Source: Nanobdellati archaeon (GTDB taxonomy: Archaea; EX4484-52; WAPT01). From it: 53,065 nucleotides of DNA. Location of the stretch: the NCBI GenBank assembly GCA_015520605.1, contig WAPT01000011.1:1-53065 (forward strand). Reading direction: 5' to 3'. The position numbers and the translations under genes are program-made. The stretch's first letter is position 1; each line of letters opens with the position of its first letter. The notes beneath the pieces are model-generated. The model was not told the DNA's origin. It did not search any database and saw only the letters and a list, made by a program, of their open reading frames with translations. Below are positions 1 through 53,065 of this stretch, piece after piece.

Positions 1-70
1 CCCGTAAGGGCGCGTGGGTTCGAACAGGCTAAATTTTTCAGAAGCCTCGAAAATCCCACCCCCGGCGCCA
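1..70 (+). tRNA. 3' portion of a tRNA gene with a 29-nt insertion in the T-loop; the 5' half is outside the window and the anticodon is not visible
   Basis: T-stem GTGGG (14-18)/CCCAC (55-59), acceptor 3' strand CCCCGGC (60-66), discriminator G and encoded CCA (68-70). TTCGAA (19-24) plus T (54) form a normal 7-nt T-loop only if 25-53 is removed. The insert contains hairpin AGGCT (26-30)/AGCCT (43-47). Confidence 0.55.
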
Positions 71-146
71 TTACATTTCTCCAAAATTCGTAGCTTTCCA
101 AAAAGGATTTATAATTGTAACTTGAAATTTTTCTCGAGGTGAAAGG

Positions 147-314
147 ATGGTAAGAAAAAAATCAACAAAAAGAAGGATTTACAATCCAGTTACTGGAAAA
201 TATTACGAAATTAGACAGAGAACTACAAAACACGGAAGAAGAGGTCAGATAAAAGGGCTCTGGAAACCAAAAAAGAAAAGAAAAACATTGTATGAGATAG
301 TCTTCGGTGATTAA
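147..314 (+). CDS. small, very basic protein (55 aa, MVRKKSTKRRIYNPVTGKYYEIRQRTTKHGRRGQIKGLWKPKKKRKTLYEIVFGD); possible antitoxin or nucleic-acid-binding partner of the downstream PIN protein
   Basis: Own translation; the ORF is below the track's size cutoff. A GAGGTGA RBS lies 5-6 nt upstream of ATG 147. The TAA stop at 312-314 is 3 nt before ATG 318 of the PIN gene. Confidence 0.45.
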   Translation: MVRKKSTKRRIYNPVTGKYYEIRQRTTKHGRRGQIKGLWKPKKKRKTLYEIVFGD

Positions 315-317
315 AGA

Positions 318-914
318 ATGTCAAGAATCAGAGTATTTTTGGATTCTAATGTTATCGCTAACTGGATTCTTATAGAGGAATTTTCAGCGAATCGCAACAC
401 ATTAGAGGAAGACAGAATTTTACTCGAGAGATTTAGGGAGTATAGCCTATCTCACGTACTGACTCAAAGTTTCATTGAAAATAATGATGTATATGAGGTA
501 TTCACATCTACACTAGCAATAGCAGAAGTATTCAATGTTTTGAGAAAAGAGGTATCTGGACTTAAAGTGTATAGGCATGGGTTTCCTATAGTTTCTATGT
601 TCAAGCATCTCGATAAAGCACTCAGTAGAGATGAGCTTGAGACCATTATACAGGTAGTAAAGGATAAAATAGACGTGTTAAAAAAGTCTGGTCTTAAAGA
701 ACTGAAAGACGAACTTCATTGGGAGATATACCCGTTTGTTGTGATGAAGGGTGTGAAAACTCACGATGCTCTCTTAATCTCTACAGCCTGTGTCAATGAT
801 TGTGACTGGTTCATTACAAATGACAGAGATCTCATAGATCGATTGAGAAAAGAAAAAAGAAAATTAAAACTTGAGATAGATTTGCCCGAATCCTTTCTGA
901 AGGAGATTTCGTAA
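318..914 (+). CDS. PIN-domain protein (VapC-like ribonuclease, long form)
   Basis: N-terminal RVFLDSNVI (first acidic residue), AIAEV, HDALLISTA and FITNDRDL motifs fit the PIN acidic quartet. The gene is tightly coupled to the upstream small ORF. Confidence 0.75.
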   Translation: MSRIRVFLDSNVIANWILIEEFSANRNTLEEDRILLERFREYSLSHVLTQSFIENNDVYEVFTSTLAIAEVFNVLRKEVSGLKVYRHGFPIVSMFKHLDKALSRDELETIIQVVKDKIDVLKKSGLKELKDELHWEIYPFVVMKGVKTHDALLISTACVNDCDWFITNDRDLIDRLRKEKRKLKLEIDLPESFLKEIS

Positions 915-947
915 GAGTAAAAAATCTTTTACTTCCTACCCTTCTTC

Positions 948-1601
948 ATGCTCTGCGTGATAGGGGGAAGCGGACTGGAAAAGTTGTTCAAGGACAGTGA
1001 GGAATTTGAGATAAATACTTCCTACGGAACTGTTGTTGCATACAGGGTTAAATTTCCAGATGGTAAGGAGTTTCTCTTTATTCCTCGTCACGGCAAGGGA
1101 CATGATGTTCCACCGCACAGGATAAACCATCATGCAAACATAATGGCCGCCAAACTTTCTAATGTTCGGATGGTTATCGGCGTTAACGCTGTCGGCTCAT
1201 TAAGACAAGAGATCAGGCCAGGAGATATTGTATTGCCGGTGGATTTTATTGATTTTACCAAAAGGATCTGGACATACTTTGAAGATAAGGTTGTGCATGC
1301 GGATATGACCGAGCCGTATTCTCATAGACTCATCGAGCTTTTGAAAGAAGTATGCGAAAAGCATGGTTTTAACGTACACACACGGAAAGTTTACGTATGC
1401 ACCACTGGCCCGAGATTTGAGACGCTGGCAGAAATAAAAATGTACAGAGTGCTTGGTGCTGATGTTGTTGGCACGACCTCGGCACCAGAAGCAACGCTGG
1501 CAAAGGAACAGGGTTTGGAATACGCATCCCTTTGCGTGGTTACTAATTATGCCGCCGGAATGCAGGAAAGAGTTACGCTGGAGGAGGTTCTCATCTTATG
1601 A
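948..1601 (+). CDS. mtnP: 5'-methylthioadenosine / purine nucleoside phosphorylase; the C-terminus is apparently truncated by a frameshift (see finding)
   Basis: IGGSG, FIPRHGKGH..PPHRINHHANI, GPRFET.AE and VGTTS.PE motifs of the PNP/MTAP family. The last ~21 family-like residues (MKGVEKKLKDIPMHVVNELGS) are in another frame at 1598-1663. Confidence 0.8.
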   Translation: MLCVIGGSGLEKLFKDSEEFEINTSYGTVVAYRVKFPDGKEFLFIPRHGKGHDVPPHRINHHANIMAAKLSNVRMVIGVNAVGSLRQEIRPGDIVLPVDFIDFTKRIWTYFEDKVVHADMTEPYSHRLIELLKEVCEKHGFNVHTRKVYVCTTGPRFETLAEIKMYRVLGADVVGTTSAPEATLAKEQGLEYASLCVVTNYAAGMQERVTLEEVLIL

Positions 1602-1693
1602 AAGGAGTTGAGAAAAAACTGAAAGATATTCCCATGCATGTTGTAAATGAACTGGGGTCATGATTTTTATTCTTTATATCCCGACAATCTTTA

Positions 1694-2245
1694 ATGAAAA
1701 CTGATAAGACGATACTGGTGGTATTGCTTTCAGTATTGCTGGCGGGAGCTGCTCTCTGGGCTGTTGCGAAACCAGGAGCTGCTCAACCAGAGATAAATGC
1801 TGTTTGCAGGGTTGAAAAGGTTGTTGATGGCGACACGCTCTGGGTTTACTGTTTCAAGGGTTTCAAGGCGAACCAGCAATTTAAGGTGAGACTTGCTGAC
1901 ATAAACGCTTATGAACTCAACGAGAGGGGCGGTGAGGAGGCCAAGAAATTCCTTGAGCAGGTGTTGTCCAACCACACCCGGATCTTTCTTGATGTTGATG
2001 AAAGGCATACCTATGGCAAGTACGGCAGAGTCATAGCAGTGCTTTATGTGATTTATAACAAAACTCATTTTCTCAACATCAACTACCTTCTGGTGGAAGA
2101 AAAACACGCAGTTTGGGTGGATTATTATAACTCATGGCATCCCGAAGAATTTAAAAAATACGTCAGAATTTCCAAAATCTCAAAATCAAACGGAATTGAT
2201 CCCTTTTCTCCACTCGAGGTAGGAGTAAATAATCAGAATAAATGA
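1694..2245 (+). CDS. secreted or membrane-anchored thermonuclease (staphylococcal nuclease-like)
   Basis: N-terminal hydrophobic signal/anchor, then VVDGDTLWV and KVRLADINAYE, which match the SNase VxDGDT and RLxGIDAPE motifs. Confidence 0.7.
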   Translation: MKTDKTILVVLLSVLLAGAALWAVAKPGAAQPEINAVCRVEKVVDGDTLWVYCFKGFKANQQFKVRLADINAYELNERGGEEAKKFLEQVLSNHTRIFLDVDERHTYGKYGRVIAVLYVIYNKTHFLNINYLLVEEKHAVWVDYYNSWHPEEFKKYVRISKISKSNGIDPFSPLEVGVNNQNK

Positions 2246-2842
2246 TGGTATTATTGCCGAAAGCACCACAATCCAAACGATTTGTTCTGTGCCCTGAATA
2301 GAAATTAGCAAACTCGCGGCAATTATGATTATTCCAGCAATGATGAAACTCTTCCCTCCAAACTCATGAGTCTTCTTCCAGACCCTCCTATTGCTAAGTG
2401 TCCATGGTGTTCTTATCCCTACGAACCAGTTGGGTTTCATTTTTGGCATAACTGTGCCAAAATAGATAAGGATTATGCCCACCCCGGCTAAAACCACCGA
2501 ACTCATGCTGAACTCAAACCCGAGATTCCATAGCAAGATTGCAACATGAATTATTGAAAGGAAGAGAAGAAGGATTACGATCAGCTGGTTATAGATTTGC
2601 AAGAACTCCCGAATATTTTTGCCCAAAGGATCTATTCTCGGTATGATTTCAAAGAGGCCAAGGAGAAGCAGAATTATAGCTGGTATAACTATACAGGCTA
2701 TGTGCTTAGGAGTATAATCGTCGGGCTTACCATCTGCACCCCAGTGTATTGCGATTCTCTCGGGTAATTTGGAATATAAGAGTGCTGTTGTTACACATAA
2801 AATAAGAAGGAGGAACAAGCCTATCTTCACACCCTTCAGCAT
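2186..2842 (-). CDS. SdpI/DUF1648-type integral membrane protein
   Basis: RIAIHWGADGKPDDY (DUF1648-like) is followed by GIRTPWTLSNRRVWKKTH (SdpI-like), with multiple TM segments. Confidence 0.6.
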   Translation of the reverse strand: MLKGVKIGLFLLLILCVTTALLYSKLPERIAIHWGADGKPDDYTPKHIACIVIPAIILLLLGLFEIIPRIDPLGKNIREFLQIYNQLIVILLLFLSIIHVAILLWNLGFEFSMSSVVLAGVGIILIYFGTVMPKMKPNWFVGIRTPWTLSNRRVWKKTHEFGGKSFIIAGIIIIAASLLISIQGTEQIVWIVVLSAIIPSFILIIYSYLEWRKGINSV

Positions 2843-2852
2843 AACCTCCGCC

Positions 2853-3200
2853 TCATTTTCTTTTCTTCCTGCAACCTTTGCTGCCGGTTCTCTTCCTCCC
2901 GCCTGTGCTTTTCCTGCGCTTCTTATTCTTCTTTCCTATACTAATCAGGTAGTTTTTAACAATCCTGATAAGTTTCTCCCTGAGATTTTCCCCGTGTGCT
3001 TTCTTTACCAAGTTGAGCCTGGATACGAGCCTACCATGACCATTATCCTTTAGCCAGGGTGCGAAGTGACCGTTACGGAAATGATACTCGAGACTTTCCA
3101 AAGGAACTTCCTTTAGCCTTTCAAGGAATTCCTCGATGTTTGAAGCCCTGCCAACCTCTCTACCATCGGGAAGTCTGAAAATAAATTCAGACATAGCCAA
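2853..3200 (-). CDS. hypothetical protein with a Lys/Arg-rich C-terminal tail
   Basis: 115-aa ORF divergent from the mbh operon. The tail is GKKNKKRRKSTGGRKRTGSKGCRKKRK. No catalytic motif was recognised. Confidence 0.5.
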   Translation of the reverse strand: MAMSEFIFRLPDGREVGRASNIEEFLERLKEVPLESLEYHFRNGHFAPWLKDNGHGRLVSRLNLVKKAHGENLREKLIRIVKNYLISIGKKNKKRRKSTGGRKRTGSKGCRKKRK

Positions 3201-3270
3201 TCTTTGTCCTAAACTCCATATAAAATTTTCGAGAAAATTATATATTCACCAAAACAGAATATTTTGGAAT

Positions 3271-3741
3271 ATGCAGAGGTTCATCGCAGCCTTCATAACA
3301 CTACTTTGTGTGTGGATTTTGTTTACCGCATCACTTACATATGAGGACCTTGTCGTTGGTGCGGGCGCAAGCATTGCGGTAACTTTTCTCGCTGCAAGGT
3401 TCATGTTCCCGCGGAAAGGAGATATAAGGTTTTTTCAGGCCATCATCGCGTTTCTATTCTTTCTTGTGAATTTCATCGTAGAGGAAGTAAAAGCACATGT
3501 GAAAATGGCAATTACGATCCTCAGAGGTGATGAAAGTGGAGCATGCTATACGAATCTAAAACGACCTTTCACATCGGAGATGGCAAACCTGCTGGTATAC
3601 AACGGGATAACCCTCACCCCAGGTACAATAGTTGTGAAGTGCGAGAACAGACATGCAGTAGTCCATTCGGCTTGGGAAGCTAAGAAGGGAAAGGTTGGAG
3701 AAAAGTTCATAAACAGCATAAAGGGGAGGGGGATAGAATGA
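3271..3741 (+). CDS. mbhA: Mbh subunit A (MrpE/MnhE-like)
   Basis: Start trimmed to ATG 3271 because the track ORF start at 3136 overlaps the divergent gene. Membrane N-terminus, with position and size as in the Pyrococcus mbh operon. ATGA overlap with the next gene. Confidence 0.7.
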   Translation: MQRFIAAFITLLCVWILFTASLTYEDLVVGAGASIAVTFLAARFMFPRKGDIRFFQAIIAFLFFLVNFIVEEVKAHVKMAITILRGDESGACYTNLKRPFTSEMANLLVYNGITLTPGTIVVKCENRHAVVHSAWEAKKGKVGEKFINSIKGRGIE

Positions 3742-3977
3742 TATACACGTATCTTTTGCTTGCAACGACCGTGATGGTTGTGGTAAGGCTCCTTACATCA
3801 CACAAAGTTTATGAATTCATGCTCTGCGCCGATCTGATTTCAGATATGACTGTCCTTTATCTTACAATCTTCGCGTATGCAAGGACAAAGCCGTTTTATC
3901 TTGATATTGCAATAATCCTGGCAATGTTGTCTTTCACAGGCACACTTGCTGTAACGAGATACGTGGTGGAACGTTAA
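3738..3977 (+). CDS. mbhB: Mbh subunit B (MrpF-like)
   Basis: 79-aa protein with three TM segments; operon position. Confidence 0.65.
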   Translation: MIYTYLLLATTVMVVVRLLTSHKVYEFMLCADLISDMTVLYLTIFAYARTKPFYLDIAIILAMLSFTGTLAVTRYVVER

Positions 3978-3982
3978 AGCTG

Positions 3983-4291
3983 GTGATGTGTGTGGTAACT
4001 CTAACAGAAGTGTTATTGAGTGTATCCGCTCTGAGCATGCTTTTCGGAGCCATTGGAATATTCAGGATGAGGAGCTTCATGATGAGGATGCAGGCGGCCA
4101 CGATGATAAGCGTCGGCGGGGTCATGGGTTCCCTGTTCATCTTCACGCTCACCTCTCGTAATACCGAACTGAGATTGAAGTCGGCACTTTTGTTGTTTCT
4201 TTTATTCCTTACAGTCCCCGTGTCTTCCCATCTGATTGCGTTATGTTACTATCGCAGTGAGGAAGAGAGGAAGAGCAGGACGGGTGGTTAA
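3983..4291 (+). CDS. mbhC: Mbh subunit C (MrpG-like)
   Basis: 102-aa membrane protein at the expected operon position. GTG 3983 or ATG 3986 could be the start. Confidence 0.65.
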   Translation: MMCVVTLTEVLLSVSALSMLFGAIGIFRMRSFMMRMQAATMISVGGVMGSLFIFTLTSRNTELRLKSALLLFLLFLTVPVSSHLIALCYYRSEEERKSRTGG

Positions 4292-4292
4292 C

Positions 4293-4532
4293 ATGCCTGT
4301 GCTATCTGTAATTATACTTGCAATATGCATTATCCTCGTGGCCTTTTTGCAGAGAACAGCGGATCTGCTCAAAGCAGCCGTCATTCTGGCGATAATGAAT
4401 GTCTTTGTCGGTCTTTATTTTTACCTCATGAGCGCACCCGACCTCGCCATAACACAGCTCGCGGTGAATGCTGGAATCTCAACGGCTCTGTTCGTTTATG
4501 TCATCAAAAAGTGTGGTGAGAGGTATGAGTGA
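4293..4532 (+). CDS. mbhD: Mbh subunit D (MrpB N-terminal-like, DUF4040-type)
   Basis: ATG 4293 lies 1 nt after the mbhC stop. 79-aa membrane protein. Confidence 0.6.
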   Translation: MPVLSVIILAICIILVAFLQRTADLLKAAVILAIMNVFVGLYFYLMSAPDLAITQLAVNAGISTALFVYVIKKCGERYE

Positions 4533-4842
4533 GATCCGAATTACGGATGCGGTAGCGATGATCTCCGTTATAATTATTGCGTGTGCCCTCAGCATTTCAT
4601 CATTTAACCAGCCAACAACGGCTGGGCGCACCATACCGACCTTTTACCTGAAGAACGCAATAACGAAACTGACGTCGGCAAATGTTGTGAACGCCATTGT
4701 CTGGGAGTTCAGAGGTTATGATACTCTGGGAGAGGAGATGGTGCTGATATCCGCATCACTTTCGGTTGTGGGTGTGATACTCTCAAGGGAGAGAAAAAGT
4801 TTCAGAACTCAAAAGTGCATGAAGGCGAGGAATGATGGATGA
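4525..4842 (+). CDS. mbhE: Mbh subunit E (MrpB-like)
   Basis: ATG 4525 overlaps the mbhD stop. Membrane protein; operon order. Confidence 0.6.
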   Translation: MSEIRITDAVAMISVIIIACALSISSFNQPTTAGRTIPTFYLKNAITKLTSANVVNAIVWEFRGYDTLGEEMVLISASLSVVGVILSRERKSFRTQKCMKARNDG

Positions 4843-5227
4843 AATTGCCGCTGCGAGCGCGAGGATAATTTTTCCCATTATCATGATCGTGGGTTTAGCG
4901 GTATCTCTACACGGCCACCTTTCCCCCGGCGGAGGGTTTGCCGGAGGCGTTGTGATGGCTACGGGTTTCCTTCTTGTGTTCCTCACCATGAGAAAGGGAG
5001 TTGTGAGGGAGATTTTCATAGAAAAAAAGCTTTCGTTTATGGAGAGCTTCGGTGGATTCATGATTCTTATGATCATTATTTTGGGGGCATCCTATAGAGC
5101 GAAGGTTGTGGGGACACAGCGCCTTTTTTCCCTGTGGAGTGGTGAGTACTCGATACTCATGAACCTCGCCTGCAGTCTGATGGTCGTCACAGCCATAACA
5201 CTAATCCTGTGGAGGTATGTGGAATGA
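4832..5227 (+). CDS. mbhF: Mbh subunit F (MrpB-related)
   Basis: 131 aa; SPGGGFAGGV is typical of MnhB-like subunits. Confidence 0.65.
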   Translation: MMDEIAAASARIIFPIIMIVGLAVSLHGHLSPGGGFAGGVVMATGFLLVFLTMRKGVVREIFIEKKLSFMESFGGFMILMIIILGASYRAKVVGTQRLFSLWSGEYSILMNLACSLMVVTAITLILWRYVE

Positions 5228-5544
5228 TGGAGCACGTCCTTTCAATCCTGCTGATATCCGCGGGGATAATGGTGGTCGTGTTTGCAAAAAGCTTCATGAA
5301 GAAAGTGATGGGTCTCGGAATAATCGTTAACGGGATGCACGCGTACCTCGTGGCATCGGCATACAGACAGGGAGGTGTGGCACCGATACTCACACCAGGT
5401 ATGAAGCTTGGGGGTTTTGTTGGCTCAGCTGTTGATCCCCTGCCTCAGGCTCTCATCCTCACATCCATAGTCATAGATATATCCGTTACCGCGGTGTTGC
5501 TTGCACTCTACATAAGAGCTGTTGAATCGGGTGAAATTCCGTGA
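5224..5544 (+). CDS. mbhG: Mbh subunit G (MrpC/NuoK-like)
   Basis: ATG 5224 forms an ATGA overlap with the mbhF stop. 106 aa with three TM segments. Confidence 0.65.
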   Translation: MMEHVLSILLISAGIMVVVFAKSFMKKVMGLGIIVNGMHAYLVASAYRQGGVAPILTPGMKLGGFVGSAVDPLPQALILTSIVIDISVTAVLLALYIRAVESGEIP

Positions 5545-6968
5545 AAATATTCGGCGCTTCGAGCTTCCAGATCGCGAGCTTCGGGGGTGTCGGAGTGTTA
5601 ATACTCTTTCTCATAATTAACCTCGTGCTCATCTCACGGAAGAAGTCGAGATACCTTCAAGATATAAATCTTGTAGCGTCAGCGACCATGGTTGCGCTTG
5701 CTGTTTTCACCTTTCTAAAGCTAACGAACACACAGGCACCTTCCCTGTCCATGGGCGTCGGCGGATGGGCACCGCCGTTCGGAATAGAGATAAAGATCTT
5801 TCTCTACAACTCGATCCTGATAGTTTTCTCCGCGCTATCGATGCTGCTCGTATTTTTGAGTTTGAGAACCGAAAGGCTCCCGAACGCTGTGCACCCGCTC
5901 TTCCTGCTTCTTTTCATAGGAGTTTTTGGTGTCCTGCATTCTGGGGACATCTTCAACATCTTCGTTTACCTCGAGATCATGACCGTAGCATCTTACGGTC
6001 TTGTCAGCGTTTCCGAGGAGGAGGGAAGATACAACACAGCCCTGTACTATGCATTCCCGATGGCCCTTGTGTCCACACTCTTTCTGCTGGGTATTTTTCT
6101 CATTTACTCCACCTACGGCACCCTCAACCTCTACCAGCTTAGGATGCTATGCGCACATACCGCTATGTTTCCGTTGGCCCTCTTTGGTACTGGCATGGTC
6201 GTGGCTGCTCTGATTTTTGAAAGTGCGCTTTTTCCGTTCTATCTCTGGAAGACGAAGGTGATGTCAACCACAAATGTTCCGGCTTCGTTCTTTTTCGGTT
6301 CGGTTTCTCCCGTGTTGTGCTTCTACCTGATCACAAGGATGATGACTGTCTTCAACCTGCGCTCCATTCCGCAGCTCGATGCTCTGCTTGTTACCCTTGC
6401 GGTAATCACGGGTGTTGTTGTTGCCGTTATGGCGTTCTACTCAAGAAACCTGCTGGAAGCGCTCGCCTACGGAAGCATAGCGCAGATTGCGTTTGCACTT
6501 TTTCTTTTTGTGGTGGCGACACCTTCCAACAACCTCGCCCTCTACTCTTTTGTCCACCTTTTAAATACTATGATCTTCGAGACTCTCATTTTCGGAAGCC
6601 TCATGCTGAGAGGACAGCTAACCGGAGAATATATGGAACCGCTCTTCTCAACGGGGATACTGTCATCAATTGGCGTGCCCCTGACTTCGGGTTTTGTATC
6701 CAAGTACTTTGCTCTCTACTACACTCTCAGAATATCTCCGCTCCTCTTCACATTGTCTGTGGTCTTTGTTATAGCTTCGGTTGCGTACGGAATCAACGCC
6801 TATAACTTGAGAAAGAATTTTCATTACAGAAGAATTGCACGCACATCCCCTGTGGCGCTGTCCGTACTTTTCATATTCTTCGCCTTGACCTTTTTCCTCG
6901 GGATCCATTACAGGCCCTTGATATCGCTTGCAGAGGCTATGAGATCAAGTCTGGAGGTGTGCGGATGA
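5541..6968 (+). CDS. mbhH: Mbh subunit H (MrpD/NuoL-M-N-like antiporter subunit)
   Basis: 475-aa polytopic membrane protein. GTG start forms a GTGA overlap with mbhG. Size and position as for MbhH. Confidence 0.75.
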   Translation: MKIFGASSFQIASFGGVGVLILFLIINLVLISRKKSRYLQDINLVASATMVALAVFTFLKLTNTQAPSLSMGVGGWAPPFGIEIKIFLYNSILIVFSALSMLLVFLSLRTERLPNAVHPLFLLLFIGVFGVLHSGDIFNIFVYLEIMTVASYGLVSVSEEEGRYNTALYYAFPMALVSTLFLLGIFLIYSTYGTLNLYQLRMLCAHTAMFPLALFGTGMVVAALIFESALFPFYLWKTKVMSTTNVPASFFFGSVSPVLCFYLITRMMTVFNLRSIPQLDALLVTLAVITGVVVAVMAFYSRNLLEALAYGSIAQIAFALFLFVVATPSNNLALYSFVHLLNTMIFETLIFGSLMLRGQLTGEYMEPLFSTGILSSIGVPLTSGFVSKYFALYYTLRISPLLFTLSVVFVIASVAYGINAYNLRKNFHYRRIARTSPVALSVLFIFFALTFFLGIHYRPLISLAEAMRSSLEVCG

Positions 6969-7309
6969 GCTTGATGGTGTATGCGAACAACATCTCAGTG
7001 ACATCGCCGTTTCCCCAGGGGTTCGAAATTGGCATAATGGTGGTTATATTTATGGCTACTCTTTCAACTTACATGATGGAAAGAAAAAAAATCAAGTGGA
7101 AGGAGTTGGAGGATGCAACGTCCATGTATCTATGTGGTGAGGGCGAGCATATTATTAGGCATAATAGATCGTACTCGTACAAAATATGGGGGAAAAGCAG
7201 GATCATCACCGCCCTACGGGACGAAAATATTAACATGATACTTCATTACATAATAATAATGATTGCTCTCATCGTGGTGGTGCTATGGATTTCATTGCGA
7301 GGATATTGA
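6965..7309 (+). CDS. mbhI: Mbh subunit I
   Basis: ATG 6965 forms an ATGA overlap with the mbhH stop. ~114 aa with two TM segments; operon position. Confidence 0.55.
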   Translation: MSLMVYANNISVTSPFPQGFEIGIMVVIFMATLSTYMMERKKIKWKELEDATSMYLCGEGEHIIRHNRSYSYKIWGKSRIITALRDENINMILHYIIIMIALIVVVLWISLRGY

Positions 7310-7767
7310 TGAAGGCTGCAAGACGCTCTCCATGGATAATACACCTTGACACCGGCGGATGTAACGGGTGCGATGTGGAACTTTTCAGCCTACTCTCCGC
7401 CAGATATGATATCGAGCGCTTCGGCACAATCGAGAAGGGAAACCCGAGGCAGGGAGACATACTCGTGGTTACCGGCGCGGTGAACAGAAAAATAGCTCCA
7501 CGCCTCAAAAGAATCTACGATCAGATGCCGCATCCGAAAGCGGTACTTGCTATCGGTACCTGCACCGCGAGCTGTGGCGTCTTCAGAGGATCTTACAACA
7601 TCGTTGGCCCACTCCACAAACACATTCCGGTTGATGTTTATGTTCACGGATGTCCTCCAAAACCGGAGGCAATAATAGATGGCCTGCTCAAAGCCGTGGA
7701 GATCTGGAGCAGCAGGTTTGGGAAGGAACACGAGAGTATGAGGGTGAGGGACAGAGCTTCAGGTTAG
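7309..7767 (+). CDS. mbhJ: Mbh subunit J, [NiFe]-hydrogenase small subunit (NuoB-like); an alternative start is ATG 7285
   Basis: GGCNGCDVE, GTCTASCGVF and GCPPKPE are the NuoB-type [4Fe-4S] cysteines. Confidence 0.85.
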   Translation: MKAARRSPWIIHLDTGGCNGCDVELFSLLSARYDIERFGTIEKGNPRQGDILVVTGAVNRKIAPRLKRIYDQMPHPKAVLAIGTCTASCGVFRGSYNIVGPLHKHIPVDVYVHGCPPKPEAIIDGLLKAVEIWSSRFGKEHESMRVRDRASG

Positions 7768-7787
7768 GGGGAGAGAGGTGAGCTGAG

Positions 7788-8471
7788 ATGGGTACAACAT
7801 GGAAGAGGGTGGTGCTATCACTCGGAGGTGGTGTGCTGCTTGCAGATAAAGAGGGCAGGATGTTCAAAGGGTATGCTGAGGCAATAAAAAGCATTAACAA
7901 TGAACTCGAGCTTTTTGTTATTGTTACTGGGGGAGGAGAGTACGCAAGAAACTACATCTCGATGGCGAGAAACTGCGGACTCAATGAGAAGAAACAGGAC
8001 ATGATGGGAATAGCGATAACAAGGGTTAATGCACTTCTGCTCTCCTTCATGCTTGAATGGAATGAGAAGGTGCCTGAAAGTTATGAGGACGCGGTAAGAA
8101 TTGCGAGGAAGACTTCAAGGCTTGTGTGTGGCGGAATGAAACCAGGACAGAGCACTGACAAGGTTGCTGCAGATCTCGCCGCTATGCTTGATGCTGACAT
8201 CGTGCTGAACGCAACAAGGATTGAGGGCCTTTACGACAGGCACCCCTCACAGCCGGGTGCAAGGCTTTTGAGCGAGGCAACATACTCTCAGATGAGAGAA
8301 ATACTTGTGGGGGAGGAGCAGTCCCCCGGTAAGTATGCGCTCTTCGATCTCAAAGCCATAGACCTGCTGGAGAGCAAGGGAATACCTCTTGTCATTTTTG
8401 ACGGGAGGAAGGTAGAAAATTTCGTTAGAGTGATGCATAACCAGCCTGTAGGCACGATCGTGAAGCCGTGA
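7788..8471 (+). CDS. pyrH: archaeal-type UMP kinase (amino-acid kinase family), located inside the hydrogenase operon
   Basis: LGGGVL..., VTGGGEYAR.Y, GIAITRVNALLL, GGMKPGQSTD and end-to-end resemblance to archaeal PyrH (~225 aa). The gap is 20 nt after mbhJ and 24 nt before mbhK/L. Confidence 0.75.
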   Translation: MGTTWKRVVLSLGGGVLLADKEGRMFKGYAEAIKSINNELELFVIVTGGGEYARNYISMARNCGLNEKKQDMMGIAITRVNALLLSFMLEWNEKVPESYEDAVRIARKTSRLVCGGMKPGQSTDKVAADLAAMLDADIVLNATRIEGLYDRHPSQPGARLLSEATYSQMREILVGEEQSPGKYALFDLKAIDLLESKGIPLVIFDGRKVENFVRVMHNQPVGTIVKP

Positions 8472-8495
8472 AGACGGTTTTGAGGTGTGTATTGA

Positions 8496-10118
8496 ATGGC
8501 CAAGGCCGTGTTCAGCAGGAAAGCTCTGGTAAGGTGGTTAAGAAAGCATGGTAATGTGCGGCTTGAGAGCGAGAGAGACATAATTGTGGATATACCGCAA
8601 GACAAGCTCAGGAGCGTTATCATTTCCCTCTCAAAAAGAACAGACGGTTTCAGAAGCGTCGCTCTCAATGCATACTTCGATAAAGACGGTAGCTTCAATC
8701 TCCTCTATCACTTCTCAAACCCGCATGTTATGCTTACGCTCAAATCAAAGATGTCGTCAAAGCCGGAGCAGCTGGAATCGATAACTCCGTTTTTTCCGGA
8801 AGCCGATGCTTTCGAGCGCGAATTTTCCGAGATGTTCGGGGTGAGGATAATCGAGCCCGAATCAAAGAGCGAGAAGGAGGGCTTGTTACTCTATGATCTC
8901 AAACAACCATTCCACCAGCCAAAAAAAGAGAAGGAAAAGGAAATAATAACCTCGAATAGTTCCAGGGCTTCCTGCCTGATCCCAATAGGACCACAGCACC
9001 CAGCGTTGCTTGAACCGGAGAACTTCATCTTGGAGGTGGAAGACGAGATTGTTTTGAACGCAAGGGTAAACCTCGGCTATGTGCATAGAGGGATAGAAAA
9101 GCTTGCGGAACAGAAGAACTACCTACAGAACATTTTTCTCATAGAGAGGATATGTGGAATATGCAGTGGAGTCCACACGGTCTGTTATACCCAGTGTCTG
9201 GAGAAGGCAGCCGGTATAATTCCCCCTAGAAGAGCGGAGTACATAAGAACTCTGGTGCTCGAGCTTGAAAGACTACACTCCCATATGCTATGGCTCGGAA
9301 TTTTTGCATACGAGATGGGGCAGGACACACTGTTCCATTGCATTTTCAGGGACAGGGAAGCTGTGCTTGACAGGCTTGAGGAAATATCGGGTAACAGAAT
9401 AAACTACGGCATGAGCACGATAGGCGGTGTGAGGAGAGACGTAACATCCACAGCTCTGGAAAGGATAGTGCAAACTGCAAGAGAAATTAAGAGGAAGGCT
9501 GAAGAATACTTGGAGATATTTTCTTCTGATAGGGCAATAGTGAGCAGGTGCGAAAATGTGGGAAAAATAAAAAAGAACACAGCAGCACGGTTTGCCACTG
9601 GCCCATGTCTGAGGGCGTGCTCCTCCACATTCGATGTAAGAACAGATGGTTATGCGGCCTATGATGAGCTGGGTTTCAGTGTGGTCAAGGAAGACGGCTG
9701 CGATGTTCTCGCCATGGTTTTGGTCAGGATAAAGGAGATGGTGGAGAGCTGCAATCTGCTTGAGGAAGCGGCTGAAAGGATGCCCACCGGTAACATAAAA
9801 GACATGACGAGGGTTTCCCTTGTGCTGAAGGACGTGGAGCAGACACACAGGGTGGAAGCACCAAGGGGGGAATTATTCTATTTCATAAAGGGAAACGGAA
9901 GTGATAAACCTCATAGGATAAAGGTTAGGACACCAACGCTCGCAAACTTCCAGCTTCTGCCCCACATGCTCATAGGACAGCAGCTTGCTGATGTTCCTGT
10001 GATTATAGCATCTATAGATCCGTGCTTCTCGTGCTGTGAGAGAGCGTTGGTCAAGGACATCAAAACTCAGGAGAAAAGAGTGCTAACATTCAATGACCTC
10101 AGGAGGATGGGAAGATGA
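8496..10118 (+). CDS. mbhL: fused Mbh K/L: NuoC-like domain plus [NiFe]-hydrogenase large (catalytic, NuoD-like) subunit
   Basis: N-terminal ~150 aa carry EADAFEREFSEMFGV (NuoC-like), followed by a Lys/Glu linker and PIGPQHPA. The proximal Ni-Fe motif is RICGICSGVH and the distal motif is DPCFSCCER, followed by a ~24-aa C-terminal extension. Confidence 0.85.
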   Translation: MAKAVFSRKALVRWLRKHGNVRLESERDIIVDIPQDKLRSVIISLSKRTDGFRSVALNAYFDKDGSFNLLYHFSNPHVMLTLKSKMSSKPEQLESITPFFPEADAFEREFSEMFGVRIIEPESKSEKEGLLLYDLKQPFHQPKKEKEKEIITSNSSRASCLIPIGPQHPALLEPENFILEVEDEIVLNARVNLGYVHRGIEKLAEQKNYLQNIFLIERICGICSGVHTVCYTQCLEKAAGIIPPRRAEYIRTLVLELERLHSHMLWLGIFAYEMGQDTLFHCIFRDREAVLDRLEEISGNRINYGMSTIGGVRRDVTSTALERIVQTAREIKRKAEEYLEIFSSDRAIVSRCENVGKIKKNTAARFATGPCLRACSSTFDVRTDGYAAYDELGFSVVKEDGCDVLAMVLVRIKEMVESCNLLEEAAERMPTGNIKDMTRVSLVLKDVEQTHRVEAPRGELFYFIKGNGSDKPHRIKVRTPTLANFQLLPHMLIGQQLADVPVIIASIDPCFSCCERALVKDIKTQEKRVLTFNDLRRMGR

Positions 10119-11002
10119 CGAGCGTTATTGCTGGAGCGGTGGTGATGCTAACTTATATTCTGCTTGCGGTAGCTTACGGACTGTTCATGGTGGGTGTACA
10201 CCGCAAACTCGTTGCCAGAATGCAGAACAGGAAAGGCCCACCAGTAATCCAACCCTTCTACGATCTCCTTAAGCTCCTCGGAAAGGAAAACCTGAGTTAC
10301 AGGGCATCAAGCCACGAAATATGGCTCGAGATGGCGCTTATAGCAATTCTACTTGCCACTCTCAGCGTTGTGCCCATCAAGAACGGAATTTACGCTCCTA
10401 ATTCAAACATCATCTGGACAGTTTTCCTGCTCTCGGCAGCGCAGCTCTTCATAATTTTTGCGGCTCTCGGCAGTCTCAGCATCTTTGGCGAGATAGGGGG
10501 GATAAGGGCACTCCTCCAGTTCGTATCGTACGAGGGAGCTTTCATAATCTCAACCTTATATCCTGTTTATGCGGTGACAGGCGACTTCATTATTCCTTTC
10601 AAGACAGCCAATCCCATGCTGAAGTTATTTCCAATTATGGCAGCCGCGTTTCTCATCGTTATGGTGGCACAGCTCCACATGCAGCCCTTCAACATACCCA
10701 ACGCACATCAGGAAATAGTCGCTGGTTACGCGACGGAGTTTTCATCCATACCTTATGCAATAGCGGAAGTTGTCAACGCGCTGAAACTCTATACGCTTAC
10801 AAGCATCTTTACCATTCTCTATCTCAACGGCCCCCTGTCATTGACTAAATTCATTCTAACGTCTTTGACTATAGTTTTCATCATCTCGATCATAAGGACC
10901 GCTATAGCAAGGACAAGGATAACAACCGCAATAAAAATCTATACAGCCCTAACTTTAATCTTAGCTGTTTATGTTGTGGTGAGAAGCTATGTTTGGGTTT
11001 AA
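10115..11002 (+). CDS. mbhM: Mbh subunit M (NuoH-like membrane subunit)
   Basis: 295-aa polytopic protein with RKGPPVIQPFYDLLKL (NuoH/HycD signature). ATGA overlap with mbhL. Confidence 0.8.
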   Translation: MTSVIAGAVVMLTYILLAVAYGLFMVGVHRKLVARMQNRKGPPVIQPFYDLLKLLGKENLSYRASSHEIWLEMALIAILLATLSVVPIKNGIYAPNSNIIWTVFLLSAAQLFIIFAALGSLSIFGEIGGIRALLQFVSYEGAFIISTLYPVYAVTGDFIIPFKTANPMLKLFPIMAAAFLIVMVAQLHMQPFNIPNAHQEIVAGYATEFSSIPYAIAEVVNALKLYTLTSIFTILYLNGPLSLTKFILTSLTIVFIISIIRTAIARTRITTAIKIYTALTLILAVYVVVRSYVWV

Positions 11003-11372
11003 GATGTTCAAACATGTCGTAAGACACCTGTTCAGCAGAGCAACAACCAGACTATATCCTTACCAGGGAGCGAGAGTTCCGGATGGTTTTAGAGGCATGC
11101 TCTACCATCGTGCCGACAAATGTATATACTGCGGACTGTGTCAGCGCGTCTGCCCCACGGGAGCAATAAGTGTTGAGGCGAACAAAAAGTGGAGCTATGA
11201 CGCAAAGCTGTGCATATTTTGCGGAGCGTGCGAGGAAGTTTGCAGGGAGGCTGTAAAGGCGGAGGCAATTTTGCTTACAAAGAACTTCAGCATGGTACAT
11301 TCAAAGCCTTCCGATTTTCCGAAGGTCGAGCACGTCAAGGAGATAAAGCCAAAGGGACGGGAGAGGGGATGA
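10989..11372 (+). CDS. mbhN: Mbh subunit N (NuoI-like 2x[4Fe-4S] ferredoxin)
   Basis: CIYCGLCQRVCP and CIFCGACEEVC motifs. Confidence 0.85.
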   Translation: MFGFKMFKHVVRHLFSRATTRLYPYQGARVPDGFRGMLYHRADKCIYCGLCQRVCPTGAISVEANKKWSYDAKLCIFCGACEEVCREAVKAEAILLTKNFSMVHSKPSDFPKVEHVKEIKPKGRERG

Positions 11373-11686
11373 GTTTGAAGCCGGATAGCGAGGATCTCAA
11401 AACAATAAAGAAGATTGCAATACTTACGAGGATGCATAACTTCATTCTTGAGGCATGGATGCCTCTGATAGAGGAAGTGAAATCCGAAACTCTGAGAGAG
11501 TTCCTCTATGCAACCAGAACATACGCGGAGTACCTTCAGGCAATAGGAGCGGACGGTGAGCTTCCAAGAGAAGCGTATCTGCATGCTCTCGATAACGTGA
11601 AAAAGTACTGTTCCGAGACAATTGAAACTCTTCAGCCCATCATTAATGTGGTGGAAGCGTTGAGAAATAAGGTCAGCAAAAAGTAG
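11369..11686 (+). CDS. hypothetical soluble helical protein translationally coupled to mbhN
   Basis: ATG 11369 forms an ATGA overlap with the mbhN stop (11370-11372). 105 aa (MSLKPDSEDLKTIKK...), with no TM segment or cofactor motif. The track ORF start at 11210 lies inside mbhN and was trimmed. Confidence 0.5.
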   Translation: MSLKPDSEDLKTIKKIAILTRMHNFILEAWMPLIEEVKSETLREFLYATRTYAEYLQAIGADGELPREAYLHALDNVKKYCSETIETLQPIINVVEALRNKVSKK

Positions 11687-11710
11687 CGTTATCTGTCACC
11701 ATATTATCAA

Positions 11711-12157
11711 TCATTCAAGCAACTTCAGTATGACTTCCCTGACCTTCTCATAAGCATCCAGACACTCTTTACTACAAACCTCACTAACTTCCAGGTTTTT
11801 TGGCTGGATTCCCACCACAACAACATCCGTTTCTTGCAGGGCTTTAATGAGTAGAGAAGGTTCAAACCTGTGGGTAAGTCCGACATCATCACAAAGCTCT
11901 TCGGGCCTGAAGACTTTCACTTCTCCCGCCTTTCCACCGAAGTCCACAGCATCCACCACTATAATTTTTTCCCCTGTTTCCAGAGGTTTCAGGGTCGTTA
12001 GGTATGGAATTTTAATTATGGTGACCTTTTTGCTTAATGCCATGTCCCTTTTCAACCTATCGTAAAATCGCAAGGCTATGCCGTCATCCCCCCTCAGCTC
12101 GTTGCCGGTGCATACTATTGTAGCTCTTTTACTTTCATTTTCTCCCTCCTTTGGCAC
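11711..12157 (-). CDS. hycI: hydrogenase maturation endopeptidase (HycI/HyaD family)
   Basis: VCTGNELRGDDGIAL and IVVDAVDFGGKAGEV motifs; 148 aa. Confidence 0.8.
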   Translation of the reverse strand: MPKEGENESKRATIVCTGNELRGDDGIALRFYDRLKRDMALSKKVTIIKIPYLTTLKPLETGEKIIVVDAVDFGGKAGEVKVFRPEELCDDVGLTHRFEPSLLIKALQETDVVVVGIQPKNLEVSEVCSKECLDAYEKVREVILKLLE

Positions 12158-12497
12158 GTGTATTCACCCTCTGGTAGAACTCGATGTGGTGCGCCGCTAA
12201 TATTGAGAAAAGAGGCGCAACACCAAAGCAAGCAAGCGTTAAAATCCCTACAGTGGTACTGAAAACGAAGAGCTTCCTTGCCAAGGCAAGCTGATCGGCT
12301 CTGGCAAGGTAAAGTGCCGAAGCGTTGAGACCCGCCACAAATGCCCAGAGATGTGGGAAAAATTTAAGAAACGGAATTGCCTGCGAGAAGTAATTAAAAA
12401 CTGGGGATAGGGTTATGGCCGAAAAGAGGGGGAAAACCACGCTCGCAGCTCCGAAGGCATAAACAGCAAAGACCATAATCCCGTTCCCTTTTTTCAT
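12135..12497 (-). CDS. small integral membrane protein, co-oriented with and overlapping hycI
   Basis: 120 aa with ~4 hydrophobic segments. Its 3' end overlaps the hycI start by 23 nt. Confidence 0.45.
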   Translation of the reverse strand: MKKGNGIMVFAVYAFGAASVVFPLFSAITLSPVFNYFSQAIPFLKFFPHLWAFVAGLNASALYLARADQLALARKLFVFSTTVGILTLACFGVAPLFSILAAHHIEFYQRVNTRAKGGRK

Positions 12498-12556
12498 ACC
12501 ACCACATGAGTGGATAAAACTTTATATATTGGCGTGTGAAAAAAGTAATGATTACC

Positions 12557-12886
12557 ATGCATGAGTTCGATACCATCGAAAAAATCTATACCTCACTTCT
12601 CAACATCGGCGGCAGGCTGCCTGAAAGAGTGTACATTAGGCTAAGCAAACTGAACGGCAATCCAGATTTTGTCAAGTTCGCCATAGAAAGCATGGTGAAG
12701 GGAACACCTCTGGAAAAGATAAAGCTGGAGTTCATCGAGGTCAAACCAAAGATAAGATGTCCCACCTGCGGTTATGAGGGCGAGATCGAAGCCCCCGCTC
12801 ATGCACGTTTTATCAGGTGTCCTCTCTGCAATGATACTGTTGACATAATTGATGGCAAGGAAATAGAGATCCTTGTGAGAGAATAG
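12557..12886 (+). CDS. hypA: HypA-like hydrogenase nickel-insertion protein (copy 1)
   Basis: Start trimmed to the canonical MHE N-terminus (ATG 12557). C-terminal zinc motif CPTCG...CPLC. Confidence 0.7.
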   Translation: MHEFDTIEKIYTSLLNIGGRLPERVYIRLSKLNGNPDFVKFAIESMVKGTPLEKIKLEFIEVKPKIRCPTCGYEGEIEAPAHARFIRCPLCNDTVDIIDGKEIEILVRE

Positions 12887-12922
12887 ACAACACAATAGTC
12901 CCTACAAAGGTGTGTTGGTTTC

Positions 12923-13522
12923 CTATTCTATGTTTGTATGCCTCTTCTTCATATCCTCCTCATCCATCTGAAGCCGGGAGCTGAGCTCCCCCATTATGCT
13001 GTCAAAAAATATCATTGCCGAAAGCTCAAACAGAGTACCCATCGGGGAAAGAGCAGCCTTTGAACTCTCTATCTGCCTAGCATAGTAATTATGCTCCATA
13101 TCGTCCTCCCTCTTACTTTCAAGCTTTATGATGATATCCGCGAGTCTGCCGAGCGTTGAAGAGGGGTTTGATGTAATGGCCACCACCTTTCCACCTAGCC
13201 CCTTAGCCTTTGTTGCCACAGATACTACTGAGGTTGTTTCTCCAGAACCCGAGATGGCTATGAACACATCCCCTTTCCTCAGAGGCTTGGTTATGGTCTC
13301 TCCAACTATGTATGCTTCAAAACCGAGATGCACCAGCCTCATACCCGCGGCCTTGGCAACGAGACCGCTCCTGCCCGCACCCATGAGAAAGATTCTTTTC
13401 CCTTCAGATACCGCTCTCTCCAGAAGATCGAGTAGAGCTCTCACAATGGAATCATCAACATGTCTCAAGTTCTTTTCTATGCTTTTCAGCAGGTGGTCTC
13501 TCGCAGCATGATAAACCTTCAT
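12923..13522 (-). CDS. phi: 6-phospho-3-hexuloisomerase (SIS domain)
   Basis: IFLMGAGRSGLVAKA and AISGSGETT SIS motifs. 4-nt overlap with the upstream HPS gene. Confidence 0.8.
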   Translation of the reverse strand: MKVYHAARDHLLKSIEKNLRHVDDSIVRALLDLLERAVSEGKRIFLMGAGRSGLVAKAAGMRLVHLGFEAYIVGETITKPLRKGDVFIAISGSGETTSVVSVATKAKGLGGKVVAITSNPSSTLGRLADIIIKLESKREDDMEHNYYARQIESSKAALSPMGTLFELSAMIFFDSIMGELSSRLQMDEEDMKKRHTNIE

Positions 13523-14148
13523 AGGCTCATCAAGACCTCCTTTATCCTTCTTGCAGCTTCTCCGGGGTTCTCGCTTTTTGTTATATTACCTCCAACTATA
13601 ACTATGTCCAGACCCTCCACTTTCCCTAAGTTCATCAACTTTTTCTCATTCAGACCACCGGCAACCGCAAGCCTGCAGGCACCTCTTACAGCTCTGCTGA
13701 CCTCTTTTAATGGCCGGGCAACATCTACGCCTACTTTCTGCTGATCTATGCCAACATGCACGAGGAGGTAATCGGGCTTGGCCTCAAGAGCTTTCCTAAT
13801 GTTTTCGAAGTCTGTTACGCTCATGAGATCGACGAGAAGTTCAACACCGTAATCATTGCAGGCATCCCTTGCACTCATAATCGTCTCAAACGGAGCACAC
13901 CCCATAACGGAAACGATACTCGCTCCAGCTTGAGCTGCCATCTCCACCTCAAGATAACCGGTATCCATCGCCTTCATGTCGGCCATTACGGGAATATCGA
14001 AGGAAGAAAGAACTTTAACAACCCTTATACCCTCGCTTTTTATGAGAGGTGTGCCCGCCTCCAGCACATCTACATAAGGAGAAACAGCCCTCGCCACTCT
14101 GATTGCATCCTCCAGTTTTGTGAAATCAAGGGCCACCTGCAACCTCAC
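13519..14148 (-). CDS. hps: 3-hexulose-6-phosphate synthase (OMP-decarboxylase superfamily)
   Basis: MRLQVALD, EAGTPLIK, ADMKAMDTG and VGIDQQ motifs. Confidence 0.8.
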   Translation of the reverse strand: MRLQVALDFTKLEDAIRVARAVSPYVDVLEAGTPLIKSEGIRVVKVLSSFDIPVMADMKAMDTGYLEVEMAAQAGASIVSVMGCAPFETIMSARDACNDYGVELLVDLMSVTDFENIRKALEAKPDYLLVHVGIDQQKVGVDVARPLKEVSRAVRGACRLAVAGGLNEKKLMNLGKVEGLDIVIVGGNITKSENPGEAARRIKEVLMSL

Positions 14149-14179
14149 GTTTGAATCATGCGATATTAAGATTTTTAAA

Positions 14180-14319
14180 TGGTGCGGGGGGTGGGATTCG
14201 AACCCACGAAGGCACTAAGCCACGGGATAACTCAGCCATATCATCGCCGTACAGGCTCATCACTCAAGAGCAAAGCCCTCTTGAGTCCCGCGCCTTTGAC
14301 CAGGCTCGGCAACCCCCGC
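14180..14319 (-). tRNA. tRNA-Leu(CAA) with a canonical 37/38 intron (~51 nt, 14229-14279) and encoded CCA
   Basis: Reverse complement reads GCGGGGG-TT-GCCGAGCCTGGTCAAAGGC-G-CGGGA-CTCAAG[intron]A-TCCCG-long variable arm-GTGGG-TTCGAAT-CCCAC-CCCCCGC-A-CCA. Intron segment GCTCTTGAGT pairs with the anticodon region ACTCAAGAGC. Confidence 0.9.
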
Positions 14320-14399
14320 ATAACATTGTTAAGAGTAGACTTCGCTACTCAATTCCGCTCCAACCTTTAAATAAGTTGGTCAGTAATCAGCAGCACAGT

Positions 14400-15176
14400 C
14401 TAGCCTTTAACCTTGAAGCATATAATGAAACTGGGAAAATATTCCTCACCTAGTTTCCTAAAAACCTTTGGATAATTCTTAGTTGCTATTATCTGATAGA
14501 CAATTTCCTTGTTTTCCTCGGTTGGTCTAAGATCTATTCCATCACGGACAGCATATCTTATTAACCCTTGGTTGGAAAGTGGAAGAAAAGCTTCTATAGG
14601 ATCAGAAGCATCCATACAAATTGTGTACGCACCGAGTTCAGTTACCCACCAATAATTTGTGTGTTCTGTTCTTTTTTTAGTGAACTTTTCCACTAATTTA
14701 TGTACTTTTGCTTCATCTTTCGCTATTTCATTAAGTTTTGGTTCAATTAGTTTGAATTGTTCCTGTCTTTTTACAACCTCTTTAAAATCTAGTGTATCTA
14801 TGTATTTCTGCGCATCTATAGAATTTCTGTCTCTCTCATGAACTTTCTCATGAGCTATGCTCTCCGCGAAGATCTTAAAATCATAGAGATCATCAAGTTC
14901 CCTTTCATACAGGTATATTCTGTTTTTGATAAAATCATAGATATTTCTAGAAAGTATGGATTTATTTCCGTAATTTTTGATCACACCAACAAAAACATTT
15001 TTATACCAGTTGTCTTCAACGGGAATTCTGTATTTTTCCATTCTTTCCCTAAAGAAAGTATCAACAAACTTAAATTTATCTGGATCAAGGTATTTCTCCA
15101 GCTCAACAAGCTCGTCAAATCCCGGATCTTCTAATGATTTAAGAACGGACATATCAATTTCCTTTGGTAGTCTCAA
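14400..15176 (-). CDS. hypothetical protein with an HExxH motif (possible zinc metallopeptidase)
   Basis: 258-aa AT-rich ORF. AHEKVHE is the only recognisable motif. Confidence 0.5.
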   Translation of the reverse strand: MRLPKEIDMSVLKSLEDPGFDELVELEKYLDPDKFKFVDTFFRERMEKYRIPVEDNWYKNVFVGVIKNYGNKSILSRNIYDFIKNRIYLYERELDDLYDFKIFAESIAHEKVHERDRNSIDAQKYIDTLDFKEVVKRQEQFKLIEPKLNEIAKDEAKVHKLVEKFTKKRTEHTNYWWVTELGAYTICMDASDPIEAFLPLSNQGLIRYAVRDGIDLRPTEENKEIVYQIIATKNYPKVFRKLGEEYFPSFIICFKVKG

Positions 15177-15301
15177 CGCTTTCTGACTTTTAATATTGGA
15201 GTTAAGGTATTTAAATTTTTAGTTACTAATTAGTAGTAATAAATGAAATTAGAAGTTAACGAAGGTGATGCAGTCTGTTTAGGGAAGAGGATCCAAATGT
15301 C

Positions 15302-15718
15302 ATGAAAGGTTTAGAAGAAAAAATAAAACTGCTTGTGGAGGATGGAGATTACAAGGAAGCTCTAAAACTGGTCGAGAAATACATAGAGAAATCTAATGGT
15401 TTTCTCCCAGATCTGAGAGAACACTATGAAACCAAGGGAAAAATTATGGAAAGAGTTATAAACGAGATAAGGGATGGTCACATCCCTCCAAATGATTTCT
15501 ACCGAGAGGTCAGAAAAAGTGTAGAGAAAGTAAAGAACTATAAAAACGACCTTTCGGCAATCGACAAAGAGATCGTCCCTGCATTGAATAAGTTAAGGGA
15601 TCTTGCATCAAAGTACAACGTTGACTTTGAAGATTTATACAAGGCGGTAAACAAAGCAGCACAAGACGTTAAAGGGGCTATCGAAAATGAACTTTCTCGA
15701 TATCTAAACACTTCATGA
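15302..15718 (+). CDS. hypothetical Lys/Glu-rich helical protein
   Basis: 138-aa AT-rich ORF with no recognised motif. Confidence 0.45.
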   Translation: MKGLEEKIKLLVEDGDYKEALKLVEKYIEKSNGFLPDLREHYETKGKIMERVINEIRDGHIPPNDFYREVRKSVEKVKNYKNDLSAIDKEIVPALNKLRDLASKYNVDFEDLYKAVNKAAQDVKGAIENELSRYLNTS

Positions 15719-15791
15719 TCATCAACACCTTTAGTATGGAGACTCCCAAACATCTAGTAAAAACTTGCTGTAATATTTTGCTTTTACATTT

Positions 15792-17576
15792 TCACACAGC
15801 CAGAAATTCGATTTTCCTGAACCTCCCTGCAATTTTCACGTACTCGGTAACTTCCTTTAATTTTTCAATGAAAGCGTCATCAAGGCATGCTTCAGCTTCC
15901 GTGAAGAAGATATATTTTCCTCTTCTGAACTTGTCAGGGTGTGATTCGAGCTTTCTGAGATTTATCCTCTCCTTATAGAACACCTCAAGCACCTCCTTAA
16001 GAGCTCCTGGTCTATCCTCGATGGAGAAGAAGAGAGCCGTGACCTCAGCACCCTCACATACACAATCCTTGCTTATCACATAAAATCTTGTGATGTTGTT
16101 TCGATCATCCTGAATGTCTCTCCTCAGAATCACAAGGTTATGCAGCCTTGCAGCGCTTTCAGAAGCTATAGCGGCAGAAGCATCGTCAAGCATCTTCAGA
16201 GCTTCAGCCGTGCTCGAGGAGTACACTATTTCCGCGTTGGTCAGGTATCTTCTTATAAAGCTGAGACATTGCATAACTGCTTGCGGATGAGAGTAAACAT
16301 ACCTTACTTTATCCAGCGGTATGTTCGATCTCGCTACAAGGCAGTGAGCTATGGGAAGTTCGGCTTCTCCCACAACATTCACTTCATGTTTCAGGAGCGC
16401 TTCTATGGTTTCAAGCACGCTACCCGTGAGGGAATTTTCTATCGGCACAACACCATAGGTAACCTCACAATTATCGACGGCGCTAACAACATCTTCTATG
16501 CTCCGGTAGTATTTCAGGAACGTTCTGCTTCCCACAAGCCTTAAAGCCATTTCCTCGCTGTAGCTTCCCTGAGGTCCCAACACACCCACAACACCACGTA
16601 TTCCAAGCGTTTCATACTGCACCTCCTTGGAGAGCTGGAATATTCTCAAAAATATTTGTTCCATAAGCAACGGATTCCTAACGTCCCTTAAAAGGCGGTT
16701 AAGCTTTCTTTCCTCAACTTCTTTAACCTCAATCGGGTGGTTGAGAGTCTTTTTCAGTAAGGCGATTTCCTTTGAAATCTCCTCTCTTTTTCTGATAAGG
16801 TCAACTATGAGGCTGTCCAAGACTTCCAGATAATTTCTGTACTCCTCAAGACTTTTCGGCTTTTCATAAATCTTGGCAGCATTAATAATGAAGCTGAAGT
16901 CTCCCTCAACTCCAAAGTAGGAAGGAAAGTTATCCATAAACCTTATCTCAAACTCCTCCAAGAATTTGATAAAACTTTTTCTTTCCTTTACTGAAACTTC
17001 CTGTATCCTACTCATAACCTCAGGATTCTGGGATCTCACCCTGGAGGAGAGGGCGAGCAAAGCTTTCAGCAATGCTGTGCTGCATCTCACATCTTTAACG
17101 TATTCACTCAGAGCAAGCAGAAGAAAATGGGGAACGCCCTGCACTTTTGCCATCTCTCTGTCATGCTCCTCAACACTCACTATCTTCATCCCATCTTTTC
17201 TGAGAATACTCAGGAAACTTTCAGCTTCCTCGCAGTTACTCTCCACATACACAACCTCAGAAAAGTAAGGATAGATGTTCTCCCCGAAAAGAGGGTGGAT
17301 ACTCAGATACTTATGTCCCGATCTTCTCAAGATGGGTAGTGTTTTCTCCTTGGTGGAGGAGACGTCAACGATGAGTGTGCTCTTCCTTACTTGTTTCAGA
17401 GCTTCCTCGTACGAGCTTTCGGGTATGCAGAGAACAACAACATTGAACTTCTTGATATCGTTCCTATCAATTTCCGAAATTTCCGGATTTTTATCGTAAA
17501 CCTTAACGTAATGCTCCGCAAGAATTTTGTGAAAAGTCCTACCGATTCTTCCGTATCCGTAGATCAGGATTTTCAT
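15792..17576 (-). CDS. trifunctional prephenate dehydrogenase / chorismate mutase / prephenate dehydratase (with ACT domain)
   Basis: N-terminal IYGYGRIGR Rossmann fold, a central helical CM-like segment, C-terminal GVLGPQGSYSEE (PDT) and FSIEDRPGALKEVLEVF (ACT). The same fusion is known in Archaeoglobus fulgidus. Confidence 0.85.
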   Translation of the reverse strand: MKILIYGYGRIGRTFHKILAEHYVKVYDKNPEISEIDRNDIKKFNVVVLCIPESSYEEALKQVRKSTLIVDVSSTKEKTLPILRRSGHKYLSIHPLFGENIYPYFSEVVYVESNCEEAESFLSILRKDGMKIVSVEEHDREMAKVQGVPHFLLLALSEYVKDVRCSTALLKALLALSSRVRSQNPEVMSRIQEVSVKERKSFIKFLEEFEIRFMDNFPSYFGVEGDFSFIINAAKIYEKPKSLEEYRNYLEVLDSLIVDLIRKREEISKEIALLKKTLNHPIEVKEVEERKLNRLLRDVRNPLLMEQIFLRIFQLSKEVQYETLGIRGVVGVLGPQGSYSEEMALRLVGSRTFLKYYRSIEDVVSAVDNCEVTYGVVPIENSLTGSVLETIEALLKHEVNVVGEAELPIAHCLVARSNIPLDKVRYVYSHPQAVMQCLSFIRRYLTNAEIVYSSSTAEALKMLDDASAAIASESAARLHNLVILRRDIQDDRNNITRFYVISKDCVCEGAEVTALFFSIEDRPGALKEVLEVFYKERINLRKLESHPDKFRRGKYIFFTEAEACLDDAFIEKLKEVTEYVKIAGRFRKIEFLAV

Positions 17577-17614
17577 AAATCTATATAAAAGTGAGGGGAA
17601 GTAATTTCAATCTA

Positions 17615-18496
17615 ATGCCCTTGAAGGTGTGGTACAACGGAAAAATAGTCGAAGATCCCACAGTACCAATCACTTGTCATGCCCTTCATTACGGGACAGC
17701 GGTGTTTGAGGGTATAAGGTGTTACAGGCTTACGGGCGGTGAGCTTGGAATTTTCAGGCTCAGAGATCACATAGACAGGTTTTTCCGCTCGGCCCGTGTG
17801 CTAAGAATGAACATAAAGTTTACAAGAGAGGAGCTAATGAATGCATGCAAAAAAGTGGTTGTGGAGAATGATCTTGATGATGCCTACATGAGGCCTATAG
17901 CCTTCTACAACTTTGGCAGGATAGGGTTAAATGTAAAGAATGAGAATGTTGATGTTGCTGTCTTTGCCATCAACTTCCCCTCTTACCTCGGCAATAACGC
18001 TGTGAGGGTTAAAATAAGCAGCTACAGACGAATACATCCAATGATATCCGATCCAAGAGCAAAGCTTTCCGGTCACTATTTGAACTCGGTGCTAGCAACC
18101 CTTGAAGCCAGAGAAATGGGTTACGATGAGGCTATTATGCTTGATCTTGAGGGTAACATCGCCGAGGGACCAGGAGAGAACATATTTTTTGTTAAGGATA
18201 ATGTGCTCGTTACACCCTCTTCAGACAGTATTCTTGAAGGTATAACGCGTGACTCCGTCATTAAGCTTGCGAATGACCTTGGCTTTGAGGTGCAGATAAG
18301 AAATGTCTCGGTACATGAGCTTGAATGTTTTGATGAGGCATTCTTTACCGGAACAGCAGCAGAGATAACTCCCATAAGACAGATCAACAACATAACCTAC
18401 AGGGTTGAGGCCTCCAAGGAAATTCAGAAGTATTACATGGACATTGTAAGAGGTAAGGTAGAAAAGTATCTGAACTGGATAGAAATCGTGAAGTGA
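17615..18496 (+). CDS. ilvE: branched-chain amino acid aminotransferase (fold type IV)
   Basis: HYGTAVFEGIRCY and EGPGENIFFV motifs. TATATAAAA at 17582-17590 lies ~25 nt upstream of ATG 17615, suggesting a leaderless start rather than GTG 17591. Confidence 0.8.
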   Translation: MPLKVWYNGKIVEDPTVPITCHALHYGTAVFEGIRCYRLTGGELGIFRLRDHIDRFFRSARVLRMNIKFTREELMNACKKVVVENDLDDAYMRPIAFYNFGRIGLNVKNENVDVAVFAINFPSYLGNNAVRVKISSYRRIHPMISDPRAKLSGHYLNSVLATLEAREMGYDEAIMLDLEGNIAEGPGENIFFVKDNVLVTPSSDSILEGITRDSVIKLANDLGFEVQIRNVSVHELECFDEAFFTGTAAEITPIRQINNITYRVEASKEIQKYYMDIVRGKVEKYLNWIEIVK

Positions 18497-18542
18497 AAGT
18501 GTAAAAGTAAAATTTTAGCAGGAAAAAGAAGGAATTTTCGGA

Positions 18543-19346
18543 TCACCTGATTCTTTCCAGAATTTTTCTGAGCCTATCAAGTTCGACTTTGAGCTGGTAT
18601 AGCTCATCCCCGCCCGTTAGTCTCTGCTCATCAAATTCCTCAGGGTAGGTCTTATTTCCTTCTTCCAGAAGTTCCAGAGACCTTTTCCACGCTCTGTCTA
18701 TTTTCTCGGCACTTTCCTCAAGCCTCTTTATAGCTTCCTCCTTAATCGATTCCGCTTTTGCAAGCAACTCTACGGTTTCAGCAATCTCCTTTATGGCATC
18801 CCTTGCCGTAATGAGCTGCTCCGCTATCTCCCTGTGTTCATCGATTTTCACGAACAAATCCTTCTCTTGCTTCTTTATCTCTACCCTAGGTGAGCTTGTT
18901 GCGCCCGCCCCGTAATCTGAGGTCTTCGAAACGAACTTGCCACTTTCCTTTAATTTATTGATAAGGTTCTCTGCGCTTCTCCCGACTGCCGCGATCTGCT
19001 CTTTAGATGAAGAGAGTTGAGCTTTAGTCTCTACTTTAACCTCGGAAGGCTTATCGACACTCTTCACATCCTTCTCGGCTGGAACGGAAGGGATTGGTGC
19101 AGCGTTCTGATGCTCCTGAGGCGAAGTAAGCGGTTGCTTCACCTCTACAGGATTGGGCTGTGGTGGAGATGCGCTGGAGCTCGAAACCATCGATTTCAAC
19201 TTTTTCTTCTCTTTATCGATTTTTTTTAGAGCATCTTCAAGCATCCTTATCTCGTCTCCATCCTTGCCAGAAACAGCAGGATCAATGCCCACCACGGCCT
19301 TTAAACGGTTTATTTCAGTGTTGTCAAGCTTCTTTTTTTCCATCAA
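18543..19346 (-). CDS. hypothetical coiled-coil protein with a Pro/Ser/Gln-rich low-complexity linker
   Basis: 267 aa. Heptad-like Lys/Glu-rich N- and C-terminal parts flank SSSASPPQPNPVEVKQPLTSPQEHQNAAPIPSVP. Confidence 0.5.
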   Translation of the reverse strand: MMEKKKLDNTEINRLKAVVGIDPAVSGKDGDEIRMLEDALKKIDKEKKKLKSMVSSSSASPPQPNPVEVKQPLTSPQEHQNAAPIPSVPAEKDVKSVDKPSEVKVETKAQLSSSKEQIAAVGRSAENLINKLKESGKFVSKTSDYGAGATSSPRVEIKKQEKDLFVKIDEHREIAEQLITARDAIKEIAETVELLAKAESIKEEAIKRLEESAEKIDRAWKRSLELLEEGNKTYPEEFDEQRLTGGDELYQLKVELDRLRKILERIR

Positions 19347-19453
19347 GCACGATCACCTTACAACATTAATTAAAAATGGACTCAAAAAATATATATAGCT
19401 TGTTTAGGGTTGTATGTAGATAACTTGGAAGTTGTTCTAAAATTAGTGAAGAT

Positions 19454-19547
19454 TGGCGGACCCGCCGGGATTTTCAGCAGCTTGGCTTTCGAACCCGGGT
19501 CAGAGGCTCCGCAAGCCCCCATTCTGTCCAGGCTAAACTACGGGTCC
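19454..19547 (-). tRNA. tRNA-Arg(GCG) with a 17-nt insertion in the T-loop (19471-19487) and encoded CCA
   Basis: Reverse complement reads GGACCCG-TA-GTTT..GAAT-G-GGGGC-TTGCGGA-GCCTC-TGAC-CCGGG-TTCGAA[AGCCAAGCTGCTGAAAA]T-CCCGG-CGGGTCC-G-CCA. All four stems pair, and the T-loop is normal only after removing the insert. Confidence 0.7.
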
Positions 19548-19673
19548 GCAAAGGCCATCCGTTTGGAGCACGCAGGTGCCAGCTTTCTATTTCTTGGCAA
19601 AATCTAAAAATGTTTATAAATTTTTCCCGGCTAAATACCTTATTCCGCTATCTTGAAGTGGAGGTGGAATAGT

Positions 19674-19853
19674 ATGACTGAAAAAATAGCGATGAAGCGT
19701 TGCACATCATGTAACAGTGTTATAGCGCCGGGAGAACATTTCGCCGAGTTTCCATGCCCGAGATGCGGCAAGACAATCATAATAAGATGTGAAAAGTGCA
19801 AGGTTCTTGTTAATGAATATACATGTCCTGAGTGCGGCTTTATTGGGCCCTGA
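19674..19853 (+). CDS. small zinc-ribbon protein typically found upstream of aEF-1beta
   Basis: Four CxxC pairs (CTSC, CPRC, CEKC, CPEC). A GGAGGTGG RBS precedes ATG 19674. Conserved synteny with the EF-1beta gene. Confidence 0.7.
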   Translation: MTEKIAMKRCTSCNSVIAPGEHFAEFPCPRCGKTIIIRCEKCKVLVNEYTCPECGFIGP

Positions 19854-19879
19854 GCGGCAAAAAAGCTGGGGGTGTAGTG

Positions 19880-20140
19880 ATGGGAAGGAAGGTTGCCATA
19901 AGTCTGAGAATTATGCCGGAAAGTGCCGACTCCGATGTGGAGGGCATAGCGAGGAAACTAAAAGAAATTGGGTTTGAACTCAAGGACACAAAGATAGTGC
20001 CGATAGCATTCGGACTCAAGGCAATAGAGGCTGTTTTTCTTCTACCTGATGAGGCCAATGCTTCGGAGCAGCTCGAGGAGAAAATAAAAGACATAGAAGG
20101 TGTTTCGGACGTAGAGACGGTCAGCGTTACACTCGTGTGA
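19880..20140 (+). CDS. translation elongation factor aEF-1 beta
   Basis: 86 aa. VAISLRIMPES...IVPIAFGLKAIEAVF...VETVSVTLV is typical of aEF-1beta. Confidence 0.8.
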   Translation: MGRKVAISLRIMPESADSDVEGIARKLKEIGFELKDTKIVPIAFGLKAIEAVFLLPDEANASEQLEEKIKDIEGVSDVETVSVTLV

Positions 20141-20199
20141 TGTCGAAAGATGGACAAAATACTTAAATTTTTGAAAAGAGGAAATAACACCGTGATATC

Positions 20200-21762
20200 A
20201 TGCGAATGCTGAAAAAGACGAGATCAGTCTGTCCCAAATGTAAGAGAGTTCTGGAAGCTGATATAGTGGAGGAGAACGAGAAGGTATTTATCATAAAGAC
20301 ATGTCCCGAGCACGGAACCTTTAAGGAGGTTTACTGGAGCGACTATTACATGTACTTTCAGGCGGAAAAATATGGAAATGACGGTAGGGGTGTTGAAAAT
20401 CCGAAAATAAACGCATCAAGCGAGGATTCGTGCCCGTGGGCGTGCGGTCTCTGCAATTTCCATAAAAGCCACACAGTTCTTGCGAACATCTTTGTCACCA
20501 ACAGATGTGATCTAAGATGCTGGTACTGTTTTGCGAACGCTGGGGCACAGGGTTATGTTTATGAACCTGACTTTGAGACCATAGTGAAGATGCTTAGAGT
20601 ACTGAGGGAAAACAAACCCGTGCCGACTCCAGCCGTGCAGTTTACCGGAGGGGAACCCCTCCTCAGAGATGACATGCTTGATATTGTGAGGGAAGCGAAA
20701 AAGCTTGGATTCCCTCATATTCAGCTCAACACGAACGGATTGAGATTTGCGAGAGAGCCGGAGCTTGCTGTGGAGTTCAGAGAAGCGGGTGTGAATGTTG
20801 TTTATCTGAGCTTTGATGGCGTAACCGAGAAGACCAATCCGAAGAATCATAAATACATTCCGGCTATTCTCAATGCTCTAAGAGATGCAGAGATGCCTGT
20901 GGTGCTCGTGCCCACTGTCATAAAGGGTGTCAATGATCATGAGATTGGTGCCATAATAGAGTTTGCCATAAGGAACATTGACATAGTCAGGGGTGTGAAC
21001 TTCCAGCCCGTGTCATTTGTGGGGAGCATGCCAGCAAAGCTGCGTGAGAAGATGCGCATCACAATTCCGGATGTCATCCATGCCATAGAGGAACAGACCA
21101 GCGGAAAAATACCTATAAACGCGTTCTATCCTGTACCGACCGTTGTGCCGGTTTCAAGGTTCGTAGAGGCTCTTACAGGGGAACCTCAGGTTGAATTTAC
21201 AGCGCACCCGCATTGCGGTATGGCGACCTACATTTTCGTTGATGAAGAAAGAGGTGTTGTGCCCATAACAGAATTCATAGATGTGCCAGGATTCATAACA
21301 CTGCTCAACTCCATGGCCAGAGAGAATTTGCAGAGCAGGATAGGGAAGGCTAAGGCTCTTGCGAAGCTCATGACCGGGATAAACAAAGTCATTGACGCTT
21401 CAAAAGTTCCGAAGGGTATGGACGTGAAAAAGATTCTCATCGACATTTTCAAGAATGCGGATTACTCAACTCTCGGAGAATTCCACTGGAATACACTTTT
21501 CATTGGTATGATGCATTTTCAGGATCCATATAACTATGATATTGAGCGCGTTAAGAGATGCGTTATTCACTACGCAACTCCCGATGGTAGAATAATCCCG
21601 TTCTGCACTTACAACGTATTCCCCGAGGTTTACCGGGATAAGATAAACGAGCAGTACGGAATGAGTATAGAGGAGTGGGAAAGTAAAACGGGCAGAAAGC
21701 TGGAGGATGAGATTGTGGGGCGGGTCACGGAAGAGGGATTTAAGGAGAAGGAATTCAATTGA
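20200..21762 (+). CDS. radical SAM protein with an N-terminal zinc-ribbon; candidate tetraether lipid synthase (Tes / GDGT-MAS-like)
   Basis: CPKC...CPEH N-terminal ribbon, CDLRCWYC (CxxxCxxC) and GGEPLLR motifs. The ~520-aa architecture matches the family reported as archaeal tetraether synthase. Confidence 0.6.
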   Translation: MRMLKKTRSVCPKCKRVLEADIVEENEKVFIIKTCPEHGTFKEVYWSDYYMYFQAEKYGNDGRGVENPKINASSEDSCPWACGLCNFHKSHTVLANIFVTNRCDLRCWYCFANAGAQGYVYEPDFETIVKMLRVLRENKPVPTPAVQFTGGEPLLRDDMLDIVREAKKLGFPHIQLNTNGLRFAREPELAVEFREAGVNVVYLSFDGVTEKTNPKNHKYIPAILNALRDAEMPVVLVPTVIKGVNDHEIGAIIEFAIRNIDIVRGVNFQPVSFVGSMPAKLREKMRITIPDVIHAIEEQTSGKIPINAFYPVPTVVPVSRFVEALTGEPQVEFTAHPHCGMATYIFVDEERGVVPITEFIDVPGFITLLNSMARENLQSRIGKAKALAKLMTGINKVIDASKVPKGMDVKKILIDIFKNADYSTLGEFHWNTLFIGMMHFQDPYNYDIERVKRCVIHYATPDGRIIPFCTYNVFPEVYRDKINEQYGMSIEEWESKTGRKLEDEIVGRVTEEGFKEKEFN

Positions 21763-22060
21763 ATTACTACCTCTTTTTTAATTCGAACTTGATTAATTGA
21801 TTCGGTAAGAACCGGTTAAGAGATTTACCCAACCCCCATTTCTTACCATCAGAGAAGTCGAGGGGTCTCATGCTCCACATAAATGTTAGAAGTCCTAATG
21901 TTGATTCCACGAGGTGCGAACTTCGTGGTTGAATAATGCGATCCGTTTTAAGCATTTCACGGGTGGTGTCCTTCACGAAAAATCCTGCTTATTTTTCTCA
22001 TCCATTCGACTCTTCGAACCCGCAAAACTATAAAAATTTTAAAATACACATATTCAACTC

Positions 22061-22798
22061 ATGAACCCACGACACAAAAACTATATCTTTAATGTTTTGG
22101 GTGTATTTTTTCTAACCATCGTTCTTGTTATTTTCTCGATTCTCTATGGAACTAAGGCGTCGGCACTTTCTTATAATCAGGTTCTTCACAGATCTCCAAC
22201 ATTTCATCTTGTGAAGGATATTTATGTTTTGCTCTCAGGAAGCTATTACCCAATTTCAGATTGGTTTGGCTTCGGAATGAATCGATTGAAAATCAATAAA
22301 ATGTTGGATGTGTCTGGAGATGTTCGTGTTGGGAACAACGTGATTATAAGGGGAAATGGAAGTGTTTCTACAGGACTAAATGCTGACAAACTTGATGGGT
22401 ACGAAGCAAGCGATTTGTTAGCAGCTAGTGGTGGGAATGGAGAATACAGAATATACTATGCATGTGCTGGAGCAACTAGACAATACTATGATTATCCTCC
22501 TTGGCCTTCGGTAAATGTTCCGTCTTGCCCGTCTGGTTGGGAAGAGGTTTATTATAGAGATGGTCTTCATGATCCAGGTTATACATATTATCCTGGATTC
22601 CAACTAATTAGTGATGGTAGTTTGACATGCCAGGACCACGCTGTAAGTGATTATTATACCACTGTCTGGGCTTCTTGTACGGTTAAAATTGTGGATGGTT
22701 CCGGAACCGTGATAAAATCTTTTACAGAAACTAACTGGGGTAATCCTTCAGTTTCTGTGCGTGTAAATTGTGGTTACAGAGTTTGTAAGAAAATTTAG
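22061..22798 (+). CDS. secreted hypothetical protein with a tail-fibre-like LDG.xASD motif and a Cys-rich C-terminal domain
   Basis: Signal peptide with an ASA|L site (..YGTKASALS..) and GLNADKLDGYEASDLL. Six or more Cys in the C-terminal half. AT-rich. Confidence 0.5.
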   Translation: MNPRHKNYIFNVLGVFFLTIVLVIFSILYGTKASALSYNQVLHRSPTFHLVKDIYVLLSGSYYPISDWFGFGMNRLKINKMLDVSGDVRVGNNVIIRGNGSVSTGLNADKLDGYEASDLLAASGGNGEYRIYYACAGATRQYYDYPPWPSVNVPSCPSGWEEVYYRDGLHDPGYTYYPGFQLISDGSLTCQDHAVSDYYTTVWASCTVKIVDGSGTVIKSFTETNWGNPSVSVRVNCGYRVCKKI

Positions 22799-22999
22799 CG
22801 ATTGATAAAACCTTTTATTCAATAATTGCTTATAAAACTCGTGAAAAATTTACTTATTCACACAATCTTTCAAAATGGGAATGTCTATAAAATTTGATCA
22901 CCGTCGGTATGAGATCGGTATTTTATGAGTTTATCGATTGGTTTTTGCATTCTCTAACCAGCATAACAGTTTTTATTTGTTTAATTCTGAAATGTCAAT

Positions 23000-23593
23000 A
23001 TGATGAACAAAATTTCTGCGTTCGTGATTGTTTTGTCCCTTTTTATTCTATGTTTTTTCTTAATTAGATCCAACAACCATGATAATGCCAATAACAACTC
23101 CAGTTATGTACATATTGATATGAGCTGTGTAACCGTGGAGAAACACAGGATTAGAGGTAGTTCGCTTGAACCCGTATTTAGAGATGGTCAGATAGTTGTG
23201 CTTCTCAGAGGATATTATGTGTGCAATTCTCCAAAAAGGGGAGACGTGGTGGCCATAAAATTCCGTACAAGAAATGAAATTTTTGTTAAGAAGCTTGTGG
23301 GGCTCCCTGGCGACTATGTTAGATTTGAGGGCGACCACCTCATACTTGACGGAGATGTTTTAAAAAACAGCTTAAATGAACCATACCTGTTTTCGGACAG
23401 GGCCATAAAAATTCTGAGCATCCCGCTTGAGGGCGGGAAAATACCGTCAAACAACTTTATGGTGCTTGGAGAAGAAGTGAGCGAGGAAAAATCATTCGAT
23501 TCCAGAAGCTTCGGTTATATTACTAAAGAACAAATGATAGGACGGGTTTTAAGTCTGAAAGAATGGGAAGAGTTGAGTAAAACATCAAAATGA
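23000..23593 (+). CDS. bacterial-type signal peptidase I (S26A, Ser/Lys dyad)
   Basis: N-terminal TM segment. Box B is GSSLEP, box C is RGDVVAIKF, box D is VKKLVGLPGDYV (Lys-containing) and box E is GEE..S.DSRSFGYI. Confidence 0.7.
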   Translation: MMNKISAFVIVLSLFILCFFLIRSNNHDNANNNSSYVHIDMSCVTVEKHRIRGSSLEPVFRDGQIVVLLRGYYVCNSPKRGDVVAIKFRTRNEIFVKKLVGLPGDYVRFEGDHLILDGDVLKNSLNEPYLFSDRAIKILSIPLEGGKIPSNNFMVLGEEVSEEKSFDSRSFGYITKEQMIGRVLSLKEWEELSKTSK

Positions 23594-23692
23594 TGGTATA
23601 ATTTTTGTGTTTTATACTAAATAGCGCTAACCATTCCGTTGTAAACCAATAACTTAGTTACAGACTTAAATCTTTTCACACAACACAGGTCT

Positions 23693-24718
23693 ATGGGCGT
23701 AAAAATAAGCGAGCTCGTGCCGAAAAAGGAGATAAAGATCGAGGATCTCGCCCACAAAGTTCTTGCTGTTGACGCCTTTAACGCGATTTATCAGTTCTTA
23801 AGTATAATAAGGCAATCCGATGGCACACCGCTAAAGGATTCAAAGGGCAGAATAACTTCCCACCTCTCTGGCCTGTTCTACAGAAACATAAATCTACTCG
23901 AGAAAGGACTAAAACCTGTTTATGTGTTCGATGGTGAAAGGCCCACATTCAAGAAGAGGACGGTTGAGGAAAGGGAAAAGATAAGACAGGAAGCAATGCA
24001 GAAGTGGAAGCAAGCTCTGGAAGCCGGTGATCTGGAGGAAGCGAGGAAATACGCTCAGGCGGCGGTGATTCTTGACGAGGAAATAATAATGGAAGCCAAA
24101 GAGCTCTTAACGGCTATGGGGATTCCTGTCTTGCAGGCTCCCTCTGAGGGAGAGGCTCAAGCTGCCTACATGGCAAGAAAAGGCCAGGCATACGCTTCCG
24201 TCTCCCAGGATATGGACTCTCTGCTTTTCGGATCACCGAGGTTAGTGAGAAATTTAAACATAACCGGCAAACGGAAAGTACCGGGCAGACCGTACTACAA
24301 GGAAATATATCCTCAGTTGATAGAGCTGCAGGAAGTTCTCCAAACTCTTAAAATAGACCACGATCAGCTTATAATCCTTGGTATTTTGGTGGGTACCGAT
24401 TATAACCCTGAAGGGGTGAGGGGGGTCGGTCCGAAAAGGGCACTTGAGCTTGTGAGGACTTACAGAACTCTCGACAGAATTCTCCTCCATGTGAAGTGGG
24501 AGCACGATGTTGATCCGCATGCTCTTTTTGAATTTTTCAAGAACCCTCCAGTTGTTGATGCGGAGATAAAGTTCCCTCCGATCGATAAGGAGAGGATAAA
24601 GAAAATCCTCGTGGACGAGCATGATTTTTCTCCTGAAAGGGTTGAGAACGCACTGGAGAGACTCGAGGAAGCGGAAAAGACTAGGCAGCAAAAGACTCTC
24701 TTCTCATTTTCCCCATGA
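23693..24718 (+). CDS. fen: flap endonuclease FEN-1
   Basis: [43 protein letters not shown] and GVGPKRA motifs. Confidence 0.9.
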
Positions 24719-25357
24719 TCTGAACTTCTCCAAAATGCTTTTTACTTCATCATCGCTCACCTGCTCGAAGTTCATATAGAATTGTCCCACAGCATAGAAC
24801 TCCACAGGAGCCTGCACGAAGATAACATAATCGAAATGTTCCCTCAGTTCATCAACTTTATCCGCCGGGATCACCGGCACGGCCAGTACAACTTTTTTGG
24901 CACCTTTTCTTCTTAAATAAGCTGCGGACCCGATCGTTGTTAATCCTGTAGCAACACCGTCATCCACCACAATACAGACTTTATCCTTCACAGTCTTCTC
25001 AACATCCTTATCGGAGACGCCATAGTATTCCATCCTTGCTTTGATCTCTTCTTTAAGCCGTTCAGCTTCCTGTCTTATGTACTCTTCTGAAGCTATCATC
25101 AGAGCTTCATCACTCAGATAAACATTTCCATCAGGATCAACGCTTCCTATCGCGAACTCTTTGTTGAAAGGTGCTCCAATCTTCTTCATAATTACTGGTA
25201 TAAGAGGCAAGCAAAGCTCCTCAGCCACAACCTTCGCCACGACCACCCCACCTCTTGTTATTCCACAAACAACAGAATCACTCCTGTTTTTATAGCTTGC
25301 AAGCTTCCCGACCAGTAATTTTCCGGCATGTTCCCTGTTCTTGAATATCATCTCCAT
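24704..25357 (-). CDS. phosphoribosyltransferase-family protein
   Basis: PRPP-binding motif [14 protein letters not shown]; 217 aa. Confidence 0.7.
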
Positions 25358-25409
25358 AACCTAACTTTTACACAAGTCTTTATATTTCGTTTCTACCATA
25401 GAGAAAAGT

Positions 25410-26276
25410 ATGAAAGACGAAGCTTTCAGATTGGAGGTTGAGAAAACGATAGAGAGTATAAGAGCCCTGAAAATTCAGGGCGCAAGAAGAATAACTCTCG
25501 CATGCCTGAATCTGCTGAGGAAACACGCAGAACTTGAGGGTATAAACGACAGCTACTTTGAACTTGCAGATCTTCTTGCAAACCTTAGACCTACACAGGC
25601 CGTGTTATACAATGCCATGCAACTGGCAAAGAAGGCAAAAGACGTAAAGGACATAGAAAAAGTGATCTCGTATCTGGAGGAAGCAGCAAGCAAAATAGCG
25701 CGGAAGTGGCACCACATAATTGATGATGGAGACGTCATAATCACACACTGCCATTCCACCGAGCTTGTTGAGCTGATAAGAGAGGCTGCAAAACACGGGA
25801 AAATGTTCAAGGTTGTTGTCACCGAGACAAGACCAAAAATGCAGGGTATGATAACCGCGAGAGAACTCAGCAGTGCTGGTATTGAGGTTGTTTATGTTGT
25901 TGACTCCGCTGTGACCCACTTCACGGACGAGGTAACCAAGTTCATGTTCGGGTGTGATGCGGTGAGGGAGGAAGGAATATATAATAAGATTGGCACCTAC
26001 ATGATGGCAGTTTTTGCAAGAGAAATAGAAAAGCCCTGTTACTTTGTGGGGGATGTTCTCAAGATCGATCCGAGAAAGGGAAGGATTGAGGTTGAGATGA
26101 GGGCTCCGGAAGAGGTAGTAAAGCCAGAGGAGCTGGGGGAAAACGTAAAAGTTCTGAACCCTGCTTTTGACTGCACACCATGGAAGTATGCATCATCCTT
26201 TCTTTCAGGCGGTGAAAAAGCATCGTGCTGGGAGGAAGCGAGAAAGCTTGTTAAAGCGGAGTTTGACCTCAAGTGA
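25410..26276 (+). CDS. eIF-2B alpha/beta/delta family protein (aIF-2B / ribose-1,5-bisphosphate isomerase-like)
   Basis: DGDVIITHCHS, VVVTETRPKMQG and LNPAFDCTP resemble the family. The C-terminus is divergent. Confidence 0.65.
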   Translation: MKDEAFRLEVEKTIESIRALKIQGARRITLACLNLLRKHAELEGINDSYFELADLLANLRPTQAVLYNAMQLAKKAKDVKDIEKVISYLEEAASKIARKWHHIIDDGDVIITHCHSTELVELIREAAKHGKMFKVVVTETRPKMQGMITARELSSAGIEVVYVVDSAVTHFTDEVTKFMFGCDAVREEGIYNKIGTYMMAVFAREIEKPCYFVGDVLKIDPRKGRIEVEMRAPEEVVKPEELGENVKVLNPAFDCTPWKYASSFLSGGEKASCWEEARKLVKAEFDLK

Positions 26277-26500
26277 AATTAGGCTTTAGAAAGGGTTTCA
26301 TGTGCTGATCACGATGTTGAATCGTTTAATCTGCGTAGGTAGCTACGATTACGGAGATGCGTGATTTTCCCGAATAACCCCATTTGACTATTTATTAAGT
26401 ATTCCATTTGTTTTTCACCAAAAATCTGATATTCTGACAGAAAATCGAAATCCAACAAGATTTAAAAATCTAATCACCAAAATTAACACCACAGACAAGG

Positions 26501-26595
26501 GTTTAAGAAGAACTAGATGGTGTGGAAGGCACACTTTTCCGCTATCTCGCTATCTATATTTCTGAAAGTTTAAGAAGAACTAGACGGTATGGAAG
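26501..26595. repeat. two 28-nt direct repeats (26/28 identical) separated by 39 nt; either a CRISPR-like mini-array or an operator pair
   Basis: GTTTAAGAAGAACTAGATGGTGTGGAAG (26501-26528) and GTTTAAGAAGAACTAGACGGTATGGAAG (26568-26595). Confidence 0.6.
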
Positions 26596-26646
26596 TGCAG
26601 AAACGCAACGTCACAAGTTTAAAGTTTTAAACATCACGATAAAAGC

Positions 26647-27969
26647 ATGGAAGTCATGGAAATAAATTTGGAAGATCGCTCTTTCGAAACTTATGAACTG
26701 GACGAAAAATTATTTTATGATAGGTTAGGGGGGCGAGGATTGGGACTCCACTTCCTCAAAAGGGAAAAAGATTGTATAGCGATATTGAGAGGTGTTCTGA
26801 GTAAGGTCCCGGGAATCCCAGGAAGAGCCTGTGCATGTTATGTTTCCCCAAAAACTAAAGGAGTTTTTTATTCAAATTCTGGTGGAAATATACAATGGAT
26901 GAAACCATATGCAATTATTTTGAAAGGGAAAAGTGAAAATAAAGTGATATTGAAAATTGATGAGAGAAAGGTCGAATTTTTGGATGGGGGATCTATATGG
27001 GATTTGGATGTATGTGAAACTTTCAATGTGTTGGGAGAAAAGTTCAAACATCATATCATTTTGAGTATCGGGAATGCAAATAACATTAATGAATGTTTAT
27101 CGAACAACAAACACGGATTCTTTGGGAGGGGCGGCTTGGGTTATTTATTAAGAGAAAAAAATGTGAAAGCGTTCGTGATCGAAACGAACAACGGATTCAG
27201 CACAAAACCAACCGAAAAATATTACGAGATTTACAAACTTCTCATTAAAAAACTAAAAGAAAATAAAATAATAAACGAGTTGTCGGAGGGCGGAACTGTA
27301 GGTATGCTTCTCAAAGAACTCGGGGCTAGAGGATTGTTGCCTGTTGCGATGAAATATGAGAAATATTTAAGTGAATGGTTCAAACACAAAAAAATCAACA
27401 GGGGGTGTTTGGGCTGTCCGATTCAATGTAAAAAGAACTTTGAATTCTGGGGAGGGTTGATTTCGTTTTATTTTCAGGGAATGCGGGATCTAATTGAGAT
27501 CGAAAATTCATACAGGGAATACAATCAATTAGGTATCGATACAGTTTCCGACGATAATCTCCATGTTATTGATAATCGTAACAAAATTGCTAGATTATCG
27601 CTGGCAACAAGTAATCGGGGCGATGTTAACCAGCTAATCTTAACCAAACTGTTCAGAGAAGATATGAAAATGGAGAACATAGACGCCGTAAATTACATAA
27701 TTTCTGTCCAAAATGAAATCGCGGTATTGGACAGTCTGGTTACATGTGGGTTTACTTTATATGCGTGGGATTTGCATGATTATTCCAAAATTCTGGAATC
27801 TTTGGGTTATTCATTTACTGAAGCTGAATTGAGCAAATTCGGAGAAAAAATCTACAAGGAAGAGATAGAATTGAATAAAAAACTTGGATTTAAATACAAA
27901 ATTGGAGTCTGTGAAGAACATCTCATGAAAGAATATTTTAAGAAAAGAGGAACATTCATACGATTATAA
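26647..27969 (+). CDS. short, divergent aldehyde:ferredoxin oxidoreductase (AOR)-family protein
   Basis: N-terminus INLEDRSFETYELDEKLFYDRLGGRGLG (AFOR_N-like), [4Fe-4S] motif CLGCPIQC (CxxCxxxC), a distal Cys in DSLVTCGF, and QLGIDT. It is 440 aa versus ~600 aa for typical AORs. Very AT-rich. Confidence 0.6.
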   Translation: MEVMEINLEDRSFETYELDEKLFYDRLGGRGLGLHFLKREKDCIAILRGVLSKVPGIPGRACACYVSPKTKGVFYSNSGGNIQWMKPYAIILKGKSENKVILKIDERKVEFLDGGSIWDLDVCETFNVLGEKFKHHIILSIGNANNINECLSNNKHGFFGRGGLGYLLREKNVKAFVIETNNGFSTKPTEKYYEIYKLLIKKLKENKIINELSEGGTVGMLLKELGARGLLPVAMKYEKYLSEWFKHKKINRGCLGCPIQCKKNFEFWGGLISFYFQGMRDLIEIENSYREYNQLGIDTVSDDNLHVIDNRNKIARLSLATSNRGDVNQLILTKLFREDMKMENIDAVNYIISVQNEIAVLDSLVTCGFTLYAWDLHDYSKILESLGYSFTEAELSKFGEKIYKEEIELNKKLGFKYKIGVCEEHLMKEYFKKRGTFIRL

Positions 27970-28043
27970 AAATCAATAGAATTGGACGTAAAAATATTTT
28001 GGTTTTTTTAAGAAACAATAAAAACTAAAAATAAAGAAAATAA

Positions 28044-28072
28044 ACGGAAAAATCCCTGCCGGGCTTTTCCGT
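28044..28072. terminator. hairpin between the convergent AOR-like and thermosome genes
   Basis: ACGGAAAA (28044-28051) pairs with TTTTCCGT (28065-28072). It is flanked by A/T runs and abuts the thermosome stop codon. Confidence 0.35.
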
Positions 28073-29700
28073 TACTCGAACTCATTGTCGAAGTAATCAC
28101 CGCCCTTTCCCTTGTCCTCACTGGTTTTCTTTGCGGCGATGACATCGTCTATCCTCAATATCATTTCTGCAGCTTCCGCAGCACTTTTTATCGCTTGTGT
28201 CTTTACTTTGAGCGGTTCTATGACCCCAACTTTCTCCATGTCTGTGACTTCATTATTCATGACGTCGACGCCAGCCGAAATCTCTCCTTTTTCATGTCTG
28301 GCTCTGAGTTCAACCAGCGTATCTATCGGATCCATTCCTGCATTCTCTGCAAGTGTCTTCGGTATCACCTCGAGACCATTCGCGAAAGCCATTATTGCGA
28401 GTTGCTCTCTTCCACCAACACTCTCGCCGTACTTCCTGAGCTCCTTTGCAACTTCAGACTCAGTTGCTCCTCCCCCAGGCACAACCTTCCCGCTTTCAAG
28501 CGCTGAGGCCACGGCTCCGAGGGCGTCCTCAACAGCCCTGTAAACCTCCTCCACGACATGTTCTGTACCTCCTCTCACGAGTATCGTTACTGACTTCGGA
28601 TCCTTGCAGTCCCTCACGAATATCATGGCATCCCCTGTAATCTTTTTCTCCTCTACAAGCCCCGCATAGCCCAGATCATCCTCGGTGAGGTCGTCGAGGC
28701 TTGTCACTATCTTTGCACCGGTTGCCCTTGCAAGAGCTTCCATATCGGATTTTTTAACCCTTCTCACCGCAAGTATTCCCTTCTTTGTTAGGAAATGCTG
28801 AGCGAGGTCATCTATGCCTTTCTGGCAGAAGACCACATTCGCTCCCGTGGCTGCTATTTTTTCCACCATCTCCCGTATCATCTTTTCTTCCTGCTCTATA
28901 AACGCCTGCAATTGATCGGGAGCTGTTATCCTTATCTGGGCATCAGTTTCGGGTCCCTTAACTTCAAAGGCGGCATCTATTAGGGCTATCTTGGCGTCCT
29001 TCACCTTGGTTGGCATGGCCGGGTGTACTTTTTCCTTATCAAGCACGATACCTTTTATTAGCTCCGATTCCGATGTGGAAGCACCCTCCTTCTTTTCGAG
29101 CTTTATTCTGTCAAGATCAACCACAACCTTACCTTCGGATTCTTCAGCAACGGTGGAAACGGCTTCAACAACCAGATCGGCAAGGTTTTCCCTCGCCACT
29201 TCGGCATTTTTTCCTGTCATTGCGGTCATTGCTATCTTCTTCAACATATCGACATCTTTTAGTGTTACAGATTTACCCATTTTGTCTAGTATATCCAGAG
29301 CTTTGTCTTTAGCTATTCGGTACCCTCTAGCTATTACTGTCGGGTGAATATTCTGATCGAGCAACTGTTCGGCTTCTCTGAGAAGTTCCCCCGCGATAAC
29401 AACAGCGGTTGTGGTCCCATCCCCCACTTCCTCGTTCTGAGCCTTGGCCACTTCGACCAGCATTTTAGCGGCTGGATGCTCTATTTCCATCTCCTCGAGA
29501 ATTGTAACGCCGTCGTTGGTTATCACGATGTCTCCGAGGCTGTCCACCAGCATTTTGTCCATTCCTTTCGGGCCGAGAGTGGTCTTCACAGTCTCAGCGA
29601 GCGCTATGGCAGCCGCTATGTTGCTTTTTTGCGCGGCTTTACCTGTCTGTCTCATAACATTTTCAGGCAGTATCAACACCGGCTGAAGCTGCCCTACCAT
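28072..29700 (-). CDS. ths: thermosome (group II chaperonin) subunit
   Basis: [28 protein letters not shown] and VPGGGATE motifs. Start set to ATG 29700, 6 nt downstream of the AGGAGGTG RBS (29707-29714). Confidence 0.9.
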
Positions 29701-29730
29701 GCACATCACCTCCTGGTTGTATTTTCAATT

Positions 29731-29799
29731 TTTATGTTCATGTCGGTATACGAGAATAAGCTGAGAAATTTTAAATACTTTATGTTCATGTCGGTATAC
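29731..29799. promoter_or_regulatory. two perfect 21-bp direct repeats in the thermosome/HIT divergent promoter region
   Basis: TTTATGTTCATGTCGGTATAC occurs at 29731-29751 and 29779-29799. The copies flank a TTTAAATA box (29770-29777). On the thermosome strand each copy ends in ...CATAAA followed by A/T-rich sequence. Confidence 0.5.
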
Positions 29800-29886
29800 A
29801 AAAAAACAGTCAAACTTATATTAATGTTAGTAACTCAATTTTATTTATATAACAATAAAAATGAAATGTTCCTGAGGAGATTGAGT

Positions 29887-30366
29887 ATGGATCGTGGTTT
29901 GGAACAAAGGGAGGGTGTGGCACCACCCACTGAACACAACTACGAAGGGCCTCAAAATTGTGTGTTCTGTCAGATAGTTGCCGGAAAGATCCCAGCTATG
30001 ATCATTGACGAGAACAGCAGCTTTATTGCAGCTCTCGACATAAATCCCAGAGCGGAGGGGCATGTAGTTATTTTCAGCAAGCGTCACTTCCGTTATTTTG
30101 AAGAGATGGACATAAAAGAGATGGCGGAGTACGCGCAGTTCATAAAGGCGATAATCAGAAAAATGAGGAGAAAGCTGGCGATAACGGGATACACCATCAT
30201 CAGCCAGAATGGATTTTCCAGTGGACAAACAGCGGGACATTTTGTAACACACATTATTCCGACTTATGCCAAAAAACGCAAAATCATTGACCTACTATCG
30301 ACAGTTCCGGTTCTCGATGTAGCTCCCGCAGTGATGGGCGTGATCTGCAACACTTTAAGAGAATAA
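29887..30366 (+). CDS. HIT-family protein with a degenerate histidine triad
   Basis: Start trimmed to ATG 29887 (GAGGAG RBS). CVFCQI zinc-like motif. The triad region GHFVTHIIP aligns to HxHxHxx with the middle His replaced by Val. Confidence 0.7.
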   Translation: MDRGLEQREGVAPPTEHNYEGPQNCVFCQIVAGKIPAMIIDENSSFIAALDINPRAEGHVVIFSKRHFRYFEEMDIKEMAEYAQFIKAIIRKMRRKLAITGYTIISQNGFSSGQTAGHFVTHIIPTYAKKRKIIDLLSTVPVLDVAPAVMGVICNTLRE

Positions 30367-30391
30367 AAATCTTCCCGGGGGATTAAACGGC

Positions 30392-31033
30392 ATGGGGGCA
30401 AAGAAATCTTCAGAGTTTCAGAGGGAAGAAGGAGAGGACAGGGATCGTGTTCTGATCATTGATCTTGAGGAAACCGTTGTTAGCGATGGTAATCCTGTGG
30501 AAGACGCCGTCAAGTTCCTTGAGAAGGTTAGAAACCAGTTTGTCACGGTTCTTCTCAGCAACCACACAGAAGCGAGGATAAGGGAGATACTGAGCACGCA
30601 TCTATTGTTCCCTTATTTTGATCTTGTAGTTAGCGCAACCGACTATGACATGAAAAAACCTGACCCCAGAATAGTAGGGGTGATAAGAGCTCTGCTGCAC
30701 GACAAGTTAGGCAAAGATTTCCCTCACGAGAATTTCTGGATCGTGGGGGACAGACCGGATAAAGATGTTCTCCTTGGAAGGAAGGCCGGGATAAAAACCA
30801 TAAGAGTCAGGCGTGGAAGGTATGCTGATATGGATGCAGAATTCGAGGAGGAGAGAGCTGATTACGAAGTCTCAAGCCTGACTGAAGCGCTGGAAATACT
30901 CACAGGTAGCATTTCTCCTGCCAGGAAAAGGAGAAGGAAAAGCAGGAGCACAACCACTGATATCGGGAAGAAAGAGGAAAAGTACAGTAAAGAGAAGAAG
31001 GGTAGCAGACGGGGGAGGAAGAAAAAAGAATAA
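30392..31033 (+). CDS. HAD-superfamily hydrolase with a Lys/Arg-rich C-terminal tail
   Basis: Motif I is IIDLEETVV (DxE rather than DxD) and motif IV is VGDRPDKDV. The tail is ARKRRRKSRS...SRRGRKKKE. Confidence 0.6.
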   Translation: MGAKKSSEFQREEGEDRDRVLIIDLEETVVSDGNPVEDAVKFLEKVRNQFVTVLLSNHTEARIREILSTHLLFPYFDLVVSATDYDMKKPDPRIVGVIRALLHDKLGKDFPHENFWIVGDRPDKDVLLGRKAGIKTIRVRRGRYADMDAEFEEERADYEVSSLTEALEILTGSISPARKRRRKSRSTTTDIGKKEEKYSKEKKGSRRGRKKKE

Positions 31034-31059
31034 AAGATCGATGAGTCTATTGAGAGAGC

Positions 31060-31998
31060 ATGGAGCCAAACATCTTAATATCGGATCAGGTGCTTTTTGC
31101 CATAGCTTTATTGACTGGAGTGGTTGGAGCGCTTTACGATCTAAAAACAACGGAAATTCCCGATTACGTACCATTCTTCGGATTTTTGGCAGCTTTGATC
31201 ATTTATATTGCTCGAGGTATTGCTGGTTACGGGTGGGGAGATGTTTTTATAGCGCTTTTCACCGCTATAATTTTTCTTGCTTTCGGTTATGCACTTTTCT
31301 ATTTAGGACAATGGGGGGAAGCTGACGTGCTGCTCCTTGCAGCCATGGGTTTCGCTGTTCCCAAACCGTTGAGTTTCTTCAACCCGAATCTGACTCAGGT
31401 CGGAGGAATATGGTTCTACCCGCTTGCGTTCCTTCTGAACAGCTTTGTGATCGGAGCAGCCTACTCCATAGCCTTTGCTATAGCCTATGCTCTGGTATTC
31501 GGGGAGGAGAGGAAAAAACTCCTCCTGAAGTGCTTTGAGGGGATGAAGGTCAAAGCCGCAATATCCTCCATACCTCTGCTGATGGGGATGGCAGCGTACT
31601 TTGTTATCATGAAATATGACATCTCTCTTGGTAAGAGCATATTGATGGAGAGTTGCAAGTATTCTGCAATGATGTTCGCCATGTTCATCCTCTTCAACTT
31701 TGCGAGGTATGTCGATAGAGAGGTGTTCATGCGCTACATCCCCGTGGAGAACCTCAAAGAGGGTGATGTGCTTGCCGAGGACATCGTAGCAGGCAGGAGA
31801 AAATTCAGCTCAAAACTCTTTGTTGGCCTCACAAAAAATGATGTAGAGACGATAAAGAAAGCATGGAAGGCTGGAAGGCTCGAGTCAGCGAGGGAGAATA
31901 TGATAAGAATTAAGGAAGGTGTGAGGTATGCCTCGACCTTTCCGCTTACTCTTCTTTTCACAGCAAAATACGGGTTCATTTTATTTTATCTACTCTGA
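31060..31998 (+). CDS. A24-family aspartic peptidase (archaeal preflagellin/prepilin peptidase, FlaK/PibD-like)
   Basis: YDLKTTEIPDY (first Asp motif) and GQWGEADVLLLAAMG (second Asp motif). Polytopic, with a C-terminal extra domain. Confidence 0.65.
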   Translation: MEPNILISDQVLFAIALLTGVVGALYDLKTTEIPDYVPFFGFLAALIIYIARGIAGYGWGDVFIALFTAIIFLAFGYALFYLGQWGEADVLLLAAMGFAVPKPLSFFNPNLTQVGGIWFYPLAFLLNSFVIGAAYSIAFAIAYALVFGEERKKLLLKCFEGMKVKAAISSIPLLMGMAAYFVIMKYDISLGKSILMESCKYSAMMFAMFILFNFARYVDREVFMRYIPVENLKEGDVLAEDIVAGRRKFSSKLFVGLTKNDVETIKKAWKAGRLESARENMIRIKEGVRYASTFPLTLLFTAKYGFILFYLL

Positions 31999-33384
31999 GC
32001 TGTTCACTCCGGTATTATTGCCTTTATTTGTCCTGCCCTTTCTCATCCTTGCTGGCATTTTTCTCCTTCCTTTTCCCCTCTCTTTGAGGTAGAGCGCATA
32101 TCTTTTCAGCGTATAGGTTAGGGGGTTTCTTATGCTCTCACACAGGCCGTCCTTCTCACATATTTTGAGATCAAGATAGTAATCTGTATTGTTGCAGTTG
32201 GGGGGGATGTACGCTGTGGATTTCTTGAAAGCGTATTTCAGCTGGCTCCTTATGTAGGACTCTCGCAGAGGTTCTTTATTTCTGGAGTTCCATTCCCATA
32301 CAATCTTTTCAATCTCTTCCGAGCTCCACCTCATGAGCTTTAGAAAGTTTATCAAAATGAAGAGGAATCTCTTCCTTCCGTCTTCCAATCCCTGAAGACC
32401 CTTCTTTATACAAGGAGGGAAGAAGGCTGCATCCACCCTTCCCTTAACATACTTCTCAACGCTGACCTCACTGAATCCCCGAGCAATGCCATACTCCTCA
32501 GCTATAGGCTTTGTGTGTTGTAAAGCATACCTTCCTGCAAAGTCGAGCGCTTCATAAACCAAGTTCTCAGCTTCCCCCTCTTTCCATGAGGTTAAAAAAC
32601 CTGCCCGCACCTTCACGTTCTCGATCTTAGTCATCTCGGGGTCAAAAGAAGGCAACTCATCCGGACTTATGGGGAGACTAACAAGCCACGTTTTCTCGTT
32701 CAGAGAGAGCGGAGCTCTGAAAAGGTGTCTCACAGACCAGTTCTCCTCTATCTCCATTATGTTGTAAGGGTTCATATCACCCTCATCTGTAACGATCTTT
32801 TCATAGATATCAGGATGTCTTCTAACAAGAGCCTCGGCAAGCCGCTCCTTTATGAGATGCTTAAGATATCTTGCTATGCTCTGGAGAAGTTCGGGATAAA
32901 GTTCCTCGATGGGCTTACCCTCCACCTCCCTCGGCATGGATTCAAAAGGCACCGCCACATGAAAACCTCTACTTCCGGAAAATTTCACGAAGACGTTTTT
33001 TATTCCGTGAGCTCTGAGAGCTTTTATCAACATCTCGGCCGCACACTTACCATAAACGTAACCTTCGTTGCAGTCTATATCTAGTATAAGATCCCAGCCC
33101 GAGCGTAAAGCTGAAAGCTCGTCCTGTTTGAGGCCTTCCGAAAGCTTCAACGGATCGTGCCATCTTTCCACAGACATGTGAAAGGATGTTGCCCCATTTA
33201 GAATCATAGTTTTGAGGTCTCCAGGCATGCTGAGCATATCGGGCCTCTTACCGTATTTCCCGTTATAGACAGGCACGAATTCCCTTCCTCTGGCAACCCT
33301 GAATATGAAATCCATAACATCCTCTCTGGCATAATAGTTTCTTATTTCGGCAGGAGAAGGCCTCTCAACCTTAGGAAGTTGCAT
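31990..33384 (-). CDS. archaeo-eukaryotic primase: PriS-like catalytic domain fused to a PriL-CTD-like four-Cys domain
   Basis: DLILDIDC (DxD) and FSGSRGFHV are AEP motifs. The C-terminal half has FFPPCIKKGL..GRKRFLFILINFL plus Cys in PPNC, KIC and GLC. Basic tail. Confidence 0.65.
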   Translation of the reverse strand: MQLPKVERPSPAEIRNYYAREDVMDFIFRVARGREFVPVYNGKYGKRPDMLSMPGDLKTMILNGATSFHMSVERWHDPLKLSEGLKQDELSALRSGWDLILDIDCNEGYVYGKCAAEMLIKALRAHGIKNVFVKFSGSRGFHVAVPFESMPREVEGKPIEELYPELLQSIARYLKHLIKERLAEALVRRHPDIYEKIVTDEGDMNPYNIMEIEENWSVRHLFRAPLSLNEKTWLVSLPISPDELPSFDPEMTKIENVKVRAGFLTSWKEGEAENLVYEALDFAGRYALQHTKPIAEEYGIARGFSEVSVEKYVKGRVDAAFFPPCIKKGLQGLEDGRKRFLFILINFLKLMRWSSEEIEKIVWEWNSRNKEPLRESYIRSQLKYAFKKSTAYIPPNCNNTDYYLDLKICEKDGLCESIRNPLTYTLKRYALYLKERGKGRRKMPARMRKGRTNKGNNTGVNSSE

Positions 33385-33459
33385 AATGAATCCAGCATTT
33401 CGGAACTTTTAATATGTTTGTTAACAACCTAAACCCGATACAACTGTTGAGGTGATCCC

Positions 33460-33817
33460 ATGAGTGATGTTCTTTATGGGATTAACATGCCGAGAAGTAA
33501 TGACCCGGCAGAGATGAGCGAGTTTGAAAGGAAACATGCTGTAAACCTGAAGGTTGTGGTGTTTGACGAGGAACACAACAGAGCTTTTTTGAGAGTGGAG
33601 GTTGGAAAACATCTAAAGCATCCAAACGATCCGGGACATTTCATTCAATGAATCGAGATCTATGTTAACGATACTCTGGTTGTAAGAATTGACGCAACAG
33701 CATCGTTTGGTTTTCCATTAGTAGAGGTGATGGTGAGAGCAAAAAGGAGACGCCATTTTCGCGAGAGCGAGACGCAATCTCCACGGCACGTGGATGAGCG
33801 GGAGAATGAACATTTAA
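33460..33817 (+). pseudogene. decayed superoxide reductase (neelaredoxin-type 1Fe-SOR)
   Basis: ERKHAVNL and GKHLKHPNDPGHFIQ match the SOR His ligands. There is an in-frame TGA (33649-33651) where the family has W/Y (H.I.W/YIEL), a +1 frameshift in the A5 run (33741-33745), and RNLHGTW where the family has CN.HG.W (Cys ligand codon is CGC at 33773-33775). Confidence 0.7.
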
Positions 33818-33843
33818 TTATCCTGTATCCATTCAAGACCACA

Positions 33844-33999
33844 TCAGTAAATCTTGTAAGCGTGCTTACAGGGTTTGCCATCCCAGCTACATTTCTTTTT
33901 ACAGCACTCTAGGTGAACGAGCCAACCGTGATATTTGCAGAGAACGTGTCTGTGGTGAGGGAGGCTTATTTTCTCACCGCAGATAGCGCACTTGGCCAT
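33844..33999 (-). CDS. small Cys/His-rich (zinc-binding?) protein, 51 aa
   Basis: MAKCAICGEKISLPHHRHVLCKYHGWLVHLECCKKKCSWDGKPCKHAYKIY. A GAGGGTG RBS precedes ATG 33999. Confidence 0.4.
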   Translation of the reverse strand: MAKCAICGEKISLPHHRHVLCKYHGWLVHLECCKKKCSWDGKPCKHAYKIY

Positions 34000-34164
34000 T
34001 TTCCACACCCTCAAACAAAACCATGAGCCTAAAACACAATTATGCATGTCTCCCAATATAAAGGTTTTGGTAGGTTTTTTATTTGAATCTCATTAAGCTT
34101 CCCAAACAACTTTATTAATTATCATCCCAAATAACATTTTATCAGTAACGCTTAAATGATCGCT

Positions 34165-34569
34165 ATGCACGAGTGGGCTCTCGCTAACGGTATAGTCAGA
34201 ACTGCAATAGATTTTGCGGAAAAACACGACGGAAGAAAAGTGGTTAAAATAAGAATAGTTCTTGGGGAGCTCCAGCAAGTTAAGCAAAGCGTGCTTGAAT
34301 ACCTGATCAACGAGATAAGGAAAGAGACTATAGCGGAAGATGCCAAGTTGGAGTTTGTTGTTGAAGAGGCGGTGTTTCGGTGCAGGAAATGTGGATGCGA
34401 ATGGAAATTCTGGGATGTAAAGAACAGTCTGAATGATAGGATGAAAGAGGACGTTCACTTCATACCTGAAATTGTTCACGCTTTTGTTGAATGTCCAAAC
34501 TGTAGGAGTAGGGATTTTGAGATCGTGAAGGGTAGAGGGATTTACATCGAGAGTATAGAGATAAAGTGA
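34165..34569 (+). CDS. hypA: HypA hydrogenase nickel-insertion protein (copy 2)
   Basis: MHEWALA N-terminus. CRKCG...CPNC zinc motif. Confidence 0.8.
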   Translation: MHEWALANGIVRTAIDFAEKHDGRKVVKIRIVLGELQQVKQSVLEYLINEIRKETIAEDAKLEFVVEEAVFRCRKCGCEWKFWDVKNSLNDRMKEDVHFIPEIVHAFVECPNCRSRDFEIVKGRGIYIESIEIK

Positions 34570-35309
34570 TCGGGATGATAGATCCCAGAGAGAAAGCTAT
34601 AGAAGATGCACTCGGAAAGGTCGGGAGGATTATTGCTGTTGTGAGCGGAAAGGGTGGTGTGGGAAAATCCCTTGTATCTGTTGGTGTCGCACTCCTCACG
34701 TCCAAAAAAGGCTATTCCACTGGTTTGCTTGATCTCGACTTTCATGGAGCAAGCGACCATATCATCCTTGGCTTTCATCCTGATGACTTTCCCGAGGAGG
34801 AGAATGGCGTTGTCCCGCCAGAGGTACACGGTATAAAGTTCATGAGTATTCTGTATTATTCAGAGGACAGACCGTTGCCCCTCAGAGGAAAAGAGATAAG
34901 CAATGCGCTGATAGAACTTCTGGCAATAACCTGCTGGGACGAGCTTGACTTTCTGGTCATCGACATGCCTCCAGGGATGGGTGATGAAATTCTTGATCTC
35001 ATGAGATTTTTAAGAAACGCAGAGTTCATGGTGGTTACCACACCTTCCAAGCTGAGCCTGAATGTTGTGAGAAAGCTGCTTGAGTTCCTGGAGGAACAGA
35101 ACGCAAATGTGGTCGGTGTAATTGAAAACATGAAGCTGAACGATGATAGACATGTGGAAACGCTCGCACGCGAGCTTGATATTCCTTACCTGGGTGCCGT
35201 ACCTTTCTACAAAGATCTTGAAAGTAAAATCAGCAACCTCGGGGATTTCATTGAGAGCGACTTCATAAGAAAGCTGGAAGAAATTGTGGATGTGGTTATT
35301 AAAGGCTGA
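34566..35309 (+). CDS. Mrp/MinD (ApbC/NBP35)-family P-loop ATPase, coupled to hypA (ATPase-type HypB candidate)
   Basis: Deviant Walker A SGKGGVGKS and DMPPG. GTGA overlap with the hypA stop. The same hypA-ATPase pairing is known in Thermococcales. Confidence 0.7.
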   Translation: MIGMIDPREKAIEDALGKVGRIIAVVSGKGGVGKSLVSVGVALLTSKKGYSTGLLDLDFHGASDHIILGFHPDDFPEEENGVVPPEVHGIKFMSILYYSEDRPLPLRGKEISNALIELLAITCWDELDFLVIDMPPGMGDEILDLMRFLRNAEFMVVTTPSKLSLNVVRKLLEFLEEQNANVVGVIENMKLNDDRHVETLARELDIPYLGAVPFYKDLESKISNLGDFIESDFIRKLEEIVDVVIKG

Positions 35310-35316
35310 CCCTTCA

Positions 35317-36477
35317 TTATGACTTTTTCAACCATATCATAGCTTCGTAAATCTTTCCGGTCTTTATGCTTCTGTGCTTTGTGCACCACCTTCTGTTAAG
35401 CAGATATATTCTCTTCACTTCAAAGCCAGATTCACATGCTATTTGAGCTGTTCGGAAACAACAATCGTATACTCTGCCTTCAATGCACGCATCACCCACC
35501 ACAATGTATGCTTCTCCTCCACTCTTGAGGCACCTCCATGCTTCAGCCAAGAATCTTCTCATGTCATCAAAGTAAGTGCTAACCAGCTTTTCGATTTCTT
35601 TTGATTTCTCAGAAATATCTTGATTTGCGCTTCCAAAAAATCTGTCTGCAACTTCAGTTGTTTCTCCAAGCATGCAAAATCTTTCTATGCCGTAAACCTT
35701 CATGTATTCCACCTTCTTTAGGTAGGGCGGAGACGTTATGATGAGATCAAAAGCACAGTCCACAAAACACAGCTGTCTGGCATCCCCCTGCAGAACGCTG
35801 GCTGTGCATGTCCTCTCTTTCCAGAAATCAGCAACATCATTAATCATGGCTCTGCACTCCTTCATGAACTCCTCAAGCACTGACGGTTTTGTGGTTTTTC
35901 TGGTTCTGAAAAATGCTCCATCTCTCATTACAGATGAACTTTCATAAGCTACCGTTGCCAATGCAAGCCTGAAGAACAGAGCCTCCCTGCTTCTTCCGCA
36001 CACGGATTCTATAGACTTTTTTATTTTCAGAATTTCCTCCAGCTTTCTTGCGGAAAAAGCCCGCTTCAGGAGGGGGTTTGCCAGCATTTCTTCAACATCC
36101 TCGGGAGGAATTTCAACCTTTCTGAATTCTTCCCTTATACTTTTCAGGAGAGAGAGCATTCTGACAGGGTCAAACCTCATCGTTTTGATTCTGCTCACGA
36201 GAGCCATCATTTTGCTTGCGTCTACCCCAACACTTTCAATTCCGTGTTCTATGCACGTAAGCAAAGTTGTCCCACTCCCGCAGAAGGGGTCAAGAACTCT
36301 CATCGAGCTCTCACACCTGGCTCTGGCGAGCAAAACACATTCAACGAGCTGTTTGGAGAACCCCTCCTTGTAGGAAAACCATCTGTAAACAGCAAGATTT
36401 CTATTTCCTCCCCATCCCGCAAATCTTCCCAGATGGTAAGCTTCAACTACTCTTTTTTTCAGCCTCTCAACGTCCAT
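35317..36477 (-). CDS. SAM-dependent DNA methyltransferase (N6-adenine/N4-cytosine type; motif I precedes SPPY)
   Basis: VLDPFCGSGTT (motif I) lies ~180 aa before DLIITSPPY (motif IV). The start is 1 nt after the stop of the upstream phosphoesterase gene. Confidence 0.6.
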   Translation of the reverse strand: MDVERLKKRVVEAYHLGRFAGWGGNRNLAVYRWFSYKEGFSKQLVECVLLARARCESSMRVLDPFCGSGTTLLTCIEHGIESVGVDASKMMALVSRIKTMRFDPVRMLSLLKSIREEFRKVEIPPEDVEEMLANPLLKRAFSARKLEEILKIKKSIESVCGRSREALFFRLALATVAYESSSVMRDGAFFRTRKTTKPSVLEEFMKECRAMINDVADFWKERTCTASVLQGDARQLCFVDCAFDLIITSPPYLKKVEYMKVYGIERFCMLGETTEVADRFFGSANQDISEKSKEIEKLVSTYFDDMRRFLAEAWRCLKSGGEAYIVVGDACIEGRVYDCCFRTAQIACESGFEVKRIYLLNRRWCTKHRSIKTGKIYEAMIWLKKS

Positions 36478-36478
36478 C

Positions 36479-37309
36479 CTACCACAGAGCTCTCCTTATT
36501 TCTCCGACTGTCGGAAATTCAAGGATCTCATCCTCCAAACATGCATAAAGCTTGAAGTGATCTATTCCGATTCTTCTGAGAATTGGGGAGAGAAGCTCGT
36601 TATCCGGCATGGAAATTATGTCAGTACCCATAAAGATCGGGGAAAAAGCTGGCAGGACGATAATTGTGGTGTTTTTATACTTTCCCACAAGAAAGCATCG
36701 TGTTCTTGCAACAGCACCGACATCATCCTTTATGACAAGTGCTGGATGCTCATGTCCCATCAGCAGAAGAGGTTTTGAAAGTGCTCCAAGCACATCCTTA
36801 TCGCCGTGAATGACCATAAAGCTGGAACCATCATAGCACGCTTCCTCGAACATAACTCTATTGTGGCGCTTTAGAGCAATCTTGAGGTAGTTATCGTGGT
36901 TTCCCCTTACAACCACCACTCTCTCAAACCTTTCAAGCACGAACTCCATGAACGCGTGCACATCCCTCCATTCAAATCTGTGCATCTCGCTGAACTCATG
37001 CTTTAGATCTCCCGCGATTATCAGCGTCTCAATCCCCTTCCATTTCCTTAATATCTTGTTAAGGAGTTCCTTTGCATCCTCTAACATGACTCTCGGCATG
37101 AAGATCCCGGAAGAAGCCATCACACCCTCAAAGCCGAGATGTACATCAGCTATAATTAGATTACGCTTGTTCACCACCACACCTCCTTCAGGAAGAAGAA
37201 TAATCTCATTGCTCTCAGCGTTGATTTTCACAAAGGGTCTTGGTTCATTCCCACCCTTACTCTTTTTTGCCATGTCTTCTTTTGTGGTGGAAGCTCCATT
37301 ACTGCTCAC
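36479..37309 (-). CDS. metallophosphoesterase (helicase/ligase-associated MPE type)
   Basis: ADVHLGFE, AGDLKHEF, RGNHDNY and GHEHP motifs. 4-nt overlap with the lhr stop. Confidence 0.7.
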   Translation of the reverse strand: MSSNGASTTKEDMAKKSKGGNEPRPFVKINAESNEIILLPEGGVVVNKRNLIIADVHLGFEGVMASSGIFMPRVMLEDAKELLNKILRKWKGIETLIIAGDLKHEFSEMHRFEWRDVHAFMEFVLERFERVVVVRGNHDNYLKIALKRHNRVMFEEACYDGSSFMVIHGDKDVLGALSKPLLLMGHEHPALVIKDDVGAVARTRCFLVGKYKNTTIIVLPAFSPIFMGTDIISMPDNELLSPILRRIGIDHFKLYACLEDEILEFPTVGEIRRALW

Positions 37310-39960
37310 ACTCCCTCAACTCCAAGCCTTTTCATAAGCTGGTGGTGGAACAGCTTTATTAATTCCCTCCTATCTTCCATGAGCACAGCGTCAGTGGAGC
37401 CAAGCACGACAAGGTTAAGCGCAAAAGGAGATGGGAGCTCCACACTGTCCTTTATCACGAACCTCTTCTTACCACTTTCTATGTCCTTCAGGAACTGCCT
37501 TGCCGTGTGTATGTCCATAGCATCCTCCATTATTTCCCTGTATGTCTCCTTAAGAAGCGGAAAGTTTGGATCGATTCTCTTTATGAGCCTCAGAAGCATC
37601 TCAGCATTTATCTGCTGTCTGGCAACGCTTTTCTCACGTTTCCCGTATCTTCTGAGAATTAAAAATCCTCTTGTTGCTACGTGTCTGAACCTTCTCTTCA
37701 GCATCTCCGTACCGTCAAGAGCGTTTCTGAGCATTTCCTCAAGGTTCTCAGACGTAACAAGTTGGGTGACGAGGTGAACGTCAACCCTAACGCTTCTCGG
37801 CAGCACGAGCACGAAGCCGTTGTCGTTCAGCATTATCCTAACATTACACCTCTTATAGCGGGATAGAGCATAAGCATAAGCTCTGCTGAGAGCTTCATTG
37901 GCTCTCCTTCCTACAAGCGTGTGAAATATTATGTTCTGCCTTCCTAACTCATCCATGTAATTCTCAACCAGAATCTCAGCATGGGTTGGAACAAAAAGAT
38001 AATCGTACTGCTCCTTGAAGTAGTGGTAGATAGCTTCAGCAGTAGTTCTATTCACCTGATATTTCTCCATGAGGTGTCTGATGATGTAATTCTTGTCGGC
38101 ATTACTTTCCAGAAGGCATCTCATCTCAAATCTGAATTTCCCTATCTCCTGGGCAAGCTCGTAGCTTAGCGGAAGCTGCTCGGAAAACCACGAGGGCACG
38201 GTGGGCTTTGCATCCTCCACAAGCTTCACATACCCCTTATTACCCCTTGAGTAGAGGAACTCGTAAACCCTTCCGCCAAGCACAAATCTGTCTCCCTTGG
38301 TCAGCCTCTCAAGAAACTCCTCCTCCACCATCCCTATGAACGTCTTCTTGTCAGCGCTATAGATTTTTGCATAACTCTCTTCAGGTATGGTGCCAACGTT
38401 AAGGTAGTAGATAGGTCTTATCATCTTCCCCCTTCTACCAAGCTCCTGCGTTTTCTCATCAAACCAGAGCTTTGCATAGACATTCCTTTCCTCCAGTTCC
38501 GCGTATTCGCCATTGAGGTAGCGCAACACTTTGATGTAGTCCTCCCAGCTAAGCTCATGGAATGTGTAACTCCCTTTGATTATCCTGAAAGCCTCCCTAG
38601 CATCCCACCTCCTCTCTATGCTCATGCCAACCAGATGCTGGCACAGCACATCGATAGTGTTCTTAGGTATATGAATCCTGTCAAGTTTCCTTTCCCTTAT
38701 GTTCTTCGCCATAACAACACACTCAACGAGATCATCCCTGTCCAGAACGATTATCTTTCCTTTAGCAACATCCTCAAGCCTGTGCCCACTCCTCCCGATG
38801 CGCTGAATTGCCCTTGTAACTGACTTAGGACTTCCTATAATCACAACAAGGTCTATGTGTCCTATGTCTATCCCCAGTTCAAGGGACGTGGAGGAGACAA
38901 CACATTTTAGTTTGCCCTCCTTCAGCTTCCTTTCGACATCAAGCCTTATTTCTCTTGAAAGGGAGCTGTGGTGGGCTTCCACAACCTCAGCATATTTGTC
39001 CTTGAATTTTGTTTTGAGGTGATGCACCACCCTTTCGGTTCCCGAACGGGTATTTGTAAATATGAGTATGGTGCGGTGGGATTCTATCAGCTTGTCAAGC
39101 AGCTCATAGAGCTTGTTGTGCATCACTTCAGTTGGCGTGTAAATGAGATCCTTAACTGGGGAGAGAACCTCCGCATCTATATTCTTTTCAAACGAGACAT
39201 CTATTATCTTGCACGGCCTTGTATTGCCGTCATCATCGTAGCCCACAAGAAATTTTGCCACCTCTTCCAGCGGGTGAATTGTTGCTGAGAGGCCAATTCT
39301 CACAAAACTCCTGCCGGCCTTTGCTTCAAGCCTTTCTAAAGCCAGAGAAAGTAACGATCCTCTCTTGTTTTCAGCTATGCTGTGCACCTCATCCACGATA
39401 ATGTATCTGGTCTGGGCCATCAGCTGAGAGAATTTTGGTGAAGATAATGCTATGGTAAAGCTCTCAGGAGTTGTTATGAGTATATGTGGGGGTTTTCTCA
39501 ACTGCCTTGCTTTCTCACTTGATGTTGTGTCTCCCGTCCTCTTTGCAACCCTTATTTCCTGCAGTTTCACACCTCTCTTCCTCGCAAGCTCGTAAATTTC
39601 AGACAGCGGATTATGCAAATTTCTCTCTACATCATTACTCAGAGCTCTGAGGGGGGATATGTAAATGCAGTAGATTTTATCCTCCAGCATTTTGTTCCTC
39701 GCAAGAATGACAAGCTCGTTTATGATGGAGAGAAAGGCCGCAAGCGTTTTCCCACTTCCTGTCGGGCTTGAGACGAGCACGTTGTTTTGCTTGTGGATCT
39801 CCATTATAGCGTAACGTTGCGGTGGAGAGAAGTCCTTGAAACGGGAGAAGAACCACTCTTTAACCATCGGGTCGAGTATACTTTCTATCTCCTCCCTGCT
39901 GTATGACTTTTCTATCCTGATGATGTTACACTGAGGACTTTTTTCCTTCTCAGAAACCAT
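37306..39960 (-). CDS. lhr: Lhr-like superfamily 2 DEAH/DEVH helicase
   Basis: SPTGSGKTLAAF (motif I), IIVDEVHS (motif II), GLSAT and a long Lhr-type C-terminal region; 884 aa. Confidence 0.8.
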   Translation of the reverse strand: MVSEKEKSPQCNIIRIEKSYSREEIESILDPMVKEWFFSRFKDFSPPQRYAIMEIHKQNNVLVSSPTGSGKTLAAFLSIINELVILARNKMLEDKIYCIYISPLRALSNDVERNLHNPLSEIYELARKRGVKLQEIRVAKRTGDTTSSEKARQLRKPPHILITTPESFTIALSSPKFSQLMAQTRYIIVDEVHSIAENKRGSLLSLALERLEAKAGRSFVRIGLSATIHPLEEVAKFLVGYDDDGNTRPCKIIDVSFEKNIDAEVLSPVKDLIYTPTEVMHNKLYELLDKLIESHRTILIFTNTRSGTERVVHHLKTKFKDKYAEVVEAHHSSLSREIRLDVERKLKEGKLKCVVSSTSLELGIDIGHIDLVVIIGSPKSVTRAIQRIGRSGHRLEDVAKGKIIVLDRDDLVECVVMAKNIRERKLDRIHIPKNTIDVLCQHLVGMSIERRWDAREAFRIIKGSYTFHELSWEDYIKVLRYLNGEYAELEERNVYAKLWFDEKTQELGRRGKMIRPIYYLNVGTIPEESYAKIYSADKKTFIGMVEEEFLERLTKGDRFVLGGRVYEFLYSRGNKGYVKLVEDAKPTVPSWFSEQLPLSYELAQEIGKFRFEMRCLLESNADKNYIIRHLMEKYQVNRTTAEAIYHYFKEQYDYLFVPTHAEILVENYMDELGRQNIIFHTLVGRRANEALSRAYAYALSRYKRCNVRIMLNDNGFVLVLPRSVRVDVHLVTQLVTSENLEEMLRNALDGTEMLKRRFRHVATRGFLILRRYGKREKSVARQQINAEMLLRLIKRIDPNFPLLKETYREIMEDAMDIHTARQFLKDIESGKKRFVIKDSVELPSPFALNLVVLGSTDAVLMEDRRELIKLFHHQLMKRLGVEGV

Positions 39961-40164
39961 GGATTAAATATTTCGGGGGAATTTTAAAAGGATAACAAAT
40001 AACGAGAATAAAATGAGACAAGAAATAATGGTAGCGAAATTCTTGATTTGTACGATTTTCGCGTGGTTTTTCAATTTGCAAATTTGACATATATATTATA
40101 TTTTCTATTTTTCATTTCAATATCCAAAACAATATATCCATTCGCGATTTCATTCTCATAACGT

Positions 40165-40812
40165 ATGGCGGGCGACCCTCTCAGGGAAGTTAAGGAAGTT
40201 TACGCAGCGATCAAAAAGGACTTTCACGAGTTTTTCGGGAGCACGTTTATTAAGGGAGTTAAACGGGCTTCAGAAAGGCTCGCAACTCTAAATCCTGCGT
40301 ATGGAGAACATGTATACAAGGAAATTCTGGATAGATTTGGGTTTTCTGTGGAGCCTCTCGAAAATAACTTGCTGGTCAAAATAGATGAACATAGAGGGAA
40401 TTTCCTTCTAAACCTGCACCATGTGAAGGATCTGTTGCCCGGGAATAAGTATTCTCTATCACCAGCCGAACAGAAGATAGCGGAAAGAATAAGACACAAA
40501 CTAACGGAAATTGTTGCCTACGAGATTGAAAGGTGGTGGTGTTTCAAACGGTCAGGGTCAAGTACCCATCAGGGGCAGCAGAATGGGCTTGTAGCAGATG
40601 CACTACAGCTTCCGGAAGGAACTCAAAATGGTTTGGAACTGGCTTTCATTCTTACATTTATCTTCATGCTTTTGATAGCCGGTATAAATGTGGCATCTTT
40701 GACGCAGCAGAAAGTTATGGGTATGGCTGTAGCAACACCATCCTCGATGCTGGGAGCAACTCTGCTTTTTCTTGCCGTCGTTCTTGGAGTTTATGCAATG
40801 AAAAAGGAGTGA
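40165..40812 (+). CDS. hypothetical protein with two C-terminal TM segments
   Basis: 215-aa ORF with no recognised motif. Confidence 0.45.
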   Translation: MAGDPLREVKEVYAAIKKDFHEFFGSTFIKGVKRASERLATLNPAYGEHVYKEILDRFGFSVEPLENNLLVKIDEHRGNFLLNLHHVKDLLPGNKYSLSPAEQKIAERIRHKLTEIVAYEIERWWCFKRSGSSTHQGQQNGLVADALQLPEGTQNGLELAFILTFIFMLLIAGINVASLTQQKVMGMAVATPSSMLGATLLFLAVVLGVYAMKKE

Positions 40813-40843
40813 ACTTTTAGATTTTCGAATTAAAAAGTAACCC

Positions 40844-41681
40844 ATGAATGTTGTTTTCAACCCGGCTTGCCTTGAATACAGAACGGTTCTTTTCATCCCG
40901 AATCTCCGGAGATGGTTAAAAGGGTAGCGAAAGCGCTTGAAAACGCGGGTTATATCTTTCATGATGCCAGCCCAGCTTCTGAGCATGATGTGCTGCTCGT
41001 TCATGCGGAGCAACATCTCAAAAAGGTAAAAAGCAAGGACTACTTTGATCCCGACACACCGCCCTTGGATATAAAATATCCGTTGATTGTTGCCGGCTGC
41101 ACTATAAAAGCTGCTAAGCTTGAGGGTTTTTGCATTAACGAGACCTCCAGGTCATCATGCAGGCAGGAACTTTCTTGGAGGCTTCTGTTTACTTTAACAA
41201 CATAGCCATAGCAATAAGGGAGGTTTATCCCAGCAAGAGAGTGGCAATTCTGGATATCGATGCTCATCACGGCAACGGAACGCAGGACATTTTTCTGCAT
41301 GAATCTAATATTCTTTATGCTTCGATACACCAACATCCACTCTATCCCGGCACAGGTACAGAAAGCATAGATAACTGTATCAACTTTCCTCTTCCATCGG
41401 GTACGGGGGAGAAAACTTACCTCAAAACGCTTAGGAAAGCGCTCTCCACAATAAAAGATTTCTCTCCGGATGTGGTTGCAATCTCTCTTGGTTTTGACAC
41501 CTACGAGAGTGATCCGCTTGCATCGTTTTTGCTGAGAAGGGAGAGCTATCCGAAGATAGCAGGCATGATTTCAAGAACAGTAAGCGAAACAGGCGCGAGA
41601 TGTTTTGCGGTGCTTGAGGGGGGATACAGCAACGAGATAGGGAAGCTTGCGGTTGAGTTTTTTGAGGGGTTGAATTTATGA
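40844..41681 (+). pseudogene. histone deacetylase/AcuC-family gene disrupted by three frameshifts
   Basis: MNVVFNPACLEYRT starts at 40844 in one reading frame. GSFHPESPE...EGFCIN runs to ~41140 in a second frame, which also contains ATG 40912. RPPGHHAGRNFLGGFC (41141-41188) is in a third frame. YFNNIAIA...DIDAHHGNGTQ...EGGY follows in the first frame again, which also contains ATG 41157. Confidence 0.75.
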
Positions 41682-42405
41682 AATTCGTGCTTACCTCCCC
41701 AGTACCTCGACCTTTTCTAACTTTATTTTCCCCGTTATCTCAAGCGGTATAATAGCTTTCCACTACCCGCACAGATTTCGACGGTGGGGATGCATCTAAT
41801 TTCTTTCTGATTTCATCCACATGACTGACTACAATCCTATGTTGTAAACGTTGTAAATTCCTATTTTGTACGAAAACCACAATTTGATCACATATCATAT
41901 ACTCTTATACTCTTCCTATCAGTTCGGTCTGAAATTCCGTCTCTCATGCACATCTTCCAAATATAAAAAGCAAGTATCTTCAACTTCGTTATAAAATGGT
42001 AATTTCCACACATTTGTTTTTGACCTGTGGGCAAAAGTCTCAAAATTTTTAGAAACTAAACATATATCTCATATAAGCAGATCGTTGAATTAATTGTTCT
42101 ATTGAACTGATAACAATCATTAACACTTGGAGTTATTGGAGAAACTTTTCCATGTAATAATCATACATATCTAACCCTTCCATGCGGTATATCAATGAAA
42201 TAAAAAACTCTATTGGAAAATCCACTTCACATAAATTTTTTAAATAATTTTCAGAAAAAATAACACTATCCGCGTGACAGACCAATTTTTAGCAATTAAC
42301 AAATAATTATTTAAATGTCATCGCTTGAGGTGTTGGTTTTTAATAATTTTCAAAATTTTAAATAAACGAAATTGCGACATTTAAATCCTACGGAGTGTGA
42401 CATCA

Positions 42406-43566
42406 ATGGAGACCCTTAAGATTGCAATGGTTAGTGACTGGTTCTTTCCGAGTGTTGGCGGTGTCGAAATTCACATTCATGATCTGTCCTCGCGGCTGCA
42501 GGAAATGGGACACGAGGTACATATCATAACGGGAAACAGAGACGGAGAGGAAAAGGATGTGGATACGCCATACCAAGTGCACAGAATAAAGGGGATCAGT
42601 AAAGTGCCCCGTTTCAATGTTTGGGTTGGCACAAGAAAGCCCATGGAGGAATTATTTAAATCTGAAAAATTCGATGTGGTGCATGCTCACAGCTTCTATT
42701 CCCCCATGGCACTGGAAGCGGGATTAGTGTCACATTCCTTAAATATGCCGTATCTCCTCACATTTCACTCTTTTCTTGACACGAGAGCAATACCAAAAAT
42801 TTTAAGCATTGCATTTACGGGCTATACCGGAAAGCGCGGGGTGTTGTTCAGGGTAATAAGAAACTCACACTTGGTGGCGGTAAGTAACGCGGTAAGAAAG
42901 AACATTGTGAGGATGCTCAAGGTTGAGGATAGCATGGTGCACACAATCCCGAATGGCATCGATACTGATTTCTGGAGACCACAAACAGATCGCGGGGGGG
43001 TAACGGAAAAAAAGGAGAATGATGCGGTAACTGTCCTGACTGTGTCAAGACTTACACGAAGAAAACGTGTACAGTCAATACCTAAAATTATCAAAGCCCT
43101 TCATAAATATAGCCTGAATAGTGGCGTACGTTTTGTCATTGTTGGCAGCGGCCCGTTAAAGAGAGCATTGCAGAGATATGCAAAAAAGGAAACGGGTCTG
43201 TACTTAATCGATTGTGTGGACCGACAGAAACTTCATAGCATTTATGAGAGCGCGGATCTCTACCTGTCCCCTTCAAAAAAGGAAGCCTTTGGAATAGCGG
43301 TGGCAGAAGCCCAGTCGATGATGCTCCCGGCAGTTGCTCTCAATCATGGTGGTGCTGCAGAAATCGTCATTCACAACACCACCGGTTATGTGGCCAGCAC
43401 GGATGCTGAGCTTACAGAGTACCTGGCAACCCTCATAGATGACGAGGTGACAAGGCTCAGGATGGGGAGGGAAGCGAGAAAACATGCTGTGAGAAGATTC
43501 AGTTGGAAGTTGGTAACGAAAAGGGTGTTGAGGGTCTATGAACTTGCGATGGAAGGGAAAGCGTAG
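42406..43566 (+). CDS. GT4-family glycosyltransferase
   Basis: KIAMVSDWFFPSVGGVE N-terminus and EAFGIAVAEAQSMMLPAVA (EX7E region). Confidence 0.75.
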   Translation: METLKIAMVSDWFFPSVGGVEIHIHDLSSRLQEMGHEVHIITGNRDGEEKDVDTPYQVHRIKGISKVPRFNVWVGTRKPMEELFKSEKFDVVHAHSFYSPMALEAGLVSHSLNMPYLLTFHSFLDTRAIPKILSIAFTGYTGKRGVLFRVIRNSHLVAVSNAVRKNIVRMLKVEDSMVHTIPNGIDTDFWRPQTDRGGVTEKKENDAVTVLTVSRLTRRKRVQSIPKIIKALHKYSLNSGVRFVIVGSGPLKRALQRYAKKETGLYLIDCVDRQKLHSIYESADLYLSPSKKEAFGIAVAEAQSMMLPAVALNHGGAAEIVIHNTTGYVASTDAELTEYLATLIDDEVTRLRMGREARKHAVRRFSWKLVTKRVLRVYELAMEGKA

Positions 43567-44278
43567 CAAGTTGCGGGTACTCCTTACGTTTGATGTCGAG
43601 CAGGACTGCCCACCGTATCTGAATTCTTGGGCTGGTGTCGAGCAAGGTATGCCTAAAATTCTTGAGCTTCTTGATGATAAGGGTGTAAAAGCCACGTTTT
43701 TTGTGACAGCCGAAACTTCAAAGAAGTTTCCTTCAGTTGTGCGAAGGATAGTTGACGAGGGTCATGAGCTTGCATCTCATGGCTACATGCATGAAAGGTA
43801 CGACAACCTGAGCAAACATCATGCCGCAACACTCCTAAGAAAATCTCTGAATGTTTTGAGAAAGCACTATGATGTTATATCGTTCAGGGCGCCTAATCTA
43901 AAGCTCCCAAAACACATGTACGAGCTGCTTTTCAAGAACAACATACTAATCGATTCATCGAGGAGAGCGTATCTGTCAAGCTTTTTTCGGGAACACAGAC
44001 CTTATATGGTGAACGGTGTGCTTGAGGTGCCCGTATCTGCAACATCATCACTACTCAGATTGCCCTGGCGATTGCAGGAGAAAATACACAATCTGATCTT
44101 GAACGGAACCACAGTATATTTTGCTCACCCCTGGGAGTTTGTGAACATGCGTACCGCGCCCATAAGACTGGACTGTAAATTCAATACGGGAAGTAAAGCA
44201 CTCACCCTGCTTTCAAAACTTATAGATAACCTGAAGCGACTTGGAGCGGACATGCTGCTTATGAGTGACCTTATTTAA
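43538..44278 (+). CDS. polysaccharide deacetylase (CE4-like)
   Basis: LLTFDVEQD and ASHGYMHE motifs. Overlaps the GT4 gene end by 29 nt. Confidence 0.65.
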   Translation: MNLRWKGKRSKLRVLLTFDVEQDCPPYLNSWAGVEQGMPKILELLDDKGVKATFFVTAETSKKFPSVVRRIVDEGHELASHGYMHERYDNLSKHHAATLLRKSLNVLRKHYDVISFRAPNLKLPKHMYELLFKNNILIDSSRRAYLSSFFREHRPYMVNGVLEVPVSATSSLLRLPWRLQEKIHNLILNGTTVYFAHPWEFVNMRTAPIRLDCKFNTGSKALTLLSKLIDNLKRLGADMLLMSDLI

Positions 44279-44517
44279 ATTTTCATATCTCTTAATTACA
44301 ACCGATGAAAACCCCCATTGCTTTCACAACATTCTCCAAACTTTTTTGTAGCACAAACTCTTTGATTCGTGACCCCGTTTCTGTATGTGCAGGTTCTCTT
44401 ACGGTGTCGTTCTCCGTCCGGCCTTTACTATGTTGGGTAAAAAAGATAACTCTAACCAAACTTGTGGGAGTGATGCTTGCCATGGCTGCCATAATCCTGC
44501 TGTCCTGGTGATGCAGT

Positions 44518-45489
44518 ATGAGCGCAAAGAACTTTGCTGACCGCCTGCTAAGCTTGATGGATGAATTGCAGAATCCCTGCTGCATAGGGCTTGATACAAG
44601 AATAAGCTTCGTACCTTCATTCATAAAGCAGGAAGCTGCGGAAAAGGAAGATGATGCTTTTGAAGCGGCATCGGATGCAATACTTGAGTTCAACAGAAGG
44701 ATCGTGGATGCCACTTATGATCTTGTGCCGTGCTACAAGATAAACTCAGCCTTCTACGAACTTTACGGCAAACATGGCATAAAGGCCATGAAAAAAACGA
44801 TTAAGCACATAAAAAAGAAAGGCAGAGTGATTATTCTCGATGTTAAACGCAACGATATAGGGAGCACGGCTGAAGCTTATGCTAATGCTTATCTCGGCAG
44901 GGTTGAACTGTGCGACGGAACAAAAACAAAAAGTTACTTTGATGTTGACGCCATAACTGTTAATCCTTACCTTGGTAGCGATGGAGTGTTACCTTTCATG
45001 GAAGCGTGCAAGAATTATGGCAAGGGCATCTTCGTGCTTGTGAAAACCTCAAACCCCTCAAGCTCTGAGCTTCAGGACAGAACTCTTGAGCAGGGCGATG
45101 TTTTACTTTTCCATCTCGTCTCAAGAAAAGTGGATGAGTGGGGTCAAGAGCTTGTTGGTAGTGAGTACGGTTACTCTTCCGTGGGTATGGTGGTGGGAGC
45201 CACCTTTCCGGAGCATGCAAAGATATGCAGAAATCTGGCTCCGAGAGCAATAGTGCTTGTACCTGGCTATGGAGCGCAGGGCGCAACAGCAAGGGATGTT
45301 GTGCACAACTTCAACGATGATGGGCTCGGGGCCATAATTCATTCAGCCAGAGGCGTAATTGCAGCTTACAAAACCGAAAAATTCGGCATGCCTGAAGAGA
45401 AGTTTGAAGAAGCAGCAAGAAACGCTACCATTGAAATGATAAGGGATGTGCTCAATGCATTGAGACATGAGAATAAGTGCAGGTGGTAG
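44518..45489 (+). CDS. pyrF: orotidine-5'-phosphate decarboxylase, long (type 2) form
   Basis: CIGLD, YKINSAFYE, ILDVKRNDIGST and TVNPYLG motifs; 323 aa. Confidence 0.8.
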   Translation: MSAKNFADRLLSLMDELQNPCCIGLDTRISFVPSFIKQEAAEKEDDAFEAASDAILEFNRRIVDATYDLVPCYKINSAFYELYGKHGIKAMKKTIKHIKKKGRVIILDVKRNDIGSTAEAYANAYLGRVELCDGTKTKSYFDVDAITVNPYLGSDGVLPFMEACKNYGKGIFVLVKTSNPSSSELQDRTLEQGDVLLFHLVSRKVDEWGQELVGSEYGYSSVGMVVGATFPEHAKICRNLAPRAIVLVPGYGAQGATARDVVHNFNDDGLGAIIHSARGVIAAYKTEKFGMPEEKFEEAARNATIEMIRDVLNALRHENKCRW

Positions 45490-45796
45490 AGGTAGTGGAA
45501 TGATTTATTCTCCCTCCATTACCATTGTGCTTCATAACTGTGTAGATCTCATCGGGACTCACAGACGATCGGAAGTAAGCATCACGCTCTAATTTGGAGA
45601 TGCCATCCTTCCTGAGTTTCCACTTCACAACAGAATCTCTTCTCAACTCGTTCGTGCGTACCAACCTCTGCCTCCCGCACACGGAACATATACCCCAGAG
45701 GTAATGACACCCTCTTATCGGGTCGTACTCCATCACGAGCTCCTCATATTTATCAAATCTGTGGTATGGATTTCTGCATAGATCGTGCAAGCCCAT
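45452..45796 (-). CDS. hypothetical Cys/His-containing protein
   Basis: 114-aa ORF (C..H...C.....CSVC). Its 3' end overlaps the pyrF end by 38 nt. Confidence 0.4.
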   Translation of the reverse strand: MGLHDLCRNPYHRFDKYEELVMEYDPIRGCHYLWGICSVCGRQRLVRTNELRRDSVVKWKLRKDGISKLERDAYFRSSVSPDEIYTVMKHNGNGGRINHSTTSTTCTYSHVSMH

Positions 45797-46093
45797 GTAA
45801 AGATCATATCTCTATATCAATATATTGTTAACGGTTTAACACGGAGAATCCTTCATCTTAACACATGCCATTCCATAGCAACAAATTATAAACAGAAACA
45901 AAACTCTGAACAAAAATTCAACACAGTATCAATATTCTTTGCATTTCTCTTGAAACAGGTATAGAACTTTTTCCGTGCCTCAAAAGCAAAAACCTAATTT
46001 AACCGGCAATTTGGTCTTTGTAAATACGTGAAAACAATCCTTGCAAAGAATAAATCTTTTTAAAACTCGTAGAGAATTGAATCCTCTGGTGAA

Positions 46094-47914
46094 ATGAAGA
46101 TGGCGAAGAAGAGCAAAGGAAAGATATACGTGCCTGACACTTCGGCAATAATAGCTGGAGTTGTAGGAAGACTTATTGATGAAGGCCAGATAGAGAAGGG
46201 AGATACTATTATTGTGCCTGAATTTGTGATTTCTGAGCTCGAAAATCAGGCAAACAGAGGCAGGGAGATCGGTATAGAGGGGTTGGAGGAACTCAAGCTT
46301 ATAAGGCAGAGATGTATTGAGAAAGGAATTTCATTCGTAGAAGCGGGAAGGAAACCAACACTCGAAGAAATTCAGCTTGCAAGAAGCGGGAGAATTGATG
46401 CCCTTATAAGGGACATAACCAAGGAGATGAACGGTATTTTGATAACATGCGACATGATCCAGGCGATGGGTGCCGAAGCCCTGGGGATAGAGGTGATCTA
46501 CGTTGAGCACAAAATGCCTGAAATACTGGCCATAGAAAAATGGCTCACTCCCGATACGATGTCCCTTCACCTCAAGGAGAGCTGCAAACCCAAAGCCAAG
46601 AGAGGGAAGCCAGGAGACTTCAAGCTTGTGGAGGTCGATGATGTTATCCTCGCGAGAGATATGCTGGAGGAATTCGCGAGGGAGATAATGGAGCGTGCAA
46701 GAATGGATAGGAAAGCCATGGTAGAGGTAAGCAGGAAAGGTGCTACCGTCGTGCAGATCGGTTCTTACAGAATTGCCATAACCCGTCCTCCCTTCTCGGA
46801 AGCTATGGAAATAACACTTGTAAGGCCCATACTCAAAGTTAGCCTTGATGACTACAAATTATCTGAAAAGCTGAAAAAGAGATTGGAGGAGAGAGCGGAG
46901 GGAATACTCATAGCTGGACCACCGGGCCATGGAAAGACAACATTGGCTCAGGCTTTAGCCGAGTTCTATGCTTCCAAGGGTAAGATAGTTAAGACTATGG
47001 AACAGCCGAGGGATCTGCAGGTCAGCGCGGAAATAACACAATACGCCCCCCTAGAAGGAGAGATGAGCAAAACAGCTGACATCCTCCTGTTGGTCAGACC
47101 TGATTACACCATTTATGATGAGCTGCGCACCACACACGACTTCAGGGTCTTTGCTGACATGAGGCTTGCCGGTGTGGGTATGGTTGGTGTGGTGCATGCC
47201 ACCCAACCAATCGATGCGGTGCAGCGATTCATACAGAGAGTGGAGCTGGGACTTATTCCGCACATAGTCGATACCGTCATCTTTGTCAAGAGTGGTAGGA
47301 TAGAGAATGTGTATGTGCTTGACATGAACGTAAGGGTACCTTCAGGAATGACCGCTGAGGATTTAGCAAGACCAATTGTAGAGGTGATAGATTTTGATAC
47401 CGGCAAGCTCGAGTACGAGATTTACACCTACGGTGAGCAGACCGTAGTGATGAAGGTCAAGGAAGCGAAGGAATCAACCATAACGAAGCTTGCTCAGGAG
47501 AGGCTGGAACAGATACTGAAGCGATACATAAAAGACTTCAGCGTTGAAATCGTCGGACCTAATAGAGCCGTGCTGCGTGTGAAAAAGGAAGATGTGCCTA
47601 AGGTCATCGGTAAGGATGGTAAAAACATAGCTAAGCTGGAGGAGCTGGTGGGTATAAGGTTGTCCGTTGAGCCGATAGTCGACACACTTAAAAAACCCGT
47701 GCCCTATACAGTCAGGGAAGCCTCAGGAAGCGTGATCATCGAGCTAGACAGGAAACTTATCGGTAAGAACGTGGATGTTTACAAGGGTGACGAGTTTCTC
47801 TTCTCGGCCACCGTGGGTAAGAAAGGACAAATAAGGATAAAGAAGAAGAGCGACCTTGGCAAGAAGGTATTGCAGGCTGTAGCATTGGGTAACCTCAGAG
47901 TTCTGGTAGACTGA
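46094..47914 (+). CDS. PIN-domain / P-loop ATPase / KH-domain protein (conserved archaeal PilT-N-type ATPase)
   Basis: IYVPDTSAII (PIN), GPPGHGKTT (Walker A) and VIGKDGKNIAKLE (KH). Confidence 0.8.
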   Translation: MKMAKKSKGKIYVPDTSAIIAGVVGRLIDEGQIEKGDTIIVPEFVISELENQANRGREIGIEGLEELKLIRQRCIEKGISFVEAGRKPTLEEIQLARSGRIDALIRDITKEMNGILITCDMIQAMGAEALGIEVIYVEHKMPEILAIEKWLTPDTMSLHLKESCKPKAKRGKPGDFKLVEVDDVILARDMLEEFAREIMERARMDRKAMVEVSRKGATVVQIGSYRIAITRPPFSEAMEITLVRPILKVSLDDYKLSEKLKKRLEERAEGILIAGPPGHGKTTLAQALAEFYASKGKIVKTMEQPRDLQVSAEITQYAPLEGEMSKTADILLLVRPDYTIYDELRTTHDFRVFADMRLAGVGMVGVVHATQPIDAVQRFIQRVELGLIPHIVDTVIFVKSGRIENVYVLDMNVRVPSGMTAEDLARPIVEVIDFDTGKLEYEIYTYGEQTVVMKVKEAKESTITKLAQERLEQILKRYIKDFSVEIVGPNRAVLRVKKEDVPKVIGKDGKNIAKLEELVGIRLSVEPIVDTLKKPVPYTVREASGSVIIELDRKLIGKNVDVYKGDEFLFSATVGKKGQIRIKKKSDLGKKVLQAVALGNLRVLVD

Positions 47915-48475
47915 TTACATTATCACGAGATTTCTTTTGGGTTTCTTACCGATTTCAAAGAGTTGGTAATATCTTTCCGGAAAAATGCTCTTAACCAATG
48001 ATATCGTCTCTGCGTTGACGTATTTTTTGTAATTTTCATCATTATTATATATCATTTCGCGAATTTGAGATGCGTTAATCTCCTTCGTACCATTTTTCTT
48101 TACCGTATTGAAACCGAGCAACTTTAACCCCACACACACAGAAAAGTCTCTTGTAACGATCTCTGATTTATGATCATCAGTCCCACCATAACAGTCAGCG
48201 TTATTCTTTATCACCTGATATATTCTGTTCTTTAACTTCCAAGGATTTTTTGTTGATTTCACAAAAGAAACTGTAGTGATAGTTTCATCAAACGCAGGGT
48301 CGTTCCTTATCATTCTGTAAACCTCCTCAGGATAAAATGGATTGGAAAGTGATGGATTTGTAACATAAATCGCGATAGTAACGAAATCATACTCTTCCTT
48401 AACTTCCTCATACAATTTTCTGTGGTCCACATGCCAAGGTTGGAACCTACCAATAATCACCCCGTGGGCTTTCAT
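47915..48475 (-). CDS. cytidylyltransferase-fold nucleotidyltransferase (NMN adenylyltransferase-like, divergent)
   Basis: GVIIGRFQPWHVDH matches the GRFQP.H.GH signature. AT-rich. Confidence 0.55.
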   Translation of the reverse strand: MKAHGVIIGRFQPWHVDHRKLYEEVKEEYDFVTIAIYVTNPSLSNPFYPEEVYRMIRNDPAFDETITTVSFVKSTKNPWKLKNRIYQVIKNNADCYGGTDDHKSEIVTRDFSVCVGLKLLGFNTVKKNGTKEINASQIREMIYNNDENYKKYVNAETISLVKSIFPERYYQLFEIGKKPKRNLVIM

Positions 48476-48623
48476 AAAATTTAGTTTTGATGAAATCCAT
48501 TTTTTAAAATTTACTATTTGTTAGTTATCAAAATTCCACTCTTTATCGGCAGTATGATAGGCATATCTATATAAATATTGCAGAAGATAAGAGCAATACA
48601 CTGCATACAAAACTGCAAAAGAG

Positions 48624-48866
48624 GTGGGAACTGTGGTGAAATTCGAAACTATAAGGAGCGTGGATGTGAAGCTTGGAGGAAATAACTTTCTGGAAGTTGC
48701 ACACAAGAAAGCCATCACAACCGAAGGGGAAAACGAGTTTATATCTCTTTCTAGAGGGTTCATAACGATGGAAAATGAAAAGAGGTTCAAGAGAAGTATA
48801 GCTATACCGTATGATAAGGATGTTGTTGAGAACGTGAAGAAAGCATTGGAATCACTGCTCGAGTAA
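48624..48866 (+). CDS. small hypothetical protein (possibly PC4/YdbC-like ssDNA-binding fold)
   Basis: 80 aa with a GTG start. The FLEVAHKK...FISLSRGF pattern is only weakly reminiscent of PC4-like proteins. Confidence 0.35.
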   Translation: MGTVVKFETIRSVDVKLGGNNFLEVAHKKAITTEGENEFISLSRGFITMENEKRFKRSIAIPYDKDVVENVKKALESLLE

Positions 48867-48920
48867 TCAATTATGATCTGAACTCATGAATGGCGGAATT
48901 GAATTTTTTGTTTTCTCTTC

Positions 48921-49535
48921 TTATATGTATCTCGTGTTTCCAAAAAATGAAACGCCATCCTCACCAAACTCATTGGGAGGTCTTTCATAAGCGGTTAGAT
49001 TACCTTCCAGCAAAATACTTTTGCCATCTTTTTCCAGAGATTCGATATTAACCCCAATTTTCTCATTCAGTTTATTTTCCAGCGGTTCTGTGGGGAATGC
49101 TGGCACCATCCCTGCATGGACGTTTGCATAGAGGGTGTTGTTTTTGAGCAGTCCATGATGCACCCGCAGAGTAGCATCCAGTGCAGTTTTCGGAAGATCC
49201 GACAGAAAATCTTCATCGGGATGGAATTTGTAAATCTCGACTGGTTTGAGATCATTGACCGATAGGGCTCCGGCTCCGCACACCTGTATTTTCTCTATCT
49301 GAAAGGTGAAACCTATATTTTCCCTTTTTTCGTTGTTTGCAGAAAGATGATTTTTAAGGAGGTTCCGATACACTACATTATCCACAAGGAGAGCAGGGAT
49401 ATTTAGCAGATCCTCTAAGGGCGAGTAATTAACATCTTGTAGCTTTCTCTTTGTTTTTTCTGGAAGAGGTTTAACCTGCACGACACATTTATAACATCCT
49501 GGAAATCCTCTATAAATTCGCATCATCGTCATCAC
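48921..49535 (-). CDS. hypothetical protein
   Basis: 204-aa AT-rich ORF with no recognised motif. Confidence 0.45.
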   Translation of the reverse strand: MMTMMRIYRGFPGCYKCVVQVKPLPEKTKRKLQDVNYSPLEDLLNIPALLVDNVVYRNLLKNHLSANNEKRENIGFTFQIEKIQVCGAGALSVNDLKPVEIYKFHPDEDFLSDLPKTALDATLRVHHGLLKNNTLYANVHAGMVPAFPTEPLENKLNEKIGVNIESLEKDGKSILLEGNLTAYERPPNEFGEDGVSFFGNTRYI

Positions 49536-49591
49536 ACTAACTCCAGATTAAATACATTTCTGGATATTTAAGTTTTTTTCTTGCTAGGTTC

Positions 49592-49781
49592 TGTTAACAT
49601 TCTGCGGGTATGCGAAGCGCCACCGCCTTTTATCAACGATAGTTAATAAGATGTTAAAATATAAGTTTGGCGGTGGCGTTTGGGCGGAGTGCCGAAGGCA
49701 CAAAGCCGCATAGCCGCTTGTTAGGCGTGGGCGTAAGCCCCGAAGTGAGCGTAAGCGAACGGAGAGTCGGGCGGTGCGGCA
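49592..49781. repeat. GC-rich multi-hairpin repeat, left copy (attC-like: TGTTAAC ... GTTAGGC, plus a 3' extension)
   Basis: Boxes at 49592-98 and 49720-26. Stems are 49604-14/49707-17, 49618-27/49669-78, 49689-93/49697-701 and 49729-32/49737-40. It is homologous to 52951-53065. Confidence 0.7.
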
Positions 49782-50447
49782 CTATTTGTATTTTTTATCT
49801 CCCATTTTGTAATAGAGACAAATATTTCTAATAGGGCACTCTGAACATTTAGGTTTCTTAGCTCTACACACCAGTGCGGCAAAATCCAAAATTGCTAAAT
49901 TAAAGTTCTTACTGTTACCGTGTGGGATTAGTGTTTCGGCAAATTCCCATATCTTTCTATCATCGCGAGCCCTTGATTTCTGTGATTTTATACCAAATAC
50001 ACGGTAAATGACTCTAATAAAGTTCGTATCTAGAAGAGGAACGTTTTTTGAAGAGGTAAAGCTCAAAACTGCATTCGCCGCGTACATTCCTACACCGGGT
50101 AATTCTAATAATTTCTCTAGTTCCAGAGGTATCTCTCCATCATATTTTTCCTTGATATATAAGCCAAATCTCTTAAGCAGTTCTGCCCTCTTATGTTCCA
50201 TTCCTAATGGTTTAAGCAGTTCTTTCAGATCATTTATATCTGCATTTGCCAGAGAATTTGGATCCGGGTAGAGTGATAGGAACTGACTGTATATTTTCTC
50301 AACTTGCTTAGCTGTTGTTTTTCTTAAGAGCATCTCTGCTATAAGTATTGAATAAGGATCTTTAGTATGGCGCCATGGAAAATCCCTTTTGTTCTTTTCC
50401 CACCAGTCTAGGAGAAGCCTTATAAATTGATTTTTCTTATTCTGCAT
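49782..50447 (-). CDS. HhH-GPD/[4Fe-4S] DNA glycosylase (EndoIII/MutY family; Mig-like T:G mismatch glycosylase candidate)
   Basis: FPWR, ILIAEMLLRKT, LPGVGMYAANAV (HhH-GPD) and CRAKKPKCSECPIRNIC (Cx6Cx2Cx5C) motifs. Confidence 0.75.
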   Translation of the reverse strand: MQNKKNQFIRLLLDWWEKNKRDFPWRHTKDPYSILIAEMLLRKTTAKQVEKIYSQFLSLYPDPNSLANADINDLKELLKPLGMEHKRAELLKRFGLYIKEKYDGEIPLELEKLLELPGVGMYAANAVLSFTSSKNVPLLDTNFIRVIYRVFGIKSQKSRARDDRKIWEFAETLIPHGNSKNFNLAILDFAALVCRAKKPKCSECPIRNICLYYKMGDKKYK

Positions 50448-50465
50448 TTTAACACCGCACCCTTT

Positions 50466-51881
50466 TCAGCTTAGCTCGTTAAGTATTGTTTTTACAATCT
50501 GAGCTATTTTTCTGCCAAGCAGGGGAGGTACAGCCTCCCCTATTTGTGCTCTAACTTCAGCAGAACTGCCTTTAAACAAAAAGGAATCTGGGAAGGTTTG
50601 CAGACGCGCCCTTTCTCTATTAGTAAGTTTTCCTCTGCCCCTCCTGTAATGGTAACCCCATGTACCCCCTCCACCATAGGCAACCACAGTATATGACGGT
50701 TTCAGAGGATGAAGTCTTCTATAAATAAGACTGATTCCCCTTCCCTCAACCTCCCACTTTGTACCTCTAACAAATTCGTGGTTTTCATCAGGGGGAATCA
50801 TTTTTAGCCGGTCTAAAACACTTTTTACTTCTCTTGGAACAACATTACTGTGATCGGGAAATTCCCTTCCTTCCAATTTTTTACCATAATATCCTAACTC
50901 TCTCAAAAGCTCTGCATGTTGTTGAAACGCCTCATCTATTTCTCTGGGGTTACTTTCCGTTATTCTGTTCATAAAAATGTAGTCTTTTACAATGTCAAAG
51001 CTCAGTTTTTCCCAAATATCACGCTTCCATTTCTCGGCTTTTTCCGTTTTGACAATTTCTGCAACTTTCCTATATTCCCTCATTACCTCCTCGTACTCAC
51101 TCTGGAGTTCTGGAATTGGTCTGCCCTCAAAAGCTTCAATAGTTGTTAAGGGATACTTTTTAAATACTGAGTTTTCACCGTTAAGTATGCTGGAAGCTTT
51201 CTGTTTTATTGTGTTTGTTTTCAGCCAATCTCCACCGATGAGGTCCTCTCTAACTCCAATAATAATCAAGCGCTTTCTTCTTTGAGGTACGCCCAAATTT
51301 GCAGAATCTACTATGCCAGAAAAAATGATAATGTAGCTTTTAATTTTATTATCTGTATTATTGCCAACAATCTTTTTTATTTCTCCCCATCTCAGCTTAA
51401 GCTTAGAGAAATCCTCTAATATTGTTTTATACGCTGTGCCTCTATTGGCGCTCTTCAGTCCGGGGACATTTTCAAAAACAAAGACCTTCGGCTGAAGGTG
51501 AATAAGGGCCCTTACAAAATGTGCGTAAAGCCGCCCCCTTTTGACTTTTATTCCTTGTCTTTCTTTTTCAGTGCCTCTCACTATTGAAAAATCTTGACAA
51601 GGGGGACCGCCTGCAATAACATCAATTTCATCATTAATTGTGCTGAAGTCTATTTCAGCCACATCGCCCAGCAAATATGCAGGGAAACTGCTTTCCCCCT
51701 TCTGGTTGAACTCACTAACATCAATTACACTGTGCCCAAAGTTTTCTGCATATGTAAGAGCAGGTGGAGAAAGTATATCATTTGCCAAAAGCATTTTGAA
51801 GCTTCCTTCTATTTTAAAGCCGAGATCCATTCCACCGGCACCGGAAAAAAGCGATACTAAAGTATACTCATCCTTCATCAT
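50466..51881 (-). CDS. DNA (cytosine-5)-methyltransferase
   Basis: Motif I is LFSGAGGMDLGF, motif IV is GGPPCQDFS, motif VI is FENVPGL, motif VIII is QRRKRLIIIG, and motifs IX-X are TFPDSFLF...QIGEAVPP. Confidence 0.9.
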   Translation of the reverse strand: MMKDEYTLVSLFSGAGGMDLGFKIEGSFKMLLANDILSPPALTYAENFGHSVIDVSEFNQKGESSFPAYLLGDVAEIDFSTINDEIDVIAGGPPCQDFSIVRGTEKERQGIKVKRGRLYAHFVRALIHLQPKVFVFENVPGLKSANRGTAYKTILEDFSKLKLRWGEIKKIVGNNTDNKIKSYIIIFSGIVDSANLGVPQRRKRLIIIGVREDLIGGDWLKTNTIKQKASSILNGENSVFKKYPLTTIEAFEGRPIPELQSEYEEVMREYRKVAEIVKTEKAEKWKRDIWEKLSFDIVKDYIFMNRITESNPREIDEAFQQHAELLRELGYYGKKLEGREFPDHSNVVPREVKSVLDRLKMIPPDENHEFVRGTKWEVEGRGISLIYRRLHPLKPSYTVVAYGGGGTWGYHYRRGRGKLTNRERARLQTFPDSFLFKGSSAEVRAQIGEAVPPLLGRKIAQIVKTILNELS

Positions 51882-51890
51882 CCTTCACTC

Positions 51891-52895
51891 CTATAAGCGT
51901 TCAATCAACCTGCGCCAATTTTCCTCTCCCCACTTCAAACCTCCGGAGTGCGCCAGAAAGTGTGGCGTAGTTAGAGAGTCAATGATAGGTTCTATTTCTA
52001 TTCTAAGAGCTCCGTCTGGATCAAGCTCTCTTATGCGCGGATGATTCCGCAGTGTTTCTCTCGAAAATATGCCAATACCTTGGGTTACAGTAATTCTTAT
52101 TTTAGTTCTTCCCTTTTTCCGGCAAATTAGCTGATGTATGGGAAGGTTCAATTCATTTTTATTCAAATATCCTGCTATGTATGCAGGAATTGGATCGAAC
52201 TGTGGAATTTCATCCCAAAGTTCCTCAGCCATAGCATCGTTTAGCTCACCAAGGTTTTTTGCTTTGGGGAATAGCTTATCCTTCAGAAAACTGATTGCCT
52301 TCAAAAAAGCCAAAAAGTGGTGCCTCAGAATTCCTATTTTTACTAAAATAAAAATATCAGAATGTTCTATTTGAGCACCCGGCACATCAAGCCATCTGCC
52401 GTTAAACTTGGTTGTTTTAATGCTGATCTTCATATGGGGATTTCTCCAGTCCTCATGTGGAAATCTTACCTTAACAATATCTGTTGGAAGGAATTCAGTT
52501 AATTCTCCTCTGCGCGTGTCCAAAGCTGTTTCTATACCAAATTTTTCTTTCAAAAATTTTGACACAGCTATTTCCCCTAAAAAACCTCTTGAGGTGTCAG
52601 TCCACACCTGAGCCATATCACGCTGTCTTGAGCTACCAAAATCTGTGCCAGCAAAAACAGGAGCAAGCCACAAAGCTCTTACCAGAGCTTTGGAGTAATC
52701 ATCTTTATCAAGCCAGACAAATTGATATTTAAATCTATCTTCAAACCAGTTTTCAAAACTTATACCGTTAATTTCCAATCCCTCTTTAGCACCTCTTAAT
52801 ATTTGCACAGCAAGTGTGCGCGCAGAGTTTGTGTCGTTTATTTTTTCTTCCAGAAAATTAGTAATCCTTCTTATATAAGATTCATCCATATTCAT
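51891..52895 (-). CDS. putative type II restriction endonuclease partner of the C5-methyltransferase
   Basis: 334-aa ORF 9 nt upstream of the methyltransferase gene, with a GAGGTG RBS. The only possible PD-(D/E)xK-like segment is PTDIV...KISIKTTK. The call rests mainly on context. Confidence 0.45.
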   Translation of the reverse strand: MNMDESYIRRITNFLEEKINDTNSARTLAVQILRGAKEGLEINGISFENWFEDRFKYQFVWLDKDDYSKALVRALWLAPVFAGTDFGSSRQRDMAQVWTDTSRGFLGEIAVSKFLKEKFGIETALDTRRGELTEFLPTDIVKVRFPHEDWRNPHMKISIKTTKFNGRWLDVPGAQIEHSDIFILVKIGILRHHFLAFLKAISFLKDKLFPKAKNLGELNDAMAEELWDEIPQFDPIPAYIAGYLNKNELNLPIHQLICRKKGRTKIRITVTQGIGIFSRETLRNHPRIRELDPDGALRIEIEPIIDSLTTPHFLAHSGGLKWGEENWRRLIERL

Positions 52896-52932
52896 AGTTT
52901 AACACCTCTTCTTTTTTATTCCTTTCTTTCAA

Positions 52933-53065
52933 GCCGCACCGCCCGATTACGCCTAACGTTTGGTGGGCATGCGAAGTGCGAGGCGAAGCCGAGCATTTGA
53001 GTGAGCACCGAAGGTGCGAACCGCATACCCGCTTGTTATATGACCCGAACGAAGTGAGGGCGAGG
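52933..53065. repeat. GC-rich multi-hairpin repeat, right copy (attC-like: GCCTAAC ... GTTATAT), truncated by the window end
   Basis: Boxes at 52951-57 and 53035-41. Stems are 52963-73/53022-32, GGC-GAA-GCC (52982-90) and GCACC-GAA-GGTGC (53005-17). The 5' extension at 52933-46 is complementary to 49767-80. Confidence 0.7.

What the first reader, a model, noticed from the sequence alone, without database searches (positions are those of the whole stretch)
49592..53065. R-M cassette bracketed by two homologous attC-like hairpin repeats whose halves match across the cassette (integron-type or other hairpin-site-specific gene cassette?)
Two GC-rich elements stand out from very AT-rich surroundings: L at 49592-49781 and R at 52933-53065, the latter cut by the window end. 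They are homologous and lie in the same orientation. The shared layout is TAAC, a 5-nt spacer, GCGGGTATGCG (L) or GTGGGCATGCG (R), inner hairpins, CGCATAGCCGC (L) or CGCATACCCGC (R), TT, then GTTA. Each copy starts with an RYYYAAC-like box (TGTTAAC 49592-98; GCCTAAC 52951-57) and ends with a GTTRRRY-like box (GTTAGGC 49720-26; GTTATAT 53035-41). This is the inverse-core/core layout of integron attC sites, and both copies keep the same asymmetric 5-nt/2-nt unpaired spacer. Within each copy the two boxes are complementary only over TAAC/GTTA. In contrast, ACGCCTAAC of R (52949-57) is the perfect complement of GTTAGGCGT of L (49720-28), and GCCGCACCGCCCGA (52933-46) is the perfect complement of TCGGGCGGTGCGGC (49767-80). 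That gives 23 matched bp across 3.2 kb. This pattern is expected if strand exchange occurs at G|TT and 49598-52956 is a circularisable unit, so that the integrated sites are hybrids. Read on the minus strand, the unit consists of TTAGGC, a 55-nt leader with an RBS, three tightly packed ORFs, a stop codon that directly abuts the repeat, and the attC-like site. That is the canonical ORF-then-attC orientation of a compact cassette. No tyrosine recombinase is present in the window. If this is an array, it continues to the right, and L would be its last site because no further copy lies to the left.
Basis: partly seen in the sequence, partly recalled or inferred. Interest (0 to 1): 0.85.

Follow-up and report, generated by a model that had tools for sequence, protein, structure and literature searches.

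The report
Archaeal integron-like restriction-modification gene cassette
The two GC-rich repeats are recombination sites bracketing a mobile restriction-modification gene cassette at the end of an integron-like array; such arrays occur in many archaea, use sites and a Xer-like recombinase unlike those of classical integrons, and mostly carry defence genes.

Summary
L (49592-49781) and R (52933-53065, cut by the contig end) are homologous and co-oriented. Each has a TAAC-N5-stem...stem-TT-GTTA core, and their outer boxes pair across the cassette.

They belong to a family I found in about 45 non-redundant loci, mostly archaeal MAGs: Archaeoglobales, Thermoplasmata, Methanoperedenaceae, Heimdallarchaeota.
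- Copies form arrays: 31 of 32 adjacent pairs are co-oriented, median spacing 1.9 kb.
- Genes always lie on the opposite strand, each gene set followed by a site.
- Boxes flanking a cassette are complementary across it, not within one site (17/31 vs 3/73, p=1e-8). This is the hybrid-site signature of integron-type exchange at GTT.
- Structure covaries strongly. Loops are strand-specific C-GAA-G.

A conserved 270-aa Xer/IntI-like tyrosine recombinase borders such arrays in several independent loci. It lacks the IntI-specific domain. A proxy model of classical attC sites does not recognise the repeats.

The window holds the distal end of such an array: one cassette with a type II endonuclease, a C5-methyltransferase and a Mig-type T:G glycosylase. 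It encodes no recombinase.

Verdict: an integron-like cassette system, a new variant of a known kind. Recombination itself is inferred, not shown.

The parts
49592..49598 (-). R' box of site L (GTTAACA on the gene-sense strand). This is the junction of the last cassette with chromosomal DNA. The predicted exchange point lies between 49597 and 49598.
   Evidence: The ENA scaffold_79 that carries the chromosomal flank ends at 49597.
49599..49719 (-). Core of site L. It consists of a 5-nt unpaired spacer, an 11-nt L arm (49604-14), hairpin 1 with a 41-nt AT-rich loop (49617-78), hairpin 2 GTGCC-GAA-GGCAC (49689-701), the 11-nt partner arm (49707-17) and TT.
   Evidence: Fold. Covariance-model match of 82 bits. 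Covariation.
49720..49728 (-). R'' box of site L with its extension (ACGCCTAAC on the gene-sense strand). It is the exact complement of 52949-57.
49729..49766 (-). GC-rich insert with two small hairpins (GGGC-GTAA-GCCC and GC-GTAA-GC), lying between the R'' arm and the outer stem arm.
   Evidence: Homologous inserts occur in other family members.
49767..49780 (-). Outer stem arm, TCGGGCGGTGCGGC on the + strand. It is the exact complement of 52933-46.
   Evidence: The reconstituted junction folds at -63.9 kcal/mol, z = -7.85.
49782..50447 (-). HhH-GPD 4Fe-4S DNA glycosylase of 221 aa, Mig.MthI-like. It is the likely T:G mismatch repair partner of the C5-methyltransferase.
   Evidence: PDB 1kea at E = 1e-55. 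Pfam HhH-GPD and EndIII_4Fe-2S. PADLOC PDLC03398.
50466..51881 (-). C5 cytosine DNA methyltransferase of 471 aa.
   Evidence: PF00145 at 1.5e-52. TIGR00675. PADLOC MTase_II at 1e-178.
51891..52895 (-). Type II restriction endonuclease of 334 aa.
   Evidence: PADLOC REase_II PDLC03411 at 8e-74. No Pfam, NCBIfam or PDB sequence match.
52896..52932 (-). AT-rich leader with the ribosome-binding site GAGGTG (rc of 52903-08).
   Evidence: Homology with the decayed copy L108 starts about here.
52933..52957 (-). Start of the cassette on the gene-sense strand: G|TTAGGCGT, AA, TCGGGCGGTGCGGC. It pairs with 49720-28 and 49767-80. The predicted exchange point lies between 52956 and 52957.
52954..53038 (-). 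Core of site R, the site of the next cassette upstream. It consists of TAAC, GTTTG, an arm at 52963-73, hairpin 1 at 52977-95, hairpin 2 GCACC-GAA-GGTGC at 53005-17, an arm at 53022-32, TT and GTTA.
   Evidence: Covariance-model match of 90 bits. Fold.
53039..53065 (-). Beginning of R's GC-rich extension, cut by the contig end. It continues as AGCGAAGCGACGAAG... in near-identical copies in L016 and L018.

Best explanation
Window 49598-52956, read on the minus strand, is one mobile gene cassette at the distal end of an integron-like cassette array in an archaeal chromosome.

Cargo: a type II restriction endonuclease, a C5-methyltransferase and a Mig-type T:G glycosylase.

Sites: L and R are members of a widespread family of attC-like sites. 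When the strand antisense to the genes is single-stranded, each site can fold. The fold has an R stem (NNNNNTAAC/GTTANNNNN), an asymmetric 5-nt/2-nt unpaired spacer, an 11-bp L stem (GCGGGTATGCG/CGCATACCCGC), and two inner hairpins capped by C-GAA-G loops.

Proposed mechanism (inferred): a tyrosine recombinase exchanges strands at or next to G|TT of the R' box. In the array every site is therefore a hybrid. Its R' tail belongs to the next cassette and pairs with that cassette's own R'' box and outer stem. Excision would give a circle whose site has a roughly 25-bp longer stem.

Likely enzyme (inferred from adjacency elsewhere): a conserved 270-aa Xer/IntI-like recombinase found at the head of such arrays. 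It would lie beyond the right end of this contig or elsewhere in the genome.

Shown versus inferred:
- Shown: the family, its arrays, its orientation relative to genes, structural covariation, hybrid-site complementarity, recombinase adjacency, and defence-rich cargo.
- Inferred: the recombination itself, the single-strand folded substrate, the exact cleavage position, and which enzyme acts.
For: 1. Family and arrays. A pattern scan plus a covariance model found 76 non-redundant copies in 44 loci. 23 loci hold two or more copies, 31/32 adjacent pairs are co-oriented, and spacing is 750-4990 nt with a median of 1.9 kb.
2. Gene layout. In every array whose ORFs were listed (window, L016, L018, L061, L080, L085, L093, L095, L099) the cargo genes lie on the strand opposite the model, apart from inserted or recombinase genes, and stop codons sit just before a site.
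3. Hybrid sites. An exact complementarity run of 4 nt or more next to the boxes occurs in 17/31 pairs across a cassette, against 3/73 within one site (Fisher p = 1.3e-8). The local complementarity score has a median of 9.75 against 5.55 (p = 2.6e-8).
4. One cassette in two contexts. For L063 and L068, identity starts at GTTA and runs into the downstream core. For L016 and L085, identity is 100% for about 105 nt starting at CGTTA.
5. Structure. 94.4% of cells are paired, with 193 double-sided changes against 46.8 in shuffles; slid controls reach at most 47%.
6. Strand specificity. CGAAG occurs 197 times against 3 for CTTCG, and GCGAAGC 61 times against 0, on the strand antisense to the genes. 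Two nearly fixed G.T pairs lie on that strand.
7. Reconstituted junction. It folds at -63.9 kcal/mol (z = -7.85), against -41.6 (z = -2.9) for the integrated site.
8. Recombinase. 270-aa tyrosine recombinases are divergent from arrays in L061/L093/L094, L095 and L099. L018 carries a pseudogene. C-terminal fragments occur in L085, L078, L080 and L015. In six further loci the contig ends 100-515 nt upstream of the gene.
9. Population breakpoints. Other assemblies break at 49597, 49704/49723 and 52958/52984.
10. Cargo identity. Other cassettes carry methyltransferases, McrBC, TIR, TmtA and mads proteins.
Against: - No recombinase is present in the window and only two sites are seen, one of them truncated. 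The contig cannot be extended.
- No excised circle or empty site was observed.
- The neighbouring recombinase lacks the IntI-specific domain. It scores at the border of the archaeal XerA model. In L100 it sits beside cdc6 and origin-like repeats, so it may be the host's housekeeping Xer.
- The L stem shows no extrahelical bases.
- A proxy classical attC model gives no match.
- Outside the two fixed G.T pairs there is no G.T over A.C excess (51 vs 43).
- Assembly breaks occur on both sides of the L core, and a decayed copy (L108) keeps the genes and extension but loses the core right after TAACA. The assignment of the core to the upstream genes therefore rests mainly on one comparison (L063/L068).
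- All data come from metagenome assemblies.
Confidence: 0.72

Rival explanations
1. It is a classical integron, seen here as a CALIN (a cluster of attC sites with no integrase nearby). L and R would be true attC sites served by a canonical IntI with the extra domain, encoded elsewhere in the genome. The Xer-like genes next to arrays would then be incidental.
For: - Integrons and CALINs have been reported in 75 archaeal MAGs, including one Archaeoglobales MAG with two attCs (PMC9668308).
- The sites share TAACAA...CGTTA, R/L stems, length range, array spacing and hybrid-site behaviour with attC.
Against: - A model built from aadA7 attC plus eight published archaeal attCs does not hit any family member, even with filters off.
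- The L-box sequences differ from the published archaeal attCs.
- No IntI-type protein was seen in any array locus. The same 270-aa Xer-like family recurs at array heads in independent genomes.
Confidence: 0.1
2. These are Xer/dif-exploiting modules (IMEX-like). The recombinase would be the host's chromosome-dimer resolvase XerA, and the palindrome beside it would be dif. Cassettes would integrate there as duplex DNA through a dif-like core (CGCATA...GTTA) in each repeat. The hairpin potential would be accessory.
For: - The recombinase's best matches are archaeal XerA structures, and it scores 194-220 bits against a cut-off of 220 for the XerA equivalog.
- The site next to the recombinase is a short palindrome followed by GTTA, for example GATTATGCG-AATTA-CGCATAATC-TAAA-GTTA in L095.
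- One homologue lies beside cdc6 and origin-like repeats.
- CGCATAA and GTTAAAT-like motifs recall bacterial dif (from memory; a lead only).
Against: - Duplex dif-type exchange does not require a cassette's two ends to be complementary. They are, over up to 23-25 bp, and they covary.
- Loops are strand-specific C-GAA-G.
- In Thermococcales dif is not next to xerA (PMC2958812).
- 63-100% identity of the recombinase across distant phyla argues for horizontal spread.
Confidence: 0.13
3. The repeats are structural or regulatory elements with no role in recombination: REP- or MITE-like elements, terminators or insulators between operons, or small RNA genes typical of GC-rich islands in AT-rich thermophile genomes.
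For: - Structure and covariation are strong.
- The repeats sit directly after stop codons.
- They are GC-rich in AT-rich surroundings.
Against: - The better-folding, motif-bearing strand is antisense to the flanking genes.
- No Rfam family matches.
- Only two copies occur in 53 kb, and elsewhere copies form arrays rather than being scattered.
- Cross-cassette complementarity and cassettes shared between different contexts need recombination at the sites.
- Recombinase genes lie at array heads.
Confidence: 0.04

Closest known systems
Integrons, including the archaeal integrons and CALINs of Ghaly et al. 2022 (PMC9668308)
   Same: - Arrays of co-oriented imperfect-palindrome sites separated by one to a few genes.
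- TAAC(AA)...(C)GTTA inverse-core/core boxes, L arms and an unpaired spacer.
- Site length of 57-167 nt.
- Hybrid sites, implying exchange at GTT.
- The strand antisense to the genes is the better-folding one.
- A tyrosine recombinase sits at the array head, usually divergent from the cassettes.
- An IS110-family element is inserted inside a site, as happens with the IS1111-attC group in bacteria (from memory).
   Different: - The recombinase has 22 residues where VchIntIA has 67, so it has no IntI-specific domain.
- The L-box sequence differs, and the site is a three-way junction with two inner hairpins.
- The spacer is 5/2, with no bulged bases in the L stem.
- An extra outer stem and a GC-rich insert extend the site to about 190 nt.
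- The site next to the recombinase is itself a small palindrome rather than a classical attI.
- Cassettes are often multi-gene operons with their own AT-rich leaders.
- A proxy classical attC model does not detect the family.
Xer/dif systems and the elements that exploit them: archaeal XerA; CTX-phi, whose folded single-stranded attP is recombined by XerCD; XerS with an adjacent difSL; Acinetobacter pdif modules. All except XerA are cited from memory.
   Same: - The recombinase is a simple Xer-type enzyme of 270 aa, closest to the XerA structures 5hxy and 4a8e.
- A short palindromic site lies next to the gene.
- The substrate is a hairpin-forming site.
- Integrated modules accumulate in tandem.
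   Different: - Dozens of sites occur per lineage, in direct orientation with cassette spacing.
- Covarying hairpin arms span each cassette.
- Nothing shows that the site next to the gene is the chromosome's dif.
- The modules are gene cassettes, not phages or islands.
R-M systems with a mismatch glycosylase, such as the M.MthTI/Mig.MthI type of Methanothermobacter plasmid pFV1 (from memory; structure 1kea)
   Same: The cargo combines a C5-methyltransferase and an endonuclease with a Mig-like HhH-GPD glycosylase, which matches 1kea at E = 1e-55.
   Different: Here the three genes are packaged as one mobile cassette. The specificity of the enzymes is unknown.

Membership tests
Integron attC site | Inverse-core and core boxes carrying conserved AAC and GTT (R''/R') | tested here: met
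   79 copies were checked: 60 have TAAC and 70 have GTTA. L and R both have both boxes. Full RYYYAAC/GTTRRRY agreement is only partial.
Integron attC site | A second pair of inverted repeats (L''/L'), separated from the R boxes by an unpaired spacer, with a variable terminal structure | tested here: met
   An 11-bp L stem, a 5-nt/2-nt spacer and variable inner hairpins. 94.4% of cells are paired and there are 193 compensatory cells.
Integron attC site | Extrahelical bases in the L stem that mark the recombined (bottom) strand | tested here: inconclusive
   The L stem shows no conserved bulge. Strand asymmetry comes instead from the 5/2 spacer, two fixed G.T pairs and C-GAA-G loops.
Integron attC site | Recognition by a profile of accepted attC sites | tested here: not met
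   Proxy model R2 (aadA7 plus 8 archaeal attCs shown to recombine with IntI1) gives no hit at E <= 10, with filters on or off. The IntegronFinder/HattCI models themselves were not available.
Integron (whole system) | Clusters of two or more co-oriented sites less than 4 kb apart, separated by gene cassettes | tested here: met
   31/32 adjacent pairs are co-oriented, with a median spacing of 1.9 kb. In the window the start-to-start distance is 3359 nt.
Integron (whole system) | Hybrid sites: the tail of each R' box belongs to the next cassette and matches that cassette's own R'' | tested here: met
   17/31 across a cassette against 3/73 within a site, p = 1.3e-8. In the window, 9 + 14 nt match exactly.
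Integron (whole system) | An integrase of the IntI family with the IntI-specific additional domain | tested here: not met
   The window has none. The recombinase at array heads aligns to VchIntIA in two pieces, with 22 residues where VchIntIA has 67. It scores 184-200 bits on TIGR02249, whose cut-off is 265.
Integron (whole system) | An attI site beside intI where cassettes insert, and a promoter Pc | tested here: inconclusive
   A short palindrome followed by N4-7, GTTA and a cassette start lies next to the recombinase gene or its fragment. Its function is unknown and promoters were not analysed.
Integron (whole system) | Demonstrated excision and integration of cassettes | not testable with these tools
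   Only indirect signs are available: cassettes shared between contexts and assembly breaks at the sites.
Archaeal XerA/dif | The recombinase is the XerA orthologue | tested here: inconclusive
   NF040815 scores are 194-220 bits against a cut-off of 220; one of four proteins reaches it. The best PDB matches are XerA. 63-100% identity across phyla suggests horizontal spread.
Archaeal XerA/dif | A single 11-6-11 dif site in the terminus region | not testable with these tools
   No complete genome could be scanned. The palindromes next to the gene are about 8-10 bp arms with a 5-nt spacer.
REP/MITE-type dispersed repeats | Many copies scattered singly in unrelated intergenic regions | tested here: not met
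   Only two copies occur in 53 kb, both at the cassette. Elsewhere copies are clustered in arrays.
Curated RNA families (Rfam 15) | A match at gathering score | tested here: not met
   No match was found at L, R or in six array loci.
Type II restriction-modification system | Adjacent endonuclease and methyltransferase genes | tested here: met
   REase_II at 8e-74 and MTase_II at 1e-178, with genes 9 nt apart.

The most novel reading that the evidence does not exclude
A second, IntI-independent kind of integron exists and is widespread in archaea. A simple Xer-type recombinase, possibly doubling as or recently derived from the chromosome-dimer resolvase, would capture and shuffle gene cassettes. 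It would act through a distinct family of heat-stable, three-way-junction hairpin sites, and so build defence islands. It could be either an ancestor-like stage of integrons or an independent invention.
Probability: 0.45. Interest if true: 0.9.

Novelty: new variant of a known kind. Interest (0 to 1): 0.8.

Why it matters
Integrons are the classic platform for gene capture, and were reported in archaea only in 2022 with classical sites and IntI. This family shows the same array logic with different sites and a simpler recombinase.

- If confirmed, the integron principle would no longer be tied to the IntI-specific domain.
- It bears on how integrons arose from Xer recombinases.
- It offers a mechanism for how archaeal defence islands are assembled and exchanged across phyla in hydrothermal sediments. 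Restriction-modification, McrBC, TIR and other defence genes are the main cargo.
- The sites' C-GAA-G mini-hairpins suggest an adaptation of single-strand folded recombination sites to high temperature.
- The covariance model built here would let such arrays be annotated. They currently break assemblies and probably go unannotated.

Tried and rejected
- **RNA gene:** Rfam and ARAGORN found nothing at L or R, and the motif-bearing strand is antisense to the genes.
- **tRNA-type att site:** rejected, because the only tRNA is at 14183-14319.
- **Extending the contig:** look-ups of the endonuclease and of a neighbouring housekeeping protein returned only contigs that break in the same repeats. The window is a complete contig.
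- **Plus-strand reading:** I tested the idea that the cassette is 49721-53035 with antisense genes. Cross-cassette complementarity cannot separate the two readings. Gene orientation in all arrays and the L063/L068 and L016/L085 boundaries favour the minus-strand reading. L108 and the breaks at 49704/49723 keep some doubt.
- **Classical attC proxy model:** no hits.
- **Viral contigs and plasmids:** no copies.
- **Literature:** five searches found only the 2022 archaeal integron paper and general recombinase surveys. None described this site family or a Xer-type integron.
- **Published attC sequences:** the supplementary attCs of the 2022 paper do not contain the family's motifs.
- **G.T versus A.C excess as a strand test:** it is informative only at two fixed pairs.
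- **Chance hits:** most bacterial hits of the 18-mer scan are chance matches inside one conserved coding sequence.

Full report
**Observation.**
- L spans 49592-49781 and R spans 52933-53065. They align in the same orientation.
- Both share the layout TAAC, 5 nt, an 11-nt arm, two inner hairpins, the complementary 11-nt arm, TT, GTTA.
- The shared 18-mer occurs twice against 0.02 expected. The 14-nt TCGGGCGGTGCGGC of L is exactly complementary to the start of R.
- Both fold as predicted.
- The window is archaeal, since it carries an intron-containing tRNA. Its G+C is about 44% overall. It is a complete 53,065-bp contig, so R is cut by an assembly break.

**The cargo.** Three minus-strand genes fill the interval.
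- A type II endonuclease: PADLOC REase_II, 8e-74.
- A C5-methyltransferase: PF00145; PADLOC 1e-178.
- An HhH-GPD iron-sulfur glycosylase whose closest solved relative is the T:G mismatch enzyme Mig.MthI (1kea, 1e-55).
- This is a restriction-modification operon with a repair partner for deaminated 5-methylcytosine. That pairing makes sense for a thermophile (inference).

**A family, not a local curiosity.**
- A scan of one genome per species with the 18-mer returned many chance hits. Eleven hits, mostly in archaeal MAGs, also carried the conserved 5' half that the pattern did not specify.
- These came from Archaeoglobales, three Thermoplasmata, two Methanoperedenaceae, Heimdallarchaeota and others.
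- I built a covariance model from 12 cores. A metagenome scan added 52 loci, mostly from the same sample series as the Guaymas-named MAG contigs L018 and L028.
- The model then found 76 non-redundant copies in 44 loci. 23 loci hold two to five copies, 31 of 32 adjacent pairs are co-oriented, spacing is 750-4990 nt (median 1.9 kb), and core length is 57-167 nt (median 79).
- The window has just the two copies, even with filters off.
- The family was not found in viral contigs, plasmids or Rfam.

**Orientation and cassette anatomy.**
- In every array whose ORFs were listed, the cargo genes lie on the strand opposite the model orientation. Each gene set ends a few to a few dozen nucleotides before a site.
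Read on the gene-sense strand, a cassette is GTTA-NNNG-AAAT..., an AT-rich leader with a ribosome-binding site, one to three genes, a GC-rich extension, NNNNNTAAC-AA, an L arm, two hairpins, an L arm, N5, and G.
- Cargo elsewhere is rich in defence genes: methyltransferases and endonucleases, McrBC, a TIR protein, TmtA, and mads and PDC candidates. Six of ten tested proteins match PADLOC families.

**Evidence for recombination at the sites.**
- *Hybrid sites.* The bases just outside GTTA of one site are complementary to the bases just outside TAAC of the next site across the cassette, not of the same site. An exact run of 4 nt or more occurs in 17/31 cross-cassette pairs against 3/73 within-site pairs (p = 1.3e-8). 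Local complementarity over 40-90 nt has a median of 9.75 against 5.55 (p = 2.6e-8). In the window the match is 9 + 14 nt.
- *One cassette in two contexts.* A 1-kb cassette shared by L063 and L068 at 97% identity begins exactly at GTTA and continues through the genes into the downstream core. L016 and L085 share 100% identity for about 105 nt starting at CGTTA, while the five bases before it differ.
- *Folding of the joined ends.* Joining the window cassette's ends (52956 to 49598) gives a single-stranded DNA fold of -63.9 kcal/mol (z = -7.85). The integrated L gives -41.6 (z = -2.9).
- *Assembly breaks.* Other assemblies of the same population break in these sites. The 78-kb scaffold with the chromosomal flank ends at 49597, that is TGTTAA|. 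The cassette sits on separate 3.2-kb contigs spanning 49704-52958 and 49723-52984.
- *Limits.* Breaks on both sides of the L core show that contig ends alone cannot place the crossover. A decayed relative of the same operon (L108, 86-89% identity) keeps the extension and ACGTCTAAC-A but has lost the core.

**Structure and strand.**
- Over 76 copies, 94.4% of pair cells are standard pairs. There are 193 double-sided changes against 46.8 +/- 7.3 in shuffles, and at most 47% pairing when partners are slid.
- The strand antisense to the genes carries two almost invariant G.T pairs.
- That strand also carries a striking excess of C-GAA-G: CGAAG 197 against CTTCG 3, and GCGAAGC 61 against 0.
- d(GCGAAGC) is known, from memory, as an exceptionally heat-stable DNA mini-hairpin.
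- This points to folding of the bottom DNA strand, as in integron attC sites, and not to an element of the cassette mRNAs.

**The recombinase.**
- Pattern-found arrays contained tyrosine recombinase genes or fragments: an intact gene in L061, a pseudogene in L018, and C-terminal fragments in L085, L078, L080 and L015.
- The L061 protein belongs to a very large family of 270-aa proteins. 3,299 hits fall below 1e-30, with 63-100% identity across Thermoplasmata, Aenigm-, Woese-, Pace- and Nanoarchaeota and Altiarchaeales.
- I retrieved contexts for six members, starting from the protein rather than the repeats.
  - Three show arrays directly upstream and divergent: L093/L094 with three sites; L095 with a TIR cassette and a McrBC cassette; L099.
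  - In six further loci the contig ends 100-515 nt upstream of the gene.
  - One Aenigmarchaeota locus shows no detectable family member.
- The protein's closest solved relatives are archaeal XerA (5hxy, 4a8e). It aligns to the Vibrio integron integrase in two pieces, with 22 residues where the integrase has its 67-residue specific insertion.
- It scores 194-220 bits on the XerA equivalog (cut-off 220) and 184-200 bits on the integron-integrase model (cut-off 265).
- The site nearest the gene is a reduced version of the repeat: a short palindrome such as GATTATGCG-AATTA-CGCATAATC, four to seven bases, GTTA, then a typical cassette start.

**Comparison with what is known.**
- Archaeal integrons were described in 2022: 75 MAGs, mostly attC clusters without integrase, and six IntI proteins carrying the IntI-specific domain (PMC9668308).
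- The attC sequences published there are of the classical type (TAACAAxTC..CAGCCGAC ... GGCTGA..C-GTTA) and lack this family's motifs.
- A model built from them plus aadA7 attC does not detect this family.
- The family does share TAACAA and CGTTA, the two-stem layout, array organisation and hybrid-site behaviour with attC.
- I therefore file it as integron-like in mechanism, but not as a member of the classical integron family. Two defining features were tested and not met: the IntI domain and the attC profile by proxy.
- The nearest alternative frame is Xer/dif exploitation, with the caveat that the recombinase might be the host's XerA. One homologue lies beside cdc6 and origin-like repeats.
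- Five literature searches found no description of this site family or of a Xer-type integron. This shows only that it is absent from the library searched.

**What the window itself shows.**
- It holds the distal end of an array: chromosome, then site L (the last site), the R-M-glycosylase cassette, site R, then the contig end.
- The head of the array and any recombinase would lie to the right.
- The mechanism is inferred from family-wide comparative evidence. No excision product was observed.

**Verdict.** The feature is a new variant of a known kind and has high interest.

Noticed in passing
L016:5020-6018 (transposase), with the site remnants at about 6226-6284 and 4923-4990: An IS110-family transposase gene sits inside one of the attC-like sites, directly after TAACA. 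This resembles the bacterial IS1111-attC elements that target integron attC sites (from memory).
   Followed up: partly
L085:842-1240, L078:57-215, L080:1213-1374, L015:6276-6398: C-terminal fragments of the Xer-like recombinase, about 45-90 residues, recur at the head of arrays and are co-oriented with the cassettes. Each is followed by one or two short palindromes and then GTTA plus a cassette start. They lack the N-terminal catalytic arginine region. Whether they are relics or small functional proteins is unknown.
   Followed up: partly
L108:1-3845 (Logan SRR13776100): An 86-89% identical copy of the same endonuclease-methyltransferase-glycosylase operon lies in a different context. It keeps a mutated 5' extension and ACGTCTAAC-A, but has no core and no outer stem. 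It looks like a decayed or truncated cassette.
   Followed up: partly
L057:3973-4071 (+), against 176-259 and 3135-3233 (-); also L068 around 1890-1960: Occasional sites lie in inverted orientation within an array, and there is a junction of a truncated site with an inverted partial site. This suggests inversions or rearrangements between sites.
   Followed up: no
L016 vs L085: Two homologous ICMT-like cassettes are 95-100% identical at their first ~105 nt and in their 3' extension, but only about 58% identical in the coding middle. This mosaic pattern suggests recombination or conversion at the cassette ends.
   Followed up: no
window 26501-26528 and 26568-26595: There are two copies of a 28-nt repeat (GTTTAAGAAGAACTAGATGGTGTGGAAG, 2 mismatches) 67 nt apart, in a low-GC stretch. 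It may be a minimal CRISPR-like array with one spacer.
   Followed up: partly
window 52-72 and 14178-14198; tRNA at 14183-14319 (-): A 21-nt stretch at the start of the contig is 90% complementary to the end of the intron-containing tRNA gene. It may be the 3' end of a second, truncated tRNA gene at the contig start.
   Followed up: no
L100:1-514 and L101:1-162: One homologue of the recombinase lies next to a cdc6/orc1 gene, and upstream repeated ATAGTGAATTCAAG-type boxes look like origin recognition boxes. The recombinase gene may sit beside a replication origin in that lineage.
   Followed up: no
L023 and L028 (records labelled Clostridia bacterium and bacterium B30_G16): Two contigs carrying typical arrays are binned in MAGs labelled bacterial. 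This is either mis-binning or presence of the system outside archaea.
   Followed up: no
window 48921-49535 (-): A 204-aa ORF directly downstream of the last site has no match in Pfam, NCBIfam or PADLOC. Whether it is a chromosomal gene or a site-less remnant cassette is unknown.
   Followed up: partly
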